A stretch of DNA of 64,000 bases from Clostridiaceae bacterium Marseille-Q4149 (GTDB lineage Bacteria > Bacteroidota > Bacteroidia > Bacteroidales > Bacteroidaceae), in contig CAVIQL010000001.1 in the NCBI GenBank assembly GCA_963644855.1, forward strand, positions 29,105 through 93,104, written 5' to 3'. The translations under genes were made by a program, and so were the position numbers. The notes under the pieces were generated by a model. The model was given only the letters and a program-made list of their open reading frames with translations. It made no database searches and was not told the DNA's origin. Below, one piece after another: positions 1 through 64,000 of the stretch; within the stretch, counting starts at the first letter, position 1; each line of letters opens with the position of its first letter.

Positions 1-343
1 GTTGCTGCTCGTCGTTTGAAAGGTTGTGGAAATAACGGTTCTCAAACATGAAATCGCCGTTCACGTATTGGCATATAGATATTGTGCGCTGCTGTCCGTC
101 GAGCACTTCATAGGGAACGGGGTTGTCGGCATCGCGTTCCACCCAATACATCACGTTTAGCGGAAAATTGTTTCTCACAGTGTGTATCACGGCATCGCGT
201 TGCTTTTCTTTGTAAATGAATTCGCGTTGATAGGGTGGGCGTATGTCGAGTTTTCCGCCGTATCCTCTTACGCCTTGCTCGTTGTTGTCTTCATAGTTTT
301 TCGTTAATTCGCGAATTGTAATCTGATGCAGTTCTATGTTCAT
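1..343 (-). CDS. DUF262 (ParB/Srx-like, GmrSD-N-type) domain protein, copy A; N-terminal part only, gene runs off the window start
   Basis: Absent from the ORF track because there is no stop in the window. Reverse translation from the ATG at 343-341 gives MNIELHQITIRELTKNYEDNNEQGVRGYGGKLDIRPPYQREFIYKEKQRDAVIHTV...YEVLDGQQRTISICQYV. This is co-linear with the 60233..61357 protein and includes the DGQQR motif. Confidence 0.8.
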   Translation of the reverse strand, partial: MNIELHQITIRELTKNYEDNNEQGVRGYGGKLDIRPPYQREFIYKEKQRDAVIHTVRNNFPLNVMYWVERDADNPVPYEVLDGQQRTISICQYVNGDFMFENRYFHNLSNDEQQ

Positions 344-379
344 GATATTTTGTTTTTAGTATTTCGAGTAATGTGCTGA

Positions 380-1411
380 TTATTTCTTACGTCGAATGAA
401 CAGTCTTTTGTAAGTGTTGTTTCCTTTGATAGATGGATTCATATTGGTGGCTTTATCCCATTCTGCAGGTCTTCCGTAATTATAAGAACAACCGAGGATT
501 TCAAATTGTTCGGGATTGTGTTTATGTAGGAACGAAACTGGTACGCCCATTACTCCATAGTAATCGCAAGGAATGTCTTCTATCTTTTTAATATGTATGG
601 CATCGTAGTTGTCGTATTTGGGATATTTTTCGGGCGAGTAGTTCTTATATAATATGAGTTCTTCGTTGCGTTTGGGAATCTCAAGATTGGTAAACCAACA
701 TATGTTGCCGAAACTTCTCCACCTTTTGCCGTTTTTATCAATCCACGATCTTGTTTTTCTGTCTGGGTAATCGTCGGGAACCCTGAAAGCTTGGTCGCCA
801 TATTTATAGCCAAGCCAAATTTGGTTGTTGTAGATAAAAGGAAAGATATCTTTATATGTTGTTTTGTTTATGTCTCCCATTATTATAAACTTCTTGTTGT
901 ATTTCATAAGTAGCGGCACGTATTCCCGAAATAGGGTGAACGGCGGATTTGTTACCACAATGTCGGCTTCTTTTAGGAATTCCACGCACTCGGGCGAACT
1001 AAAATCGCCGTTGCCTTTGAGAAGTTTTACCACGTGCTTGTCTTGCGACAAAAGCAGTTTGACATCTTCGAGGTCTATTCGCCCGTCGCCGTTATAGTCT
1101 TTCATTTCGGTAATCTCCACCTTGTAGGCTTTTCGCGGGGTTTGCTTCATTTCTTCAAACAAAAACTCATTGCCCGATATTGGTGAGCCGTTGTAGCAGG
1201 TGGATATGAGTTTTTTCAAACCAAACTCGTTGAAATTCGCTGCGAAATACTTGAAAAAGTTGCTTTCATAGGGGTCGTCGCAATTACACAGAATGGTTTT
1301 GCCCGCAAAGTGTTTACGGTAGTGTTTCAATTCGTTTTCAATGTCGGGCATTTGGGTGTAAAACTCGTTCTGCTTGGTTCGCTTTGCCACATTAAGGTTC
1401 TTGTTTGCCAT
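380..1411 (-). CDS. EcoRI-methylase-like N6-adenine DNA methyltransferase, copy A
   Basis: 343-aa ORF. N-terminal EFYTQ...GKTILCNCDDPYESNFFKYF block and VVTNPPF (NPPF catalytic motif). Co-linear paralog of 61430..62470. Confidence 0.8.
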   Translation of the reverse strand: MANKNLNVAKRTKQNEFYTQMPDIENELKHYRKHFAGKTILCNCDDPYESNFFKYFAANFNEFGLKKLISTCYNGSPISGNEFLFEEMKQTPRKAYKVEITEMKDYNGDGRIDLEDVKLLLSQDKHVVKLLKGNGDFSSPECVEFLKEADIVVTNPPFTLFREYVPLLMKYNKKFIIMGDINKTTYKDIFPFIYNNQIWLGYKYGDQAFRVPDDYPDRKTRSWIDKNGKRWRSFGNICWFTNLEIPKRNEELILYKNYSPEKYPKYDNYDAIHIKKIEDIPCDYYGVMGVPVSFLHKHNPEQFEILGCSYNYGRPAEWDKATNMNPSIKGNNTYKRLFIRRKK

Positions 1412-1742
1412 AAATGATTGATAGTTTTAACGAGCACCGACTATCAATCACGCCAAGACACAATAAAAGCGTGATGCTCTTATTGCGTTTAGCTTAGGGG
1501 CAGCGTAGGATGGAAACCCCTTCCTCTCAAAATAAGCGCACCACGCCATGCGACGTGAGCATTGCTTATACGAGAGGAAAGGTGTACCGCTACGGATCAC
1601 CTTTCACATATTATTTCTGTGTTGTTTATTTCCAAATAGTTTCCTACGCTTTTGGCTAAACGCGAAATAATAGCGAATGCTTTTTTAGTTTTTACCGATA
1701 AGACAGCGAAGCGCGCAAACTGCAAAGTGTGCGTTGTTCGCC
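1412..1742 (-). ncRNA. Conserved structured 5' leader / candidate ncRNA of methyltransferase operon A
   Basis: No conserved ORF. Runs of 31 nt (1652-1682) and 13 nt (1605-1617) are identical to copy B (62705-62735, 62658-62670). Helices 1521-1528/1572-1579 and 1532-1537/1564-1569 are replaced by different but still complementary sequences in copy B. Hairpin 1415-1425/1440-1450 ends 3 nt before the start codon. Confidence 0.55.
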
Positions 1743-1747
1743 ATTTG

Positions 1748-1755
1748 CAAATATA
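1748..1755 (-). promoter_or_regulatory. -7 promoter box TATATTTG (Bacteroidetes TAnnTTTG consensus) for operon A
   Basis: The minus strand reads ...atatttgcggaaatcatTATATTTGcaaatgg. The same block is conserved upstream of copy B. There is no properly spaced -33 TTTG. Confidence 0.5.
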
Positions 1756-1829
1756 ATGATTTCCGCAAATATTGCGAATGTTGGAGGGGGCAATATGCTC
1801 GATGAAAAATGTTTCCGCATATCAAAAAA

Positions 1830-1915
1830 ACAATGTCAGACCTTTTTTAAAAAATATCGGTTATTGTTTAAAAAATATCGGTTATTATTTTCGCGATAAG
1901 CCATGTGGCTTTTAT
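1830..1915. repeat. 21-nt periodic palindromic-word repeat array, locus R1
   Basis: caatgtcagaccttttttaaaaaatatcggttattgtttaaaaaatatcggttattattttcgcgataagccatgtggctt; unit spacing is 21 nt; tail is TTTTCGCGATAAGCC. Confidence 0.75.
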
Positions 1916-1999
1916 AGCATTAAATGTGGGCGAAATATACTATGGCTTTTGAGAAATAATGCCTAACTTCGCGAGGCTAACAAACAAATACCATAAATT

Positions 2000-3451
2000 A
2001 TGGACGCAATATATTTTTTACAGAAAAAACTTTCGTGTGCAGCGATAGCCGGTCTGTTAATGACTTTCGGCGTTTCGTGCAGCAATTCTCAAACCGGAGA
2101 GCAACAACTTACCTCTTGGAGCTCGCTCGATGGCAAGACAACAGTTCAACAACCTGAAATCGCGGTGAAGAATGGCGATGTGTTGAAAGCAGAAGGCGAC
2201 TACAAAAATTTTGAACTGAACGGAAAGGTTTATACTTCCCAAGACGCCGAGGCTTCAATGCTTTTCCATTCCGACGGAAAGAGTGGTTATGAAGTTCTTT
2301 TCCACAACGGGGCAATCGATGGTACTACCAAAACCGGCAGCCTTTGCGCTGTGCGCAATCTTTATCGCTCATTGGCAGCCGACAGTGCGTGGACAGATTT
2401 CCGAATTGCGGTAAAAGGCAAGAACATATCCGTTAATATCGGCGGCACAGACGTGGTTTGCTATACCGAGCCGGCACAACCTTATCGTTTGAAGGAATAT
2501 GCTTCGCGTTTGCTCGGACATGGCGCGTTTGTGCTGGTAGGAAAGAAAGGCGAAGTACGCTTCAAGGATTTAAAAGTAACCGCATTGCCCGAAAACGCAC
2601 GCAATTCAAACGACACGCTACCCGCCATAGACGAACAAACCGACAGCATAATTCGTTTACAACAGCGCGGATTTCCCGTGATAGACTATCATGTGCATCT
2701 CAAAGGCGGACTGACCAAAGAACAAGCTCATGCCATGTCGATGAATTATGGCATTAATTATGGTATTGCCCCGAATGCGGGCGAAGGCGGCATAGGTCGT
2801 ATGCTTTCTACCGACGAAGAAGTTTACCAATATTTCAATGAGGTAAAACCATTGCCGTTTCTTTGTGGCGTGCAAGGCGAAGGGCGTCGTTGGTCTACGC
2901 AATTCTCGCCAAAGGCATTGGGCATATTTGATTATCTGTTCACCGATGCAATGACAATAATGGACAAAGGAGTTCGCACTCGCCTATACCACCCCGAAGA
3001 AGTGCATCTTGACGGGCGCAGCAAGGAAGAATATATGGATCTTATCGTGAGTCAAATCGAAAAAATCCTATCTTACGAGCCTGCAGATATATATGCCAAT
3101 CCTACTTACCTACCCGAAATTTTGAATGCTGACTATGATAAATATTGGACAGACGAGCGTGTGAACCGCATGTTGGATGTGATGCAAAAATATCATATTG
3201 CCCTCGAAATAAATCCGCGTTACAAGATTCCAAGTTTCGATATTATTCGCAAGGCAAAGGCTCGCGGAATGAAATTTACTTTTGGAACAAACAACGAGAA
3301 CGCTGATTTTGGAAAATTGGAGTATGCTATTCAAGCCATATATGCTTGCGGATTAACAAAAGACGATATTTGGTTCCCGTCGATGAGTGTTCGTCGCGAT
3401 AGAGTGCCGGTTGATTATAATGGTTTCAAAAAAGCGGCAGCGCAGAAATAG
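2000..3451 (+). CDS. Lipoprotein: N-terminal DUF1080 (3-keto-disaccharide hydrolase-like) domain fused to a C-terminal PHP/amidohydrolase-like metal hydrolase domain
   Basis: Signal/lipobox LLMTFGVSCS. KNFELNGKVY...MLFHSDG...GYEVLF...FRIAVKG...FKDLKV resembles DUF1080. The C-terminal VIDYHVHLKGG...EINPRYK...FTFGTNNEN resembles metal-dependent hydrolases. Confidence 0.55.
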   Translation: MDAIYFLQKKLSCAAIAGLLMTFGVSCSNSQTGEQQLTSWSSLDGKTTVQQPEIAVKNGDVLKAEGDYKNFELNGKVYTSQDAEASMLFHSDGKSGYEVLFHNGAIDGTTKTGSLCAVRNLYRSLAADSAWTDFRIAVKGKNISVNIGGTDVVCYTEPAQPYRLKEYASRLLGHGAFVLVGKKGEVRFKDLKVTALPENARNSNDTLPAIDEQTDSIIRLQQRGFPVIDYHVHLKGGLTKEQAHAMSMNYGINYGIAPNAGEGGIGRMLSTDEEVYQYFNEVKPLPFLCGVQGEGRRWSTQFSPKALGIFDYLFTDAMTIMDKGVRTRLYHPEEVHLDGRSKEEYMDLIVSQIEKILSYEPADIYANPTYLPEILNADYDKYWTDERVNRMLDVMQKYHIALEINPRYKIPSFDIIRKAKARGMKFTFGTNNENADFGKLEYAIQAIYACGLTKDDIWFPSMSVRRDRVPVDYNGFKKAAAQK

Positions 3452-3480
3452 AAAAATACAAAATGTGAGCGTATGCGGAA

Positions 3481-3585
3481 AAACAATGCCGCATATCCGA
3501 GAAACGAAGTCCGATATTGTTTAAACGATATCGGACTTCGTTTTAACAAGATGCCTTGGAATTTTTACGATATCAAATGTGCCTA
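3481..3585. repeat. Repeat family locus R2 (word array plus hairpin)
   Basis: aaacaatgccgcatatccgag...gtccgatattgtttaaacgatatcggac...agatgccttggaatttttacgatatc. Confidence 0.7.
3504..3544 (+). terminator. Hairpin terminator after the 2000..3451 gene
   Basis: Perfect 14-bp stem acgaagtccgatat / atatcggacttcgt (3504-3517 / 3528-3541) followed by TTT. Confidence 0.6.
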
Positions 3586-3646
3586 AAACCAATTACTCAA
3601 AAAGGCGAAAAAGTGCCGATAACCGAGACGGGAAAGGCGTTGCGTT

Positions 3647-3700
3647 TAAAAACAAAAAGCCCCAAACTGCCGCCATAAGGCTGAAACGCAGATTGGGACT
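3647..3700 (-). terminator. recA terminator
   Basis: 13-bp stem 3658-3670 / 3688-3700 (one G-U and one mismatch on the minus strand), followed on the minus strand by ttttgttttt. Confidence 0.55.
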
Positions 3701-3719
3701 TGATGTTATAGAATTTAGA

Positions 3720-4793
3720 TTATTCGTTGCCCATTTCAGAATCGTCGGAATCGTCTCCTTCTTCGATATTTGGGTTGCCATTAAGGAACTCTACTACTTT
3801 GTTCTCTATTTCCTGGCGGAATTCAAGGTTGTCTTTCAACAGACTAATCACAGAATCGCGACCTTGTCCGATTTTGGTATCTCCATAACTGAACCACGAA
3901 CCACTTTTCTTGATTATGTTGTTGTCGATAGCAACGTCTATTAATTCGCCAACGCGTGAAATTCCTTCTCCGAATATAATGTCGAATTTGCAGACGCGGA
4001 ATGGGGGAGCAACTTTGTTTTTTACGATTTTTACGCGCACTTTGTTTCCGTACACTTTATCGCCTGTTTTCAACGCTTCGGCTTTGCGTATGTCCAAACG
4101 CACCGAAGCGTAGAATTTCAACGCATTTCCGCCCGTTGTTGTCTCGGGATTGCCATACATTACTCCGATTTTCTCGCGCAACTGGTTGATGAAAATGCAG
4201 GTAGTGCGGGTTTTGCTTATCACAGAAGTGAGTTTGCGCAAAGCTTGGCTCATTAGTCGTGCCTGCAAGCCCACTTTGTTTTCTCCCATAACGCCTTCGA
4301 TTTCGGCTTTGGGGGTTAACGCTGCAACAGAGTCGATTACTACGATATCTACAGCGGCTGAGCGAATGAGTTGGTCGGCTATGTCGAGTGCTTGTTCGCC
4401 GTTGTCGGGTTGCGAAATCAGCAAATCGTCAACTTTTACTCCGAGTTTGGCTGCATAGAAACGGTCGAAAGCGTGCTCAGCGTCTATAAATGCAGCAATG
4501 CCGCCTGCTTTCTGCGTTTCGGCAATGGCATGCAGGGCGAGAGTTGTCTTTCCCGAACTTTCGGGACCGAATATCTCTACGATTCTTCCGCGTGGATATC
4601 CGCCCACACCCAATGCTGCGTCGAGCATAATGCTTCCGCTGGGAATTACTTCCACTTTTTCTACGTGTTCGTCTCCGAGGCGCATGATTGTGCCTTTGCC
4701 AAAGTCTTTTTCTATCTTCGCCATTGCGGCTTGCAGCGCTTTCAGTTTTTCGCTGTTTGCCGAGGGCGTTTCTTCAATATTCTTTTTTGCCAT
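3720..4793 (-). CDS. recA: Recombinase RecA
   Basis: MAKKNIE...[19 protein letters not shown]...[16 protein letters not shown] (Walker A)...; start moved to the ATG at 4793 (Met94 of the 450-aa ORF). The upstream extension has no RecA similarity. Confidence 0.97.
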
Positions 4794-4948
4794 GTTAATG
4801 CTTGGCTTTGTGCCTTGTTTGCTTTGTTTATGATATACAAAGATAGAAATAATTTTCAGAATTGAAACCAAGCAGTCTTTTTTTATCATAAACCGAATGT
4901 CGTAGCGTGGGAGTGGGGCAGAATGGCTTGGATTTACGCTTAATTCTT

Positions 4949-4956
4949 TAATTTTG
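4949..4956 (+). promoter_or_regulatory. -7 box TAATTTTG upstream of the nucleosidase-family gene
   Basis: Matches TAnnTTTG. It overlaps the first ATG of the ORF (4954), which argues for the downstream start at 4972. Confidence 0.4.
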
Positions 4957-4971
4957 CAGATACAACGAAAT

Positions 4972-5559
4972 ATGTTTGACATGGGAAATCGAAAAATTTT
5001 GATATCATTTGCTTTGCCGGAAGAGACGCCCGACTTTGCGGCAAGCGAAACAGTGAGAGTGATAACCACCAAGGTTGGAAAGGCGAGCGCTGCCTATAGG
5101 CTTACAAAAAACATCTTGGATTTTAAGCCCGACATAGTGATAAATGCAGGCACGGCGGGAACTGTGAAATGGAATGTGGGAGATATTGTGGTTTCGAGGC
5201 GTTTCTACGACCGCGACCTTGCTCCGCTTACAATCGAGGGCGTGGTTAGCGAAATTGAAGTGGAAGAGGCTTTGAAAATTCCCTCGATTATTGAAAACCG
5301 CGAGAACTTCGGCGATTTTGTGGTGAATACCGGCGATGACTTTGTTACGGATTTGTCGACTGTGGTGGGAGATGTTATTGATATGGAGGGATTTGCGCAA
5401 GCTGTGGTTTGTCAGTCTGAAAACATTCCCTTTGTTTCTGTGAAATATATCACAGATATTATCGGTCAAAACAGTGTTAAGGTGTGGAACGAGAAACTTG
5501 CCGATGCGCGCAAGGCTCTTGGAGATTACTTCAACAGGTATGTTTTCCCGCTTATTTGA
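4972..5559 (+). CDS. MTA/SAH nucleosidase-family (phosphorylase family 1) protein
   Basis: [10 protein letters not shown]...[10 protein letters not shown]...[15 protein letters not shown] pattern typical of Pfs/MtnN-like nucleosidases. Start 4972 or 4981. Confidence 0.65.
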
Positions 5560-5584
5560 CGTAGTAAAAAAAACAAGGCATATG

Positions 5585-5680
5585 GTTTTTCTAATATCCG
5601 ATATTTTTTAAACAATGTCGGATATTTTTTAAATAATGTCAGACATTGTTTTTGCGATAAGCCTTATGTTTTTTGCAGAA
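5585..5680. repeat. Repeat family locus R3
   Basis: ctaATATCCGATATtttttaaacaATGTCGGATATtttttaaataATGTCAGACATtgtttttgcgataagcc. Confidence 0.8.
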
Positions 5681-5942
5681 AGAATATTTGGACGGAAATA
5701 TCTAAGACATAGGGAGATATATAAGTCTTGGTAGTTTTGCGCATTTGGAGCTTGGGAGCATGGCAAAGAATGTTGTGCCTTGGGTGTGCCAAAAGTAATG
5801 TGCACATTCAAAGTTTGCGGCTTTTTGCAGGTTGGTAAACTTTTATACAATGCATTTTGACGGAAAAAGGTGCGGTTCGGTCTTTTTGTGTCGGCTTTTC
5901 TTTGCAAAAAGACTAACTTTGTTTCAATTTACAGTCAAAAGC

Positions 5943-6716
5943 ATGAAAATTTCAATTATAGGCGCGGGAAATATGGGCGTAGCCATAGCCTGCGGATTGG
6001 TCGGCGACAAAAAGTTGACGCTTATGGTGTCGAATCCGACAAAGGGTAAACTCGAAGCATTGAAGAACATTCACCCGGAAATAAACATTACGACAAACAA
6101 CTGCTATGCGGCAGAATGGGCAGACGTTGTGATTCTTGCCGTTAAGCCATGGATTATGCAAACCGTGGTGAAAGAGATAAAAAACTCGCTATCTCCGGAA
6201 CGCCAACAATTGGTATCGATTGCAGCAGGTGTGAAAACCGCCGAAATTTTGTCGTGGCTCGACGGAATTAGTATGCCTGTTTATTATCTTATACCCAACA
6301 CAGCCATAAGCATAAGCCAAAGCATGACTTTTGTAGCCCCTTGCAATGCCGACGAAAAGCAGGTGGACGTTATAATGTCGCTATTCGGAAAACTGGGAAA
6401 GGTGATGTTCGTGGAGGAAAAGGAAATACCGGCGTGCATGGCGCTTGCCTCGTGCGGAATAGCTTATGCCATGCGTTATGCAAGGGCTAACATGGAGGGC
6501 GCAATTGAACTGGGAATAAAACCGGCAAAGGCTCTCGAAATTATAGAGCAAACCATGATCGGCGCAGCCGAACTGCTTGCGGCCACAGGCAATCACCCCG
6601 AAGTGGAAATAGACAAGGTTACAACTCCGGGCGGACTTACGATAAAAGGTATCAATGCCTTGGAAGAAAATGGTTTCACAACGGCGGTGATAAAAGCCCT
6701 GAAAGCATCAATCTAA
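5943..6716 (+). CDS. proC: Pyrroline-5-carboxylate reductase
   Basis: MKISIIGAGNMGVAIACGL Rossmann start; C-terminal VTTPGGLTIKG motif. Start moved to the ATG at 5943. Confidence 0.9.
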   Translation: MKISIIGAGNMGVAIACGLVGDKKLTLMVSNPTKGKLEALKNIHPEINITTNNCYAAEWADVVILAVKPWIMQTVVKEIKNSLSPERQQLVSIAAGVKTAEILSWLDGISMPVYYLIPNTAISISQSMTFVAPCNADEKQVDVIMSLFGKLGKVMFVEEKEIPACMALASCGIAYAMRYARANMEGAIELGIKPAKALEIIEQTMIGAAELLAATGNHPEVEIDKVTTPGGLTIKGINALEENGFTTAVIKALKASI

Positions 6717-6718
6717 CA

Positions 6719-7510
6719 ATGAAGAAAAAAAGAATAGTAGTAAAAGTAGGCACAAACATAATAACGCGCGAAGACGGAAGCCTTGATATCACGCAGATGT
6801 CCTCGCTCGCCGACCAAATAGCCGAAGTATACAATTCGGGGTGGGAAGTGATTATGGTAAGTTCGGGAGCTGTGGCTTGCGGAAGAAGCATGGTGCAAAA
6901 CATAAAGGAAGAACTTGACGATTTAGACCAGCGCCAACTTTTTTCAGCCGTTGGCCAGGCAAAACTAATCGACTTGTATTACACTTTGTTTCGTGAGCAC
7001 GGAATAACAGTGGGGCAGGTTTTGACAACAAAGGAAAGTCTTGCCGGGAAAAAGCAGATGGAAACGCAACATAACTGTATGAACGTGATGATGCGCAACA
7101 ATATCATTCCGATAATCAACGAAAACGACCCGATATCGCTCACCGAATTGATGTTTACCGACAACGACGAACTTGCAGGGCTTGTGGCGAAAATGATGGG
7201 GGCTGACGTTTTGATGCTTCTTACAAACGTAGACGGAATATTCGGAGCAAAACCCGACGGAACGCTCGATATGGAAAATCTGATACGCGAAGTTCGCCAA
7301 GGAGACGATGTGGCATGTTTTGTACAGAACAAAAAATCTTCGCGCGGGCGTGGCGGAATGCTTTCAAAGGAGAGTATCGCGATGAAAGCCGCTGCAGCCG
7401 GAATAGAAACCTTTATTGCCAACGGCAGACGGCACGGGGTGATAAACGCATTGCTTACAAATTGCGCCGAAACGCCTTCTACACACTTTATACCCGAAAG
7501 AAATGATTGA
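6719..7510 (+). CDS. proB: Glutamate 5-kinase
   Basis: [12 protein letters not shown]...[10 protein letters not shown]...NENDP...FTDNDELA motifs of the amino-acid kinase family; lies in a proC-proB-proA arrangement. Confidence 0.9.
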
Positions 7511-8747
7511 GAAACTATTGGAAAATACCCGGCAGGCTTCGCAAAAACTCCGTTTGCAGTCGTCGAATATAATAGATAGCGTATTGCTCGATATTGCAGC
7601 GCTTTGCGATGCCAACCATTCGGCGCTTCTTGCCGAAAATGCCAAGGATTTGGCAGAAATGAGCGCTGACAATCCGCTTTACGACCGTTTGAAACTCACA
7701 GATGAAAGGCTTGAGGATATTTCGGCGCAGATTCGCAAACTTGTGGAGCTTCCTTCGCCGTTGAATGTGGTTATCTCGCAAGAAACTCGCCCTAACGGTT
7801 TGGACGTTTCAAGAGTGAGTGTGCCTTTCGGGGTTATTGGAATTATCTACGAGGCACGTCCTAACGTTACATTCGATGTTTCGGCAATTTGTCTCAAATC
7901 GGGCAACGCCTGTGTGCTTAAAGGTAGCCGCAATGCCGAAAATTCAAACAAGGCTATCGTAGAAATAATTCACGAGGCCTTGCGCAAGAACAATATTCCC
8001 CAAGATGCCGTAACATTACTGCCGTCGTCGCACGAAGCAACGGCGGAATTGTTGCGCGCAAATGGGTTGGTGGATTTGATAATTCCGCGAGGCGGGCGAA
8101 ACTTGATTGACTTCGTTAGAACAAATGCCACTGTTAATGTGATAGAAACCGGTGCCGGCACGTGTCATGTGTATTTCGACAAATATGGAGACCTTAAAAA
8201 AGGGACAGATATAGTATTTAATGCAAAAACAAGGCGCGTGAGTGTTTGCAATGCCTTGGATTGCTTGATTATAGACAAAGACAGATTGAACGACTTGCCT
8301 GCTCTTTGCGAAAGAATGGCTTCGAAAAGTGTTGATATATACGCCGACGAACCGGCTTATGAGGCTTTGGAAAAAAAATATCCCGAGAAATTGTTGCATC
8401 GTGCCGCGCCCGAAAACTATGGCAAGGAATATTTGGATTATGCCATGGCAATAAAAACGGCAAAAGGCTTTGACGATGCAATAGAACATATTGAAAAATA
8501 CGGATCGGGGCATAGCGAAGCAATTGTAACAGAAAACAAGAATAGGGGTGAGCTTTTTCTTTCGGCTGTTGACAGTGCTTGTGTTTATTTGAACGCTCCT
8601 ACTTCGTTCTCAGATGGCGCGCAACTTGGGCTGGGTGCCGAAATAGGTATCTCAACTCAAAAACTACACGCAAGAGGTCCGATGGGATTGCGCGAACTCA
8701 CAACTTATAAATGGATTATCAAGGGAAACGGACAGGTGAGACCATAG
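7503..8747 (+). CDS. proA: Gamma-glutamyl phosphate reductase
   Basis: 414 aa, aldehyde dehydrogenase-like with VCNALDCLI catalytic Cys region and GHSEAIVT. Overlaps the proB stop by 8 nt. Confidence 0.92.
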
Positions 8748-8759
8748 CTGGAAAAACCA

Positions 8760-8865
8760 CATGCGTTGTCGCAAAAACTCCAAGGCATATAATTTAAATT
8801 TCGCCGCATCTAAATTAAATTAAGTCGGACGTAGTTTTTCCGAGAAGCCGACAAAGTTTTTCAAG
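8760..8865. repeat. Repeat family locus R4 (degenerate hairpin variant)
   Basis: ctccaaggcatataatttaaatttcgccgcatctaaattaaattaagtcggacgtagtttttccgag. Shares a 27-nt identical run with R5. Confidence 0.7.
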
Positions 8866-8882
8866 AACCCAAAAGGAATAAT

Positions 8883-8918
8883 AAAAAAGGGGTGTTTCAA
8901 TCGAAACACTCCTTTCTT
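8883..8918. terminator. Bidirectional terminator between convergent proA and atpG
   Basis: Stem ggggtgtttc / gaaacactcc (8889-8898 / 8903-8912), flanked by an A-run on one side and a T-run on the other. Confidence 0.65.
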
Positions 8919-8940
8919 TATCACAAAAAATAAATGGATT

Positions 8941-9828
8941 TTATTCTTGGAAAGATGCCCCTGCAATGTCAAGGAGTTCTGAGGTAATGGCCTGCTGACG
9001 TGTTTTGTTGTAAGTCAACGTTAGCTGGTCGATTAGCTCATCGGCATTGTCGGTAGCAACTTGCATTGCAACAACTCTTGACGCATGCTCTGCAGCAAGG
9101 CTGTCGAGAACGGCAGTAAACACTTGCAAGTGAAGAGTGGCGGGAATAAGTGAGGCAATAATGCTTGCCGGCGAAGGTTCAACAATATAGTCGAGCTGTC
9201 TGCCGCCTTTATTTTCTTTTGAATCGTTGTCGTTGCCGCTTGTCTCCAAATCAACGGGAAGAAACGTGTTGTGTTTTACTTCCTGTCTCGAAGAATTTAC
9301 AAAATGCTGCGAGATGATTTCCACCTTGTCCAATTCTCCCTCTTTGAAACGCGACATGAATTTCTCTGAAATAGCAGCCGCTTCATTATAAGATGGGTGG
9401 TCTAAAAGATATGCGTTGTCGGAGTCGAAAGCATATCCCGCTTTCTCCACGGCTTTAGCCATCTTTTTTCCAATAGGAAATATCTCAACACTTATTCCAC
9501 GATTCTCGTAGTCTTTTGCAACCTTCAGAAGTTCTTTTATCACGTTGGCATTAAACGCTCCACAGAGACTGGAATTCGAAGATATGGCAATAAGCGCCAC
9601 TTTCTTGATATCCCGTTTCTCGGAATACGCAGTCTCTAATTCTCCTTCGGTAGCAGAGAGAAAACGTTCCATTATCGATGCAAGACGACTCTCGTAAGGA
9701 CGCATACTCTCAATCGCCCTCTGCGCATGGTGCAACTTTGAAGACGCAACCATCTTCATCGCATTGGTGATTTTGCGTGTGCTCTTTACCGAGCCTATTC
9801 TTGTTTTTACTTCTTTCAGCGAAGGCAT
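8941..9828 (-). CDS. atpG: F1 ATP synthase gamma subunit
   Basis: MPSLKEVKTRIGSVKSTRKITNAMKMVASSKL...ITSELLDIAGA, typical gamma termini. Confidence 0.95.
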   Translation of the reverse strand: MPSLKEVKTRIGSVKSTRKITNAMKMVASSKLHHAQRAIESMRPYESRLASIMERFLSATEGELETAYSEKRDIKKVALIAISSNSSLCGAFNANVIKELLKVAKDYENRGISVEIFPIGKKMAKAVEKAGYAFDSDNAYLLDHPSYNEAAAISEKFMSRFKEGELDKVEIISQHFVNSSRQEVKHNTFLPVDLETSGNDNDSKENKGGRQLDYIVEPSPASIIASLIPATLHLQVFTAVLDSLAAEHASRVVAMQVATDNADELIDQLTLTYNKTRQQAITSELLDIAGASFQE

Positions 9829-9834
9829 GGCAAC

Positions 9835-11418
9835 TTACTTATATTGGGAACTTAAACCCTTTGCTTCGTCCTCGATAATAGATGTAACTTCTGCGGAAAT
9901 GTTTCCTTCCAAAATCTTGTCAAGCACGTCGGTGCGATGTTTCGTACGTATTACTTGCAAGAAGTTATCTTGGAATTCTGAGATTTTATCAACTGGAACG
10001 TCTGCCAGCAAACCGTGAATACCACAATAGAGAATAGCTACTTGTTCTTCCACAGGCATCGGAGTGTATTGCTTTTGAATGAGCAACTCCTTAGTCTTGC
10101 GTCCACGATCGATGGTCATAGCCGTAACCTTGTCCATGTCGCTTGAAAACTGCGAGAATGCTTCGAGTTCACGATACTGTGCCTGATCGATTTTCAACGT
10201 ACCTGCAACTTTCTTCATTGCTTTGATTTGTGCAGAACCACCGACACGCGATACTGAAATACCTACATCAATAGCCGGACGGAAACCTTCGTTGAACAAA
10301 TTGGACACAAGGTAAATCTGACCATCGGTAATTGAAATTACATTGGTAGGAATGTATGCGGAAACGTCGCCTGCTTGTGTTTCAATGATAGGGAGAGCTG
10401 TGAGCGAACCGCCGCCTACAACTTTTCCTTTGAGAGATTCTGGCAAATCGTTCATTTGTTCTGCCACTTTGGTTTCAGCGTTGATTTTTGCAGCGCGTTC
10501 CAAAAGACGTGAATGGAGGTAGAATACATCGCCCGGGTATGCTTCACGACCAGAAGGACGGCGAAGAATCAAAGATATCTCACGATATGCAACAGCCTGC
10601 TTGGAAAGATCATCGTAAACTACCAAAGCGTGCATACCACGGTCTCTAAAATATTCTCCAATAGCCGCTCCTGCAAATGGAGCATAGTATTGAAGTGCTG
10701 CCGAGTCTGCAGCCGTTGCAGCAACAACAACTGTGTAAGGCATAGCTCCGTGTTCTTTCAGTACTTGCACTGTGTTTGCCACCGTAGAAGCTTTCTGACC
10801 AATTGCAACGTAAATACAATAAACAGGATCACCGTTTTCGTAGTTGCGCTTCTGGTTTATTATCGTATCGATGGCAATTGCTGTTTTACCGGTTTGACGG
10901 TCGCCAATGATCAACTCACGCTGTCCTCTACCAATAGGGATCATAGAGTCGATAGCTTTCAAACCTGTTTGCAAAGCTTGGTTCACGGGTTGACGATAGA
11001 TTACACCGGGAGCTTTGCGGTCGAGGGGCATTCTCAATTTCTCGCCATCTATAGGTGCACCACCGTCAATAGGATTACCCAGAGGAGTAATTACTCTTCC
11101 GAGCATCTGATCGTTGACATCGATAGACGCAAGTCTATTGGTACGTTTAACTATCTGGCCTTCTTTAATACCTTCGCTCGAACCAAGAATTACGGCACCA
11201 ACATTGTCTTCCTCAAGGTTCATGACAATACCCATAGTTCCGTCTTCAAATTCAAGCAATTCGTTGGCCGTTGCGTTGAGAAGTCCGTAAATACGTGCCA
11301 CACCGTCTCCAACGGTTAACACCGTGCCAATCTCTTCAAGCTTTAGGCTCGTGTCTAATGATTTGAGTTGGTCTAGCAATACGCTCGACACTTCTGCTGG
11401 ATTAATATTCTTTGGCAT
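9835..11418 (-). CDS. atpA: F1 ATP synthase alpha subunit
   Basis: [15 protein letters not shown] Walker A; 527 aa. Confidence 0.97.
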
Positions 11419-11456
11419 AAATGATTTTCTGTAATTATTATTTGCGGTTAAGGTGG

Positions 11457-12008
11457 TTATGAATTGCCTGCAGCCCTCATTAGACTCTTGCGAATGTTCT
11501 TAATCTGGCTGCTAATGGAAGCATCTATTCGATACGTACCATATTCCAAGACAAATCCGCCACCTATAGTCGGGTCTTTTTCTACATACAACTCAACTTG
11601 GCTGTTTGTATTGTCCTCGACAATTTTCCGCATTTTGTCAACAAAATCCTCGCTAACATCTGAGGATACAATGAGACGGCTTGACGTTATGTTTTTGTGC
11701 TTGAGATAGAGGTCTACATATGAATTCGCAATGAATTGCAGCATCATTGTACGCTTTTTCTCAATGATCAAGTTTAGAAAACTTGCCGTGGCTTTACTTG
11801 GGGTGTTCCCAACAGCTTTTCGAAATATTTCTAATTTTTCCTCTGCTGAAATTGCAGGGTTTTCTATCATTTGGCGAAGTTGGGGTGCGCTTAGGTAAAC
11901 CTTTGCCAGAAGATCCATTTCTTCGTAGACTGTATCTTCTTCGTGGAGTTCTATCGCGTATTTTAACAACGCCTTAGCATACCTAACGGAAACCGTTCCT
12001 ATATCCAT
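11457..12008 (-). CDS. atpH: F1 ATP synthase delta (OSCP) subunit
   Basis: 183 aa, [10 protein letters not shown] start, positioned between atpF and atpA. Confidence 0.85.
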
Positions 12009-12016
12009 TGTTATTG

Positions 12017-12517
12017 TTATTTGTCGAATTTCATCTCGTTAAGCAGACTATCTATGTAGTCGAGTTGCTTATCTTGGTTCTCAAGATCTTTTCGCAGTAC
12101 TTTTTCTGCGACATTAGTTGAAAGATCTACGACTTGGCTACGAATATCACGTAAAGCAATTTCTTTTTCGGCATTAATTTGCTCTTTGGCAGCGTCAATC
12201 ATTTTTTGACCTTCAATGCCGGCCTTGTCGCGAGCTTCTTTTATTATGGTTTGGCTTGTAGCCATCGCTTCCTTCAGAATTCTTGCTTGTTCATCGCGTG
12301 CATCGTGTAGGATCTTCTCGCTTTCATTCTTTATGTTGGCGAGTTTTTCATTAGCTTCGCGTGCTTTCTGCAAGGATTCGTCAATATATTTTTTCCGGTC
12401 TTCAACCATTTTTGTTATGACGGGGAAGCCAAACTTTGCCAAGATGATGAACATTACAACGAATGCAACGATCATCCAAAACAGAAGGCCGGAATCTGGG
12501 GTTAATAAAGCTGGCAT
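12017..12517 (-). CDS. atpF: F0 ATP synthase subunit b
   Basis: Single N-terminal TM followed by a long charged helix; operon position. Confidence 0.85.
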   Translation of the reverse strand: MPALLTPDSGLLFWMIVAFVVMFIILAKFGFPVITKMVEDRKKYIDESLQKAREANEKLANIKNESEKILHDARDEQARILKEAMATSQTIIKEARDKAGIEGQKMIDAAKEQINAEKEIALRDIRSQVVDLSTNVAEKVLRKDLENQDKQLDYIDSLLNEMKFDK

Positions 12518-12532
12518 TTATTTAGTCTAAAT

Positions 12533-12784
12533 TTATTGGAACAAGCCCAAAAGACAAACGATAACTGCGAACAAGGCAACACCTTCCACGAGAGCGGCGA
12601 TGATAATCATGTTCAAGCGGATATTGTTGGTTTCTTCAGGCTGACGTGCTATTGCTGACATTGCATCGCCACCTATACGACCGATACCGATACCTGCACC
12701 AATTGCTGCTAAACCTGCGCCTAAAGTTGCACCCATTTTACCGAGGGCTGCTACTGCTTCTAATAGAATTAATAGTGAAGTCAT
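12533..12784 (-). CDS. atpE: F0 ATP synthase subunit c
   Basis: 83 aa, two TM helices, GAGIGIG loop, conserved acidic residue in ALVEGVAL. Confidence 0.92.
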   Translation of the reverse strand: MTSLLILLEAVAALGKMGATLGAGLAAIGAGIGIGRIGGDAMSAIARQPEETNNIRLNMIIIAALVEGVALFAVIVCLLGLFQ

Positions 12785-12796
12785 GATTCTTGATTT

Positions 12797-13897
12797 TTAT
12801 TTTGTTATTTGTTCTTTCTTTTCTGGTTCAAGGTGTGCCAATCCTATGAACACTGCACTTAGCATTGTAAATACATAGGCTTGGATGAAGGCTACCAATA
12901 ATTCAAGGAAGTCCATGAATATTGTCATTGCAACACTTACAACGGTTAGAGATGTTCCTGCAATGATACCCATTTGGAATGTGATAAAGATTATGCAAAC
13001 CAAAGATATGATAATTGCGTGTCCTGCGAGGATGTTGGCAAATAGACGAACCATCAATGCAAATGGCTTGGTAAATACGCCGAAGAATTCTATTACCGGC
13101 ATCATTGGTACGGGACATTTCAACCAAGTAGGAACTTCTGGCCAAAAGATGTCTTTCCAATAATGCTTGTTGCCAAACAAGTTTGTTGCAATAAATGTGC
13201 ACAGAGCCAAGAAGAATGTAATGGCAATATTACCAGTAATGTTTGCTCCTGCCGGAAATATAGGAATCATTCCGATGAGGTTGCTCGTAAAGATAAAGAA
13301 GAATACTGTGAGTAAATAGGGAGCGTACTTACGATAATGTTTCTCGCCAATGCTACTTTTGATTACGTCGTCGTTTATGCTCATTATAAACATCTCCATA
13401 AATCCGACAAATCCTTTGGGAGCATCATCGCTTGGTCTTCTGTTTTTATACCATCTTGCACAGCACAAAACAAGGATTGTAACGAGACAAACCACAATGA
13501 GTAGTTCTAAAACGTCTTTGGATATGGAAATATTGAATGGCTTTATTTCGTTTCCCGTTTCGTCTTTTTCAACTATTTTCCCTTCGTATTCCTTTGATTT
13601 GGAAATATAGAAACCCTTGTAACTTCCGCCATTTTCGTGGAATTTAGAAGAAAGGAATACGTTCCAACCGCTTTTTTGACTGTACAATATCACGGGGAGG
13701 GGTACTATGATTTCTTTCTCTCCGATATTTGTGATGTGCCATTCGTATGAATCGTCAGTATGACTGAAGATTATATGCTGAATGTCTATCTTCTCTTTAC
13801 CCGAGTTTTCTGAATTCTGCGCGTAAGTATTGTTCCAAACAGATACTGTCAGGAGCATAAATAGCAAGGTCAATACAATGTTTTTATGTTTACGCAT
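12797..13897 (-). CDS. atpB: F0 ATP synthase subunit a (with an N-terminal extension of about 130 aa carrying a signal-like segment)
   Basis: C-terminal LMVRLFANILAGH motif (essential Arg) and multiple TM helices. Confidence 0.9.
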   Translation of the reverse strand: MRKHKNIVLTLLFMLLTVSVWNNTYAQNSENSGKEKIDIQHIIFSHTDDSYEWHITNIGEKEIIVPLPVILYSQKSGWNVFLSSKFHENGGSYKGFYISKSKEYEGKIVEKDETGNEIKPFNISISKDVLELLIVVCLVTILVLCCARWYKNRRPSDDAPKGFVGFMEMFIMSINDDVIKSSIGEKHYRKYAPYLLTVFFFIFTSNLIGMIPIFPAGANITGNIAITFFLALCTFIATNLFGNKHYWKDIFWPEVPTWLKCPVPMMPVIEFFGVFTKPFALMVRLFANILAGHAIIISLVCIIFITFQMGIIAGTSLTVVSVAMTIFMDFLELLVAFIQAYVFTMLSAVFIGLAHLEPEKKEQITK

Positions 13898-14285
13898 TTT
13901 GAATCCTTTTTTTTCGTTCTATGGCAAAGAAATATGAGAGTTCCAATGCCATTGCTATTATATAATATGTAAAAGATGTTATTCCAAGAACAAGTCCGTG
14001 GTCTTTGTAAAGATATATCAGAATTCCGAAAAGCATTATGCTTGCGAGAAATCTAACGATCTTATCAATCAGATAAAACGTGGTGATTGTGTTTGATTTT
14101 GAAGGCTGAAACAAGTCGCGCACATGGAGCGAACATGCATTTACTACGCTGAAAAAGATGCCGAGAACGATTACGGGAATAATCAGCGCGTTTTTCTCCA
14201 GCAATACCATGACTACAGCCAAGGCAATAGTCATGGCTGACAGCACGCAACTGCTTTTAACTGTGTATCGTCCTCGTTTTGTCAT
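13890..14285 (-). CDS. Small 4-TM membrane protein inside the atp operon (AtpI/AtpZ-like position)
   Basis: 131 aa, hydrophobic, between atpC and atpB, overlaps the atpB start by 8 nt. No recognisable motif. Confidence 0.5.
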   Translation of the reverse strand: MTKRGRYTVKSSCVLSAMTIALAVVMVLLEKNALIIPVIVLGIFFSVVNACSLHVRDLFQPSKSNTITTFYLIDKIVRFLASIMLFGILIYLYKDHGLVLGITSFTYYIIAMALELSYFFAIERKKRIQNA

Positions 14286-14288
14286 TTT

Positions 14289-14525
14289 CTATTTCAATTC
14301 AACGCAAGCCACAATCTCATTGTTGGAAACTTCCACGAATCCACCTTTGATGCCGATGCTTTTTATTTCGTCTGTTTTGTAGGTTATTTTGCCAGCTTGC
14401 AGACTTGATATAATAGGAGCATGACCTTTTCGTATTTCAAAAGGGCAGTGGCTTCCCGGAACGCTTACGTTTTCGGCGTCTCCGTTGAATATTACATCTT
14501 CGGGTGATATTATAGTAAGTTTCAT
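14289..14525 (-). CDS. atpC: F1 ATP synthase epsilon subunit (short form, beta-sandwich only)
   Basis: 78 aa, MKLTIISPEDVIFNG...GGFVEV, immediately downstream of atpD. Confidence 0.85.
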   Translation of the reverse strand: MKLTIISPEDVIFNGDAENVSVPGSHCPFEIRKGHAPIISSLQAGKITYKTDEIKSIGIKGGFVEVSNNEIVACVELK

Positions 14526-14546
14526 TGTTTGCTTGGATTGTTTTTG

Positions 14547-16160
<1,614 letters not shown>

Positions 16161-16261
16161 CTAAACAGGTTAAAAATGGACAAAAACAATGGTTTTTACG
16201 CTTAAAGGTGTGATTTGCTATTGTTATTGTGCAAAATTCGTGTAGAAAGCCGTTTGATGGG

Positions 16262-16370
16262 TCAAAAACAATGTCCGATGTTGTAAAAACGAGGTCGGAT
16301 ATAATTTAAATTTCGCCGCATCTAATTTAAATTAGATGCGGCGAAATTTTTGCTGAAAACGCATACTGTG
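16262..16370. repeat. Repeat family locus R5 (words plus 42-nt perfect palindrome)
   Basis: aaaaacaatgtccgatgttgtaaaaacgaggtcggatataatttaaatttcgccgcatctaatttaaattagatgcggcgaaatttttgctg. Confidence 0.8.
16308..16349. terminator. 42-nt perfect palindrome; likely terminator of the LysM/OMP operon
   Basis: aaatttcgccgcatctaattt|aaattagatgcggcgaaattt, located 47 nt downstream of the 16396..17124 gene (minus strand). Confidence 0.55.
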
Positions 16371-16395
16371 TAAACTGCTGTAAATCAAAGAGAAG

Positions 16396-17124
16396 CTAAT
16401 TCTTAATTAAGGTGATGTAATATCCTATTTTTACGAAAATGGTTCCGTTGGCAGAACGTGAGAATACGTCTTTTTTTGAATTCCCGAATATATCGCTCAA
16501 TCCGTAGTAATATCTTCCTTCCACGGTGAAGTGTCCTATTTTTGCGGTATTGAGTTCAAGACCAATACCGGCGGCAATTCCGTAATCTAATTTATGGTCG
16601 ATTTTCAAATCATATTGGGCGTACATATTGTTTGGACGGTCGGGATTACCTTCGGAATTCAAAGTCCATGTGGAACTCTTCTTTGATGCCTCGCTGAAAC
16701 AGTAACCAATTTGCGGACCGGCGAGAATATAGAACATAAATCCTTTTTCTTCGCGTCCCCACCCAAGGTTGGCAAACATAGGTAGCTGTATGTAGTTTAT
16801 TTCTTTTTGATAGGTGTCGGGAAGTTTCTCTCCGGCGTAGCTCAGAATGTCTTCTTTCCATCCGAGTTTGGCATAGTTTAATTCAACTTGCAGTGCGCAC
16901 ACTGTATTGAAGTATTTCTCGCACGTATATTTCATTGCCACACCGCCGGTATACCCCATAAGTTTTCCTTGTTTTATAGTGGGATCGAAATCAACAGAGT
17001 TCATGCTAATTCCCGAGGTTACTCCCATGCGTAACTCGTTGCGGCGCTCACCAACTTGGGCGTGTGTTACAAGGGCGGTTGTTATTGTAAAAAAAATAAG
17101 TATTGCGTAGACTCTGCTATTCAT
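16396..17124 (-). CDS. Outer-membrane beta-barrel protein (porin-family/OMP_b-brl-like)
   Basis: Signal peptide ...ALVTHAQ, alternating-hydrophobicity strands, C-terminal aromatic-rich strand. Confidence 0.65.
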   Translation of the reverse strand: MNSRVYAILIFFTITTALVTHAQVGERRNELRMGVTSGISMNSVDFDPTIKQGKLMGYTGGVAMKYTCEKYFNTVCALQVELNYAKLGWKEDILSYAGEKLPDTYQKEINYIQLPMFANLGWGREEKGFMFYILAGPQIGYCFSEASKKSSTWTLNSEGNPDRPNNMYAQYDLKIDHKLDYGIAAGIGLELNTAKIGHFTVEGRYYYGLSDIFGNSKKDVFSRSANGTIFVKIGYYITLIKN

Positions 17125-18805
17125 AGTCGTTGATTACAATAGTATGATTCTTAGTGAATTTTACGATGCGCACGGCTTTGTTAACGCTTCCTCCCCAGGT
17201 GTTAACCCTTTCAAACGAAAAAGGTTTTGATAACGATGATGTTTTGTCGCCAAATAGTTTTTTGGCGCAGTCAATTCCGAGATAAAAAGAGCGTTGTGCG
17301 TATGTAGAAGGTGTTTTGCCGAAAGTTTCGATATAAAATCGGCGCGACGATGAGTAATCGGCTGCGTAAACATTGATGAATTGTGGTGTGCAGATGGTTA
17401 CGCCCCAATTGTAGAACGAGTTTCGAGTGGACGTATCGAAGTCTTTCCACGAATCGTGCCCGAATATAGAAAAATCTTTATCTGTCAAATTGTTTTTATA
17501 TTTCTCGAGCATCGCATTCAGCGCCGTGTAGTCAGCTTTGAGTTGCGAGGAAACAAAAACCACATTGGGAATGTCTGCCCTAAAAGCGTTTGTAAAATCG
17601 GTTTGCGACGTAGCGGCGTTTACTCTAGTGTATGCTATGTTGCGCGAGTTCAACTCGTAGATTATTTTTGAGGAAACTTCTGCTTGTGAAGCCCCGTCAA
17701 ACCAAACCACGTTGGCATTTCCGTGTAACGACGCAAGAAAATATTTTACGCAAGCAGCGTTGGCGTAAGAATTCGGCATGTTGCCCATAGCTACATAAGG
17801 GTTGTTGTAAACCGCATCAAAGGCTGTGCTGAACGGAAGAAACATCTTGATGTGGTGTTCCTTACAAAAAGCTGCAACGATATTCGATACTGCTTCGCTT
17901 CCACTTGAAATAATTACGTTTGCCGAAGATACCCCTTCTTTTGAAAGGACTTTGTTGATATCGGTAACCGATTGTCCGGCATTGTGAGCCTCTACCGTGA
18001 AATTTTTCCCGCTTTTCCGTATTTCGTTCAAGGAGTAGAGAAGCCCGCGATAGTATTCTATGGAGCGGTTGCCGTCTGTATAGAACGGCATGAGCAATAA
18101 TATTTTATAAGAATCCTTTTGGGAAAGCAAACTTTCGCCCTGCGCGCGAACAGGATTGGAAACTATATTGTTTGTTTGCTTCGGCTTTACAAACGGAATG
18201 CAAACGTATGTTCCTTTGGGGAGTTTTTTGTCTGCGGTTTTCTTTATGTCGGGATTATAAGCTATTAGCTCGGATATTTCAACCTCGTATTTATTGGCAA
18301 TGTCTTCGAGAGTTTCGCCTTTGACCGAGATGTGCATTTCGCGGCAGTTTGTCCCCGCCAATCCAGTCGGCTTTGCTGCGACTACAGACGTGTCTACCTG
18401 CGCGGCTTCCAATCTGCTCACGGGTATCTTGATGGTGGTTCCGATTTTGAAGTTTTGTTCGCTGAGTCCGGGGTTTGCCTTTACCACAACATCTTTGTCG
18501 ATGTTATATTTGCGCGAAATGGAATAAAGCGTCTCTTTAGGCTGTATAGTGTGGTAAATATTGTTGTTTCCTCCGGTGGGAATATATAATTCCATTCCCG
18601 CATTTACTGCTTCGGTAATGCCTGGGTTTGCTTGTCGTATCTCGTCCAAACTCACTCCGTACATCTTTGAAATTGCGTATAACGTTTCGCCGGGTTTTAC
18701 TGTATGGGTGGATTTGGTGGCTTGTGGGTATGCTTTTATGGAAAGAAATATAATCGCCATAAATGCGACAATAATACGTTTTATATGGCTTTCGTACATA
18801 ATCAT
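17117..18805 (-). CDS. LysM-repeat protein fused to a periplasmic-binding-protein-like domain
   Basis: Three LysM repeats (HTVKPGETLYAISKMYGVSLDEIRQANPG; HTIQPKETLYSISRKYNI...ANPG; VKGETLEDIANKYEV...YNPD), then a domain of about 350 aa. Confidence 0.75.
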   Translation of the reverse strand: MIMYESHIKRIIVAFMAIIFLSIKAYPQATKSTHTVKPGETLYAISKMYGVSLDEIRQANPGITEAVNAGMELYIPTGGNNNIYHTIQPKETLYSISRKYNIDKDVVVKANPGLSEQNFKIGTTIKIPVSRLEAAQVDTSVVAAKPTGLAGTNCREMHISVKGETLEDIANKYEVEISELIAYNPDIKKTADKKLPKGTYVCIPFVKPKQTNNIVSNPVRAQGESLLSQKDSYKILLLMPFYTDGNRSIEYYRGLLYSLNEIRKSGKNFTVEAHNAGQSVTDINKVLSKEGVSSANVIISSGSEAVSNIVAAFCKEHHIKMFLPFSTAFDAVYNNPYVAMGNMPNSYANAACVKYFLASLHGNANVVWFDGASQAEVSSKIIYELNSRNIAYTRVNAATSQTDFTNAFRADIPNVVFVSSQLKADYTALNAMLEKYKNNLTDKDFSIFGHDSWKDFDTSTRNSFYNWGVTICTPQFINVYAADYSSSRRFYIETFGKTPSTYAQRSFYLGIDCAKKLFGDKTSSLSKPFSFERVNTWGGSVNKAVRIVKFTKNHTIVINDYE

Positions 18806-18916
18806 TTCTTGTTTTTTGCGTTACAAAAGTACAAAAAAAGCCGAAAGTTTGAGATATAAATCGTAACTTCGCAAAGTTAATAACAGTATTGAACATCATA
18901 ATAGCTTTTTTAGGTA

Positions 18917-19615
18917 ATGAAACTTAGAAATTTTCTCGTACTGCTATTTGCAGCCGTATCGATAATCGTACACGCCGATGATGATTTGCCAGGCGCCTCT
19001 CCTGTGATGGTGATATTTGCAAACGATAGCACGCAGACAACTGACAGCTACGAAGGATCTGCACCTGTAAAAGCAATATTCAAGGCAAACGCTACAGACT
19101 TTGGTGGGTATTCTCCGATATACGAATGGCGTTTTTTTGAGAGCGAAAATTCAGAAACTCCTTTCCTTGTGAGATATGACGAAACTACAGAGTATACGTT
19201 CAATGAAAGCGGCTCGTTTTCCATACAACTATATATAAGTTTTGTAAGCGGCACCGATACTGTGGAATATTCTCAGGATAATCCGTTCACAATAAGTATC
19301 AGTACTTCGAAACTTGAAATTCCCAATGCGTTTTCGCCCAATGGAGATGGACAAAACGATGTGTTCAAGGTGAAAGAGGGACATCAAAGTATCGTTAGTT
19401 TTCATGGCTACATTTTTAATCGCTGGGGAAAGAAAATATATGATTGGACCGATATTAATGGTGGTTGGGACGGCACTATAAATGGTCATGATGCGAAAGA
19501 TGGCGTTTATTATGTGATTATTAAAGCACGTGGTGCCGATGGACGCAATTACAATCTGAGGAGAGACGTAAACCTGCTGCGTGGATATGAATCATCTGAC
19601 ACGAACAACAACTAA
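18917..19615 (+). CDS. T9SS type-B sorting (gliding-motility C-terminal) domain protein
   Basis: Signal peptide; C-terminal IPNAFSPNGDGQNDVFKV...FNRWGKKIY...WDG...DGVYYV motif set. Confidence 0.8.
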   Translation: MKLRNFLVLLFAAVSIIVHADDDLPGASPVMVIFANDSTQTTDSYEGSAPVKAIFKANATDFGGYSPIYEWRFFESENSETPFLVRYDETTEYTFNESGSFSIQLYISFVSGTDTVEYSQDNPFTISISTSKLEIPNAFSPNGDGQNDVFKVKEGHQSIVSFHGYIFNRWGKKIYDWTDINGGWDGTINGHDAKDGVYYVIIKARGADGRNYNLRRDVNLLRGYESSDTNNN

Positions 19616-22463
19616 CAAAATAAATCCCGAAGATTATTCCCAAGACAATATAATTGTACTCGGCGCAAGGGTAAACAACCTCAAGAATATTGACGTTGTA
19701 ATTCCACGGAACAGTCTTACTGTTGTTACTGGGCTAAGTGGAAGTGGAAAAAGTTCCCTTGCTTTTGACACAATATACGCTGAAGGGCAGCGAAGATATA
19801 TTGAAACTTTCTCTGCATACGCGAGAAATTTCATGGATCACCTTGAACGCCCGGATATGGACAAGATTGTTGGCTTGAGTCCTGTGATAAGCATAGAACA
19901 AAAGACTACCAATCGTAATCCGCGCTCAACCGTTGGCACAACAACCGAGATATATGATTATCTTCGCCTTTTGATGGCGCGAATAGGCGATGCACACTCT
20001 TATGTTACGGGGGAAAAAATGGTGAGATATTCAAGCGAACAATTACTGTCCTTGATACTCAAAGATTATAATGAACATAAAATATATCTTCTCGCACCGC
20101 TCGTAAGAAGTAGAAAGGGTCATTATAAAGATTTATTTGAAACAGAACGTCGACGTGGTTTCTTAAATGTTAGAATAGATGGAACAATACGAGAAATAAC
20201 GCGCGGATTAAAACTTGATAGATATAAAAATCATGATATAGAACTTGTTGTGGACAAACTTGTTGTTCACGACAAGGATATAGAGCGGCTAAAAAAAAGT
20301 GTGGGTATCGCGCTTGATAGGGGAAATGGTCTTGTTATGGTTCAAGACGCTACCGATTCTACGATAAAATATTATTCGCGTAGACTAATGTGCCCTACTT
20401 CCGGAATCTCTTATCGCGACCCTGCACCGAACAATTTCTCTTTTAATACAACAATTGGAGCGTGCCCCAAATGCAAAGGCATAGGCTATATAAGCGCTAT
20501 AGATATTGACAAGGTTATTCCTGATAGAAAAAAAACAATCAAAGATGGCGCTATATTACCATTGGGAAAGGCGCACAACTCTTTGATTTTTTTGAAAATC
20601 GAAGCTCTTTTGCAGAATTACGATTGTGATTTGAACACTCCGGTAGAAGAAATCCCAGAAGAGGCTATAGATGAAATTCTAAATGGTTCGAACGAACAAG
20701 TAAGAATTCCTGCGACCAAAATACATACTACTACAGATTTCCATACAGATTTCGAAGGACTGGCTCGGTATATTGAAGCGGTGGCACAAAGAGACGATTC
20801 TGCTTCAATGCGCAAATGGGTTGAACAGTTTGCCACAAAAAAAGTATGTCCTGTTTGTCATGGTGCCCGTCTTAACGAGGAAGCGTTGCATTATCGCATA
20901 AACGGAAAGAATATCTACGAGCTTGCCACGATGGATATCAAAGAACTTGCAGAGTGGATGGCTCATGTGGAGGAAAATCTTACGGAACGGCAGATAAAAA
21001 TAGGACACGAAATTATCAAAGAGATATGTAAACGATTGAATTTCTTGCTTGATGTAGGACTTGATTATCTTTCGTTGTCTCGTGCTTCGGCAACGCTTTC
21101 CGGAGGCGAGGGGCAGCGCATAAGATTAGCTACACAAATCGGTTCGGGACTTGTTAATGTGTTGTACATCCTTGATGAACCGAGTATCGGATTGCATGAA
21201 CGTGATAACGTAAGGCTTATAAAATCGTTGAAAAAGCTTCGCAATATGGGCAATACGATTATAGTCGTAGAGCACGACAGAAAGATGATGCTTTCAGCCG
21301 ACTATGTCGTCGATTTAGGTCCCAAGGCGGGAAGGCTCGGTGGCGAAGTGGTGTTTCAAGGTACGGTGGAACAAATGTTGAAAAGCAATACCTTGACGGC
21401 TAATTACCTTAACGGAACAACGAAAATAGAAATACCTCCAACGAGACGCAAGCCTCAAAAAGGTAAGACTATTAAAATAGTGGGAGCAACGGGTAATAAT
21501 CTTAAAGAAACTGATATAGAAATTCCTTTAGGTGTCCTCGTTTGTGTAACAGGTGTTTCTGGCAGCGGAAAATCAACAATCATTAATGACACATTGCTGC
21601 CAATTCTTTCACAAAAACTCAATGGTTCACAGCGAGAGCCTTTGCCATACCAGAAAATCATTGGTATTGAAAATATCAACAAGGTTGTAAATGTTGATCA
21701 AAGTCCTGTGGGACGTACCCCCCGTTCCAATCCAGCGACATATTGCGGCGTTTTCTCGGATATAAGAAATTTGTTTGCAGCAATGCCCGAGGCAAAAATC
21801 AGAGGGTATAATGCTGGGAGATTTTCCTTTAATGTGAGTGGCGGAAGGTGCGAAACGTGCAAGGGAAACGGCTTCAAAACCATAGAAATGAACTTCATGC
21901 CATCGGTATATGTGCCGTGTGAAGAATGTCATGGCAAACGTTACAATCGTGAAACACTTGAGGTGCGTTTTAGAGGCAAGAGTATTTCAGATGTGCTTGA
22001 TATGACGATAAACCAAGCCGTTGATTTTTTTGAAAACATACCATCTATCGTAAATAAGATAAAGACTTTGCAGGAGGTAGGCATGGGATATATAAAACTC
22101 GGGCAATCTTCTACAACTTTGTCGGGAGGAGAAAGCCAGAGGGTGAAACTTGCTGCCGAATTGTCCAAACGTGATACAGGAAAGACCCTTTATATTCTTG
22201 ACGAACCTACAACAGGGTTGCATTTTGAGGATATTCGTGTGCTGATGTCGGTGCTTAACCGACTCGTTGGCAAAGGCAACACGGTTGTTGTCATAGAGCA
22301 TAATCTCGATGTGATTAAACAGGCGGACTACATTATAGATATGGGGCCCGAAGGCGGAGTAAACGGTGGACGTGTGGTTTCTACGGGAACTCCCGAAGAG
22401 ATTGTTTCCAAAGGAGTGGGGTATACTGCAAAATATCTTGCGGAAGAATTGGAGCGAAAATAA
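19587..22463 (+). CDS. uvrA: Excinuclease ABC subunit A
   Basis: [46 protein letters not shown], zinc-finger Cys pairs, second ABC module [11 protein letters not shown]. The ORF opens at GTG 19581; the first ATG is at 19587. Confidence 0.97.
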
Positions 22464-22464
22464 G

Positions 22465-22962
22465 ATGAGTAAAAACAAAGACATAAAGAAAACAAACGTG
22501 GCGCGGCTTCTCGATCGCGACAAGGTAGAATATGGATTGGTGGAGTATAATGTTCACGAGAGTGATTTAGGTGCGCAACATGTTGCCGAACAACTTGGCG
22601 AAGATGTGAAACAAGTGTTCAAAACCATTGTTTTGCATGGCGACAAGAATGGTAATTTTGTGTGTGTTGTGCCGGGTGATTCTGAAATCGACCTGAAGAA
22701 AGCTGCCTGTGTTAGCGGAAATAAAAAATGTGCTCCGCTCCCGTTGAAAGAACTTCTGCCTACCACGGGATATATACGCGGCGGGTGCTCGCCGATAGGT
22801 ATGAAGAAACTTTTCCCGACGTATATAAACGTATCGGCAAAGGATTTCGATTTTATTTATGTGAGTGCCGGCATTCGCGGCTTGCAGGTTAGAATTTCTC
22901 CAACCGATTTGGCTAAGGAGGTAAACGCTGAGTTTGCCGACGTAATAATGGAAAATCAATAA
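22465..22962 (+). CDS. ybaK: Cys-tRNA(Pro)/Cys-tRNA(Cys) deacylase YbaK/EbsC
   Basis: TNVARLLD...VFKTIVL...GYIRGGCSPIGMKK motifs. Start moved to the ATG at 22465, just after the uvrA stop. Confidence 0.85.
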   Translation: MSKNKDIKKTNVARLLDRDKVEYGLVEYNVHESDLGAQHVAEQLGEDVKQVFKTIVLHGDKNGNFVCVVPGDSEIDLKKAACVSGNKKCAPLPLKELLPTTGYIRGGCSPIGMKKLFPTYINVSAKDFDFIYVSAGIRGLQVRISPTDLAKEVNAEFADVIMENQ

Positions 22963-22982
22963 CAATCAAAAAATATAATAGT

Positions 22983-24500
22983 ATGTTTGAAGGACAACCC
23001 AAAGGTCTATGGATCTTATCTCTTGCAAATACGGGAGAGCGTTTTGGTTATTACACCATGCTTGCCGTCTTTGCGCTGTTTCTCGGTGAAAACTTTGGTT
23101 TTAATGCCGGTACGGCATCGGAAATCTATACATGGTTTCTCACTGCGGTTTATTTTCTCCCTCTTTTCGGTGGTATGGCTGCTGACAAATGGGGATACAA
23201 CAAGATGGTGATTATTGGTATCGTCATTATGTTTCTTGGCTACTTCTTTCTCTCCATACCATTGGGTGGAGGTACGGCCGCGGTAATTGCCATGGGAGCA
23301 GCATTGCTGCTCGTTAGTCTCGGAACAGGCTTCTTTAAGGGCAATCTGCAAGTTATGGTGGGCGACCTTTATAATACGCCCGAGTATGCCGGACAGCGTG
23401 ATGCCGGTTTCTCATTGTTTTATATGGCAATCAATATTGGTGCACTTTTTGCTCCTACGGCTGCTACACGTATCATGGACTGGGCGCAAATGTCGCTTGG
23501 CTTTTCAAAGGCCGACTCATATCATTTTGCCTTTGCCGTAGCTTGTGTTTCTGTTGTGGTGAGCATTTTGGTTTATTTCCTTGGAAAATCCACTTACAAG
23601 CAGGTGCTTGTTTCAAAGAAAAACGATGAGCTCAATTCGAAGGCCAATTCTATCGATGATGAAATGAGTCCTGCCGAAACCAAAGAACGCATTGTGTGTC
23701 TCGTTCTCGTTTTTGCCGTTGTGATATTCTTCTGGATGGCATTTCATCAGAATGGTTTGACGCTCACATGGTTTGCCGATGAGTTTACTGCGCGTGAAGC
23801 TACCGGCGTAACGGGTATGGAGTTTAGCGTAATCAATCTTGTTTGGTGCATCGCTATTGTGTTTGGTATTTGCGGCCTTCTTACCACAAGGAATACTTCT
23901 GCAAAATCCATAATCTGCAATCTGCTTTTGATTATAGTTCCTGCAGCCATTTTGGGATATACTTATATGGAGACAGGTTCGGACGTTGTAAAGATTGACG
24001 CTCCTATATTCCAGCAGTTCAACCCTTGTTTTGTTGTAGCATTGACTCCTGTGAGCATAGCACTCTTTGGTTGGCTGGCACGAAAGGGCAAAGAGCCCAA
24101 GGCTCCCGTAAAGATAGGCTTGGGTATGCTTGTTGCTGCATGTGCCTACCTTTTGATGACAGTTTCGAGCATAGGTTTGCCGGCAACCGACCACCCAAAT
24201 CACGTGGCAGACTTTAATCCCAATCTTCTTGTAAGTACTTATCTCATACTTACGTTTGCCGAGTTGTTGTTGTCGCCTATTGGAATTTCGTTTGTTACCA
24301 AAGTAGCTCCGAGTAAGTACAAAGGTATGATGATGGGCGGTTGGTTTGTTGCCACTGCAATTGGCAACAAACTGGTGTCAATTCCAGGCCACATGTGGGA
24401 CAAACCGCTTCCTGTGGTATGGGGAACGCTTATGGTGATATGCCTCGTAGCAGCACTCTTCATATTCTCGATAATTAAGAAACTCAACAGAGTTAGTTAA
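22983..24500 (+). CDS. Proton-dependent oligopeptide transporter (POT/PTR2 family)
   Basis: GERFGYYTMLAVFALFL and FGGMAADKWGY signature regions; about 12-14 TM helices. Confidence 0.88.
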   Translation: MFEGQPKGLWILSLANTGERFGYYTMLAVFALFLGENFGFNAGTASEIYTWFLTAVYFLPLFGGMAADKWGYNKMVIIGIVIMFLGYFFLSIPLGGGTAAVIAMGAALLLVSLGTGFFKGNLQVMVGDLYNTPEYAGQRDAGFSLFYMAINIGALFAPTAATRIMDWAQMSLGFSKADSYHFAFAVACVSVVVSILVYFLGKSTYKQVLVSKKNDELNSKANSIDDEMSPAETKERIVCLVLVFAVVIFFWMAFHQNGLTLTWFADEFTAREATGVTGMEFSVINLVWCIAIVFGICGLLTTRNTSAKSIICNLLLIIVPAAILGYTYMETGSDVVKIDAPIFQQFNPCFVVALTPVSIALFGWLARKGKEPKAPVKIGLGMLVAACAYLLMTVSSIGLPATDHPNHVADFNPNLLVSTYLILTFAELLLSPIGISFVTKVAPSKYKGMMMGGWFVATAIGNKLVSIPGHMWDKPLPVVWGTLMVICLVAALFIFSIIKKLNRVS

Positions 24501-24528
24501 ACGTTCCACCTTATCAAATTGATATAAT

Positions 24529-24566
24529 AGCAAGGCGTGCCGCTAATTCATGCGGTGCGCCTTGCT
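24529..24566 (+). terminator. Hairpin after the POT transporter gene
   Basis: 15-bp stem agcaaggcgtgccgc / gcggtgcgccttgct with two G-U pairs. The T-tract is weak. Confidence 0.5.
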
Positions 24567-24637
24567 TGTGCTTGTAAAGTGTTGGAATATGTTGTGGCAT
24601 AATTGATTATGTGCTTTGTGGAAAAAGGACTTGATGT

Positions 24638-24725
24638 CGCAAAAATTCCAAGCCTTGGAATTTAAATTAGGTCGGAACTTGTTTTTGCGATATCGGACAT
24701 AGTTTTTTCGTAATGCCGTAAAAGG
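24638..24725. repeat. Repeat family locus R6
   Basis: aaaaattCCAAGcCTTGGaatttaaattaggtcggaacttgtttttgcgatatcggacatagttttttcg. Confidence 0.7.
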
Positions 24726-24994
24726 AAAAAATAAAGGCTGACGGAGTGTTCAAAATACGTTTTTAAGCACAGAAAATGCCTAATAGGTTGTAGAAAATGG
24801 TGCGCTTTTATTGCACATAGGTTTGTTGGTGCGTGCAATTTTGTATGTATACATAGCAAAACGGGTATTTTTGATTGTTTTATTTGAAACAAAATATTAT
24901 ATTGGTGTTATATGTTGATAATTAGAGGTGTATATTTTTTGAAATGCTAAATAGTGTAGAGGATTAACAAAAAAGATTGTTAAACGAAATGTTT

Positions 24995-25027
24995 TTTGCG
25001 GCTTTTTTCTGCGTTAAAGTAACTTTG
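24995..25027 (+). promoter_or_regulatory. Promoter of the TPR/oxidoreductase operon (-33 TTTG, -7 TAACTTTG)
   Basis: TTTG at 24995-24998, a 21-nt spacer, then TAACTTTG at 25020-25027. This matches the Bacteroides TTTG-N19-21-TAnnTTTG consensus. The ATG is at 25053. Confidence 0.6.
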
Positions 25028-25052
25028 CGTTCGGAAAAAGCAGAGTATTCTG

Positions 25053-25340
25053 ATGAACAAGATTACCGAAAACGAATTGTCTGAAATAAAGAATTTGCTT
25101 GAAGCAAACCAAACCGGTAAGGCTATTGGCAAACTCAATGAAATGATTCGGCTTTTCCCACAAAACGACGAACTTCTATATATGCGTGGAAACGCAAAGC
25201 GCAAAAACGGCGAATGGTCTGAGGCAATAAACGACTATCTTGCCGCTGTGGCAGTAAATCCAGAGAGCCCGGCACAACAAGCTGCCGAAATGCTCGGCGA
25301 TATATTGGAGTTTAGGAACAAAGACTTGTATAATCAATAA
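25053..25340 (+). CDS. Small tetratricopeptide-repeat protein
   Basis: 95 aa, TPR-like helical repeats (LYMRGNAKRKNGEWSEAINDYLAAVAVNP). Confidence 0.6.
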   Translation: MNKITENELSEIKNLLEANQTGKAIGKLNEMIRLFPQNDELLYMRGNAKRKNGEWSEAINDYLAAVAVNPESPAQQAAEMLGDILEFRNKDLYNQ

Positions 25341-25346
25341 CAAAAG

Positions 25347-25377
25347 GGGCGGAGAATGTAAACATCTGCCCGTTTTT
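25347..25377 (+). terminator. Intra-operon hairpin plus T-run (terminator/attenuator) between the TPR gene and the ferredoxin gene
   Basis: gggcgga / tctgccc stem (25347-25353 / 25365-25371) followed by gttttt. Confidence 0.45.
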
Positions 25378-25394
25378 GATAAATATAAATTGAT

Positions 25395-25625
25395 ATGGGA
25401 AAAATGAGAGGTGCAATAGTCGTAAACGTAGAGGCTTGCAAAGGTTGCCAGTTGTGCGTTGCGGCATGCCCTACAAAGATTTTAGCACTCGCTCCTGCAA
25501 AAGTCAACCACAAAGGGTATCCCTATGTGGAAATGACCGATTGGGAAAAATGCACAGGCTGTGCTTCGTGCGGCATAGTGTGCCCTGATAGTTGTATCAC
25601 GGTTTATCGCAAACGCGAGGAGTAG
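25395..25625 (+). CDS. 4Fe-4S dicluster ferredoxin subunit (delta) of 2-oxoacid:ferredoxin oxidoreductase
   Basis: Two CxxCxxCxxxCP motifs (CKGCQLCVAACP, CTGCASCGIVCP). Confidence 0.88.
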   Translation: MGKMRGAIVVNVEACKGCQLCVAACPTKILALAPAKVNHKGYPYVEMTDWEKCTGCASCGIVCPDSCITVYRKREE

Positions 25626-25653
25626 AGTAGCAAGAAAAATATTATAGAAGATT

Positions 25654-26748
25654 ATGAATGAATCGAATGTTGTTTTATTGAAAGGCAACGAGGCAATAGC
25701 CCACGCCGCCATTCGTTGCGGCGCAGACGCATTCTTCGGCTATCCTATCACACCGCAATCCGAAGTTCTCGAAACTCTGGCACTCCTTAAGCCATGGGAA
25801 ACAACCGGAATGGTAGTGTTGCAAGCCGAAAGCGAAGTTGCTTCCATCAACATGCTCTATGGGGCAGGCGGTACCGGAAAACGTGCATTCACTTCCTCGT
25901 CAAGTCCCGGCGTAGCTCTGATGCAAGAAGGAATAACCTATATGGCGGGGGCAGAAATACCAGGCCTTATAGTAAATGTGCAGCGTGGCGGTCCTGGATT
26001 AGGCACCATACAGCCAAGTCAAAGCGACTATAACCAAGCAACGCGAGGCGGTGGAAACGGAGATTACAATGTTATCGTGCTTGCACCTTATTCTGTGCAG
26101 GAAATGGCAGACTTTGTGGATCTCGCATTCAACCTTGCTTTTAAATATCGCAATCCCGCAATGATTCTTTCCGATGGTGTTATTGGTCAAATGATGGAAC
26201 GTGTGGTTCTTCCGCCTATAAAACCGCGCCGTACCGAAGAAGAAATTGCAAAGGAGTGTCCTTGGGCAACCAATGGGCACGGACTTAAAAACCGTAAGCC
26301 GAATATTCTCACTTCTCTCGAACTTGATCCTGCAATAATGGAGCAACGTAATTTGCATTTGCAGAGAAAATACGAGGAAATCAGAAAAAATGAAATCCGT
26401 TTCGAAGCAACGCAATGCGAAGATGCCGACTATATTATCGTAGCATTCGGCTCGGCTGCGCGAATAGCTCAGAAAGCAGTGGATATGGCGCGTGCCGAAG
26501 GATTGAAACTCGGTTTGTTCCGTCCCATAACCCTTTGGCCGTTCCCGTATAAGCAATTGAACGAACTTTCACACAAGGTAAAGGGTATGCTTGTTGCTGA
26601 AATCAATGCGGGACAGATGATATTCGACGTGAAAATGGCTGCTGCCGAAAGCGGAATACCTGTAGAACATTACGGACGCCTTGGCGGTATGATTCCAACG
26701 CCCGACGAAATAATTTCAGCGTTGAAAGAAAAGGTGATAAAGAAATAA
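25654..26748 (+). CDS. 2-oxoacid:ferredoxin oxidoreductase alpha subunit (VorB/KorA-like)
   Basis: LLKGNEAIAHAAIRCGADAFFGYPITPQSE N-terminus typical of OFOR alpha subunits. Confidence 0.88.
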   Translation: MNESNVVLLKGNEAIAHAAIRCGADAFFGYPITPQSEVLETLALLKPWETTGMVVLQAESEVASINMLYGAGGTGKRAFTSSSSPGVALMQEGITYMAGAEIPGLIVNVQRGGPGLGTIQPSQSDYNQATRGGGNGDYNVIVLAPYSVQEMADFVDLAFNLAFKYRNPAMILSDGVIGQMMERVVLPPIKPRRTEEEIAKECPWATNGHGLKNRKPNILTSLELDPAIMEQRNLHLQRKYEEIRKNEIRFEATQCEDADYIIVAFGSAARIAQKAVDMARAEGLKLGLFRPITLWPFPYKQLNELSHKVKGMLVAEINAGQMIFDVKMAAAESGIPVEHYGRLGGMIPTPDEIISALKEKVIKK

Positions 26749-26752
26749 AATC

Positions 26753-26995
26753 ATGGCAGAAGAGACCCAAATGCCGCAGTTCCCGCGTCATGAGCGCGAC
26801 AAAAAGGCTGAAAGCCGCAGCAGATTTGCTTTGCGTCAAATCATGAACCTTCTCTTTATTCTGGGAGTGGTTGTGCTGATAGTTTTCTACTTTGTGCGTC
26901 CGGGAATTCAAAGCAGTCCGGCGTATATAATATCTGGAATGTTTGTGGTATTGGTTAAAATTGCCGAGATGATAATACGCTATCTTCCCAAATAG
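26753..26995 (+). CDS. Small 2-TM membrane protein embedded in the OFOR operon
   Basis: 80 aa, charged N-terminus then two hydrophobic helices; tight spacing to both flanking genes. Confidence 0.5.
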   Translation: MAEETQMPQFPRHERDKKAESRSRFALRQIMNLLFILGVVVLIVFYFVRPGIQSSPAYIISGMFVVLVKIAEMIIRYLPK

Positions 26996-27022
26996 AGATG
27001 GCGTGAAAAAATCAATAGAATT

Positions 27023-27790
27023 ATGACAAGAGAAGAAATAATCCAGCCGGAAAATCTTGTTTACGGTAAAAATACGCTTGTAAACGATACCCCGATGCAC
27101 TATTGTCCGGGGTGTTCCCACGGAGTTGTTCATAAACTTGTGGCAGAAGTGATTGACGAGATGGGACTTTCCGAAAAAACCATCGGGGTATGCCCTGTGG
27201 GGTGTGCGGTATTTGCTTATCGCTATTTGGATATCGACTGGCAGGAAGCCTCGCACGGACGTGCACCTGCCGTTGCCACGGCTTGCAAACGCTTGTGGCC
27301 CGACCGACTTGTGTTTACGTACCAGGGAGACGGCGATTTGGCGTGCATAGGTACGGCCGAAACGATTCATGCTCTCAATCGTGGCGAAAAGATTACCATG
27401 ATTTTCATAAACAATGCCATTTACGGAATGACCGGCGGGCAGATGGCTCCTACAACATTGGTGGGAATGAAAACGTCAACGTGTCCTTATGGTCGCGATG
27501 TCAATATCCACGGTTATCCGTTGAATATTACGGAGCTTGCAGTTAAGCTCGACGGAACGGCATTCGTTTCGCGCCAAAGCGTAGAGACTGTGGGAGCGAT
27601 AAGAAAGGCTAAGAAAGCCATTCGCCATGCTTTTGAAAATTCCATGAAGGGTATCGGTTCTAATCTTGTGGAGATTGTGAGCACGTGTTCTTCGGGTTGG
27701 AAGAAAACTCCCGTAGAAGCCAACAAATGGATGGAGGAAAATATGTTCAAACATTATCAGTTGGGCGATCTAAAAGACGTACAGCCATGA
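27023..27790 (+). CDS. 2-oxoacid:ferredoxin oxidoreductase beta (TPP-binding) subunit
   Basis: YCPGCSHG...GDGD...NNAIYGMTGGQ TPP-binding motifs. Confidence 0.9.
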   Translation: MTREEIIQPENLVYGKNTLVNDTPMHYCPGCSHGVVHKLVAEVIDEMGLSEKTIGVCPVGCAVFAYRYLDIDWQEASHGRAPAVATACKRLWPDRLVFTYQGDGDLACIGTAETIHALNRGEKITMIFINNAIYGMTGGQMAPTTLVGMKTSTCPYGRDVNIHGYPLNITELAVKLDGTAFVSRQSVETVGAIRKAKKAIRHAFENSMKGIGSNLVEIVSTCSSGWKKTPVEANKWMEENMFKHYQLGDLKDVQP

Positions 27791-28323
27791 CAGAAGAGAT
27801 TTTGATTTCAGGATTTGGCGGACAAGGTGTCCTGTCAATGGGAAAAATACTTGCGTATGCAGGAATGATGGAGGGTAAAGAGGTTACCTGGATGCCGGCA
27901 TACGGTCCGGAGCAGCGTGGTGGCACTGCCAATGTAACGGTGATAATAAGCGATGAGAAAATATCGTCTCCTGTGCTGAGTGCATACGACACGGCTATTT
28001 TGCTTAACCAACCCTCGCTCGACAAGTTTGAAAGCAAGGTGAAGCCTGGGGGAATCCTTATTTACGACTCCTTTGGTATAAGCAATCCTCCCACTCGTAC
28101 CGACATTCATTCCTATAAGATTAACGCGATGGACGTTGCTGCGGAATTGAAGATGATGAAAACTTTCAACATGATAGTGCTTGGCGCTTATCTAAAGGTT
28201 CGTCCCATTTTGAACTCCGATGACATTGTTGCGGCATTGAAGAAATCATTGCCCGAACGCCATCACAATCTTATTCCAATGAACGAGCAGGCTATATTAA
28301 AGGGCATGGAACTCATAAAATAG
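27787..28323 (+). CDS. 2-oxoacid:ferredoxin oxidoreductase gamma subunit
   Basis: MTEEILISGFGGQGVLSMGKIL. ATG 27787 overlaps the beta-subunit stop (ATGA). Confidence 0.88.
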   Translation: MTEEILISGFGGQGVLSMGKILAYAGMMEGKEVTWMPAYGPEQRGGTANVTVIISDEKISSPVLSAYDTAILLNQPSLDKFESKVKPGGILIYDSFGISNPPTRTDIHSYKINAMDVAAELKMMKTFNMIVLGAYLKVRPILNSDDIVAALKKSLPERHHNLIPMNEQAILKGMELIK

Positions 28324-28416
28324 TATCTCCTTAATTATAAGAGTCATATCAATAGCGAGTAGTCTCGCAAGAAAGTTTTGATAAGCCGTTGCGGCTTGAT
28401 AAAAAACGGCTGTCGC

Positions 28417-28463
28417 AAAACCATATCCTATATCGATTTTCCGATATAGGATATGGTTTTTCT
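28417..28463 (+). terminator. Strong terminator of the OFOR operon
   Basis: Perfect 19-bp stem aaaaccatatcctatatcg / cgatataggatatggtttt (28417-28435 / 28442-28460) followed by a T-run. Confidence 0.75.
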
Positions 28464-28560
28464 AATGTCAGACCTTTTTTAAAAAAGGTCTGACATTATT
28501 TAAAAAAGGTCCGATATTAGAAAAACAAGATGCCTTGTTGTAAAAACAATGTTTTTTGCG
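28461..28560. repeat. Repeat family locus R7 (includes a 34-nt perfect palindrome at 28464-28497)
   Basis: aatgtcagaccttttttaaaaaaggtctgacattatttaaaaaaggtccgatattagaaaaacaagatgccttgttgtaaaaacaatg. Units are spaced exactly 21 nt. Confidence 0.85.
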
Positions 28561-28662
28561 CGTTTAGAACGGAAATAGAATACGCTTTTGGCAAAAAACG
28601 ATTTTTTGTGGAGAAAAAACGTTTTTGTAACTTAAAAAACTTCATAATTGTAGAAAAAAGAA

Positions 28663-28670
28663 TACCTTTG
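28663..28670 (+). promoter_or_regulatory. -7 box TACCTTTG upstream of the aminotransferase gene
   Basis: TAnnTTTG match 29 nt upstream of ATG 28699. No well-spaced -33. Confidence 0.4.
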
Positions 28671-28698
28671 TAAAATACCTATGTTTAAATAAACAAAA

Positions 28699-29943
28699 AT
28701 GAAAAGCAATAGAATATTTCTCTGTTTGGCTCACATGAGCGGCAATGAGATGAAATATATAAAAGAAGCTTTCGATACAAATTGGGTTGTGCCTCTTGGT
28801 CCTAACGTAAACGCTTTTGAAGACGATTTGAAGAAATTTGTGGGGCAAGACAAAGAGGTCGTAGCTTTGTGTTCCGGCACTTCGGCTGTTCACCTTGCGC
28901 TTACCGAGCTTGGAGTATCGGCGGGCGATGAAGTGATATGCCAAAGTTTTACGTTTTGCGCAAGCAGCCACCCTGTGAAATACCTCGGAGCTACGCCCGT
29001 GTTTGTTGACAGCGAAAAAGAAAGCTGGAACATGGACCCGCAGTTGCTTGAAAATGCAATCAAAGACCGCATCGAAAAAACGGGAAAGGCTCCCAAGGCA
29101 ATAATCCTCGTTTATCTTTACGGAATGCCTGCAAAGATTGACGAAATAATGGCTATTGCTGAAAAATACAACATACCTGTGATAGAAGATGCCGCAGAAG
29201 GTCTTGGCTCTAAATACAATGGACAAGTTTGCGGCACATTCGGACATTACGGTGTGCTGAGTTTCAACGGGAACAAGATGATAACAACCAGCGGAGGCGG
29301 GGCTTTGATTTGTCCAAATGCCGAAGCAAAAAATCGTGTAATGTTCTTTGCTACTCAGGCACGCGAAGCCTATCCGTATTATCAGCACGAAAAAATAGGA
29401 TATAACTATCGGTTGAGCAATGTATGCGCGGGAATTGGACGCGGACAGATGACAATTCTCGATGAACATATAAAGCATCACCACCATATAGCTGAAATTT
29501 ATGCCGAAGCCTTTGAAAAAATCGACGGAATAGACTTCCACGGCAATTGGAACGATAAATGCGATTCTAATTTCTGGCTTAGCACCATTACTATCTCGCC
29601 CGAATTGCATGTAAACGGCGAAGAAAACGCTTATGCGGCAGTAGTGAAAGGCGCTGTGGGAGGTGCGGCAGGCGTTGTGCATCAGTCTACAAACGCCCAC
29701 ACATCGTGCGAACCCAACAACAACATTGAGGCAATGCGCGTGGCTCTCGACAAAGCAAACATCGAAAGCCGTCCGCTCTGGAAGCCAATGCATTTGCAAC
29801 CTGTCTATAAGGATAGCCCCGCCTACGTTAATGGCGTGTCCGAGTCCTTGTTCAAAACAGGTTTATGCCTGCCAAGCGGTCCCTGTGTAAGCGAAGAAGA
29901 TGCACAATATATAGCCAAAGAAATTTTGTTGAACCGCAAATAA
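28699..29943 (+). CDS. DegT/DnrJ/EryC1/StrS-family PLP-dependent sugar aminotransferase (PglE/EpsN-like)
   Basis: GNEMKYIKEAFDTNWV...; SFNGNKMITTSGGGAL (PLP-lysine region); ESRPLWKPMHLQPVY C-terminal motif. Confidence 0.88.
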   Translation: MKSNRIFLCLAHMSGNEMKYIKEAFDTNWVVPLGPNVNAFEDDLKKFVGQDKEVVALCSGTSAVHLALTELGVSAGDEVICQSFTFCASSHPVKYLGATPVFVDSEKESWNMDPQLLENAIKDRIEKTGKAPKAIILVYLYGMPAKIDEIMAIAEKYNIPVIEDAAEGLGSKYNGQVCGTFGHYGVLSFNGNKMITTSGGGALICPNAEAKNRVMFFATQAREAYPYYQHEKIGYNYRLSNVCAGIGRGQMTILDEHIKHHHHIAEIYAEAFEKIDGIDFHGNWNDKCDSNFWLSTITISPELHVNGEENAYAAVVKGAVGGAAGVVHQSTNAHTSCEPNNNIEAMRVALDKANIESRPLWKPMHLQPVYKDSPAYVNGVSESLFKTGLCLPSGPCVSEEDAQYIAKEILLNRK

Positions 29944-29986
29944 TATTTGCAAGCCCTACCCAAAACATTCAATCCCTTTAATCATT

Positions 29987-31885
29987 ATGTATAAACGACT
30001 TTCAGATTGGATTTTCAATAGAGATGCGCTGCCTTACTGGTGTGTGTTGATTGTTGACTGGATTATAATAGTTTTTGCGGCTATTATTTGTATTATAATA
30101 GACCGTGGTCCAAACATAAACCTATTTTCGGTAGGCAAGACGCTTTGTCTGTATCTCGTGTTCTATTCTATTGGATTTCGTGTGATGCATACTTACAAGG
30201 GAGTGCTGCGTTATTCGTCTTTTGTCGACCTTTATCGCATCGGCGTGGCTATGTTTATCGGCACAGTACTCATTGCGTGCATGCGAGTATTCGCTAAAAT
30301 CGACACATGGTTCGCTCCAATCAGAATACGCGAGCTTATCGGAATGTTTGTAATAGGCACGGCGATGATGTGTGCGCTTCGTGTTTTCGTGAAATACCTT
30401 TACGATCGAGTTTTTGTGTCTAACGCAGCGAAAAGGGTGTTTATCTACGGAGTGAAACGCGGCGGAATTGGTTTGGCAAAGAACCTTAGCAACGAAGAAC
30501 CTAAGAAATATAATCTTTGCGGCTTTGTCAGCGACGAAGAAGACATGGTTGGAAAGATTCTTATGGGAGTGAAAGTTTACAAGCGGCGTGATGATTTGAT
30601 TCATATCATGAAACATATGGAAATCCAGGCTTTGCTTGTGTCGCCTTTGAAACAAACGAGTTTTGTGAACGACGTGAATTTTATCGACGCCCTTATTGAT
30701 GCGGGAATTGCCATATATACGATAGATCCTGCTGAGAAGTGGGACGGCAAGAGCGATTTGAATGCTAAGAAATTCCATGAGGTAGAGATTGAAGACCTGC
30801 TCCCACGCGACGAAATCGAGGTTGATTTGAAAGCGGTAGGGGATATGCTTAAAGGAGAAACCGTACTTATTACTGGCGCAGCGGGTTCTATAGGCAGCGA
30901 AATCGTTAGACAAGTTGCTTTGTTTGGACCAAAAAATATTATTTCGGTTGACGAAGCCGAAACGCCGTCGCATGATATTCGTTTGATGATGCGTCGTGAT
31001 TTCCCAGAAGTAAAGTGCGAGACGATAGTTACTACTATTTGCCGCAAGGAACGAATGGAACATATTTTCAAAACGTTCAAACCAAGTTTCGTGTTTCATG
31101 CTGCGGCATACAAGCACGTACCTATGATGGAGGACAACCCTTGCGAGGCGGTTGAAAACAATATTGAAGGAACACGCATTGTGGCAGATTTAGCAGTGAA
31201 ATATGGTGTAAAGAAATTTGTTATGATTTCCACCGACAAGGCAGTTAATCCAACAAATGTGATGGGTTGTTCCAAACGTATTTGTGAGATTTATGTGCAG
31301 AGTTTGAACAAGGCAGAAAAAGAGGGAAAGGTTTCCGGAAATACGCAATTTGTTACCACGCGTTTTGGAAATGTTCTTGGTTCAAACGGGTCGGTTATTC
31401 CGCTATTTCGTTCCCAAATCAAGAGCGGCGGTCCTGTTACCGTTACTCACCCCGACATTATTCGCTATTTTATGCTTATTCCCGAAGCGTGCAAGTTGGT
31501 TCTCGAAGCAGGCACAATGGGCAAAGGCGGAGAGATATTCGTTTTTGATATGGGCAAGCCCGTTCGCATAGCAGATCTTGCACGACGAATGATAAGATTG
31601 AGCGGTGTGCAAAACATTGAGATAAAATTTACCGGACTTCGTGATGGAGAAAAATTGTATGAGGAGGTTTTGAACGACAAGGAAACCACACTTCCTACAT
31701 TCAATCCCAAAATCAAAATTGCCAAGGTACGTGAATACGAATACGAGGAGGTAAATCGGGATATCGACAATTTGTTGAAGGTGAGCTACGAATTTGATGT
31801 AATGAAAGTTGTTGCTGCAATGAAGACTATTGTGCCTGAATACAAGAGCCAACATTCGGTATACGAAAAGCTTGACAAGGCTTAA
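29987..31885 (+). CDS. Membrane-anchored nucleotide-sugar 4,6-dehydratase (CapD/PglF-like polysaccharide biosynthesis protein)
   Basis: Four N-terminal TM helices, then VLITGAAGSIGSEI Rossmann motif and a YKHV / STDKAV catalytic region. Confidence 0.88.
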   Translation: MYKRLSDWIFNRDALPYWCVLIVDWIIIVFAAIICIIIDRGPNINLFSVGKTLCLYLVFYSIGFRVMHTYKGVLRYSSFVDLYRIGVAMFIGTVLIACMRVFAKIDTWFAPIRIRELIGMFVIGTAMMCALRVFVKYLYDRVFVSNAAKRVFIYGVKRGGIGLAKNLSNEEPKKYNLCGFVSDEEDMVGKILMGVKVYKRRDDLIHIMKHMEIQALLVSPLKQTSFVNDVNFIDALIDAGIAIYTIDPAEKWDGKSDLNAKKFHEVEIEDLLPRDEIEVDLKAVGDMLKGETVLITGAAGSIGSEIVRQVALFGPKNIISVDEAETPSHDIRLMMRRDFPEVKCETIVTTICRKERMEHIFKTFKPSFVFHAAAYKHVPMMEDNPCEAVENNIEGTRIVADLAVKYGVKKFVMISTDKAVNPTNVMGCSKRICEIYVQSLNKAEKEGKVSGNTQFVTTRFGNVLGSNGSVIPLFRSQIKSGGPVTVTHPDIIRYFMLIPEACKLVLEAGTMGKGGEIFVFDMGKPVRIADLARRMIRLSGVQNIEIKFTGLRDGEKLYEEVLNDKETTLPTFNPKIKIAKVREYEYEEVNRDIDNLLKVSYEFDVMKVVAAMKTIVPEYKSQHSVYEKLDKA

Positions 31886-31932
31886 CGCCTCTCGCAGGGG
31901 AGTGTTTTCAACTGCAGAGCAATCTAAAAGAA

Positions 31933-31967
31933 TCCTTATGGTTTTATGGCCGTAAGGACTTTTTTTG
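31933..31967 (+). terminator. Terminator after the CapD-like gene
   Basis: Stem tccttatgg / ccgtaagga (one G-U) followed by T7. Confidence 0.7.
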
Positions 31968-32040
31968 TTGTCGGGCTTGAAATTCTCAGAATCTATATTG
32001 TAAGTTTTTTGAACAGTTCAGAGAGGGGAAAAACGAGATA

Positions 32041-32125
32041 GGATGTAATTTTAATTTCAAGCCTTGGAATCAAAAATAGATGCCTTGGAATTTTTACGAT
32101 ATCCCATGTAGTTTTTGCGAAGCAT
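32041..32125. repeat. Repeat family locus R8
   Basis: ttcaagccttggaatcaaaaatagatgccttggaatttttacgatatcccatgtagtttttgcgaagc. Confidence 0.7.
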
Positions 32126-32319
32126 AATGTGGCGTTGCCAAAATGCGTTTATCATGGTAATAATTAGCGTTTTCCCCACGTTTTCAAAGCTCCAAGACTA
32201 ATTAAAGGGAAATGTCGTTCCGCTATCTCGTCAAAAATTCATATTTTTACACATTGAATTGGAAGTTTTAATCTTTTTGCCTGCACTTAATGCTAATTGT
32301 CAATATTTTGAATACAAAT

Positions 32320-34179
32320 ATGAGCATCAGAAAATTCTTGACAGCGCTGACATTGTGTGTACTTGTTTTTTGCAACACTGTTACTGCGCAAATTACTCCT
32401 TTCCGTTTTGCACAAATCACCGACATTCACCTCAATCCAAACAATCCCAATCCTACGGAATGGCTTCTTCGCTCTGTGGCACAGATTAATGCTACCGACA
32501 GCCTCGACTTTGTTTTGGTTACGGGCGATATTGCCGATTATGGCGACCGCAAGACGATAGAAAAGGTCAAGACTTGTCTCGACCTTTTGAAGTATAAATA
32601 CTACATCATACTCGGTAATCACGAAACTACGTGGAGCGATAGCGGCTGCATGGCTTTTAGCGAAACTTTTGGCAGCGAACGTTTTGAATTTGTGCACAAT
32701 GGCATACTTTTCCTTGGTTTTAATACCGGTCCTTTCATGCGTATGGCATACGGGCACGTGGTTCCGCAAGACATCACTTGGCTTAAACAGGAAATGAACA
32801 AATGGGGAAAAGACAAGCCCGTGATTCTTGTAACCCATTACCCGCTAACAAAAGGCGATGTGGACAACTGGTATGACGTAACCGATGCCATTCGCCCTTA
32901 CAACATACGTCTTATGATTGGCGGGCATTATCATCAAAACCGTAACCTTAGATACGACGGCATTCCGGGAATATTGATGCGCTCCAACCTTGCCGATGAA
33001 AATGGTAAGCCTGGTTATGGTATTTATGACATCACCAAGGATTCTATTAAAGTATATACTCAAAACATAGGCGAACCACGCAAAGAATGGGCGGCGTTTT
33101 CGTTGAAAGACAATATGTTTGATCATAACGGCAAGGCTGAAGAATATCCCGATTATTCGGTGAATAAGCAATTCCCCGCAAAAGAAAAATGGTGTGTCAA
33201 AGGCGAGGCGGGCGTTTACTCTTCTCCGTTCCGGGAAGGCAAGCGTCTTTTTGTCGGCGACGATATGGGAAGACTCACGGCCTATAATATAAACAACGGT
33301 AAGAAGCTTTGGCAATTTGCCGCGGGCAAACGAATCGTCGGTGATTGTGCAGCAGCCAACGGAATAGTAGTGTTTGGAAGCGCCGACAGCACAGTATATG
33401 GACTAAATGCTGCCAACGGAGAAATGTTATGGAAGTTGAAAACCCAAGGTCCCGTGCTTGGAGCCGTAAGTATAGACAACGGAGTGGCATACGTGGGTGC
33501 AAGCGATAATAAATTCCGTGCCATTGACATCAAAACTGGTAAACTTGTTTGGGAATACGCAAATGTAACGGGCTATATCGTAGCCCGTCCGCTTGTGGTC
33601 GCAGGAAAGGTGATTTTTGGGGCATGGGATAACACCCTTTATGCTTTGAACACCAATAACGGTAGCGAAGCGTGGAAATGGAAAGGCGGAAAAGACGGAA
33701 TGCACTTCTCGCCAGCATCGGTATGGCCCGTGTGTTCGGGCGAACGAGTGTTTATAGCCGCACCAGATAGGTATCTCACTGCGATAGATTTCAATACCGG
33801 AAAAACAATATGGCGCACCAATGCGTCGGTAGTAAGAGAATCGATTGGACTTTCCGCAGATGGTAAAATGGTTTACGGAAAGACAATGAACGATAGCGTA
33901 GTTAGTTATTCCACCTCAGGTAATACGCCAAAGGAAATATGGTCATCAAACGTAGGATTCGGCTATGAACATGCACCATCTATGCCTCTCGAAAGCAATG
34001 GAACTGTTTTTGGCGGAACGTGTAGCGGACTTGTTTATGCCGTTGACGCTAAGTCGGGTGCTTTGAAATGGAAATACAAAATCGGCAATTCGCTTGTGAA
34101 CACCGTTCTCCCGCTAAGCGCAAAAGAAGTGGCAGTAACTTCGAGCGATGGCACGGTTGCAGTAATAACCTCCAAATAA
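32320..34179 (+). CDS. Secreted calcineurin-like metallophosphoesterase fused to a PQQ-like beta-propeller repeat domain
   Basis: Signal peptide from ATG 32320. FAQITDIHL...VTGDIADYG...LGNHE phosphoesterase motifs. C-terminal repeated G.(L/M)(L/V)W(K/E) propeller blades. Confidence 0.75.
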   Translation: MSIRKFLTALTLCVLVFCNTVTAQITPFRFAQITDIHLNPNNPNPTEWLLRSVAQINATDSLDFVLVTGDIADYGDRKTIEKVKTCLDLLKYKYYIILGNHETTWSDSGCMAFSETFGSERFEFVHNGILFLGFNTGPFMRMAYGHVVPQDITWLKQEMNKWGKDKPVILVTHYPLTKGDVDNWYDVTDAIRPYNIRLMIGGHYHQNRNLRYDGIPGILMRSNLADENGKPGYGIYDITKDSIKVYTQNIGEPRKEWAAFSLKDNMFDHNGKAEEYPDYSVNKQFPAKEKWCVKGEAGVYSSPFREGKRLFVGDDMGRLTAYNINNGKKLWQFAAGKRIVGDCAAANGIVVFGSADSTVYGLNAANGEMLWKLKTQGPVLGAVSIDNGVAYVGASDNKFRAIDIKTGKLVWEYANVTGYIVARPLVVAGKVIFGAWDNTLYALNTNNGSEAWKWKGGKDGMHFSPASVWPVCSGERVFIAAPDRYLTAIDFNTGKTIWRTNASVVRESIGLSADGKMVYGKTMNDSVVSYSTSGNTPKEIWSSNVGFGYEHAPSMPLESNGTVFGGTCSGLVYAVDAKSGALKWKYKIGNSLVNTVLPLSAKEVAVTSSDGTVAVITSK

Positions 34180-34186
34180 TGTGGCT

Positions 34187-35434
34187 ATGAAAACAGTTAA
34201 GATTCTAATTTGTTGCATATCTGTTTTGCTGTGCTTGCCTTATGGTTTTGCGCAGAAAGTACGTATTAAAACCGGCATCGAGGTATTGAAGGCTGAAAAC
34301 TTCAAATGCTTGGAAGGGAAACGCGTGGGACTTATCACAAATCCCACAGGAGTGGACAATAATCTTAAAAGCGACATAGATATACTGCACGAAGCAAAAA
34401 ATGTGAACCTTGTTGCACTTTTTGGTCCCGAACATGGTGTGCGCGGAAACGCTCATGCTGGCGAGAGTGTGGGGAGTGATAAAGACGAAATCACGGGATT
34501 GCAGGTTTATTCTTTGTTTGGGAAAACGCGCAAAGCCACTCCCGAAATGCTAAAGGATATAGATGTGCTCGTATACGATATACAGGATATCGGAAGCCGC
34601 TCGTTCACTTACATAAGTACGATGGGACTTGCCATGGAAGCCGCTGCGGAAAATGGAAAGGAGTTTGTGGTGCTCGACCGTCCCAATCCGCTTGGAGGAA
34701 ATAGGGTAGAGGGCTGTTTGGTTGAAGATGGTTTTGTTTCGTTTGTAAGTCAGTATAAAATACCTTATATATATGGTTTGACTTGTGGCGAACTTGCCAT
34801 GATGCTCAACGGAGAACGTATGCTTAAAGACGGGAAACAGTGTAAACTTACTGTGATTAAGATGCGCGGTTGGAAGCGTAAGATGAATTATACTGCTACC
34901 GGTTTGCAATGGATACCTTCTTCGCCCCACATTCCGCATGCCGAAACGTCTTATTTCTATCCAATGAGCGGAATTCTTGGAGAGTTTAGTTATATGTCCA
35001 TAGGTGTGGGCTACACCATTCCCTTTGAAATGTTTGCAGCGCCGTGGATTGATGCCGCTGCCTTTTCTCGTCGTCTCAATGCCTTGAAAGTTCCGGGCGT
35101 TGAGTTTCGTCCTATTTACGCCATTCCTTTTTATGCGGCTTTTAAGGGTGAGAATATCGGCGGGGTACAGGTGCATTTTACCGATTATAGTAAAGCGCCG
35201 CTCACAGATATCCAATTTCTCGTTATGCAAGAGGCCGCGGCGGCTTATCCAGACCAAAAAGTTTTTCAAGTTGCCGACCCCAAAAGATTTGCAATGTTTG
35301 ATAATGTGTGCGGAACTTCTAAAATCCGCGAGATGTTCGGAAAAAATTATCGTTGGGACGATGTAAAATCGTATTGGTATAAGGATGTGGAAAGTTTCAA
35401 GAAGCTTTCGAAAAAATATTATCTGTACAAATAA
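34187..35434 (+). CDS. namZ: DUF1343 family exo-beta-N-acetylmuramidase (NamZ-like)
   Basis: GLITNPTGVD...LFGPEHGVRG...VYDIQDIGSRSFTYIST...VLDRPNP motifs. The ORF opens at GTG 34181; the first ATG is at 34187. Confidence 0.8.
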   Translation: MKTVKILICCISVLLCLPYGFAQKVRIKTGIEVLKAENFKCLEGKRVGLITNPTGVDNNLKSDIDILHEAKNVNLVALFGPEHGVRGNAHAGESVGSDKDEITGLQVYSLFGKTRKATPEMLKDIDVLVYDIQDIGSRSFTYISTMGLAMEAAAENGKEFVVLDRPNPLGGNRVEGCLVEDGFVSFVSQYKIPYIYGLTCGELAMMLNGERMLKDGKQCKLTVIKMRGWKRKMNYTATGLQWIPSSPHIPHAETSYFYPMSGILGEFSYMSIGVGYTIPFEMFAAPWIDAAAFSRRLNALKVPGVEFRPIYAIPFYAAFKGENIGGVQVHFTDYSKAPLTDIQFLVMQEAAAAYPDQKVFQVADPKRFAMFDNVCGTSKIREMFGKNYRWDDVKSYWYKDVESFKKLSKKYYLYK

Positions 35435-35441
35435 TAATGAA

Positions 35442-36680
35442 ATGAGAAAAGCAGGCAATAGTAATAGAATTTTGGCGCTTGATATACTGCGCGGAATTAC
35501 CATAGCCGGAATGATTTTGGTAAACAATCCCGGCTCGTGGGGCTATATATTTACTCCGCTCGACCATGCAGAGTGGTTGGGGCTTACGCCCACCGATTTT
35601 GTTTTCCCGTTCTTTATGTTCATAATGGGAATAACCACTTACATATCTTTGCGCAAGTATAACTTCCAGGCGTCTGCCGTGGCGGTGAAAAAGATAGTGG
35701 TACGCACGGTGGTAATAATCCTTGTAGGGTCGTTCATCGGCTTTTTCGCGCATTTTTGTTACTATTGGAACAACGCTGATGCGCAACTCGGTTTTGGCGG
35801 ACAGTTTCTCGAAGCGCTCAACGTGTTTCCCACGCTTAGGTTTACTGGCGTGCTCCATCGCCTTGCCATTTGTTATTGCGTAGTGGCAATTCTTGCTCTT
35901 ACGGTGAAGCACAAAAGTTTTCCATGGATAATTGCCGGACTGTTTGTGGCGTATTTCATTGTGTTGCAATCCGCCAACGGCTATGCTTATGACGAGACTA
36001 ACATTTTGTCAATATTCGATCGCGCAATAATTCCCGTTGCCCATTTATATAATGACCATGGCATTGATCCCGAAGGACTTTTGAGCACAATTCCAAGCAT
36101 TGCCCATGTAATGATAGGCTTTGTTGTGGGACGAATGATGTTTGTTGAAAATAAACAAACGGATATCGAAAAAACAATGTCGGATATTATTTCAACAAAG
36201 TCCGATATTATTTCAAAAAGGTCCGATATTGTTCAAACGAAATTTGATATCGTTATGACACGATTGTTTGTCTTTGGAACAGCAATGCTAATCTCCGGAT
36301 TTTTATTGAGTTATGCCTGCCCCATAAGCAAGAAGATTTGGACACCGACCTTCTCCATGGTAACATGTGGCTTTGCCTGCATGGTTTTGGCACTACTCAT
36401 ATATATAATAGACAAGAAGGGAATAAAGAAATGGAGCGGATTTTTTGCCTCGTTCGGTGCCAACCCTCTTTTTCTCTACATAATGTCCGACGTGTTCGCA
36501 ATTCTGTTTAGCTGCATCAAGGTTTCGGGAATTAGCATACACGCCCATGTCTACAATATCCTCGTACCGTTGTTTGGCAATACGGGCGGGTCGTGCGTAT
36601 ATGCCATACTGTTTGTGATATTCAACTTCGCCGTTGTGGCTTATCCGCTTTATAAACGCAAAATCTACATTAAAATATAA
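35442..36680 (+). CDS. Heparan-alpha-glucosaminide N-acetyltransferase-like membrane acyltransferase (DUF5009/DUF1624 type)
   Basis: RILALDILRGITIAGMILVNNPGSW N-terminus and multiple TM helices. Start moved to ATG 35442. Contains an in-frame repeat insertion (see R9). Confidence 0.75.
   Translation: MRKAGNSNRILALDILRGITIAGMILVNNPGSWGYIFTPLDHAEWLGLTPTDFVFPFFMFIMGITTYISLRKYNFQASAVAVKKIVVRTVVIILVGSFIGFFAHFCYYWNNADAQLGFGGQFLEALNVFPTLRFTGVLHRLAICYCVVAILALTVKHKSFPWIIAGLFVAYFIVLQSANGYAYDETNILSIFDRAIIPVAHLYNDHGIDPEGLLSTIPSIAHVMIGFVVGRMMFVENKQTDIEKTMSDIISTKSDIISKRSDIVQTKFDIVMTRLFVFGTAMLISGFLLSYACPISKKIWTPTFSMVTCGFACMVLALLIYIIDKKGIKKWSGFFASFGANPLFLYIMSDVFAILFSCIKVSGISIHAHVYNILVPLFGNTGGSCVYAILFVIFNFAVVAYPLYKRKIYIKI
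36160..36256. repeat. Repeat family locus R9, located in frame inside the acyltransferase CDS
   Basis: Four 21-nt units (acaatgtcggatattatttca / acaaagtccgatattatttca / aaaaggtccgatattgttcaa / acgaaatttgatatcgttatg) translate to TMSDIIS TKSDIIS KRSDIVQ TKFDIVM. Confidence 0.8.
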
Positions 36681-36689
36681 TTCTTGGGA

Positions 36690-37511
36690 ATGAACTTCGA
36701 AAAGATAACAGAGCAACCCTCTCTTTACGATAATCTTGAAAAAAAATCAATAGGCGAAATACTTCGGGATATCAATGCCGAAGACCAGAAAGTAGCTCTC
36801 GCGGTTGAAAAAACAATTCCGCAAATCGAGAAACTTGTAGAAGGAATAGTTCCGCGCATGCGCAAAGGCGGCAGAATATTTTATATGGGCGCGGGAACGA
36901 GCGGACGTCTCGGAGTATTGGACGCTTCGGAACTTCCACCCACTTACGGAGTGCCACCATCGCTTGTGATAGGGTTGATAGCAGGCGGCGATACCGCTTT
37001 AAGAAACGCTGTGGAAAATGCAGAAGACGATGCACAAAAAGGATGGGAAGAATTGTGCGCTCACAACGTGAATGAGCACGACGTTGTCATAGGAATTGCC
37101 GCTTCAGGAACGACTCCGTATGTAGTAGGAGCGATAACCGAAGCAAGAAAACACGGAATTTTTACCGGAGGTATAACAAGCAATCCCGGAGCACCGCTTG
37201 CCCAAGCCGCCGAAGTGGGTATCGAAATGATTGTAGGCCCGGAATATGTTACGGGAAGCTCACGTATGAAATCGGGAACCGGACAAAAAATGATTCTAAA
37301 CATGATTTCCACTTCGGTAATGATACAACTTGGGCGAGTACGCGGCAACCGAATGGTAAATATGGAAATTACGAATAAGAAATTGCAGGATCGCGGCACA
37401 AAAATGATACTTAATGAACTTGGCATCAGTTATGAGCAAGCCAATGCCTTGTTGGCGCTCCACGGTTCGGTGCAAAAAGCAATCGATGCATACAAAAACC
37501 AAACAAAATGA
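36690..37511 (+). CDS. murQ: N-acetylmuramic acid 6-phosphate etherase
   Basis: SIS domain GRIFYMGAGTSGRLG...ELPPTYG...GIAASGTTPYV. The ORF opens at TTG 36684; the first ATG is at 36690. Confidence 0.9.
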   Translation: MNFEKITEQPSLYDNLEKKSIGEILRDINAEDQKVALAVEKTIPQIEKLVEGIVPRMRKGGRIFYMGAGTSGRLGVLDASELPPTYGVPPSLVIGLIAGGDTALRNAVENAEDDAQKGWEELCAHNVNEHDVVIGIAASGTTPYVVGAITEARKHGIFTGGITSNPGAPLAQAAEVGIEMIVGPEYVTGSSRMKSGTGQKMILNMISTSVMIQLGRVRGNRMVNMEITNKKLQDRGTKMILNELGISYEQANALLALHGSVQKAIDAYKNQTK

Positions 37512-39355
37512 GGCTTCGGTTTTTTCTTATAGCAATAATGTTTGTTTCATGTGCTTTTGCGCAAAGCCTTGAACGGGTTTTGCCCGAACGGGTAGGCTTG
37601 AGCAGTGCACGACTCGCCTATGCCGATAGCGCAATCCTGAAATCAATCAACGCAGGAGACATTCCTGGCGCAGTGCTTGCCGTTGTGAAAGACGGGAAAA
37701 TGGCTTATATCAAAGCGTATGGCTATCGCAGCATAATGCCGAGGCGTGAAAAAATGACAACAAACACCATTTTCGACATGGCATCGTGTAGCAAAGCTAT
37801 GTCAACGGCTATTTGTGCAATGGTATTGGTTGAGCGCGGACAATTAAGGCTTAGTGATGCGGTGGAAAACTTTATTCCGGGGTTCAAAAACTGGACTTCG
37901 GCCGACGGAAAGACACATACTACAATCCGCATACGACATCTTATGACTCATACCTCGGGTTTGCCGCCTTATGTATCGGTTGCGGAGGTTCAAAAGCTAT
38001 ATGGCAGCAACAATCCCGACAGTCTTATGAGCTATATTGCTTCGTGGCGCAGAGATTTCGAGCCTGGTACGGATTTTCAGTACTCTTGCCTTAACTATAT
38101 CACGCTTCAGAATATAATAGAACGGGTTAGCGGATTATCTCTTCGTGAGTTTGCGCGCCGCAATGTATTTTCTGTTTTGGGCATGAACCATACCGATTAT
38201 ATTCCGTGTTTAGAAGACGAGAAAGGTGTTTGGAAAGCGACGTCTCTCCCAGTATGGGCGAAAGATTCTTCGGATTCTTGGCTTGATATCGTAGCACCTA
38301 CCGAAAAGCAGAAGAACGGGCAGGTTTTGCGCGGAGAAGTTCACGATCCTTTGGCTCGGGTGATGAATTCCGGGGTAAGTGGTAATGCGGGTGTCTTTTC
38401 AAATGCCGATGATATAGCTTTGCTTTGCGCTGCATTGATTAATGGGGGAGAACTCAACGGACGTCGCATTCTCGGTAATGCTACTGTGAAACTTATGACC
38501 ACGGTGCCGCAAGGACTTGAAGCATTCGGAAGAACGCCAGGTTGGGACAATTGTTCCGACTATTCTTCAAATCTTGGCGACCTACTGAGCAAATCTTCCT
38601 ATGGACACACTGGTTTTACGGGAACTATGATTGATGTTGATCCAGAAAACCGGCTTGCAATAATTCTTCTCACCAATAGCGTTCACCCGGCGGGACATAC
38701 CAACGTGATAAGGCTTAGGGCTTTGGTGGCAAATGCTGTTGGCGGCGCAATGGTCGACGATGAGCATACGGAGCATTATCTCGATCGCATGGAAGCTTTT
38801 GAAAAGGAAACCATTTCTGCCAAAGATATCGTGATGCTTGGAAACAGTCTCACGGAAAACGGCGGAAACTGGGTGGAGAGGCTCGGAAAGAAAAATGTGG
38901 TTAATCGTGGAATTATCGGAGACGATGTTCCGGGAATTTGGGAGCGCCTTCATCAGATTTTGCCCTATCACCCTGCAAAAATAGTATTGATGGAGGGAAT
39001 AAATGACGTGTCTCATCAATTGTCCAACGGCGAAATTGTGCAGTCGATAGCAAATACGATAGACCGTATCCGTAGAGAATCACCCAAAACCCAATTGATA
39101 TTGCAAAGTGTTCTACCGATAAACGAAGACTTCAAACGTTATAAACGATTGGAAGGGAAAACCGATTCGATACCGGCAATAAACAGCGCGCTTGAAACCA
39201 TTGCCAAAAACAAGGGCATTGACTTCGTAAACCTGTATCCCTTATTCATAGAAACGGGAAGCAATAAGTTGCGCGAGGAGTTGAGTACTGACGGACTTCA
39301 TCTCAACGAAAAAGGATATGACATCTGGGTTGCGGAACTAAAAAAGCATTTGTAG
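37508..39355 (+). CDS. Serine hydrolase (beta-lactamase family) fused to a C-terminal SGNH/GDSL hydrolase domain
   Basis: SxxK motif (MASCSKAM), HTG-type motif (YGHTGFTG). C-terminal VMLGNSLTENG ... DGLHLNEKGY SGNH blocks. Confidence 0.8.
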   Translation: MRLRFFLIAIMFVSCAFAQSLERVLPERVGLSSARLAYADSAILKSINAGDIPGAVLAVVKDGKMAYIKAYGYRSIMPRREKMTTNTIFDMASCSKAMSTAICAMVLVERGQLRLSDAVENFIPGFKNWTSADGKTHTTIRIRHLMTHTSGLPPYVSVAEVQKLYGSNNPDSLMSYIASWRRDFEPGTDFQYSCLNYITLQNIIERVSGLSLREFARRNVFSVLGMNHTDYIPCLEDEKGVWKATSLPVWAKDSSDSWLDIVAPTEKQKNGQVLRGEVHDPLARVMNSGVSGNAGVFSNADDIALLCAALINGGELNGRRILGNATVKLMTTVPQGLEAFGRTPGWDNCSDYSSNLGDLLSKSSYGHTGFTGTMIDVDPENRLAIILLTNSVHPAGHTNVIRLRALVANAVGGAMVDDEHTEHYLDRMEAFEKETISAKDIVMLGNSLTENGGNWVERLGKKNVVNRGIIGDDVPGIWERLHQILPYHPAKIVLMEGINDVSHQLSNGEIVQSIANTIDRIRRESPKTQLILQSVLPINEDFKRYKRLEGKTDSIPAINSALETIAKNKGIDFVNLYPLFIETGSNKLREELSTDGLHLNEKGYDIWVAELKKHL

Positions 39356-39414
39356 ACGAGGTGTTATAGGTTATGATATGAATGTTTGCTGGTGCTATAA
39401 AAACAATTCGGCTT

Positions 39415-39510
39415 GTCGTGAAAATAATATCCGACTTTGTTTGAAAAATATCCGACATTATTTAAAAAATATCGGACATTAGAAAAACGATATGCGCACA
39501 TTGTTTTAAG
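39415..39510. repeat. Repeat family locus R10
   Basis: atatccgactttgtttgaaaa / atatccgacattatttaaaaa / atatcggacattagaaaaacg / atatgcgcacattgtttt; four consecutive 21-nt units. Confidence 0.85.
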
Positions 39511-39584
39511 GTATTCACGAAATGGAACGTAACTTTTAGTATAACAAGGAATTAAACCTAAGTTCAAAGAAAAATATAGAGAAG

Positions 39585-41888
39585 ATGAAAGGCGGATTAA
39601 AAATTGCATTTTTGCTGTTTGCCCTTGCTATCATTAAGCCATCGGCTTTTGCGCAAACAGAAGACTTTCGCAGCCAGGCGGGAACGCTTGTGGCAAAAGG
39701 TGAATTCAAGAAAGCGGAGAAATATTTGAAAGGTCTTCCCAAAAAGGTGAGACAAGAAAACGTTTATGCCATAGACTCCATAAACCAAATAATATATCGC
39801 ATACGCAAAGACTTTTCCATCACTCCCGAAGACGGACGTGCGCAGATTGAAAAGCGTATGGGACGTACTTTCAGCAACGAAAAGTTCAATTATTGGAAGC
39901 GCAAGAAATATATCGAGGCAGACACTATCGACGGAAAAGAAATGTGGTTTCGCCGTTCGATAGGCAATTTCTTCTTGCTCAACCGTGAGGACTGCAAGGC
40001 TGAGAATGATAAAAACAAGAAGTCCACCTACAACTATTATGCGGGCTTCTACAATCAGGCAAAGCAGACTCCGGCAGACGAAAACCATTTGCGCAACCCG
40101 CATAAATGGCAACTCACTTTCAATCTCAACGTAAAGGCAAACGCAATCCCCGACGGCGACACTTTGAGGGTATGGTTGCCCTATCCAATGGAGACCACGC
40201 GCCAAACAAATGTGAAACTGATAAAATCGTCTGCGCCTGTTACGCTTTCACAAGGCACATTCCACCACACAGCCTACATGGAAGGAGTGGCACACAAGGA
40301 TATGCCTACAAAGTTTAGCATTACCTATAGTTTTGTCTCTGCCGAACAATCTTTCACACGCGCCGAAATTATGTCGAATCTCAAACCCTACGACACTTCC
40401 TCGGCTTTGTATCAAGAATATACGGCAAACGAATTTCCGCATATTATAAAGACCGAAAAACTCAACAAACTTGCTCACGAATTAGTAGGCAACGAAACCA
40501 ATCCTGTGCTTCAATCTTCGATAATTTACGATTGGATTGCAAGCAATTTCCCATGGGCTGGCGCCCGTGAGTACAGCACGATTCCAAATATTCCCGAATA
40601 TGTTGTGGAAAACCGCCACGGCGATTGCGGACAAGTAGCCTTGCTCTACATTACCTTGATGCGATGCCTCGGAATACCCGCACGATGGGAAAGTGGTTTC
40701 ATGTTACACCCCGGAGAAGAGAACTACCACGATTGGGCTGAGACATATTTTGAAGGAACAGGCTGGGTGCCCACCGATGCTTCGTTTGGAAGATCAATGG
40801 CAGGCGAACCTTTGAGCGATTATTACAAGACCAGTTTAGATCTTTACCGTTTTGCGGTGAACAAAGGCGTTAATGGTAAATTCTATCCCGAGAAAAAATA
40901 TATTCGTTCCGAAACTGTGGACAATCAAGCAGGTGAAGTGGAATGGAAAAACGGAAACCTGGAATACAAAGACTGGGATTCTGAACTCAAAGTGGACTCT
41001 TGTATCAAAATAAACTTGAATGCTCCCGACAAAGGTTGGGCTTTGACAAAATTGTCGGTAGCTTCGATGCGCACAAGCGGGGAGCATTCTGCCGAAATGG
41101 CTACTCAGTCGATTATGGGTACGCCTTTGAAAATTCTTGAACAGGAAGACGGGTGGTATAAAGCCTTGACGCCCGACGGATATTCGTCGTATATTCCCGC
41201 AAGTTCCGTGCAGGAACTCGACAGTACAGACCTTGAAACGTGGAAACACGCAAAGCGTTATATTGTTACCGTATATCAAACTAGCCTTGTGGCTCAACCG
41301 GGCAGCAATGAGGTTGTTAGTGATCTTGTGCTCAATGATATTTTGGAATACAAGGGTACGAAGGGGAAATATATTCAGCTTGCAACTCCCGATGGTCGCA
41401 CGGGATTTGTTGCAGAAAGCGAAGTGGAAGAACTGAAAGCGTGGGCAAATCGTCCGTTTTCTACAACCCGGGTGATTGAAACCGCTAAACGCATGATGGG
41501 GTCCCCTTATTTTTGGGGCGGAACCTCTACAAAAATGACCGATTGTTCGGGTTTGTCGAAAATAAGTTACCTTTCGAGCGGCGTGATACTACGTCGCGAT
41601 GCATGGCAACAGGCTTTGACGGGCGAGAAAATCGATGCAAAAGATTACAAAACCGCGCAAGCCGGTGATTTGTTCTTTTTCGGCACAATCTCAGGGCGTG
41701 TAACCCATGTGGCAATCTCTCTCGGCGGCGCAAGATACATTCATTGTAGTGGTAGAGTAAAGATAAATAGTGCAGACCCTAAGGCAAAGGACTATTTGTC
41801 AACTCCATTTTTGTCGATAAGTCGCATAAACGGGAAAATAGGCACTGACGGAATTGTGGCAGTTAAAGATCACCCTTGGTATTTCTGA
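39585..41888 (+). CDS. Secreted multidomain protein: transglutaminase-like cysteine protease core, SH3-like domains, C-terminal NlpC/P60 (C40) peptidase
   Basis: Signal peptide; GDCGQVALLYITLMRCLGIPARW (transglutaminase-core Cys); C-terminal YFWGGTS...DCSGL...THVAI (NlpC/P60 Cys/His). Confidence 0.78.
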   Translation: MKGGLKIAFLLFALAIIKPSAFAQTEDFRSQAGTLVAKGEFKKAEKYLKGLPKKVRQENVYAIDSINQIIYRIRKDFSITPEDGRAQIEKRMGRTFSNEKFNYWKRKKYIEADTIDGKEMWFRRSIGNFFLLNREDCKAENDKNKKSTYNYYAGFYNQAKQTPADENHLRNPHKWQLTFNLNVKANAIPDGDTLRVWLPYPMETTRQTNVKLIKSSAPVTLSQGTFHHTAYMEGVAHKDMPTKFSITYSFVSAEQSFTRAEIMSNLKPYDTSSALYQEYTANEFPHIIKTEKLNKLAHELVGNETNPVLQSSIIYDWIASNFPWAGAREYSTIPNIPEYVVENRHGDCGQVALLYITLMRCLGIPARWESGFMLHPGEENYHDWAETYFEGTGWVPTDASFGRSMAGEPLSDYYKTSLDLYRFAVNKGVNGKFYPEKKYIRSETVDNQAGEVEWKNGNLEYKDWDSELKVDSCIKINLNAPDKGWALTKLSVASMRTSGEHSAEMATQSIMGTPLKILEQEDGWYKALTPDGYSSYIPASSVQELDSTDLETWKHAKRYIVTVYQTSLVAQPGSNEVVSDLVLNDILEYKGTKGKYIQLATPDGRTGFVAESEVEELKAWANRPFSTTRVIETAKRMMGSPYFWGGTSTKMTDCSGLSKISYLSSGVILRRDAWQQALTGEKIDAKDYKTAQAGDLFFFGTISGRVTHVAISLGGARYIHCSGRVKINSADPKAKDYLSTPFLSISRINGKIGTDGIVAVKDHPWYF

Positions 41889-41989
41889 AATAATTTTTTT
41901 AGGGGTATAAATCTCCGCAAAAAAAATGGTTCGGAAATGGCGTAGATTGGGTATAGAAACAAAGTAACTTATAAACGGCAAAACGAGAA

Positions 41990-42075
41990 CCGTTGTGATT
42001 TAAATTCCAAGGCATATAATTTCAATTAGATGCCTTGGAATTTTTGCGAGAACCAATGTGGTTTTTTTCGATGGC
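41990..42075. repeat. Repeat family locus R11 (hairpin variant)
   Basis: aaattccaaggcatataatttcaattagatgccttggaatttttgcgagaaccaatgtggttttttt. Confidence 0.75.
42002..42045 (+). terminator. Hairpin terminator after the 39585..41888 gene (part of R11)
   Basis: 14-bp stem aaattccaaggcat / atgccttggaattt followed by TTT. Confidence 0.5.
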
Positions 42076-42262
42076 TGATATGCGTCCTCAAAAGTGGGGT
42101 AGAGAACTATGGAAAAGGGGCGTTGTAGGGGCAAAAACAGTTGGAAAATTATTTTCAATGGTGTCAAATTTTACAAGTAGGCATTTTGTATAGTTTTTTT
42201 TGTATTTTTGTTCCCATATTTCTTCGTGGCAGATAAAAAAGATATGCTGTAAAAATAAATGT

Positions 42263-43795
42263 ATGAGAGCATTATATGTTTTGATGCTGACGATAGTCGT
42301 TGCAAGTTGCAGTAGTACGGGCAACAAACCGAACCAAACCAACGGGAAATCATTGGGCGACTCCGTAAAAAGCACCGATAGTTACAATAAACAAGATAGC
42401 ACAGACCAAGCGGCGCGCAAAGCGTTGCAGACGATTTATGCCGATGTCTTCAAATGGTATGCGAAGGCTGAAAAGGATATCTCCGTCCTAAAAAATATGC
42501 CGGATTTTGACGCAAAATACATGTCGGCAGAATACAAAGAGCTAAAACGAAAGACCAAAACCTTTGATGACAAACATGCAACCCAAGGCGAAGTTGGTTG
42601 CTTTGATTATGACCATTGGATTTGCGGTCAGGATTTTCAGAATTTGTCGATGAAAATCGTAAAGATGGTTGTAGATTCTGGAAAATGCTCTGCCGATATT
42701 GAAATTACAAATTGCGGTACTAAAAATAGTGTTACTGTTGATTTGGTTTGGGAGAACGGCGAATGGAAAATCGATGATTTCTATATTTCAGACATATCCG
42801 AAAAAACACGTATGAAGCAATATATCGCCGAAGATAGTAAGGTAAAAATTCAAGCCTCGCTTGATTGGGCAGACTGCACGCTGTGGTATGAGGGGAACGC
42901 ACGTCTGAAAAATATAAACCGTGAACTTCCCGACGTTTTCTACTTGTTGCCCACGTGTGTGGCGGCATGGAACGACAATGCGGGAGTTACTCACTATAAT
43001 GCCGAACCTAAAAATCCCGAACACCGCAAGGCGTGGCAACTTTCTGCAGAATTGGCTGATACGATATTCGCTACTCGTGCAAATCTTTTCCTTCCTTATT
43101 ACCGCCAAGCCACATTTGGAGGATTAGAAGGCGAGTCTTCTAAAAAATATAGCAGGATAGCTTTGCGAGATGTTTGTGATGCTTTTGATTATTATATGAA
43201 TCATTACAACCATGGGCGTCGCTTTATACTCGCTGGCTATAGTCAGGGCGGTTTGCTGGTTAAAGAACTCCTGAAACACATAGACGACAAAACTTATAGC
43301 CGTATGATTGCAGCTTATGTAGTGGGCTATGGCGTTACTCCCGAAGATACGGCAACCCAGGCGGGACATCGCATGTCGCATGTGAGATTGGCGCAAGATT
43401 CTACCTCGTGTGGAGTTACAATTAACTTCAATAGCGTTACTTCTATAAGCGCTATAAGTAGTTTGTTGTGCGACAAAAATATCGGTTGTATCAATCCTGT
43501 TTCGTGGACAACCACTTCCACTCCGGCAATATTGCTCGGCGCCGGCAAGGAGTCGGGCGCAGATGATACGCGGTTCCCTTATGCCACGGCAGTATTGGCA
43601 AACCACGCCAATACACCGGTTACGGTTAGCGTAGATACGCATAATCATGTTCTGATGGTAAGTGGCGTTTCTCCGGAGCGGTATTTCTTGCCTGCATTAC
43701 AGAATTATTTTCCCGTAGGAAACCTTCACTTGCAGGAGTTGTTCTTTTATGGCGACTGCCTAAGGCGAAACGTGTTGCTACGCAGCGGACTTTGA
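42263..43795 (+). CDS. Lipoprotein with a C-terminal alpha/beta-hydrolase (DUF3089-like) domain
   Basis: Lipobox LTIVVASCSS from ATG 42263; nucleophile elbow GYSQGG. Confidence 0.55.
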   Translation: MRALYVLMLTIVVASCSSTGNKPNQTNGKSLGDSVKSTDSYNKQDSTDQAARKALQTIYADVFKWYAKAEKDISVLKNMPDFDAKYMSAEYKELKRKTKTFDDKHATQGEVGCFDYDHWICGQDFQNLSMKIVKMVVDSGKCSADIEITNCGTKNSVTVDLVWENGEWKIDDFYISDISEKTRMKQYIAEDSKVKIQASLDWADCTLWYEGNARLKNINRELPDVFYLLPTCVAAWNDNAGVTHYNAEPKNPEHRKAWQLSAELADTIFATRANLFLPYYRQATFGGLEGESSKKYSRIALRDVCDAFDYYMNHYNHGRRFILAGYSQGGLLVKELLKHIDDKTYSRMIAAYVVGYGVTPEDTATQAGHRMSHVRLAQDSTSCGVTINFNSVTSISAISSLLCDKNIGCINPVSWTTTSTPAILLGAGKESGADDTRFPYATAVLANHANTPVTVSVDTHNHVLMVSGVSPERYFLPALQNYFPVGNLHLQELFFYGDCLRRNVLLRSGL

Positions 43796-43822
43796 AAAAA
43801 CAATAGGTTTATAAAATAAATA

Positions 43823-44779
43823 ATGAACGTTCTAAGAAAAATATCGCGCTTTTTCAGTAAGTACATGGCGCTTATCGTTATAGCTATGGCAGTATTGGCT
43901 TTATTAATGCCCAATGCCGTAAGTTCTATATTAAAGACCAGTTACATCAACACGCTTCTCGGCATTGTGATGTTTGGCATGGGATTGACTTTGAAGCCGC
44001 AGGATTTCCGAGTAGTGTTTAGCCACCCGAAAGATGTGCTTATTGGTACGGTAGCACAGTTTACAATAATGCCGTTGCTTGCTTATGTGTTGTCGAAATC
44101 GTTTGGACTTTCGCCGGAACTCACAGTGGGAGTAATTCTTGTGGGAACTTGTCCCGGGGGAACGTCTTCAAATGTTATGACTTACCTTTCCAAGGGCGAT
44201 GTGGCCCTGTCGGTAGGAATAACATCGGTTTCTACGGTGTTGGCTCCTGTAATGACACCTTTACTAACCTATGTTTACGCCGGGCAAACGGTTGACGTTA
44301 ATATGTTGTCGATGTTTCTTTCAATCATACAAGTTGTGATTTTGCCAATAGTGTTAGGATTTGTAATCAATCACTTCTTTGCTCATTTTGCAGAGCGTGC
44401 CGTTGATGTTTTGCCGCTTGTGTCTACGCTGGCAATTGTTGCCATTGTCGGTGCGGTGGTTAGTGTAAATGCGGCGCGGCTTGTAAGTTGTGGCTTCCTT
44501 ATATTTGGAATTGTTGTTTTGCACAATGTTTTGGGCTATGTCTTAGGATATGGCGCCGGTAAGCTGATGAAGATGAACGTTACCAAATGTCGTGCCGTAT
44601 CTATAGAGGTTGGTATGCAAAATTCCGGACTTGCAACGTCATTGGCTACGGTTCATTTTGCACAATATCCGTTGGCAGCCATACCAGGTGCGGTGTTTAG
44701 CGTGTGGCATAACGTTTCGGGAGCTATTCTTGCCAATATATTTCTCCATCAGTCTGAACGTAAAGAAAAGAAACAGTAA
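43823..44779 (+). CDS. Bile acid:sodium symporter (BASS) family transporter
   Basis: GTCPGGTSSNVMTYL and SIEVGMQNSGLA motifs; about 9-10 TM helices. Confidence 0.85.
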   Translation: MNVLRKISRFFSKYMALIVIAMAVLALLMPNAVSSILKTSYINTLLGIVMFGMGLTLKPQDFRVVFSHPKDVLIGTVAQFTIMPLLAYVLSKSFGLSPELTVGVILVGTCPGGTSSNVMTYLSKGDVALSVGITSVSTVLAPVMTPLLTYVYAGQTVDVNMLSMFLSIIQVVILPIVLGFVINHFFAHFAERAVDVLPLVSTLAIVAIVGAVVSVNAARLVSCGFLIFGIVVLHNVLGYVLGYGAGKLMKMNVTKCRAVSIEVGMQNSGLATSLATVHFAQYPLAAIPGAVFSVWHNVSGAILANIFLHQSERKEKKQ

Positions 44780-44791
44780 AACAAAAATATT

Positions 44792-45520
44792 ATGAACGGA
44801 ATTAAATGCATAATAAGAGTTGCCTTGATGGTGATGACTATTATTGCTTTGCCTTGTTGCTGCAAAGGCGGAACTGAAAAGCAGAAAAAGAACGACACAA
44901 CCACTATCAACGGTCATCGCTTTGTGGATCTTCAATTGCCGAGCGGATTGTTGTGGGCTGAGACTAATGTTGGAGCGAAAGCAATCACTGATTATGGGGC
45001 TTATTACGCTTGGGGAGAAACTGAAACCAAAGATAATTGTTCGCAAGCCACTTATCGTTACGGCACTTCCTTTGATAAAATGACCAAGTACAATGAAAAT
45101 GACGGCAAGGTGCTACTCGATTCGATAGATGATGCTGCAAGTGTGAATTGGGGCGCGGGTTGCAGAATGCCTACAAGCGAAGAGTTTCACGAACTTGCCG
45201 ATACCGTTAATTGTACATGGACTTGGGTGAAGAAAATAGTTGCTCCCAACGACACGGTGTCGGGTTATGAGGTGAAGAGTGTGCGCAACGGAAAAACAAT
45301 ATTCCTTCCCGCAGCGGGAGTGCGCAATGAAAAAGAAATAGTAATGCGTGGAGAAGACGCTGTGTATTGGACAAGTTCTATTGGAAACGATGCAAAAGGC
45401 AATGCAACCTGTCTTTCGTTTTATTTCGCCAATTACAGTTGGTACAACAACGCACGTTATATTGGCGCTTCGATAAGGGCGGTGGCTGATAGCTATGCCA
45501 AGACCGGGCAAACCAAATGA
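44792..45520 (+). CDS. Lipoprotein with a FISUMP/DUF1566-like domain
   Basis: GLLWAETNVGA...YYAWGE...FLPAAG...YWTSS pattern. Confidence 0.5.
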   Translation: MNGIKCIIRVALMVMTIIALPCCCKGGTEKQKKNDTTTINGHRFVDLQLPSGLLWAETNVGAKAITDYGAYYAWGETETKDNCSQATYRYGTSFDKMTKYNENDGKVLLDSIDDAASVNWGAGCRMPTSEEFHELADTVNCTWTWVKKIVAPNDTVSGYEVKSVRNGKTIFLPAAGVRNEKEIVMRGEDAVYWTSSIGNDAKGNATCLSFYFANYSWYNNARYIGASIRAVADSYAKTGQTK

Positions 45521-45556
45521 AGGAAAGAATAGAAAAAACAATATAAAAATAGCAAT

Positions 45557-46465
45557 ATGAAAAGTTTAAAATTGGCGTTTTTGCTTTTTGTCTTTATCTC
45601 GTTTGCTACTACGGGGTGCAAACAATCAACGCCGAAGCAGGAGTCTGATTCAATCTCTTCCGATACAATTGTTTTCGAGGCGAGACCTTTGGCAGTTGAT
45701 AGTATTAAGTATAGTGAAGAAACAAGCGATTCTACTATCGAGAGTTTCGTTTGTGTTGATTTCCCTTTGGGGGACGATAGTCTTGCTCTTGCCGTGAAAA
45801 AATTTATAGGCAGCGAATTGGCAAAACTTTATATACCGCAAAAAAGCGGAGAGGATAAGTATGAACGTAAATACCCGGTATACAAAGGAAGTGTGCTCAA
45901 AGGGCAGCAGATGGTGAACTATTACGGAAAGGGTACGTTGCAATTTTTTGCCGAGTCTCAAAAGGATATGATGGAGTTCTTGGAACAAGATGGGGAGGAC
46001 AAACCTCATTACCTAGAGAAGATTAATATTCGCAAGGCAGAGGATACTCCTTACTATGTTACTTATTCTGTTACGGACGAAAGTTACGAAGGCGGTGCTC
46101 ATGGTTCATATTCTTTTTATTATGTGAATATAAGCAAGCGCACCAACAAGCCTGTTTATCAAATGGTCGACTCTACGCGCGTTCGAGACCTGCAACCGCT
46201 TCTACGAAAAGGGGCGATTTGGTATTTCAAACAGTGTGGTGAAACCAAGATAACTGATGCTACACTAAAAAACTACCTTCAGTTGCCCGACAACGGGCTT
46301 ATTCCATTGCCGGAACATACTCCTTGGTTGAAAAACGATAGTCTTAATTTTGTGTATCAGCAATATGAAATAGCTTCATACGCCGCAGGACCAGTCAGTT
46401 TCAATATTGCTTACAAAGATATCGAACCTTATCTCACAAAGGAGGCTAAGGTTTTGAAAAAGTAA
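45557..46465 (+). CDS. Lipoprotein, DUF3298/DUF4163 (RsiV/PdaC-like) type
   Basis: Lipobox ATTGCKQ; central YEGGAHGSY motif typical of DUF3298. Confidence 0.45.
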   Translation: MKSLKLAFLLFVFISFATTGCKQSTPKQESDSISSDTIVFEARPLAVDSIKYSEETSDSTIESFVCVDFPLGDDSLALAVKKFIGSELAKLYIPQKSGEDKYERKYPVYKGSVLKGQQMVNYYGKGTLQFFAESQKDMMEFLEQDGEDKPHYLEKINIRKAEDTPYYVTYSVTDESYEGGAHGSYSFYYVNISKRTNKPVYQMVDSTRVRDLQPLLRKGAIWYFKQCGETKITDATLKNYLQLPDNGLIPLPEHTPWLKNDSLNFVYQQYEIASYAAGPVSFNIAYKDIEPYLTKEAKVLKK

Positions 46466-46537
46466 GTTGTTTAGATTGTTCGTAAAAGTGTGTGTGTTAA
46501 AAGATAACACATGTGTAAACATCGCGGTCAATTATCG

Positions 46538-46632
46538 GTTTTCCGACGTCGGATATAATTTAAAATCCAAGGCATCTAGTTTAAACTAGATGCCTTGGAT
46601 TTTTTTACGACAACCGATGTGGTTTTTGAGGC
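46538..46632. repeat. Repeat family locus R12 (hairpin variant)
   Basis: ccgacgtcggatataatttaaaatccaaggcatctagtttaaactagatgccttggatttttttacgacaaccgatgtggttttt. Confidence 0.8.
46562..46603. terminator. Bidirectional terminator (perfect palindrome of 40-42 nt) between convergent genes
   Basis: aaaatccaaggcatctagttt|aaactagatgccttggatttt, with A-run and T-run flanks. Confidence 0.7.
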
Positions 46633-46675
46633 TTCCTATCAGGCTGCTTTTCTATCGTAAAAGAATGCGATTTTG

Positions 46676-47887
46676 CTATATGGAATCCCTAAGATTTACG
46701 ATTTCGGATTTGCCATGAGTGAACCTGTTGCGGCGGGATTGCTTGGGCGAAAAAGGCGAAACCGAAATGTCGTCGCTGATTGTGGTTACCGCCTTGCCGC
46801 CGCGGTATTTTGCCCATCTCACCATGATTTGTTCTACGTAATTATAGGTTTCACTGCCTATCATGTAGCCATATTTTACAACCGGGTCGTTATAATATTG
46901 TGCTTTGTCGAGATTTCGAATGTAGAAACTCACATCGTTGTAGCTCGTAGGTGATTTCCCGTATTTTTTTGCAAGGTTCATTGCGTCGCGAATATGGCGC
47001 GGCCCTCCATTATATGCGGCAAGAGTGAAACGAATCTTGTCGATGCGGTTGCGAACATCGCTGAAACTTGCTTGCAGTTGGCGGAGGTAGCGACACCCTG
47101 CGTCGATGTTTTCCTTAGGGTCGTAAATGTCGTTGATGCCAAGGCTTTTTGCTGTAGAGGGAATAATTTGCATCAGTCCTTTAGCCCCAGCCCATGAAAC
47201 GGCATCGGGATCAAATCCCGATTCCTGGTAACATTGAGCCGCAATAAGCCGCCAGTCCCAACCCATGTGGCGGCTGCCGCGAATGAATTCCGCATCATAT
47301 TGCGAAATTATTCCCTTGCTGCGCGAAACATATGGGGCTCTTACATGGCGTTTTACCGAAACCGTACCGAAATGTTTGCTCTCCTCGTTGATAATCTCGG
47401 TTTCCATGCCGGACTTATACCATGAATTTAGGGCTTCTTCCAAATCTGGTTGGTCGTTTCTCACACACCAGCCCATCAAAGTCTTATCCTTTCCGTTACG
47501 CATGCCGCAAATTTGCAACTTGTGAGCGTTGGCAGTATCTTTAGGTAGGGGATAGATAATAATGTCAGCCTCACCCGACGAAAGCATCTTGATCATTGTC
47601 GCTGTATCGCCTACCGCTTCGATTCTTACTCCCATGCCTTCGTTTTTTGCAAAGTGGGCGAGCATTTCAAACGCTGTGCCAGTTTCCCTGCCATGGTATT
47701 CGTAATAAGTATTGCGCCCATACATCGTAACAGCAATGATTTCCCCCGATTCTTCTATATCGGCAAGATCGCAGTGTGCAGTTTGTTTCTGCTCAGCGGC
47801 AGTAGGCGTCTGTTTGTTGGCATCTTTACTCCCGCAAGAAACGGCAGCAAACGCAAAAAGAATGTATATGATGTTATATCGCAGCAC
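46676..47887 (-). CDS. mltF: Membrane-bound lytic murein transglycosylase F-like lipoprotein (solute-binding family 3 domain plus SLT domain)
   Basis: C-terminal SLT motifs (AQCYQESGFDP...GAKGLMQI...AYNGG). Lipobox AAVSCG. Apparent GTG start at 47887, with no in-frame ATG nearby. Confidence 0.75.
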   Translation of the reverse strand: MLRYNIIYILFAFAAVSCGSKDANKQTPTAAEQKQTAHCDLADIEESGEIIAVTMYGRNTYYEYHGRETGTAFEMLAHFAKNEGMGVRIEAVGDTATMIKMLSSGEADIIIYPLPKDTANAHKLQICGMRNGKDKTLMGWCVRNDQPDLEEALNSWYKSGMETEIINEESKHFGTVSVKRHVRAPYVSRSKGIISQYDAEFIRGSRHMGWDWRLIAAQCYQESGFDPDAVSWAGAKGLMQIIPSTAKSLGINDIYDPKENIDAGCRYLRQLQASFSDVRNRIDKIRFTLAAYNGGPRHIRDAMNLAKKYGKSPTSYNDVSFYIRNLDKAQYYNDPVVKYGYMIGSETYNYVEQIMVRWAKYRGGKAVTTISDDISVSPFSPKQSRRNRFTHGKSEIVNLRDSI

Positions 47888-48021
47888 TTTGAACGGCTTT
47901 TTACGCCTGCAAATTTAGTATATTTGAAGTTTATGGCACTCGTAATGCGGGAAAAGGCAAAAAATATCGCCGATGAACACAAAAAACAATTGATAATGTG
48001 AACAATGTGAAAGAAAATGCC

Positions 48022-48029
48022 TAACTTTG
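48022..48029 (+). promoter_or_regulatory. -7 box TAACTTTG upstream of rpsA
   Basis: TAnnTTTG match 72 nt upstream of ATG 48101. No clear -33. Confidence 0.4.
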
Positions 48030-48100
48030 CGCCCGCATTAAGCCATGCGAGATGCAAAACATAATGTCTAACATGTTTAATTAATTATCAAACAATTCAA

Positions 48101-49870
48101 ATGGAAGAAATCAAAAACACTCCGCTGGAAAACTTCGACTGGGAAGCCTTTGAGAAAGGTACTATCGAAACAGCCGCTCAGAAAGAAAGCGAAGAAAAAG
48201 CCTACGACCAAACGCTCAACAAGGTAAGCGAGCACGAAGTTGTAGAAGGCAAAATCATAGCTCTCGACAAACGTCAAGCTATTGTGGACATAAGCTACAA
48301 AAGCGACGGCGTAATTCCTATCAGTGATTTTCGTTACAATCCCGACGTGAAAGTTGGTGATGTTGTTGAAGTTTACATCGAAAGTTTGGAGGATAAGAAA
48401 GGTCAGCTCCTTCTTTCCCACAAAAAAGCACGCGCACTCAAAGCATGGGATCGCGTTAACCAAGCTCTCGAAGACAAGGAGGTTATACAAGGTTATATTA
48501 AGAGTCGTACAAAAGGCGGCATGATTGTTGACGTATTCGGCATCGAAGCATTCTTGCCCGGCTCGCAGATTGACGTTAAGCCTATTCGCGATTACGATGT
48601 GTTCGTTGGCAAAACAATGGAATTCCAGGTTGTGAAAATCAATCAGGAATATCGTAACGTTATTGTTTCACACAAGGCTCTTATCGAGGCAGAACTCGAA
48701 GCTCAGAAGAAAGAAATTATCAGCAAACTCCAGAAAGGCCAGGTACTCGAAGGTATTGTTAAGAACATTACAACCTACGGCGTATTTATCGACCTTGGTG
48801 GTGTTGACGGACTTATTCATATCACCGACCTTTCTTGGGGACGTGTTAACGATCCGCACGACTTCGTTGAAATTGGTCAGAAACTCAATGTCGTTATCCT
48901 TGACTTTGACGATGAGAAGAAGCGTATCGCTCTCGGCTTGAAGCAACTTACTCCGCATCCATGGGATTCTCTTGATGCAAATCTTAAGGTTGGCGATCAC
49001 GTTAAGGGTAAAGTTATCGTTATCGCAGACTACGGCGCATTTGTAGAGATTGCTCCGGGTGTAGAAGGTCTTATTCACGTGAGCGAAATGAGCTGGAGTC
49101 AACACCTTCGCTCAGCACAGGATTTCCTTAAGGTAGGCGATGAAGTTGAAGCTGTAATTCTTTCGCTTAACCGCGAAGAGCGTAAAATGTCTCTCGGTTT
49201 GAAGCAACTCAAGGAAGATCCTTGGAAAGATATTGAAACCAAATATCCTGTTGGAAGCAAACATACTGCAAAAGTTCGCAACTTTACAAACTTCGGCGTG
49301 TTTGTTGAACTCGAAGAAGGTATCGACGGTCTTATCCACATTTCCGACCTTTCTTGGACAAAGAAGATCAAACACCCGTCAGAGTTCACTCAGATTGGTG
49401 CAGACATCGAAGTTAGCGTTCTCGAAATCGACAAGGAAAATCGTCGTTTGAGCCTTGGCCACAAACAACTCGAAGACAATCCTTGGGACGTATTTGAAAC
49501 AGTATTCACAGTAGGTTCTGTTCACGAGGGTACTATTGTAAACCTTATGGACAAGGGTGCTACCGTTCAGCTTGAGTATGGTGTTGAAGGTTTCGTAACT
49601 CCTAAACATCTTACTAAGGAAGATGGTTCTAAGGCAAAACTTAACGAGAAACTTCCGTTCAAGGTTATTGAATTCAACAAGGACAGCCATCGTATTATTC
49701 TCTCTCACAGCCGTACATTCGAAGAGAATGCACACGAAGAGAAGCATAACACGAGCAAGGCTCCCAAGAAAGATGATGGAGTACAGATAAAGAATCAGGC
49801 TGCTGCCAACTCTCTTGGTGATATCGACGCTTTGGCTGAGTTGAAAGCTAAGATGGAAAAAGGAGAGTAA
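48101..49870 (+). CDS. rpsA: 30S ribosomal protein S1
   Basis: 589 aa, six S1 (OB-fold) repeats (e.g. G.V.N.T.YGVF..L.G.DGLIH.S). Confidence 0.95.
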   Translation: MEEIKNTPLENFDWEAFEKGTIETAAQKESEEKAYDQTLNKVSEHEVVEGKIIALDKRQAIVDISYKSDGVIPISDFRYNPDVKVGDVVEVYIESLEDKKGQLLLSHKKARALKAWDRVNQALEDKEVIQGYIKSRTKGGMIVDVFGIEAFLPGSQIDVKPIRDYDVFVGKTMEFQVVKINQEYRNVIVSHKALIEAELEAQKKEIISKLQKGQVLEGIVKNITTYGVFIDLGGVDGLIHITDLSWGRVNDPHDFVEIGQKLNVVILDFDDEKKRIALGLKQLTPHPWDSLDANLKVGDHVKGKVIVIADYGAFVEIAPGVEGLIHVSEMSWSQHLRSAQDFLKVGDEVEAVILSLNREERKMSLGLKQLKEDPWKDIETKYPVGSKHTAKVRNFTNFGVFVELEEGIDGLIHISDLSWTKKIKHPSEFTQIGADIEVSVLEIDKENRRLSLGHKQLEDNPWDVFETVFTVGSVHEGTIVNLMDKGATVQLEYGVEGFVTPKHLTKEDGSKAKLNEKLPFKVIEFNKDSHRIILSHSRTFEENAHEEKHNTSKAPKKDDGVQIKNQAAANSLGDIDALAELKAKMEKGE

Positions 49871-49897
49871 TCTGTAACATTTTTCCAGAATAAATAA

Positions 49898-49937
49898 AAG
49901 AAGGGAATGTCCTTTGGGGCGTTCCTTTCTTTTTTTT
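49898..49937 (+). terminator. rpsA terminator
   Basis: aaagaagggaatg...cgttcctttc hairpin (G-U pairs) followed by T8. Confidence 0.65.
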
Positions 49938-50260
49938 GTTTGTGATTTTATCCTACGTTATGAAAACGCAATACGGATATCTGGCTATTATGTAGCTGTA
50001 CTGTTTGTCGATATTGGGCGATAGTCTGTTGATACTCCTTTGAGCAACAATTTATGCTCAAAGGAAAATAGTTTTTCAAGGCATGAGTTTGTGCAACTGG
50101 TGGCATGAGTTTTGAAAATCAACCGACGAGTTGGGAAAGAGACCATTGTGTTCGGCAAAATTACCAATGGACTTTTTTCGTCGAACTCACGTTAGCTTAG
50201 GTCTTCCTCGTTTTTTATTTATAATAACCGATGGAAATTTAAGGTGGAGTAGGGGAATAC

Positions 50261-50294
50261 AAAAAATCGCAGGGCGTTTTGCCGCTCTGCGATT
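50261..50294 (-). terminator. Terminator of the minus-strand DUF1080/TIM-barrel genes
   Basis: Stem aatcgcag / ctgcgatt (50265-50272 / 50287-50294) plus an inner ggc/gcc pair. A T6 follows on the minus strand. Confidence 0.6.
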
Positions 50295-50321
50295 TTGTTT
50301 GTCGGGTAATCCCGTTTGGAA

Positions 50322-51083
50322 TTACAAGTTTCTAATCCAAATGTTTCTGAAACTTATTGGTTGGCTCTTATCGCCGTGGGATTGCAAAAGGATAGGACCT
50401 GCTCCGTGTTTCACGGTGCGCGGCAATCCGATAAATTCGGTAGTTCCAAGAATTTCGGTGTTGTTTTGCAGAATAACGCCGTTTTGTATCACCGTTACAC
50501 GGGGACGTGAACGATATGTGCCGTCTTCTTTAAACACCGGTGCGGTGTAAATAATGTCGTAAACGTTCCATTCGCCCGGTTTACGCATAGCGTTTGCGAG
50601 CGGTGCGCTTTGCTTGTAAATACTACCAGCCATTCCGTTGACGTAGGTCTTGTTGTTGTAGTTGTCAAGCACTTGTATTTCATACATGCCTTGTAGATAG
50701 ATGCCGCTGTTGCCTCTCAATTGGTCGGAACCCTCAATGTCTTTGGGCACGCACCATTCTATATGCAATTGAAAATCGTTGAATTTGTCCTTTGTTTGGA
50801 TATCGCCTTTGCTCTTATCCACCGTGATTACGCCGTTTTTAACTTTCCATTCAGCAGGACCGCCATTAGGGCTTTCCCATTTGGAGAGGTCTTTCCCGTC
50901 GAAGAGAACGATTGCGTCGGAAGGGGCTGTAAAACCTCCACCTTTGATTTCTGTTCCCGGAGTTACAACAGGAGGTTCGGGAGTGTACCATTCTGTCATT
51001 TCATGGGTCATCTTGTTTTGCGCACCGGCAGTTGCTGCCGAGAAAACAACGAGACTCGCAATAAAAATGTTTTTACAGTTCAT
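50322..51083 (-). CDS. Secreted DUF1080 (3-keto-disaccharide hydrolase family) protein
   Basis: Signal peptide; W.V.NG.I...D..TK..F.DF.LH.EW...GNSG...EIQVLD...FRNIW.R pattern. Confidence 0.8.
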   Translation of the reverse strand: MNCKNIFIASLVVFSAATAGAQNKMTHEMTEWYTPEPPVVTPGTEIKGGGFTAPSDAIVLFDGKDLSKWESPNGGPAEWKVKNGVITVDKSKGDIQTKDKFNDFQLHIEWCVPKDIEGSDQLRGNSGIYLQGMYEIQVLDNYNNKTYVNGMAGSIYKQSAPLANAMRKPGEWNVYDIIYTAPVFKEDGTYRSRPRVTVIQNGVILQNNTEILGTTEFIGLPRTVKHGAGPILLQSHGDKSQPISFRNIWIRNL

Positions 51084-51093
51084 GTTTATATAG

Positions 51094-51987
51094 TTATTTT
51101 TTTCTGTAGGTCTTCTTTACAAACGGTGCTGCGTTAAGATAATCTGCACTTTCCTTAGCTTCTTCCATCACGGGGTGGCTATAACGTTCGATTTCTACTA
51201 CTTGATATTCCAATCCTGCGAGGGCTGCATTTTTGAATATCACATCGAAGCCCATTCCTCCGCTACCGCCAACTTCGTTCTCGTCTTTAACGTGGAAAAG
51301 TTTGAAACGACCGGGATATTTCTTGAAATAGTCGATGGGATAATTGCCCGAACGTACGCACCAGTAAAGATCGAGTTGGAAGAAAACGTATTTGGGATCA
51401 GTGTTTTGCAGCATGTAGTCGTATGCTTTCTGCCCTTCTACATCTACAAATTCGTGCTTGTGGTTGTGATAGCCGAACTTAATGCCTTGGGCAGCACATT
51501 TTTTGCCCACTGCATTATAGTAGTCGCAGTAAACTTTGAGCTGTTTCAATGTTTGGGGAATTTCCATCCATGGCATCACAATGTATGAAACTCCTGCCTT
51601 TTTGTGGTCGGCAATAGTCTTGTCCCACCATGCCAGCGACTGTGAGAAATCGCCCGAGTTGAGTTCCTCGTTTGAAAGGGCTTTTACAATGTGAGCCGAG
51701 AGCGACTCCATGCCAGCCTCTTCTACGGCTTGTTTATATTCTTCGGGAGTGAAACCATAGATTTCGCCTTTTCCTTGATCATAACTTGCAGTTTCAACAG
51801 CCGTATAGCCCATGTTGGAAAGATCGTTGAGCAGTTTTTTGAATTCTGCTTTGTCGCCATGTATAAGTTCGCGCACAGAGTAGAGCTGCAAACCAATCTG
51901 CTTTTTGTGTTTCCCGTTTTGAGCAGCCTGCATTCCCATCGGAAGTAATAGAAGTGCAGCAAACAGGGTTACTAAAATCTTCTTCAT
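51094..51987 (-). CDS. Secreted sugar phosphate isomerase/epimerase (xylose isomerase-like TIM barrel)
   Basis: Signal peptide; IGLQLYSVRE...GYTAVE...HNH.HEF...HVKD motifs. Confidence 0.8.
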   Translation of the reverse strand: MKKILVTLFAALLLLPMGMQAAQNGKHKKQIGLQLYSVRELIHGDKAEFKKLLNDLSNMGYTAVETASYDQGKGEIYGFTPEEYKQAVEEAGMESLSAHIVKALSNEELNSGDFSQSLAWWDKTIADHKKAGVSYIVMPWMEIPQTLKQLKVYCDYYNAVGKKCAAQGIKFGYHNHKHEFVDVEGQKAYDYMLQNTDPKYVFFQLDLYWCVRSGNYPIDYFKKYPGRFKLFHVKDENEVGGSGGMGFDVIFKNAALAGLEYQVVEIERYSHPVMEEAKESADYLNAAPFVKKTYRKK

Positions 51988-52011
51988 TTCTATAATATAT
52001 TTATCGTTTTT

Positions 52012-52112
52012 ACAATGTCCGATGTTTTTTAAAAAAGGTCTGATATTATTTGAAAAATACCTGACATTGTTTTTATAATATCCTATATAGTTTTTGTGAT
52101 AGTTTTTGTGAT
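52012..52112. repeat. Repeat family locus R13
   Basis: caatgtccgatgttttttaaaaaaggtctgatattatttgaaaaatacctgacattgtttttataatatcctatatagtttttgtg. Confidence 0.8.
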
Positions 52113-52126
52113 ACTTGTTTGGGTAT

Positions 52127-52164
52127 AAAAAATACCGCCGCCGGCATTGAAACCGTACGGCGGC
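52127..52164 (-). terminator. Terminator after the 52187..53074 gene
   Basis: Stem gccgccg / cggcggc (52137-52143 / 52158-52164) with a T-run on the minus strand. Confidence 0.5.
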
Positions 52165-52186
52165 ATTATATAGGGACCTAAAAAAG

Positions 52187-53074
52187 TTACTTCAAAATTT
52201 TCACTTTTATGTTGCGATACCAAACATCGTCTCCATGATCCTGGAATGCAATGTAACCTTCGTGGTTATCACCGCCCATGTTGAGGAGAAGTTGGTAAGC
52301 AATTGGGAAGTCGCCGTCAGCTTTGAACTTGCTGTTGTCGAGCATCTCCTTCCATTTCGGAGTCCAAAGGTGATATTCTACAACATTCTTGCCGTTCTGA
52401 CCGTGAATAACAGTTCCTTCGTAAACCATGATCTTACCTGTGTTCCATTCGCCATAAGGTTTAGCGTTTTGAGGCTTGGCAGGAATCATATCATATAGGG
52501 AAGCAGACTGACGATTGCCGTCAACGCCGAGCTGTGCATCGGGGTGATTGCCATTGTCGAGTATCTGGTATTCCGAAGCCGACTGCCAAATAGGAAGGTA
52601 TTCGTCCTTGCCATTGTTTTTGGTTGTAACTTCTTGCGCAAGATAAAGCACACCCGAATTAGCTCCCTTGGAAACTTTGTATTCAAAGGTAAGTTCGAAA
52701 TTCTTGAACTTGTGTGCAAAGAGAAGGTCGCCGCCGTTTACGCCGCCGCCTTCGCCGTTGCCAGAACCTTTAAGATGGATTGCACCTTCGTCAACGTTCC
52801 AATCAGAACCGGCTTTGTCTTTGCCATAGCAACGCCAACCGTCGAGAGTTTTGCCATCGAAGATTGTGATGTAGCCGTCCTTGTCAACCGGAAGTTTGCT
52901 GATATCGATCTGAGGTTTCTCTACAACAGTGTAGTTAACGTCATCGGCAACAGCACTATCCTTCTGGGCTGCACAAGTACAACCGGAGCAACTACAATTG
53001 CAATCACATTTTTTGTTACCGCAGGAAACAAGCATAAGAGCACATGCTGCTACGGTTAATATAGTTTGTTTCAT
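52187..53074 (-). CDS. DUF1080 family lipoprotein with a Cys-rich N-terminal linker
   Basis: Lipobox MLVSCG followed by NKKCDCNCSCSGCTC, then DUF1080 motifs (W...G.I...FEL..E.K...GANSG...EYQILDN...WYRNIKVK). Confidence 0.8.
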   Translation of the reverse strand: MKQTILTVAACALMLVSCGNKKCDCNCSCSGCTCAAQKDSAVADDVNYTVVEKPQIDISKLPVDKDGYITIFDGKTLDGWRCYGKDKAGSDWNVDEGAIHLKGSGNGEGGGVNGGDLLFAHKFKNFELTFEYKVSKGANSGVLYLAQEVTTKNNGKDEYLPIWQSASEYQILDNGNHPDAQLGVDGNRQSASLYDMIPAKPQNAKPYGEWNTGKIMVYEGTVIHGQNGKNVVEYHLWTPKWKEMLDNSKFKADGDFPIAYQLLLNMGGDNHEGYIAFQDHGDDVWYRNIKVKILK

Positions 53075-53093
53075 AATTGTGTCGTTAAATTGA

Positions 53094-53954
53094 TTATTTC
53101 AAAATCTTTACTTTGATGTTCTTGAACCATACATCATCGCCGTGGTCCTGGAAACCAATGAATCCTTCGTGGAGGTCGCCACCGGCATTATTGAATGCGT
53201 GGAATGCAGCAGGCCATGCAGCTTCGCTGAACTTACTTGTTTGGAGAAGTTTTGTCCATTCGGGAGTCCAAAGTTTGTATTCCACAACCTTTACACCGTT
53301 CTGGAAATGGGTAACAGTACCATTGTCAACACGGATAACAGTGTTGTTCCATTCTCCGAAAGGCTTTTGGTTTTGAGGATTTGCGGGAATAAGGTCATAG
53401 AGAGAACTTGACTTACGATTGCCGTCTTTGCCCAATTTTGCATCGGGGTGGTTTTCGTTGTCAAGCACTTGGCTTTCAAGACCAGAAACAACAATCGATT
53501 CTACATCGCCATTCTGGTTGGTGAGTTCCTGTGCAAGGTAGAAAATACCAGAGTTACCAGCTTTGCAAACCTTCCAATCGATTGAAACTTCGAAATTCTT
53601 GAATTTGTGAGCGAAGATAATGTCGCCACCTTCCTTGTTCTTGCGCTTTTCTTCGGGAGTTTGGTTGCCCATGAAATGAATAGCGCCGTCTTCAACTACC
53701 CAACGAGAAGGAACATAGTTCTTGGCATATCCTCTCCAGCCTTTCATTGTCTGACCGTCAAAGATGCTGATGTAACCTTTGCTATCAATGGGAAAATCAA
53801 ATTTGTCCCATTCTTCAGGGCCTTGGAAACCCTGAGAACAACAAATAGTAACGACACCTTTTTGAGAGCCTGTCTTTGCTTTTGTCTTCGGTGTGCCGGC
53901 ACTTACATTAATTGCCATTGCCAAGCACAACGCACTAAATAATATCTTTTTCAT
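53094..53954 (-). CDS. Secreted DUF1080 family protein
   Basis: Start moved to ATG 53954 (MKKILFSALCLAMAINVSAG). Paralog of the 52187..53074 protein. Confidence 0.8.
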   Translation of the reverse strand: MKKILFSALCLAMAINVSAGTPKTKAKTGSQKGVVTICCSQGFQGPEEWDKFDFPIDSKGYISIFDGQTMKGWRGYAKNYVPSRWVVEDGAIHFMGNQTPEEKRKNKEGGDIIFAHKFKNFEVSIDWKVCKAGNSGIFYLAQELTNQNGDVESIVVSGLESQVLDNENHPDAKLGKDGNRKSSSLYDLIPANPQNQKPFGEWNNTVIRVDNGTVTHFQNGVKVVEYKLWTPEWTKLLQTSKFSEAAWPAAFHAFNNAGGDLHEGFIGFQDHGDDVWFKNIKVKILK

Positions 53955-53976
53955 TATGAAATTTCTTTTATTGTAA

Positions 53977-55461
53977 TTACAATGTGGGGAGCTCAGGTAG
54001 TGTCCAACCCTCTCTGTAAACGGGCTTGATAAGACTCTGAGCGTATTCGTTAGCATTAACAGGCTCGCTGTATTTGCGGTCGAATGTCGGGTGTCCGTCG
54101 TGGATTTGGAATTTGTCCTCGATGATGCTGCGAATTTGAGCGTTTGCAGGAATGTTGGTGAACTTCATGTTCTTGCCATCCCACTTGAGCCACTGGTGCA
54201 ACTCTTGCAAACGAACAGCTACGCAACCAATAACAACCATTTCGTTCAACGGTCCTGATACGCTGAAGTCTGAAGCACTCGGTACACGATTTTCTGCGCT
54301 TTCTTTGCAAGCACGAATCCAGTCTTGTTGGTGATTGTCGTTCTTTACGATACGTTGCAATTCGGGAACTTTGGGATTGCGACCTGATACCAAGAAAGGA
54401 TTGGAGCCATATGTACCAACAACCATGGTATCTTTCGTTCCATAATAAACGGTTACGCCATTGGGATCGAATTGCTTGCCTTCGGGCATATCGAAAGGAA
54501 GTTCGGGGGTAATACCACCATCGTACCAATTGAGAACAACTGGAGGACAACCCATCTTCTTCATGTTGTCGCGAGCGGGGAAGTGGTATGTAATCTTCTC
54601 AGCAGAAGGACACGAATCTGTCATCAACATAGTAGAACTACCAATGATTTCGTCAGGATATCCAAGGTTCAACCCCATTGATGCTACTTGAAGAATGTGG
54701 TTTGCCATGTCGCCGAGTGCACCGCTTCCGAAGTCCCACCAGCCGCGGAAGTTCCACGGAGTGTAGATAGAGTTGTAGTCGCGATATTTTGCCGGACCGA
54801 TGAATACGTCCCAATCCAAAGTGTCGGGAATAGACATCTTTTCTTTAGGAGTAGCAATACCTTGCGGCCAAATAGGACGGTTTGTGAAAGAGTCTACACG
54901 AGTTACTTCACCAATTTCACCATTCCACAACCAATTAATAGCTTGGCGAGTTCCAGAACTGGAAGCTCCTTGGTTACCCATCTGGGTAGCAACTTTATAT
55001 TTCTTTGCAAGCATTGTGAGCAAACGAGACTCATATACATATAGAGTCATAGGTTTCTCAACATATACGTGCTTGCCAGCCATTATAGCGTTTGCAGCGA
55101 TGATAGCGTGGGTATGGTCGGCTGTCGCAACCATAACTGCGTCTGCACTTTTCAGCATCTCGTCATACATCTTGCGCCAATCCTTGTAGCGTTTTGCCTT
55201 AGGATATTTGTCGAAAATGTGCTTTGCGTAGTTCCAGTCTACATCGGCAAGTCCGATAATGTTTTCTGTTTCCATCTCTGCCAAGTCAGCAGCACCACGA
55301 CCGCCGACACCAACGCCGAGAATGTTAAGTTTATCACTTGGGGATTTATGCCCATAAGTTTTGCCAAGTACAGAACTCGGCACAATGCTCGGGGCAATAA
55401 TCATGCCCGCCATAGCTGCACTTCCTTTTTTAAGGAAATCGCGTCTTGAAATTTTAGCCAT
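53977..55461 (-). CDS. Tat-exported Gfo/Idh/MocA family oxidoreductase (glycoside 3-dehydrogenase-like)
   Basis: Twin-arginine signal MAKISRRDFLKKGSAAMAG; Rossmann LNILGVGVGGRG. Confidence 0.85.
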   Translation of the reverse strand: MAKISRRDFLKKGSAAMAGMIIAPSIVPSSVLGKTYGHKSPSDKLNILGVGVGGRGAADLAEMETENIIGLADVDWNYAKHIFDKYPKAKRYKDWRKMYDEMLKSADAVMVATADHTHAIIAANAIMAGKHVYVEKPMTLYVYESRLLTMLAKKYKVATQMGNQGASSSGTRQAINWLWNGEIGEVTRVDSFTNRPIWPQGIATPKEKMSIPDTLDWDVFIGPAKYRDYNSIYTPWNFRGWWDFGSGALGDMANHILQVASMGLNLGYPDEIIGSSTMLMTDSCPSAEKITYHFPARDNMKKMGCPPVVLNWYDGGITPELPFDMPEGKQFDPNGVTVYYGTKDTMVVGTYGSNPFLVSGRNPKVPELQRIVKNDNHQQDWIRACKESAENRVPSASDFSVSGPLNEMVVIGCVAVRLQELHQWLKWDGKNMKFTNIPANAQIRSIIEDKFQIHDGHPTFDRKYSEPVNANEYAQSLIKPVYREGWTLPELPTL

Positions 55462-55520
55462 AACTTTTTAGGTTAGTTTGTTTTTTAGGTTATTTATTGT
55501 TGCTTTGTATTTGGTTTTGT

Positions 55521-56600
55521 TCAGAATTCACGTCGATGAAGCAGTCCGTAACCGTCTTTTAAGTTTCTGCGATGCTCGTGTATTTCTTCGAGAGTTTCAA
55601 GATCTCCAATAGAAGGTAGTTCGTGCTTTTTGCTGTCTTCAAAGAATTTCCAAGCATATTCGGAAGCGATAGCCGAATCACGTAGAGTAGGAAGTTGTGA
55701 GTCTAGTTTACCATCATCAATACTCTTTGCAAAACGGTTGCACATTACATCGATGTTTTTGCCTCCAAAAGGAAGACGGGTAACAATAGTGTTGTTTATT
55801 CCGTGAAGGTCTACTACTGCTGTTTTGAAATCGTGCGTCATGCGTACAATTCCCTTTGTTCCTATAAGATCTACGTAGGATAAATGGGTCTGTTCTTTTG
55901 ACAATTGTCCATACACAAATCCTTGAGTTATGTCGAATGCAATGCCATTTTCAAAAGTTCCGTGGCATTGCACCCACCATGGATCTTTGTAATTCCACAT
56001 TCTTACGCCTTGGGAATGCCATGTCTTATATTCTGATTCTGCATACCAACGTGCGATATCAACATAGTGCATGCCGCAATCGTGAAAGGCAGGACCTTCG
56101 TATTCGTGTCCTTCGCCCGGAGCAAGTCCTGGAGTCATGTGGCAAACGCGAATTATAGCAAGTTCACCCAATTCTCCTTCGTTGATATACTGTTTCATTT
56201 TACTATGATACCATGAATTTCGAAGATAAAGGTTTACTGTCGCGAGTTTGTCGGAACTTTCAACGGCTTTCACCGATTCCCATTCTCTTTCTAAAGTATC
56301 TCCGATAGGTTTTTCAGAAATTATGTGTTTGCCATATTCTACGGCTTTAAGAATCTGATTATGGCGTAAATTTGCGAGAGTGCAAAGAGCTACGGTGTCA
56401 ACGCTTTCGTCTTCAAAGATTTCTTGTTCGTTTGCAACTACTTTAGAATTGGGCGACAATTGTTTGGCATAGTTGCGTGCGTTTTCGTCTACATCACAAA
56501 TGTAGGCCACTTTCCAATCGGGGCAAGATTGCAAATAATGTAGATATTTTGCTCCCATGCGACCAAATCCGATCAGACCTATTTTCTTTTCTGAATTCAT
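55521..56600 (-). CDS. Gfo/Idh/MocA family oxidoreductase (no signal peptide)
   Basis: KIGLIGFGRMGAKY Rossmann motif; start moved to ATG 56600. Confidence 0.8.
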   Translation of the reverse strand: MNSEKKIGLIGFGRMGAKYLHYLQSCPDWKVAYICDVDENARNYAKQLSPNSKVVANEQEIFEDESVDTVALCTLANLRHNQILKAVEYGKHIISEKPIGDTLEREWESVKAVESSDKLATVNLYLRNSWYHSKMKQYINEGELGELAIIRVCHMTPGLAPGEGHEYEGPAFHDCGMHYVDIARWYAESEYKTWHSQGVRMWNYKDPWWVQCHGTFENGIAFDITQGFVYGQLSKEQTHLSYVDLIGTKGIVRMTHDFKTAVVDLHGINNTIVTRLPFGGKNIDVMCNRFAKSIDDGKLDSQLPTLRDSAIASEYAWKFFEDSKKHELPSIGDLETLEEIHEHRRNLKDGYGLLHRREF

Positions 56601-56798
56601 ATTATTCGTTAGTATCTTTCTATTGTCCTTTTTCAGCTTGCAGTTTATCAAGTGTAAAAGTACTTATTTGTTTTTATATATAGTGTGTTGGTTCCGCCTT
56701 AATTGCATCTTTTCTTTTGATTTTAAAATGTTTTTTGATTTTTGTCGCTTGTAATGATGCTAAAATCTTGTTTTTGCGCAATGTTTTTAACGATTTGA

Positions 56799-57611
56799 TT
56801 AATCGTCATCTTCTTTTGGGGCGGGTTTCACGAGCAAGGCACTGAATTCCCATAAGATGTAAATAGGAAGGAATACGGCCATGAGCGTGAACGGGTCGGA
56901 AGAAGGTGTTATCACTGCGGCAACAATAAGCAGAACAACAATTGCGTGTCGACGATATTTCTTGAAGAAAGCACGATTGAGTATTCCTATTTTAGAGAGT
57001 AGGGCAGAAACTAACGGGAGTTCAAAGATTATTCCCATCATAAACACGAGCATAAGAAAGTTGTTCATGTATGAATCGAGGGACAGTTGATTAGTAATCT
57101 CTGGACTTATTTGGTAGGTGTATAGGAAACGGAGTGTAAGCGGGAATACAAGGGCGTACCCCACGAAGCAACCGAGAAAAAACATTACTGTGCCGAAAAT
57201 GAATGCCTTTTCGGTGCGTCGCCTTTCGTTCTTGTAGAGTGCCGGACATACAAAACGCCAAATTTCAAAGACTATGTAGGGAAATGCCACGAGGAGTGCG
57301 AACCAAAATGACAACGAAACTTGCAGAAAAAACTGCGAGGGAAGTTTTATGTTTATAATGTTTACGTTGAATTGTTCGGTGAAATTGTCGGGCGCTAGTG
57401 GAACGATAGAACTTAGTTTCGCAAGATAGCGATAAAGAAAGAAGTCGTTGCGACAAGGTGCCATTATCACGTGGTCAAAAAGCCATGGAATAAAGCCAAA
57501 GCCGCCTACCACCAAAATGGCGATAGCTATAAACGATCTTATAAGCATCCATCTTAACGCCTCAAGATGATCCCAAAACGTCATTTCCTGAAGTTGGGTG
57601 TTTTGCTCCAT
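56799..57611 (-). CDS. tatC: Twin-arginine translocase subunit TatC
   Basis: MTFWDHLEALRWMLIRS N-terminus and 6 TM helices; start moved to ATG 57611. Confidence 0.9.
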   Translation of the reverse strand: MEQNTQLQEMTFWDHLEALRWMLIRSFIAIAILVVGGFGFIPWLFDHVIMAPCRNDFFLYRYLAKLSSIVPLAPDNFTEQFNVNIINIKLPSQFFLQVSLSFWFALLVAFPYIVFEIWRFVCPALYKNERRRTEKAFIFGTVMFFLGCFVGYALVFPLTLRFLYTYQISPEITNQLSLDSYMNNFLMLVFMMGIIFELPLVSALLSKIGILNRAFFKKYRRHAIVVLLIVAAVITPSSDPFTLMAVFLPIYILWEFSALLVKPAPKEDDD

Positions 57612-57618
57612 TTCTTTT

Positions 57619-57834
57619 TTAGTCTTCTTTTGGTTGGTTGTTGTCGGTGTCGTCTTTTTTCTCGTCGTCGATTTGCACATCTTTCTTGATTTCTTCTTCC
57701 ACGCCGTTCATGCCGCGTTTAAAATCGCGTATGCCTTTGCCTACGCCGTGCATCAGTTCGGGAAGTTTTTTTCCTCCAAAGAGGAATAGTATTACGATGG
57801 CAATTATAATTACTTCGGGCATTCCTAAGTTCAT
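57619..57834 (-). CDS. tatA: Twin-arginine translocase subunit TatA/E
   Basis: MNLGMPEVIIIAIVILFLFGGKKLPEL...GKGIRDFK; start 57834 or 57822. The longer upstream ORF extension is rejected. Confidence 0.88.
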   Translation of the reverse strand: MNLGMPEVIIIAIVILFLFGGKKLPELMHGVGKGIRDFKRGMNGVEEEIKKDVQIDDEKKDDTDNNQPKED

Positions 57835-57891
57835 AGTGGTATGATTGTTTTGGGGTTGTTTATAAATCACGCGCATTGGCGCGTGGGTTCT

Positions 57892-57931
57892 CAAAACATG
57901 CGCCCCACCTTTTTTGTAGAAGGTGAAGCGC
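57892..57931 (-). terminator. Terminator after the SPOR-domain gene
   Basis: 12-bp stem (57900-57911 / 57920-57931, two G-U pairs on the minus strand) followed by atgtttt. Confidence 0.5.
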
Positions 57932-57959
57932 ATGTCTGTATTGGTTGTAACAGCGATAA

Positions 57960-58448
57960 TTAGTTGTTGCGGAGCAACCAAGCGTCTGCGTAAGTTCCGC
58001 GTAGCTTGTTGCGTGAAGAAACTGCAGAGCTAAGATCGTCGTAAGTGGTTGCTATCACGCGATAGAACTTGCGTTGCGGATTGAGAGCAATCTGTGCGTC
58101 GTAGCCTTGGTTCTTGAGTTTTTGTTGCAAACCCTGTGCGTTTGCTTTTAGTGAGAAGCTGCCGCAAACCACGCTGTATTTCTTCAGTCCTGCACCATCG
58201 ATAAGTGTAAGGTTTTCCGATCTTACATTTGCGTTCTCGGTCGATGTTGTCGGCGCTGTGGTTACAGTTGTTGCGGGCTGCGTGGGTTGCACTGCCACAG
58301 TGGTTTGTTGTTGTGGTTGCTGCTGTTCTACGGTTTGCTGTTGCTTAGCTTTTTCGTATGCTTTTTTATATGCAGATTCTTGTGATTTGCAAGAGGTGAA
58401 TGCTACTGCGGTGCACAAACTCAATGCTATGGCTACATACTTTTTCAT
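57960..58448 (-). CDS. SPOR-domain lipoprotein
   Basis: Lipobox AFTSCK, a Q/T-rich linker, and a C-terminal SPOR-like YSVVCGSF....A..L...L...GY.A pattern. Confidence 0.7.
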   Translation of the reverse strand: MKKYVAIALSLCTAVAFTSCKSQESAYKKAYEKAKQQQTVEQQQPQQQTTVAVQPTQPATTVTTAPTTSTENANVRSENLTLIDGAGLKKYSVVCGSFSLKANAQGLQQKLKNQGYDAQIALNPQRKFYRVIATTYDDLSSAVSSRNKLRGTYADAWLLRNN

Positions 58449-58700
58449 GATTGGTTAATTGAATGCTTGTTTATTTGTAAGTTAATTAGTTCGCTTTGCT
58501 GCAAGCTGGCTTTGTTGTTTTGTCAAACTTGCGTTACAAAGTTACGATTTTTATTTGACATGCAGTTGCTTTGATACTAAAGAATATTAAAAGTGTGGCT
58601 ATTTGTGGTTTTTTGCAATAATTGTGGGCTGCGACGCGGGCGTTTTCGCGAAAAAAGGTTACTTTTGAAATCGAATAGAAACCATAATATTTTTACAGAC

Positions 58701-58910
58701 ATGAAAGGTTTAAGCATTTTGGCAGCTTTTTTGGGCGGCGCCGCAGTAGGTGCTGCGTGTGGTATCCTTTTTGCTCCCGAGAAGGGCGAAGATACTCGTG
58801 AAAGAATCATCGAAGCGTTGCACAAACGCGGCATACGTCTCGACCGTAAACAGATGAACGACCTCGTTGACGATATTGCCGACGAACTTAAAGCGGCAGA
58901 CAACGACTAA
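58701..58910 (+). CDS. YtxH domain protein
   Basis: MKGLSILAAFLGGAAVGAACGILFAPEKGEDTRE; start moved to ATG 58701. Confidence 0.75.
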   Translation: MKGLSILAAFLGGAAVGAACGILFAPEKGEDTRERIIEALHKRGIRLDRKQMNDLVDDIADELKAADND

Positions 58911-58940
58911 TCTGCTTTTTGTATTGAATAAGTCTTTGTA

Positions 58941-59306
58941 ATGTTCTCTACCAATCGCAATCTTAAAACTCTCGAGGAGCTTGCGGCGGAATTAAAGCGC
59001 TACTTTGAGCTCCAGAAAGACTTTGTGAAATTAGAGTTCGTTTCAAAACTCATCGTATTACTGTCCGCGCTGATATTAGGAATGATTATGTTCCTTATCG
59101 GCGCGGTTGCGTTTATACTAATAGCCTTTTGTCTTGCCTCGTTTATAGGAGATATTACGGGGAGTCAGACTGTTGGTTATGCGTCGGTAGCTTTGCTGTT
59201 TGTGTTGTTGGCTCTGGTGGTGTTTTTCAACCGCAACAGATTGATTACAGTGCCTATCGTGAAATTTTTGAGCAACCTATTTTTAAGCGGAAACAATGAA
59301 CGGTAA
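58941..59306 (+). CDS. Small 2-TM membrane protein (holin-X/DUF1469-like)
   Basis: 121 aa, amphipathic N-terminus and two long TM helices; typical partner of YtxH genes. Confidence 0.4.
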   Translation: MFSTNRNLKTLEELAAELKRYFELQKDFVKLEFVSKLIVLLSALILGMIMFLIGAVAFILIAFCLASFIGDITGSQTVGYASVALLFVLLALVVFFNRNRLITVPIVKFLSNLFLSGNNER

Positions 59307-59544
59307 AAAAACTTCGGTATCGCTTGACGATATCTTGGCGCAACGCGACAAGGCTCTCGCAGATGTGCGCAAGAGTGGGCGCAGAATACGCACTCTTGCC
59401 GGCAGTTTGTTTGAACCGCCCAAGGCAGAGGGAAGATTTGGTGGAATGATAAACAATTTCGACCGTATTATGGCTGTGTACGACGGCGTTATGCTTGGCA
59501 CAAAGATAATACGGCGTGTAAGAAGTTTTATGCGCAGAAGATGA
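59296..59544 (+). CDS. Hypothetical small basic protein
   Basis: 82-aa ORF overlapping both neighbours by a few nt (operon-like coupling). No motif recognised. Confidence 0.4.
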   Translation: MNGKKTSVSLDDILAQRDKALADVRKSGRRIRTLAGSLFEPPKAEGRFGGMINNFDRIMAVYDGVMLGTKIIRRVRSFMRRR

Positions 59545-59960
59545 AAAGGTTTTTCCTGAAAATCATTACGTGTGGGGTGTTGGCGTTTGTGCTTTCGGCT
59601 TTCGTGGCGTGCCGCCAAAACTCTTTTGATGACCAATGTGAGCAGCAGGCATCGGATTTCACAGAGAAGCAATGCCCGATGAAAGTTTCAGAAGGCGTAG
59701 TGCTCGATTCTATGACCTATTCCAAAGCGCTGCGTTGCATTACTTATCATTATACGATGAGTGGAAAAATGGACGATGCCAAATTGGTGCAAGACAATAC
59801 CGGTATGATTCGCAACGGATTGTGTAAAGCGATAACCAATTCTGTGGAACTGAAACGTGCGAAAGATGCCGGAATTAATTTTCGCTATGTTTACGTGTCG
59901 GCTTCGAGCCACAAAACTTTAACGAGCATCACTTTGCGCAAAAGCGATTACGCAAAATAG
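59541..59960 (+). CDS. Hypothetical lipoprotein
   Basis: Signal/lipobox LSAFVACRQ; 139 aa. No motif recognised. Confidence 0.45.
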   Translation: MKRFFLKIITCGVLAFVLSAFVACRQNSFDDQCEQQASDFTEKQCPMKVSEGVVLDSMTYSKALRCITYHYTMSGKMDDAKLVQDNTGMIRNGLCKAITNSVELKRAKDAGINFRYVYVSASSHKTLTSITLRKSDYAK

Positions 59961-60024
59961 CGTCCTTACTGGGGTGTGGTCATACCTTTATAGGGTTGTT
60001 TTTTTAGGATGTAGGACTTGGCTT

Positions 60025-60160
60025 AAACAATGTCCTATATTTTTTGTGCCTTTGGGGGAGCTTGAAAAACGATGTTGTATCTCGTGAAAACGAGGTTCGA
60101 TATAATTTAAATTCCAAGGCGTCTAATTTGAATTAGATGCCTTGTAATTTTTGCTAAAAG
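60025..60160. repeat. Repeat family locus R14 (word remnant plus imperfect hairpin 60108-60149)
   Basis: aaacaatgtcctatattttttgtg ... gaggttcgatataatttaaattccaaggcgtctaatttgaattagatgccttgtaatttttgctaaaagcg. Confidence 0.7.
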
Positions 60161-60232
60161 CGCTTGAAGTTTAATCTTGTTGTATGTTGCGCATTTTCAA
60201 ACATATATTGATAATGCGAAGAAGCTCGCAAT

Positions 60233-61357
60233 TTATCTTCCGCCTTTTCTCCGATTACATTCCCGGCACAACATTTGGCAGTTCTCCTCAATGGTGCGTC
60301 CGCCTTCGCGCCACGGAGTGATATGGTCGCCTTCCATGAATTCCATGTCGAGTTCTTTGCCGCAGATGGCGCACTTGTGGTTTTGTCTTTCCCATGCGGC
60401 AAGTTTTGTTTGCATATCAAAAACGCGCAGATCGAGATATCGTTCGTCGCCCGTGAGCACATAGGGAATTATTCCGCCGGGCTTTTGTATTTCGCTGTCT
60501 TTCATGAGCGCGGAAATCCGTTTGCCAATAGCCGAAACATCGAGTGTGTCTTCATGAAAACGGTCGTAGAAATAAGCCCAATCGAGTCCTTTCATAATCT
60601 TCTTGAAATGTTTCATGTCGAAGTTCGTAATGGCCCAGTTTAATACGTTTTGAAAATAGCTCCAAAGGTTGTTGGCGTTAGGGTCGTGCTGATGTTTCGC
60701 CATATATCCCACTATGGTTTGCCCGTGTCCCTCGCGCGTTTCGTGTTGTGCAATCCATTCGAGCGCTTTTTTCAGAAAATCCTGGCGGTTGGGCGTGCCG
60801 TTCACCAAATCTTTGCCCAAGCGATACGCGCCGCAGTTGTTTTTTGAAAAATGACGCTTTGCATCGCTCACAAAAGGGCCTGCATAGACAGCATTGTTTA
60901 TTTCCTGTTCGTTAAGAGGCTTTCCCGCTATGTTTATTGTTTTGAACCATTCCAATTTTTCCGAAGCTTCTCCCTCGCAGATATACACTGTGAGCGGATA
61001 GGTAAGTATTCGCTTTTGTATGTCGGCGGGTTGGTTGAAAAAGTTCTTGAACTCGAAACTGAATTTCCCCGCTACGTATTCGCAAATCGAGAGGGTGCGT
61101 TGCTGGCCGTCCATAACTTCGTAAGGACATTCGGCATCGTCGCTGCGCTTCACCCAATACATCACATTCAAAGGGTAGCCCTGCATCACAGTATTGATTA
61201 CGGCTTGCTGTTCTTTCTCATTATATATAAACTCACGCTGATAGGGCGGACGAATGTCGAGTTTGCCGTTGTATCCGCGCACTCCCTGTTCGTCGTTGTT
61301 GGAGTAGTCGCGCGTTATATCGCCAACGGTAACTTCTATCTGCTTTATGGTCATCAT
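60233..61357 (-). CDS. DUF262 (ParB/Srx-like, GmrSD-N-type) domain protein with a C-terminal HNH nuclease motif, copy B
   Basis: 374 aa. N-terminal RPPYQREFIY...VMDGQQRTLSI (DGQQR motif). C-terminal KCAICGKELD...GDHITPWREGGRTIEENCQMLCRECNRRKGG (HNH). Confidence 0.8.
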   Translation of the reverse strand: MMTIKQIEVTVGDITRDYSNNDEQGVRGYNGKLDIRPPYQREFIYNEKEQQAVINTVMQGYPLNVMYWVKRSDDAECPYEVMDGQQRTLSICEYVAGKFSFEFKNFFNQPADIQKRILTYPLTVYICEGEASEKLEWFKTINIAGKPLNEQEINNAVYAGPFVSDAKRHFSKNNCGAYRLGKDLVNGTPNRQDFLKKALEWIAQHETREGHGQTIVGYMAKHQHDPNANNLWSYFQNVLNWAITNFDMKHFKKIMKGLDWAYFYDRFHEDTLDVSAIGKRISALMKDSEIQKPGGIIPYVLTGDERYLDLRVFDMQTKLAAWERQNHKCAICGKELDMEFMEGDHITPWREGGRTIEENCQMLCRECNRRKGGR

Positions 61358-61429
61358 GATATCAAAGTATTTTTGTTTGTATTGAGTTTTTAGATGATTT
61401 AAAAAGGATGTTGTTGCGCCACATCGAAA

Positions 61430-62470
61430 TTATTTTCTGCGGCGAATGAAAATCCGCTTGTAAATTCCTTTTCCATTAACAACTGGTGCGTCTCGTCTGG
61501 GAAAAGGAATCTCGTAGTCTTTAAGCATTCCGTCTCCTCCTCTATCTGTAGTCCAAATAATTTCAAATTGGTCGGGACAATATTTGTCGAGGAATGTGAT
61601 TGGCACGCCCATAACACCATCGTAATCGCAGGGAATGTCTGCTGTGCGGCTTACTTCGATAGCATTGTAATTATCATACCGAGGGTATTCGTCTGGAGAG
61701 TAATGGCATACCAAATCCAAGTAATCACTTCGCTTTGGTATCTCGAGGTTTGTAAACCACATCACTCCCGAAACTCTTATCATGCCTTTGCGATGGTCTC
61801 CTGCCGTAGCTTTGTCTTCGTAAGGCGACATAAAATGTGCGGCAGTGCCTTTGAAACCATATCCCAACCACAATTGATTGTTCTTGATATAGGGAAAGAT
61901 TTCCTTGTAAGTAATTGCGTTTTGATTTCCCACGATAATAAATTTCTTGTTGTGCTTCATGAGTTGCGATACATATTCGCGAAACAACGAAAAAGGCGGA
62001 TTTGTTACCACTATGTCGGCTTCTTTTAGAAGTTCCACGCATTCTGTGCTGCGGAAATCTCCTGTTTGCAGTGTGGAAATCACATTCCGATCGTTTTGCA
62101 ACAGATAGCGCACGTCCGACAAGTCAACGGCTCCGTCGCCATTGAGGTCTTTTACTTCCGTAATCTCAACCTTGTAAGCTATTTTCTTTGGTTCGCTGTC
62201 GAATTCCTCGAAATGTATCAACAATTCGTTGCCTTGCACCGGCGAACCGTTATAACAGGTGCAAATAAGCTTCTTCAAACCAAGCTGATTGAAGCGTAGC
62301 GCAAAATATTTGAAGAAATTGCTCTCGAAAGGGTCATCGCAGTTACACAGAATGGTTTTGCCGCGAAAATGTTGCCAATAATGTTGAAGTTCGCGCTCAA
62401 TGTCGACGAGTTGGGTGTAGAACTCGTCTTTTTTTGCCGTCTTTGCGGCACCAAGATGTTTGTTTGCCAT
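61430..62470 (-). CDS. EcoRI-methylase-like N6-adenine DNA methyltransferase, copy B
   Basis: MANKHLGAAKTAKKDEFYTQ...ILCNCDDPFESNFFKYF...VVTNPPF. Start moved to ATG 62470 by alignment with copy A. Confidence 0.8.
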   Translation of the reverse strand: MANKHLGAAKTAKKDEFYTQLVDIERELQHYWQHFRGKTILCNCDDPFESNFFKYFALRFNQLGLKKLICTCYNGSPVQGNELLIHFEEFDSEPKKIAYKVEITEVKDLNGDGAVDLSDVRYLLQNDRNVISTLQTGDFRSTECVELLKEADIVVTNPPFSLFREYVSQLMKHNKKFIIVGNQNAITYKEIFPYIKNNQLWLGYGFKGTAAHFMSPYEDKATAGDHRKGMIRVSGVMWFTNLEIPKRSDYLDLVCHYSPDEYPRYDNYNAIEVSRTADIPCDYDGVMGVPITFLDKYCPDQFEIIWTTDRGGDGMLKDYEIPFPRRDAPVVNGKGIYKRIFIRRRK

Positions 62471-62790
62471 AGCAGACCGATAGTTTATAGCCGCTATCAA
62501 TCCGCTAAAACGCAAAAAAGGCGTGTGCCTCTTATCGCGTTTAGCACGGGGCGAGCCTCGGAATGGAGCCCCAGTCTATTTATAAGAATGCAGCACGCCT
62601 ATAGCGTGGGCATTGCATTATATAAATAGAACAGAGGTTCTCACACGAGCCGCCTGTCACATATTATTTCCGTGCTTGTTATTCCAATTGAGTTTCCGAG
62701 GCTCTTGGCTAAACGCGAAATAATAGCGAATGCTTATGATTTTACCAAAAAGATATCGCGGGATAGATCTCTAAGACCATATCTTTCCGC
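62471..62790 (-). ncRNA. Conserved structured 5' leader / candidate ncRNA of methyltransferase operon B
   Basis: Same architecture as 1412-1742. Helices: 62575-62583/62622-62630, 62587-62591/62610-62614, 62594-62598/62604-62608, 62662-62670/62717-62725, 62536-62545/62708-62717. Start-codon hairpin 62470-62483/62494-62507, whose three mismatches become G-U pairs only on the minus strand. Confidence 0.55.
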
Positions 62791-62796
62791 TATTTG

Positions 62797-62804
62797 CAAA
62801 AATA
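62797..62804 (-). promoter_or_regulatory. -7 promoter box TATTTTTG for operon B
   Basis: The minus strand reads ...atatttcgggaaatcgcTATTTTTGcaaatagc, homologous to the block upstream of copy A. Confidence 0.5.
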
Positions 62805-62870
62805 GCGATTTCCCGAAATATTATAGTGATTTTGTGTGGGGAAATATAATGTTGCGTTTGCCGAATAGAA

Positions 62871-62915
62871 TAAAAACAAAACCAGCCTCACAACAGGAAT
62901 GTGGGGCTGGTTTTT
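62871..62915. terminator. Hairpin terminator downstream of the threonine aldolase gene (bidirectional shape)
   Basis: ccagcctcaca / tgtggggctgg stem (62882-62892 / 62900-62910, one non-Watson-Crick pair), flanked by an A-rich run and a T-run. Confidence 0.6.
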
Positions 62916-62931
62916 ATGGTATGGCTTGTCC

Positions 62932-63025
62932 CAAAAACAATGTCTGATATTTTTTTAATAATGTCAGACATTATTTAAAAAAGGTCGGATATTATTTAAA
63001 CGATATGGCTTATTGTTTTTGTGAT
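62932..63025. repeat. Repeat family locus R15
   Basis: caATGTCTGATATttttttaataATGTCAGACATtatttaaaaaaGGTCGGATATtatttaaacgatatggcttattgtttttgtg. Confidence 0.8.
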
Positions 63026-63037
63026 GTAGTTTGTGCT

Positions 63038-64000
63038 TTATTTAAGTGCCGCTTTTATGTCGGCCACAAGCGTTGCTACATCTTCTTCTGTGGTATCAAA
63101 CGAAGTTACAAATCTTATTTCCTTGATGTTTTCGTCCCAATAAAAAAACTTTTGCTTCTTTTCCAATTCTTCCGCCGCTTTGGGTGGCATGGTAAGAAAC
63201 AATTGGTTGCTTTCGGTGGGCTGCATGAAATGTATTTCGGGTATTTGGTCGAGGGCGTTGCGTAGAATTTCTGCCATGCGGTTTGCGTGGCGTGCGTTGC
63301 GCAACCAAAGTTGCCCGGTCATGTATGCTGTGAATTGACAAGCAAGGAAGCGTTGTTTCGATGCCAGTTGTGCGCTTTGCTTGCGTATGAATACGGAGTG
63401 TTTCTTCAAATCGTCGTTCAAAACCACTACGCATTCGCCAATCATAAGTCCGTTTTTGGTTCCTCCAAAACTCACAACGTCTATACCGCAATCGCGTGTC
63501 AATTCTTTCAGTCCCGTATTGAGAGCTGCGGCAGCGTTTGCCAATCGTGCGCCGTCCATATGTACATACATTCCGTGGCTATGGGCGAGGGTAGTGATGG
63601 CTTTTAGTTCTTCGGGCTTGTAAACCGTTCCCATTTCGCTGCATTGCGAAATGTATATAGCCGTTGGCTGTGAATGGTGTTGCTCTCCTATTCCAACGAT
63701 GTAGGGCTTTATGAGCGCGGCACTGAGTTTTCCGTCGGGTGTGGGGATTGTTTTTATCGCTGCGCCTGTCATCTTTCCCGGTGCGCCGCATTCGTCAACA
63801 ACTATATGGGCAGTTTCTGCACAGAGAATGAGTCCCCACGATTGGGTACACAATTCCAGCGCAAGACAATTGCTGCCCGTGCCGTTGAAAGTGAACAATA
63901 CTTGTGTGCCTCCGCCAAAAGCGTTGTCGATAGCCTTTTCTGCTTCTTCCGACCACTGATCTTCTCCGTATCCCACGGCGTGGTCTTTATTCGCTTTCAC
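63038..64000 (-). CDS. ltaE: Low-specificity threonine aldolase / beta-eliminating lyase family protein (N-terminus beyond the window end)
   Basis: GTQVLFTFNGTGSNCLALE...HMDGARLANAA...SFGGTKNG (PLP-lysine region). The ORF is open to the window edge. Confidence 0.75.
   Translation of the reverse strand: MKANKDHAVGYGEDQWSEEAEKAIDNAFGGGTQVLFTFNGTGSNCLALELCTQSWGLILCAETAHIVVDECGAPGKMTGAAIKTIPTPDGKLSAALIKPYIVGIGEQHHSQPTAIYISQCSEMGTVYKPEELKAITTLAHSHGMYVHMDGARLANAAAALNTGLKELTRDCGIDVVSFGGTKNGLMIGECVVVLNDDLKKHSVFIRKQSAQLASKQRFLACQFTAYMTGQLWLRNARHANRMAEILRNALDQIPEIHFMQPTESNQLFLTMPPKAAEELEKKQKFFYWDENIKEIRFVTSFDTTEEDVATLVADIKAALK

Follow-up and report, generated by a model that had tools for sequence, protein, structure and literature searches.

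Two operons in the window (the whole 64,000-nt stretch of DNA analyzed here), each encoding a DNA methyltransferase and a DUF262 protein, are preceded by similar noncoding leaders of about 330 nt. What are these leaders, and what do they do for the genes behind them? The genes are as follows.

380 to 1411, minus strand: copy A methylase, an EcoRI-family N6-adenine DNA methyltransferase
1 to 343, minus strand: 5' part of the copy A gene for a DUF262 (GmrSD_N) restriction enzyme, truncated at the edge of the window
61430 to 62470, minus strand: copy B EcoRI-family DNA methyltransferase
60233 to 61357, minus strand: copy B DUF262 (GmrSD_N) protein with HNH, matching the PADLOC model of type II restriction enzymes over its full length

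PADLOC assigned MTase_II with E values of 1e-117 to 1e-124 and REase_II with an E value of 1e-120 over the full length. Judged by sequence, the cargo is a type II restriction-modification (R-M) system, with a methyltransferase and a candidate cognate endonuclease in one operon. A preliminary description of this DNA had considered the DUF262-HNH protein as a possible partner of the leader RNA; by PADLOC, it is an ordinary type II restriction enzyme.

The two leader copies, A and B, both lie on the minus strand. Because the methylase genes are on the minus strand, the leader RNA is the reverse complement of the sequence shown.

1412 to 1742, minus strand: copy A leader, whole, from the predicted transcription start to the base preceding the methylase ATG
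1748 to 1755, minus strand: putative Bacteroidetes-type -7 promoter box of copy A, TATATTTG
62471 to 62792, minus strand: copy B leader, whole, with a -7 box (TAnnTTTG) at 62797-62804

The -7 box is the reason for placing the copy A transcription start at 1742, and a TAnnTTTG box followed by a hairpin is found upstream in many of the relatives inspected. The placement is that of a 5' untranslated region (UTR), i.e., in sense orientation, with a -7 box upstream and an open reading frame (ORF) directly downstream. The core comprises about 215 nt, and the leader extends for about 280 nt up to a U-rich tract. No reading frame survives in the relatives, since 1-nt indels interrupt the most conserved block, including the long frame in the core. 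Short ORFs near the 5' end were considered as leader peptides and rejected, being by reading conserved neither in frame nor in length.

In the preliminary description, the leader was said to be in places better conserved than the genes it precedes. This is striking across genomes, where the methylases diverge down to 38 to 44% amino acid identity while the leader retains an exact 21-mer and scores of more than 200 bits. Within the window, however, the overall difference is slight (nucleotide identity is 70% in the leader and 74% in its core, and the methylase has 66% nucleotide and 59% amino acid identity). The identical runs that it quoted are where it placed them (31 nt, A 1652-1682 = B 62705-62735; 13 nt, A 1605-1617 = B 62658-62670).

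Both leaders are strongly structured, as had been claimed, with folding z-scores of -5.68 (copy A) and -5.06 (copy B) and none of 100 shuffles equally stable. A covariance model built from relatives matched the minus strand with 217.9 bits at copy A and 183.5 bits at copy B; on the plus strand, it matched copy B only, with 13.9 bits. Covariation was computed on a structure-blind MAFFT alignment of 68 homologues. For helices P1, P2, P3, PK1, LR, and PK2 jointly, double (compensatory) changes occur in 37 of the 43 tested pairs, which bears out the compensatory changes described earlier from the two copies. Over the same 43 pairs, 92.0% of the cells are paired, compared with 31 to 49% when the partners are slid, and none of 500 shuffles reached this value. 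P1, P2, P3, P4, and P5 all show many double changes, as in a sensor-type domain, and more than 10 internal helices covary. In the supported helices, G.U cells outnumber A.C cells family-wide (317 versus 89), which places the structure on the transcribed (sense) strand; the G-U argument made before from copy B thus extends to the whole family. The leader is a conserved, noncoding, sense-strand structured RNA with genuine compensatory changes.

Its helices form two alternative sets. In Fold I, P1, P2, and P3 close a junction bearing three hairpins (Hc, P4, and P5). Fold II is a long hairpin in which GGCGUGAUG-CAU-UCUUAU pairs with AUAAGA-GG-CAUCACGCC, with a GGGG/CCCC hairpin (PK1) on top. In copy A, the parts are located as follows.

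1705 to 1742, minus strand: 5'-terminal hairpin, variable in sequence by locus, with a hairpin at the same place in the relatives inspected
1664 to 1681, minus strand: 5' box AGCAUUCGCUAUUAUUUC, nearly invariant, most diverged members included
1655 to 1663, minus strand: P1 5' strand GCGUUUAGC, Fold I, partner 1485-1493
1641 to 1649, minus strand: P2 5' strand GCGUAGGAA, Fold I, partner 1503-1511, double changes in 7 of 9 pairs
1629 to 1633, minus strand: P3 5' strand GGAAA, Fold I, partner 1512-1516
1605 to 1621, minus strand: hairpin Hc, CACA-GAAAUAAUA-UGUG, with a conserved loop
1580 to 1603, minus strand: hairpin P4, variable in sequence and length, 7 of 8 pairs covarying
1521 to 1579, minus strand: P5 hairpin, Fold I, with P5a (1572-1579/1521-1528), region 1 (1552-1569), and region 2 (1531-1547)
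1531 to 1547, minus strand: region 2, GGCGUGGUG..CUUAUU, the P5 3' arm in Fold I and the LR and PK2 5' arm in Fold II
1496 to 1521, minus strand: PK1 hairpin, Fold II, AGGGG (1517-1521) with CCCCU (1496-1500)
1485 to 1493, minus strand: P1 3' strand GCUAAACGC, supported by covariation
1468 to 1484, minus strand: region 3, AAUAAG-A-G-CAUCACGCU, the LR/PK2 3' arm in Fold II
1460 to 1467, minus strand: U-rich tract UUUAUUGU, adjoining the LR 3' strand
1416 to 1449, minus strand: start-codon hairpin GAUUGAUAGU...ACUAUCAAUC, 4 nt upstream of the AUG

The corresponding parts of copy B are the following.

62717 to 62734, minus strand: 5' box AGCAUUCGCUAUUAUUUC
62708 to 62717, minus strand: P1 5' strand, partner 62536-62545
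62694 to 62702, minus strand: P2 5' strand GCCUCGGAA, partner 62555-62563
62682 to 62686, minus strand: P3 5' strand UGGAA, partner 62564-62567
62575 to 62630, minus strand: P5 hairpin, with P5a (62622-62630/62575-62583), region 1 (62604-62621), and region 2 (62582-62599)
62547 to 62573, minus strand: PK1 hairpin, Fold II, UGGGGC (62568-62573) with GCCCCG (62547-62552)
62536 to 62545, minus strand: P1 3' strand GCUAAACGCG
62520 to 62535, minus strand: region 3, AUAAGA-GG-CACACGCC, the LR/PK2 3' arm
62512 to 62519, minus strand: U-tract UUUUUUGC, with a terminator-like site at 62533..62516 in a consensus scan
62470 to 62507, minus strand: 14-bp start-codon hairpin, three of its pairs being G-U, ending with the A of the AUG (62468-62470)

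All 68 sequences have CUAUUAU unchanged in the 5' box. Diverged members show covariation of P1 (e.g., a change from UA to CG in 23 to 24 sequences), and P5a is hypervariable, yet complementary to its own partner. The preliminary description had listed helix ttcctctc/gagaggaa in copy A (1521-1528/1572-1579), replaced by tctatttat/ataaataga in copy B (62575-62583/62622-62630), together with the nested and apical helices and gggg/cccc (A 1497-1500/1517-1520). All of these were found again at the positions given, and they are real. However, they do not make up one fold, as P5a/b/c belong to one and gggg/cccc to the other, the two being mutually exclusive; the list also missed the best-supported helix, the long-range pairing (LR) that abuts the U-tract.

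LR is 96.9% canonical and covaries at all 9 pairs, with 144 double-change cells. The local helix P5c, which has the GCGUG bases in common with LR, is 95.3% canonical, with 43 double-change cells. Positions 199, 207, and 282 show three-way covariation, and changes at position 213 are matched by compensating changes at 276 instead of 194. The complementarity between regions 2 and 3 (15 bp) is kept by compensatory change more strictly than the local pairing of region 2. P5 and LR exclude each other because both use region 2. PK1 presumably cannot coexist with P2/P3 either, because its loop consists of the P3 and P2 3' strands; it covaries although it competes with them. A true double pseudoknot, in which P2 and PK1 would form together, was rejected by inference from linkers of 0 and 1 to 2 nt. 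The two helix sets are incompatible in sequence, and both are evolutionarily maintained.

Of 116 leaders, 115 have at least five U residues among the 8 nt immediately following the LR 3' strand, against a U background of 27%. When folded alone, the module from region 2 to the U-tract forms one long hairpin of -31 to -33 kcal/mol. The leader thereby has the makings of an expression platform, in which LR/PK2/PK1 stand against P5/P2/P3 and a predicted terminator stem is followed by the U-tract. A strict local-hairpin terminator rule holds for 30 of the 116 tails, 5-fold above shuffles. A local "hairpin T" (AAGAGGC-loop-GCCUUUU) was considered as the terminator, but its pairing on the structure-blind alignment is canonical in only 73%, and much stronger support exists for LR, to which its 3' bases also contribute. 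Pairing of the T-loop with downstream GGCGGAUU is partly supported (77% canonical). Two further pairings were dropped: (i) a "P1 extension" of the 5' box CUAUUAUU with AUAAGAG, because its 5' side is constant and the covarying partner of AUAAGA is UCUUAU, and (ii) a pairing between the Hc loop and the conserved motif GACAUAUU, which shows no covariation. The P1 3' strand lies 50 to 110 nt from the ATG in the 76 loci with a methylase as the first ORF found. Only 50 to 60 nt separate the U-tract from the AUG, most of them taken up by the start-codon hairpin, which is 95% canonical with 16 double changes, varies freely in loop length among copies, and lies 0 to 12 nt from the AUG across the family.

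The family extends well beyond the two copies on which the preliminary description rested. The exact leader 21-mer is present in at least 119 genome contigs, almost all labeled Bacteroidales, and more-diverged leaders exist upstream of methylase homologues in Bacteroidales; the hosts are gut and rumen Bacteroidales. Cultivable strains that carry the leader include Segatella copri HDD05 and AF10-17, Marseilla massiliensis An824, and Prevotellamassilia timonensis An873. None of the 42 loci checked outside Bacteroidales has a leader upstream of its methylase homologue. The leader is also missing from about nine Bacteroidales methylase loci, and this R-M type can thus do without it. DNA methyltransferases follow about 90 of 99 leaders; they belong to at least four Pfam families and include type I, type II, type IIG, and Dam-like enzymes at the same distance from the leader. 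The remaining leaders precede GT2, MBOAT, Acyl_transf_3, DUF2971, and proteins of no known function, with the glycosyltransferases, the acyltransferases, and the DUF2971 gene again at that distance. Methylases are S-adenosylmethionine (SAM) users; the transferases and unknown proteins do not use SAM, and the downstream gene set does not clearly point to one metabolite.

All-against-all ORF clustering of 120 loci revealed no recurring genes nearby other than the methylase and the nuclease, no linked regulator gene, and no recurrent relaxase, transfer genes, or transposase in the flanks. In the window and the fetched loci, the covariance model found no further copies except one tandem pair in a single locus (L137). 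The plasmid and phage collections contained no leader match, and one IMG/VR contig was matched among the viral contigs. Rfam 15, searched in gathering mode with the whole window and in a permissive E-value mode with both copies, returned nothing credible. The HEARO model gave no match even at E values up to 10, nor did the models of SAM-I to SAM-VI and SAM/SAH. A full-text literature search and one supplement yielded no published description of the motif. It is well supported that the leader family is a structured RNA missing from Rfam, with two covariation-supported alternative folds.

Among the three roles offered in the preliminary description (a cis-regulator, a trans-acting or protein-bound RNA, and an element active as single-stranded DNA [ssDNA]), the evidence favors the first. 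Read from its sequence, the leader is probably a cis-acting conformational switch, namely, a riboswitch-like transcription attenuator. During transcription, the nascent leader would adopt either Fold I or Fold II. In Fold II, the P5 3' arm would leave its local partner and pair with the segment just downstream of P1, which together with the U-tract gives the architecture of an intrinsic terminator, where transcription may end. Fold I would be the anti-terminator, because it consumes one terminator arm and the PK1 loop. A small ligand, a protein, or the kinetics of RNA polymerase might stabilize or destabilize Fold I, and its stability would decide whether the polymerase enters the methylase-nuclease operon. 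The start-codon hairpin, which abuts the AUG, may contribute further control at the level of translation. That the folds alternate in vivo, which of them is the "on" state, and that an effector exists are points that we infer. Several findings speak against the attenuator. (i) Fold I is about 15 to 17 kcal/mol more stable than Fold II in silico in both window copies, so that an effector or kinetic trapping would be needed for the terminator fold to form more than rarely. (ii) The top of the proposed terminator stem is unusually large and branched. (iii) The strict local-hairpin terminator rule fails in most tails, even though the 30 that satisfy it are 5-fold above shuffles. (iv) No metabolite is clearly indicated by the downstream genes. 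(v) Some Bacteroidales methylase loci lack the leader. In principle, a folding pathway instead of a regulated switch could also lie behind the three-way covariation.

A more specific version of the switch is conceivable, and we advance it tentatively. The leader may be a riboswitch of a new class, of unusual size, that senses a small molecule or alarmone by itself and would put the R-M arsenal of Bacteroidales and some surface-modifying transferases under one physiological signal. Should this be true, methyl-donor supply, DNA damage, or phage infection might provide the signal, and the leader would be the first riboswitch known over anti-phage defense genes.

The scaffold and the 5' box might instead be a platform for a Bacteroidales factor, such as an RNA-binding regulator, a specialized NusG paralogue, or RNA polymerase itself (as in put/EAR RNAs), that lets the polymerase pass terminators into AT-rich, horizontally acquired genes, with the internal terminator as the first obstacle. 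Such an anti-termination platform, which overlaps the attenuator and differs from it mainly in the effector, would account for a leader confined to one host order whatever its cargo, for cargo that is typically horizontally acquired (R-M systems, glycosyl- and acyltransferases, and DUF2971), for several copies in one genome in the manner of a regulon, and for long single-stranded invariant blocks without a covarying partner (e.g., GCUAUUAUUUC and CCAAGAG). We nevertheless consider it rather unlikely, as no candidate factor gene is linked in the 120 clustered loci, there is no similarity to EAR or another Rfam family, and a self-contained switch explains the alternative folds more simply. It is also improbable that the leader is a constitutive UTR module that protects the mRNA and presents the start codon for the Shine-Dalgarno-independent initiation of Bacteroidetes, spreading with cassettes by guaranteeing their expression. 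Fold I, which is the computed minimum-free-energy structure by a wide margin, the 5'-terminal and start-proximal hairpins in the inspected relatives, and the joining of the leader to many unrelated genes fit such a module, and the alternative pairings would then be nonregulatory folding intermediates. Left unexplained, however, are a region 2/region 3 complementarity stricter than local pairing, the U-tract that follows LR in all but one of 116 leaders, and a GGGG/CCCC hairpin that covaries as a competitor of P2/P3.

The two remaining readings, which include the other options of the preliminary description, fare worse. An independent noncoding RNA that ends at the U-tract and acts in trans, bound to the methylase or to the DUF262-HNH protein like HEARO/omega-RNA, is quite improbable. 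In its favor, the leader has a putative promoter of its own, a conserved scaffold behind a variable 5' segment, and a 3' end that resembles a terminator, and its roughly 280 nt up to the U-tract make it bigger and more elaborate than a simple leader needs to be. Yet the short interval between the U-tract and the AUG leaves no space for a second promoter, so that the downstream genes rely on read-through. In addition, the same RNA heads genes without a nearby nuclease, its variable 5' segment is a self-complementary hairpin and not guide-like, and neither a HEARO match nor an IS200/605 or transposon-end context (flank ORF clustering) was found. The HEARO/omega-RNA precedent invoked earlier finds no support in Rfam, and the varied methylase families and unrelated genes behind the leader argue against the proposed tie to the HNH protein. 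The least credible reading, already largely refuted, is an element acting at the DNA level, i.e., a P1-flanked invertible segment, an operator array, or an ssDNA promoter or origin in conjugative transfer. R-M and surface genes are well known as phase-variable cargo of Bacteroidales, P1 is a 9- to 10-bp inverted repeat around some 160 bp, and the start hairpin is a sequence-conserved palindrome. However, the internal segment has a single orientation in all of the more than 130 aligned copies, the frequent G.U pairs occur on the sense strand only, the covarying internal helices would be needless for a double-stranded DNA function, and the palindrome loops are free to vary. The ssDNA or mobile-element role was dropped because of the plasmid, phage, and viral-contig results, and the flanks lack recurrent relaxase or transfer genes.

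R-M systems need tight control, as a shortage of methylase or an excess of nuclease is lethal to the host. A leader that is common to four methylase types and confined to Bacteroidales points to an RNA-level, host-lineage-specific control layer for defense genes in very abundant gut bacteria. If the leader senses a signal, the timing with which the restriction barrier is lowered or raised becomes testable, which bears on horizontal gene transfer, phage therapy, and the genetic tractability of Prevotella and Segatella. If it merely ensures expression, it offers a ready-made expression or insulation part for Bacteroidales engineering.

Among known systems, ON-type transcriptional riboswitches such as the pbuE (ydhL) adenine riboswitch are alike in having a 5' leader with a P1-closed multihelix domain, part of which (here, the P5 3' arm) doubles as the 5' arm of a U-tract terminator, so that folding of the domain excludes the terminator. 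In comparison with pbuE, the leader is much larger in both core and total length, its gene set does not clearly suggest a ligand, its terminator stem carries an extra hairpin on top, and its computed energies favor the anti-terminated fold even without a ligand. It shares no sequence or model similarity with Rfam riboswitches. Classical attenuators (the trp leader, PyrR- and TRAP-controlled leaders, and the T-box, with their 1:2/2:3/3:4 pairings) likewise have overlapping segments each with two possible partners, which in both cases freezes the sequence, and their output is an intrinsic terminator in the leader, as predicted here. Unlike them, the leader has no conserved leader peptide, its frames being broken by indels, no recognized PyrR, TRAP, or tRNA binding motif, and no Rfam match, and its competing segments sit inside a large conserved scaffold.

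HEARO RNA, encoded beside an IscB/IsrB-type nuclease in IS200/605-like elements, is the omega-RNA guide of IscB. The likeness to it consists of a large structured RNA that is encoded ahead of a locus with an HNH nuclease and in its orientation, with a variable 5' part followed by a conserved scaffold. Here, however, the protein with the HNH domain is not IscB but a type II restriction enzyme of the DUF262 kind, encoded behind a methylase gene, the leader also serves many loci without an HNH gene, the variable 5' part is a hairpin, and no transposon ends are seen at the leader loci. The invertons of Bacteroidales capsule, fimbrial, and R-M loci share the hosts, the cargo classes, and a repeat-flanked segment of about 160 bp, whereas the leader segment has a single orientation among the aligned genomes, the promoter lies outside the repeat, and the helices covary strand specifically. 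Unlike Frpo-like ssDNA promoters, which lie in the leading region of a plasmid or ICE beside oriT and anti-restriction genes, the leader has no plasmid match and no transfer genes in its flanks.

R-M operons are known to be controlled by C proteins with C-boxes, by antisense RNAs, and by methylase autorepression. The leader resembles these as a dedicated regulatory device heading an R-M operon and differs from them in that it would act in cis at the RNA level; in contrast to C-protein systems, which have a small helix-turn-helix C gene and C-box operators ahead of the R or M gene, no C gene or other ORF lies between the promoter and the methylase. One leader device is common to type I, II, IIG, and Dam-like methylases within one bacterial order, and with it, control by an RNA leader is proposed for the first time for several types of R-M system.

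The element of interest is the stretch from the Bacteroidetes -7 box to the ATG of each of two methylase genes, and at either end of the window the genes lie on the minus strand:

1-343, minus strand: start portion of the copy A DUF262/GmrSD_N gene, cut by the window edge
380-1411, minus strand: copy A EcoRI-family N6-adenine methyltransferase
1748-1755: Bacteroidetes -7 box TAnnTTTG at the upstream edge of leader copy A
60233-61357, minus strand: copy B DUF262+HNH gene, complete
61430-62470, minus strand: copy B methyltransferase, complete
62797-62804: Bacteroidetes -7 box TAnnTTTG at the upstream edge of leader copy B

PADLOC assigns the methyltransferase to type II and recognizes the DUF262 protein, in a full-length match, as a type II restriction enzyme, so the cargo is an ordinary M-then-R type II system. 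The identical runs and helices that the preliminary description had read in the two leaders were all found in place, as were three G-U pairs in the start-codon hairpin of copy B. The leaders fold far more stably than dinucleotide shuffles, at -117.6 kcal/mol (copy A; z = -5.7) and -117.1 kcal/mol (copy B; z = -5.1). The remark that they are better conserved in places than the genes is fair for the window alone, but the margin there is small (leader, 70% nucleotide identity overall and 74% in the core; methylase, 66% nucleotide and 59% amino acid identity).

A 21-mer common to copies A and B (GCUAUUAUUUCGCGUUUAGCC) is present without mismatch in at least 119 genome contigs. Among the matches listed, nearly all hosts are Prevotella/Segatella, other Prevotellaceae, GTDB “Bacteroidaceae,” Muribaculaceae, and Paludibacteraceae, together with unnamed gut or rumen Bacteroidales, and a few contigs lie in MAG bins labeled Firmicutes or Alphaproteobacteria. 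Viral contigs contributed a single match, and plasmid and phage collections none. Some leader contigs (L007/L177, L016, L027, L030, L034, L044, L056, L069, L078, L092, L104, L122, and L181) are in bins with non-Bacteroidales labels (Clostridia, Lachnospiraceae, Oscillospiraceae, Christensenellaceae, Azospirillum, and similar). The methylase and nuclease on these contigs resemble Bacteroidales ones, and the contigs are probably mis-binned Bacteroidales rather than cases of transfer to other phyla. No known RNA family was matched by the leader in Rfam 15, either in gathering mode over the whole window or in permissive mode with copies A and B each. The gathering-mode search of the 64-kb window returned zero RNA families, whether tRNA, riboswitch, or known sRNA. 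A covariance model from 67 diverse leader copies scored 217.9 bits (A) and 183.5 bits (B) on the minus strand and found no third copy in the window; it essentially fails on the opposite strand, where copy B alone gave a match, of 13.9 bits.

Because sequences found by the 21-mer share it by construction, which is an ascertainment bias, 80 loci encoding methylase relatives were fetched and searched with the covariance model. There were 35 matches in 34 of these loci, with scores from 220 down to 36 bits, and 34 of the 35 stop about 60 nt ahead of the methylase start. The exception is the upstream member of a tandem pair of diverged leaders (1046-1244 and 2251-2447) in a Bacteroidales contig (L137), the first followed by a DUF2971 gene and the second by an EcoRI-family methylase, with trmB adjoining; this arrangement shows that the leader can serve once per gene inside a small defense island. 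Hallmark motifs were also absent from the 42 model-negative loci checked (four short Bacteroidales contigs were left out), 9 of them labeled Bacteroidales and 33 labeled otherwise, including Selenomonadaceae, Clostridia, Alphaproteobacteria, Kiritimatiellia, CPR, and Chloroflexi. Since 31 of the 34 loci with a match are labeled Bacteroidales, this distribution indicates that the leader goes with the host lineage and not with the methylase family.

The helices of what we call Fold I were assessed on MAFFT alignments blind to structure. P1 (GCGUUUAGC/GCUAAACGC) is replaced in diverged members by GCGUUCAGC/GCUGAACGC, GCGCAUAGC/GCUAUGCGC, CACAUUC/GAAUGUG, and others; P2 (GCCUCGGAA/UUCCGAGGC), after which P3 comes next, has at least 10 compensated variants; and hairpins Hc, P4, and P5 (P5a outer, P5b inner, and P5c apical) are supported by many double changes. 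The exchange of P5a between A and B first noticed in the window is family-wide: 116 leaders hold 108 different P5a sequences, which always fit their own partner (median longest helix, 7 bp, versus 4 bp with the partner of another leader).

An unbiased mutual-information scan of 116 full-length leaders recovered the Fold I helices and exposed one previously unmodeled helix, in which the 3' arm of P5 (GGCGUGAUG, then UCUUAU) pairs with AUAAGA, then CAUCACGCC, just downstream of P1. This long-range helix of 15 bp, LR plus PK2, is the best supported of all. LR is 96.9% canonical, with covariation in 9/9 pairs and 144 double-change cells, and its pairing drops to 26 to 62% when slid; pair counting on alignment A5 confirmed LR/PK2. 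The GGGG/CCCC helix of the preliminary description (PK1) turned out to covary widely (GAGG/CCUC, AAGG/CCUU, CAGG/CCUG, and GCGGAGG/CCUUCGU). Fold II alone, comprising these helices, is a single long hairpin of -31 to -33 kcal/mol, and a U-rich tract (at least 5 of 8 nt U; background, 27%) directly follows its 3' arm in 115 of 116 leaders. Judged from sequence, Fold II and the U-tract have the anatomy of a putative intrinsic terminator, with a 5' arm borrowed from the upstream domain. A consensus scan called a terminator-like site here in copy B, and a strict local-hairpin terminator rule accepted 30 of 116 tails versus 4.9% of shuffles.

Region 2 (GCGUG...), part of the 3' P5 arm, has two complementary partners, region 1 in the other arm (P5c) and region 3 just after P1 (LR). 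Local P5c pairing is 95.3% canonical with 43 double changes, and the columns of all three regions covary together; where the two pairings are distinguishable, LR prevails, position 213 being compensated at 276 and not at 194. The 3' strands of P3 and P2 make up the whole PK1 loop, with linkers of 0 nt between PK1-5' and P3-3' and of 1 to 2 nt between P2-3' and PK1-3'. Because a 14-bp helix should not be able to close over such linkers, P2/P3 and PK1 should be mutually exclusive, which argues against a single knotted fold containing both. The shared region 2 and the geometry of the PK1 loop thus sort the helices into Fold I (P1, P2, P3, Hc, P4, and P5) and Fold II (LR, PK2, and PK1).

The interval from the U-tract to the AUG holds a hairpin whose arms are both conserved in sequence (GAUUGAUAG ... 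CUAUCAAUC) and whose loop varies. Its pairs are 95% canonical, compensated variants including GACUGAUAG/..CAGUC, and it stops 0 to 12 nt ahead of the AUG, the A of which it includes in copy B. With this hairpin in place there is no space for a second promoter, so the downstream genes would depend on read-through. At the other end, the 5' box CUAUUAUUU is invariant and complementary to GAUUGAUAG at 8 of 9 positions; neither side varies, and the two could conceivably pair.

Several further features were observed. One is a short motif of conserved sequence, (A)GACAUUGUGG or (A)(G)ACAUAUU, sitting between a variable 5' hairpin and the core, about 15 to 30 nt before AGCAUU (e.g., in L009, L160, L122, and L153); it is absent at that position in copies A and B, and no covarying partner of it was found. 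Beyond the promoters, homology between A and B extends upstream for about another 170 to 250 nt as an AT-rich block (1817-1901 and 62929-63024; both strands), in which a unit of about 21 nt (consensus near AAnAATGTCnGAyATTnTTTn) is repeated three times and forms imperfect palindromes; cmscan reports the block as a weak miRNA-like hairpin on both strands. This block is not present before most other leaders and is therefore outside the RNA family; perhaps it is an array of operators or the end of a cassette. Between block and promoter, about 60 nt are inserted in copy B, including a clean G+C-rich hairpin (62878-62914; AAAACCAGCCTCACA / TGTGGGGCTGGTTTT, 93% complementary) that probably terminates the minus-strand gene upstream (63038-64000). 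Six leaders (L037, L070, L075, L084, L101, and L108) are truncated or interrupted around the 21-mer at differing breakpoints, one being joined after GGAAACUC to the 3' half of a nuclease gene (L084) and another interrupted by a hairpin-forming insertion (L070); these seem to be copies that have decayed or recombined and do not point to a specific recombination site.

Among the matches listed for the 21-mer, 99 leaders had sufficient downstream sequence. An EcoRI-family methylase comes next in 82, usually then a DUF262 nuclease, and methylases of other Pfam families in 5 (N6_Mtase with HSDR_N_2, type I-like; Eco57I/MmeI, type IIG; and the D12 Dam-like class). Three precede proteins of 760 to 775 aa with an NPPF/Y motif and zero Pfam hits (one copy truncated), and the remainder precede GT2 glycosyltransferases (2), Acyl_transf_3 (2), MBOAT (1), unknown proteins (3, two lipoprotein-like by eye), and a deletion derivative (1). 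The proteins without Pfam hits (L006, 2946-5270; L103, 4183-6468; L021, truncated; 762 to 775 aa) carry (F/L)ENPP(F/Y) and CAGTGN motifs, typical of N6-adenine methyltransferases, and may form an undescribed type IIG-like family. The deletion derivative (L067, 154 aa) joins the methylase start (MANKNLNA...) in frame with the C-terminal HNH part of the DUF262 nuclease. Methylase identity to the window copies goes down to 38 to 44%, with the leader there nearly unchanged. The HNH neighbor had been suggested as a possible partner of the RNA; the variety of methylases and unrelated genes behind the leader and the lack of any further recurrent gene in its flanks exclude such a specific partnership.

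All aligned copies hold the P1-flanked segment in a single orientation, and the supported helices contain 317 G.U cells versus 89 A.C cells. Taken with the strand bias, promoter, U-tract, and fixed start-codon distance, this G.U excess and single orientation are explained by far most economically if the element is a sense-strand RNA, and they count against its being an inverton, operator array, or ssDNA element. We propose that the leader may be a cis-acting attenuator, with the conserved scaffold and invariant single-stranded blocks as the sensor. Fold I would sequester one terminator arm and the loop of the terminator's top hairpin, giving read-through, and Fold II would lead to termination at the U-tract. 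Nearest-neighbor energies favor Fold I by about 15 to 17 kcal/mol in copies A and B, a predicted margin that counts against a simple switch, so that termination would need either an effector destabilizing Fold I or kinetic control. The gene set hints at no metabolite, except weakly through the use of SAM by most products. A protein- or polymerase-binding antitermination platform, itself a variant of the attenuator idea, deserves serious consideration; a purely constitutive stabilizing UTR would leave both the selected LR complementarity and the U-tract unexplained.

The precedent of HEARO/omega-RNA raised in the preliminary description does not hold, as the leader lacks its tested defining features; it likewise lacks those of SAM riboswitches, C-protein control, invertons, and leading-region ssDNA promoters. 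No described family matches it by model or in the literature searched, which also yielded no previous account of restriction-modification operons of several types headed by the same RNA leader. It is unusual in its size, in having two alternative folds that both show strong covariation, in being confined to one bacterial order, and in its cargo. The closest functional relatives are the classical 1:2/2:3/3:4 attenuators and the ON-type transcriptional riboswitches, in which the terminator 5' arm is likewise borrowed from an upstream domain, and we file the leader as a new family of a kind already known.

Follow-up and report, generated by a model that had tools for sequence, protein, structure and literature searches.

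A long leader precedes two restriction-modification operons

The window analysed here, a stretch of 64,000 nucleotides, carries two copies (A and B) of an EcoRI-family methyltransferase gene followed by a DUF262-HNH gene (Table 1). In copy B the nuclease gene lies 72 nt 3' of the methyltransferase gene, and its product matches the PADLOC profile REase_II (PDLC03418, E = 1e-120) over its full length. With PF13651 beside GmrSD_N and HNH, and full-length MTase_II and REase_II matches in PADLOC, the operon is, from its protein profiles, a predicted Type II restriction-modification system in which the methyltransferase adjoins a candidate for its cognate endonuclease. Among solved structures, none matched the methyltransferase, and the nuclease was matched over its HNH motif only.

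A leader of about 290-320 bases lies on the minus (gene) strand 5' of the copy B methyltransferase and restriction genes. Upstream of it is a box of the form TAnnTTTG, which we take to be the -7 consensus of Bacteroides promoters, and transcription of copy B probably starts near position 62790. The same box occurs 30-90 nt 5' of a conserved GCATT in 126 of 145 related loci, compared with 35 of 145 on the opposite strand. The ORF lists contain no frame of at least 40 aa on the gene strand between promoter and methyltransferase, and no upstream ORF is conserved across 157 leaders. We rejected attenuation by an upstream ORF or leader peptide because even the commonest ORF bin (start position plus length) is found in at most 17 of the 157. 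Repeats 5' of both window copies (AATGTCAGAC and TATCGGTTATT) are genome-specific intergenic sequences that are absent at other loci and thus lie outside the element.

Table 1. Genes and leader features of copies A and B, in window coordinates
Feature	Position	Strand	Remarks
EcoRI-family N6-adenine DNA methyltransferase, copy B	61430..62470	-	Pfam PF13651 E = 2e-144; PADLOC MTase_II E = 3e-117
GmrSD_N(DUF262)-HNH nuclease, copy B	60233..61357	-	Pfam PF03235 and PF01844
-7 box, copy B, TATTTTTG (TAnnTTTG)	62797..62804	-	Bacteroidetes-type, read from sequence
P0, variable 5' hairpin AAAGAUAU...AUAUCUUU	62749..62786	-	minimum-free-energy fold; directly 3' of presumed start
5' switching segment (candidate) GCAUUCGCUAUUAUUUC	62717..62733	-	most invariant stretch of the family
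Hb 5' strand GCGUUUAGC	62708..62716	-	pairs with 62537-62545; closing helix
Hb 3' strand GCUAAACGC	62537..62545	-	partner of 62708..62716
Hd hairpin (CAAGA...UCAAUUG)	62685..62707	-	stem covariation judged by eye
Hd loop GCCUCGGA	62695-62702	-	5' half of kissing interaction Hc
He hairpin CAC-GGAAAUAAUAU-GUG	62658..62674	-	stem varies in homologs: CACA/UGUG, ACAA/UUGU, ACUC/GAGU
He loop GAAAUAAUA	62662-62670	-	pairs with 5' segment, giving a pseudoknot
Hf hairpin	62635..62655	-	variable stem; loop with conserved YCGUAUG-like motif; folds in homologs
Hg long hairpin	62575..62630	-	hypervariable outer stem, 62622-62630 with 62575-62583
X1 AAUGCAAUGCCCACGC	62604-62619	-	within Hg
Y1 GGCGUGCUGCAUUCUUAU	62582-62599	-	within Hg
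Hh hairpin GGGGC...GCCCC	62548..62572	-	96.6% paired
Hh loop UCCGAGGC	62555-62562	-	3' half of kissing interaction
X2 AUAAGAGGCACACGCC	62520-62535	-	complementary to Y1; candidate terminator/alternative-fold strand
U-rich run after X2	62507-62519	-	candidate terminator part
Start-proximal hairpin UAGCGGAUUGAUAG...CUAUCGGUCUGCUA	62470..62507	-	last base is the A of ATG
EcoRI-family methyltransferase gene, copy A	380..1411	-	Pfam
DUF262-HNH gene, copy A	2-343	-	after methyltransferase; window edge cuts gene
Copy A leader	1412..1755	-	same leader as copy B
Copy A -7 box	1748-1755	-	
Copy A 5' segment	1664-1680	-	
Copy A Hb	1655-1663 with 1485-1493	-	
Copy A kissing strands	1642-1649 with 1503-1510	-	
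Copy A He	1605-1621	-	
Copy A Y1	1531-1547	-	
Copy A X2	1469-1484	-	
Copy A U-rich run	1455-1468	-	
Copy A start hairpin	1440-1450 with 1415-1425	-	

The leader belongs to an uncatalogued family

Related leaders occur in hundreds of gut and rumen Bacteroidales sequences, and an nhmmer profile recovered 187 loci with 166 full-length copies. The first gene after the leader can be of the window's own kind: EcoRI-family methyltransferases 33-77% identical to those of the window follow it, preceded by an invariant 5' motif. The leader also stands 5' of methyltransferases of the D12, N6_Mtase and N6_N4_Mtase families and of a small number of other genes, and type I and IIG-like genes are among those served. 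Because the same leader precedes at least five Pfam-recognised types of first gene (four unrelated methyltransferase families and an exonuclease-BRCT protein), it is a general module of restriction-modification and defence genes and not a device specific to the window's pair.

The flanks 5' of 125 loci are mostly unrelated, so the leader moves together with its genes; on the same grounds we rejected a conserved integration hotspot. A phage origin was also rejected, as the exact motif has one match in viral contigs for the leaders described here (class 1) and none for a sister class (class 2, below). Several loci retain the leader only in part, and in some it is truncated internally at differing points.

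At the gathering threshold of each family (riboswitches, T-box, leaders, HEARO and others), no Rfam 15 model matched the window. Relaxing the search to E values of up to 10 over both leader regions returned only chance-level miRNA and sRNA models far below threshold, and the leaders of 12 other loci likewise had no match; membership in a known RNA family was rejected on this basis. Our literature search found no description of a restriction-modification leader RNA and no relevant Prevotella transcriptome feature, and the family is not among the entries of the structured-RNA surveys searched. To our knowledge, a large conserved pseudoknotted leader common to unrelated methyltransferase families has no prior description. 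We conclude that these large, structured leaders form an RNA family of Bacteroidales that had not been catalogued before.

The leader RNA has a conserved fold

The 166 full-length relatives define a compact domain of five hairpins closed by helix Hb into a six-way junction, with 7-8 bp kissing loops (Hc) and a pseudoknot between a loop and the 5' tail. Across the helices, 94.5% of alignment cells are paired, compared with 33-42% when the partners are slid, and the observed pairing values were reached by 0 of 500 shuffles. Twenty pairs have changes on both sides. Hb itself is 97.5% paired, with both-sided changes at 6 of 9 pairs; one of them is UA in 34 sequences, CG in 32, AU in 19 and GC in 3. 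The kissing interaction is 97.2% paired and changes on both sides at 5 of 8 pairs (for example CG:54/GC:36 and CG:49/AU:38). It is also compensatory between the two window copies: GCGUAGGA/UCCUACGC in A versus GCCUCGGA/UCCGAGGC in B. The inner stem of Hg (CACGC/GCGUG) is 93.6% paired and includes a pair that is GC in 69 and AU in 15, and one pair of Hh is GC in 43, AU in 32 and GU in 17. The core of the start hairpin, GAUUGAUAG/CUAUCAAUC, is 98.1% paired, with three compensatory CG cases.

Over 134 leaders the region of Hf and Hg folds at -40.1 kcal/mol versus -23.1 kcal/mol when shuffled. The stem sequences of Hf differ among homologs, and the place of P0 is taken by a hairpin of differing sequence. 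Perfect 9-mer inverted repeats number nine in the B leader and six in the A leader, compared with 0.16 and 0.23 in shuffles; a fraction of at most 0.001 of 1000 shuffles reached these counts. Two further helices were rejected: X2:Y2, in which CACGC would pair with GCGTG ahead of the start hairpin, and Hk, which would join AUAAGAG to a U/C run. They are 76.8% paired, a level that 429 of 500 shuffles reach. Both X2:Y2 and the purine/pyrimidine hairpin Hk had been expected in the compact state.

Throughout the helices G-U pairs are frequent and other combinations rare, which places the fold on the sense strand and thus in RNA. This bears on whether the conservation might instead act at the level of DNA, with the element serving for recombination, marking the edge of a cassette or being an operator whose inverted repeats bind proteins. 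One leader joined to many differing gene cargos would fit such a site, and the loci that break off inside the leader at different points suggest internal recombination. However, the common G-U pairs become A-C mismatches on the other strand, the covariation of the kissing loops has no DNA rationale, and the invariant 5' motif is non-palindromic. The 10-35 nt loop of the start hairpin fits a dimeric operator poorly, and the unrelated upstream flanks argue against a shared hotspot. We regard conservation at the DNA level as very improbable.

A preliminary description of this DNA had proposed four pairings in the leader, and all four are present in both copies when the segments are checked on the minus-strand RNA. 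Pairing (i), UAUUAUUUC/GAAAUAAUA, is Watson-Crick at 9 of 9 positions in A and in B. Pairing (ii), GCGUUUAGC/GCUAAACGC, which is the Hb helix, holds at 9 of 9 in A and 10 of 10 in B and has strong comparative support in the both-sided changes noted above. The strands of the two do interleave in the order a, b, a', b', as had been described. Comparison with the 166 relatives bore out a conserved structure, with the alternative complementarities present in homologs. The description had left open whether the overlapping pairings form a pseudoknot or mutually exclusive folds; comparison of homologs supports a pseudoknot, and mutually exclusive pairings are present as well. It had overlooked the kissing loops and the U-rich run that follows X2, and had not noted that the invariant 5' segment is complementary to the start hairpin's 5' arm.

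Two conserved strands have alternative partners

Y1 has one potential partner, X1, within the domain and another, X2, further downstream. Pairing of Y1 with X2 extends over 15-17 bp; it holds in 91.2% of cells, and both sides have changed at 7 of 9 pairs. In 119 leaders the duplex has a mean energy of -21.8 kcal/mol, and 5-8 of the 10 bases after it are T. In 15 sequences Y1 carries a C-to-U change; X1 compensates in all 15, while X2 compensates in 7 and forms a G-U pair in the other 8. Pairing (iii) of the preliminary description, an alternative partner for the 5' strand of the covarying hairpin, holds at 8 of 9 positions in A and 6 of 6 in B, is 84.8% paired and has changed at 5 of 6 pairs. 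As an alternative it is real, but it is only the distal end of the 16-17 bp Y1:X2 duplex that competes with this hairpin. A terminator scan marked 62533 to 62516 as terminator-like, on a weak local hairpin of 7 pairs that include 3 G-C; across leaders, too, the local hairpin preceding the U-run has little stability, with a mean of -6 kcal/mol.

The 5' segment likewise has more than one partner. Its UAUUAUUUC stretch pairs with the He loop (pairing i), and its GCUAUUA(UUU) has a second complement in GAUUGAUAG, which forms the 5' arm of the start hairpin. The GCAUU stretch of the segment matches AAUGC of X1 (97.9% paired), and pairing of the segment with UGAUAGC reaches 99.5%. RNAalifold chose the 5'-3' pairing for this segment. 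Pairing (i) is 90.7% paired and near-invariant, and its support comes from G-U changes and a correlated deletion on both strands: five related sequences carry UAUUAUUC and GAAUAAUA, with one base fewer per strand. Neither pairing (i) nor the one between the 5' segment and GAUUGAUAG varies, which puts both beyond a covariation test within class 1.

The start hairpin (pairing iv) is perfect in A (11 of 11 pairs, ending 3 nt before the ATG) and has 11 Watson-Crick and 3 G-U pairs of 14 in B, where its 3' arm ends at the A of the ATG, 62470. It is kept in 65 of 65 genome loci, with a loop of 10-35 nt and an arm ending 0-11 nt 5' of the ATG, and the same module includes a conserved ATGGC start context.

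A sister class provides a second example. Class 2 leaders, found at 12 loci, have at the same position a clean, compact hairpin of 7-12 bp and a run of 5-7 T, and they also have a hairpin that overlaps the ATG. Their 5' segment differs in sequence and again has 14 bp of complementarity to the part of the leader at the start hairpin's 5' arm. In a third variant, L064, the complementarity between 5' segment and start hairpin persists with a G-C to A-U change. Judged by these complementarities, the same mutually exclusive logic holds in class 2 with other sequences. In class 1 the two dual-partner segments are the most invariant of the leader RNA, and two segments with two conserved partners each are, at the level of sequence, the signature of a switch.

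A model for control by the leader

The 5' UTR contains two features of riboswitches: a covarying structured domain and an expression platform with mutually exclusive pairings. We propose that the leader is probably a cis-acting, riboswitch-like attenuator and translational gate of restriction-modification operons. The switch would operate at two levels, transcription and translation. The kissing-loop pair and the pseudoknot between the He loop and the invariant 5' segment would lock the compact fold. Y1 would choose between X1 within the domain and X2 downstream, directly followed by the U-rich run. If the compact domain forms during transcription, Y1 would be held by X1, no terminator-like duplex would precede the U-run, and the polymerase would continue into the methyltransferase gene. 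The 5' segment would in turn choose between the He loop and the 5' arm of the hairpin covering the translation start region, so that this start-proximal hairpin would restrict ribosomes unless a freed 5' segment captures its 5' arm. The fold and its covariation, the dual complementarities, the place in the 5' UTR and the link to these genes are observed. What we infer is that the alternative pairings exchange in vivo, which of the states is "on", that transcription ends at the U-run, and that some signal tips the equilibrium. This signal might be a small molecule such as SAM or SAH, a protein or RNA of the host, or folding kinetics.

The model has its difficulties. For copy B, predicted energies favour the compact state, its start hairpin closed, over the open one by 15 kcal/mol or more, so that switching would call for a powerful effector or for kinetic control. 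As assigned in the model, the read-through and translation-open states rely on conformations that oppose each other, which keeps the two levels from merging into a simple two-state model. The loop of the class 1 "terminator" would hold an 85-nt structured insert, which is unusual.

These energies also suit a static structured 5' UTR that takes up its fold a single time and constitutively lowers translation, or stabilises the messages, of potentially toxic restriction-modification genes, with the extra complementarities as tertiary contacts or by-products. The closed-start compact fold is by far the most stable predicted (-107 kcal/mol plus pseudoknot terms versus -91.7), low steady expression fits restriction-modification genes, and the invariant pairings give no covariation support for switching. 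Yet X1 and X2 both track changes in Y1 and cannot pair with it simultaneously; Y1:X2 also crosses Hb and leaves a 1-nt linker, which makes the two sterically hard to form together. A clean terminator-like hairpin is kept inside the sister-class leader, and it is the dual-partner strands that are most conserved. We therefore consider a static leader unlikely.

The run of U after X2 in class 1 and the clean terminator-like hairpin in class 2 could alternatively mark the 3' end of a stand-alone non-coding RNA that acts in trans, for instance as a cofactor, decoy or antitoxin-like partner of defence proteins, with read-through into the methyltransferase secondary. At about 290 nt, with multiple pseudoknots and a sequence conserved above that of the proteins, the element resembles large non-coding RNAs more than it does a typical leader, and its partial retention in several loci is in keeping with this. 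However, at nearly all loci there is no other promoter-like gap between the element and the ATG, and the same module carries the conserved start hairpin and the ATGGC context. The downstream protein families are unrelated, which makes a shared protein partner unlikely. We judge a stand-alone RNA to be quite unlikely, and retain the cis-acting attenuator and gate as the preferred reading.

Relation to known control systems

Control of restriction-modification is known to involve C proteins, methyltransferase autoregulation and short antisense RNAs. C proteins are controllers of Type II systems, encoded by a small helix-turn-helix gene and acting at C-boxes upstream of R or C. The leader resembles these circuits in being a dedicated control device before horizontally moving restriction-modification genes. 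In contrast to them, the ORF lists show no C gene between promoter and methyltransferase, small ORFs in or before the leader are not conserved, and control would be exerted by RNA folding. Methyltransferase and nuclease are also under one leader, which leaves differential timing unexplained. The preliminary description had suggested RNA in place of a C protein, timing the establishment of methylase and nuclease. From the gene order this fits only in part: one leader stands before both genes and could not by itself hold back either of them while the other is expressed. The structural reading in that description holds up, and its interpretation as a whole is partly supported.

Other RNA- or transcription-level circuits offer partial parallels. 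EcoRI is controlled by antisense RNA and promoter interference. The same has been described for Eco29kI (PMC3113576). Control at this level of a Type II operon is what we propose for the leader, but the EcoRI and Eco29kI devices are short antisense transcripts or internal promoters within coding regions, whereas the leader is large, folded and common to unrelated systems. The capsular polysaccharide loci of Bacteroides have long 5' UTRs in which read-through is aided by UpxY (NusG-like) antiterminators. They share with our proposal a Bacteroidales host, a long leader and premature termination that can be surmounted; however, their antiterminator is a locus-specific protein encoded by the first gene, and the leader described here has no such gene and an elaborate conserved fold.

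In riboswitch and T-box leaders, terminator and antiterminator or sequestrator pairings compete. Similarities to these include the position in the 5' UTR, a covarying multi-helix, sensor-like domain with a P1-like closing helix, and pseudoknot and kissing-loop tertiary contacts. They extend to a strand common to two exclusive helices, a U-run after the alternative helix and a sequestered start region. As with T-boxes, one leader family stands before many genes with a single functional theme. Unlike riboswitches, the leader has no Rfam match and is likened to them by its fold and pairings, not by a ligand; at about 290-320 nt and with its six-way junction it exceeds most of them in size, and it serves DNA methyltransferases and restriction systems instead of metabolic genes or transporters.

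It is conceivable, if rather doubtful, that the leaders constitute a new class of riboswitch-like sensor RNA through which many restriction-modification and defence operons of gut and rumen Bacteroidales respond to one common signal. This could be the supply of SAM/SAH, on which all the methyltransferases served rely, or a cue of infection or DNA entry. The RNA is a good candidate for structure determination, with about 290 nt, a kissing loop and at least one pseudoknot, and the leader would be a practical marker for defence operons in Bacteroidales metagenomes. If the sensor reading is true, one RNA module would govern a cell's whole set of restriction systems. A switch of this kind would raise the testable question of which cue Prevotella and Segatella follow when they adjust all of them, and would bear on phage defence, gene flow in the gut microbiome and the genetic tractability of the bacteria that carry it.

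Genes and setting

Each end of the window carries a paralogous gene pair on the minus strand, an EcoRI-family N6-adenine methyltransferase (Pfam PF13651) followed by a GmrSD_N(DUF262)-HNH nuclease. Because PADLOC Type II models cover both proteins full-length (MTase_II, E = 3e-117; REase_II, E = 1e-120), the pairs are assigned from sequence as ordinary Type II restriction-modification pairs. Upstream of each pair we find a Bacteroidetes-type -7 box, TAnnTTTG; a box of this type lies ahead of 126 of 145 related loci, while the opposite strand has one in 35 of 145. Its position indicates that the conserved element is a leader of about 320 nt between the presumed start site and the ATG. A search for a conserved upstream ORF in the leaders found none.

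Even before unrelated proteins, the start context ATGGC(A/T)AA (Met-Ala-Asn/Lys) hardly varies (for example in copy B, L144, L196 and L122). Either the module extends a few codons into the gene, or the context is selected for initiation.

Two other features neighbor the leaders. At least seven sites in the window, among them sites immediately upstream of the two leader promoters, carry an A/T-rich intergenic repeat that has palindromic cores (AATGTCAGAC...GTCTGACATT) and TATCGGTTATT direct repeats. None of the related loci has this repeat, which is therefore genome-specific and unrelated to the leader. Copy B alone has a strong hairpin (CCAGCCTCACA...TGTGGGGCTGG), probably a bidirectional terminator of the upstream gene.

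Positions of features in the window (copies A and B lie at its low- and high-coordinate ends)
Feature	Position	Strand	Remark
Copy A methyltransferase gene	380-1411	minus	nuclease gene truncated by window edge
Copy A -7 box	1748-1755	minus	TAnnTTTG
Copy B nuclease gene	60233-61357	minus	GmrSD_N(DUF262)-HNH
Copy B methyltransferase gene	61430-62470	minus	Pfam PF13651
Copy B start context	62459-62470		ATGGC(A/T)AA
Copy B invariant 5' segment	62717-62733		
Copy B -7 box	62797-62804	minus	TAnnTTTG
Strong hairpin	62875-62915		T-runs flank both strands
Upstream gene	63038-64000	minus	
A/T-rich repeat	1838-1900, 5592-5663, 28463-28519, 36170-36240, 39422-39480, 52019-52074, 62935-63010		

The leader is widespread in Bacteroidales

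A scan guided by protein sequence, covering one genome per species, yielded 80 loci, and all of them come from Bacteroidales (Prevotella, Segatella, Hallella, Muribaculaceae, Paludibacteraceae and others); the few bins with Firmicutes labels among them are probably mis-binned contigs. In 51 loci, whose proteins are just 63-90% identical, a 22-nt motif at the leader start is essentially invariant. A profile search detected the leader in most of the others too, and 12 loci have a related second leader class. Scanning metagenomes with a 20-nt motif added at least 120 contigs, and at least 166 full-length leader copies were collected. No family in Rfam 15 matches the leader.

A covarying fold

All eight segment pairs proposed in the preliminary description, four in each copy, are complementary exactly as given, and the frequency of perfect 9-mer inverted repeats in the two leaders exceeds that in shuffles 25-55 times. 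To count pairs, we placed the copy B structure on an alignment of 95 leaders with mutual identity below 86%. Overall, 94.5% of cells are paired, compared to 33-42% with partners slid, and none of 500 shuffles reaches the observed values. Frequent G-U pairs place the fold on the sense strand.

Pairing in the alignment of 95 leaders
Helix	Cells paired (%)	Both-side changes
Closing helix Hb	97.5	6/9 pairs
Kissing helix Hc	97.2	5/8 pairs
Hairpin Hh	96.6	2/5 pairs
Hairpin Hg, inner stem	93.6	3/5 pairs; one pair GC:69, AU:15
Start hairpin	98.1	three C-G cases
He loop:5' segment	90.7	none; G-U changes only

Two of the proposed pairings, the long-range helix Hb and the hairpin at the start codon, hold up well in the alignment. 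The latter reaches the A of the ATG in copy B and stops 3 nt short of the ATG in copy A. Hc is a kissing-loop contact, since the loop of hairpin Hd pairs with that of Hh, and a compensatory difference separates copies A and B (GCGUAGGA/UCCUACGC versus GCCUCGGA/UCCGAGGC). The Hf and Hg stems differ in sequence between homologs but are always complementary; the region they form has a folding energy of -40.1 kcal/mol, compared to -23.1 for shuffles.

The proposed pairing of the He hairpin loop with the 5' segment is paired in 90.7% of cells, and its topology is that of a predicted pseudoknot because the loop joins the 5' tail adjoining Hb. It lacks both-side substitutions, and its only covariation is the loss of one base from each strand, seen in five related sequences.

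Some leaders carry insertions: about 65 nt directly after Hd, folding as its own hairpin (AAGATTG...CAATCTT; L022:1229-1658, L077:3588-4012), or 20-25 nt in Hf (L012, L014, L045, L047, L071). Both sites evidently tolerate extra domains.

Strands with two partners

Y1, the 3' strand of Hg, pairs with X1 within that hairpin and is also complementary to X2, located just after Hb. The preliminary description had recognized this alternative. It does covary, but what was described is only the far end of a 16-17 bp duplex (mean -21.8 kcal/mol over 119 leaders), after which 5-8 of the next 10 bases are T. Both-side changes occur in 7 of 9 pairs of the Y1:X2 core. In 15 sequences Y1 has U in place of C; X1 has changed from G to A in every one of them, and X2 in 7, with a G-U pair retained in the remaining 8. 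Thus both partners track Y1, though they are mutually exclusive. Coexistence of Hb and Y1:X2 seems unlikely because the crossed topology would leave single-nucleotide separation.

The 5' segment likewise has two partners, the He loop and GAUUGAUAG, the 5' arm of the start hairpin; the latter pairing is 99.5% paired and is the one chosen by RNAalifold. The most conserved parts of the leader are these strands with two possible partners, as dual constraint predicts.

Sister classes

Class 2 leaders (L008, L011, L015, L024, L027, L031, L032, L046, L060, L063, L066) begin with AAGCGTTTGCTGTTATTCGGAA about 230 nt before the ATG and follow the same plan in other sequences, with a clean predicted intrinsic terminator inside the leader. 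They have a covarying kissing-type helix, a compact hairpin and 5-7 T run where class 1, the window type, has X2 and its U-run, a hairpin overlapping the ATG, and a 5' segment that is complementary over 14 bp to the region at the 5' arm of that hairpin. In an intermediate, third type (L064), the 5'-3' complementarity is retained with a G-C to A-U exchange.

Cargo and mobility

Among the matches listed, 96 metagenome loci had the complete leader with 900 nt or more of sequence downstream. An EcoRI-family methyltransferase follows in 74 (identity to that of the window 33-77%, median 46%), another (N/D/S)PP(Y/F/W/H)-motif protein in 9 and something else in 11. Pfam families in the non-EcoRI-family cargo include MethyltransfD12, N6_Mtase (one with HSDR_N_2), N6_N4_Mtase and RNase_T-BRCT proteins. 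In L083, L164 and L165, the leader precedes a protein that joins a DEDDh (RNase_T) exonuclease domain to a BRCT domain and is no methyltransferase; this may be another defence-type cargo. Upstream flanks, compared over 125 loci, are unrelated; therefore, the leader moves together with its cargo.

Six loci (L092, L181, L116, L137, L180, L198) keep only the first 40-110 nt, followed by unrelated sequence or another ORF, which suggests recombination breakpoints within the leader. In L092 and L181 a related ORF without a Pfam hit (MQEKWNQFVYDLCEAK in L092) starts 67-146 nt after the motif. A degraded locus (L113:81-1130) has the leader, then the first 64 methyltransferase codons fused to the last 205 nuclease codons. 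In a natural deletion (L033:3910-4001), little separates the first 73 nt from the ATG region, and the start hairpin is lost along with most of the fold; this variant could act as a natural "leaderless" control.

A proposed switch

We propose that the leader is a cis-acting switch. If the compact domain folds during transcription, Y1 would be held on X1; if not, X2 would capture Y1, and the long duplex before the U-run would, as the analogy with class 2 suggests, act as a terminator. The Bacteroidetes phylum generally does without Shine-Dalgarno pairing. The start hairpin, inside the ribosome footprint, should hinder initiation, and the 5' segment could open it. In copy B, the compact closed state (-107.0 kcal/mol plus pseudoknot terms) is predicted well below the open state (-91.7; unconstrained minimum free energy, -116.3), so the default is probably low expression. 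One weak point is that the two control levels, as assigned, need opposite conformations. Others are the weakness of the local hairpin ahead of the U-run and the lack of support, in the alignment test, for two helices expected in the leader tail.

The logic resembles that of riboswitch and T-box leaders, and the functional niche is that of C-protein and antisense control of restriction-modification systems, but the leader belongs to none of these. The structured-RNA surveys and literature searched hold no description of it, and we regard it as a new class of structured regulatory leader whose gene association is also new.
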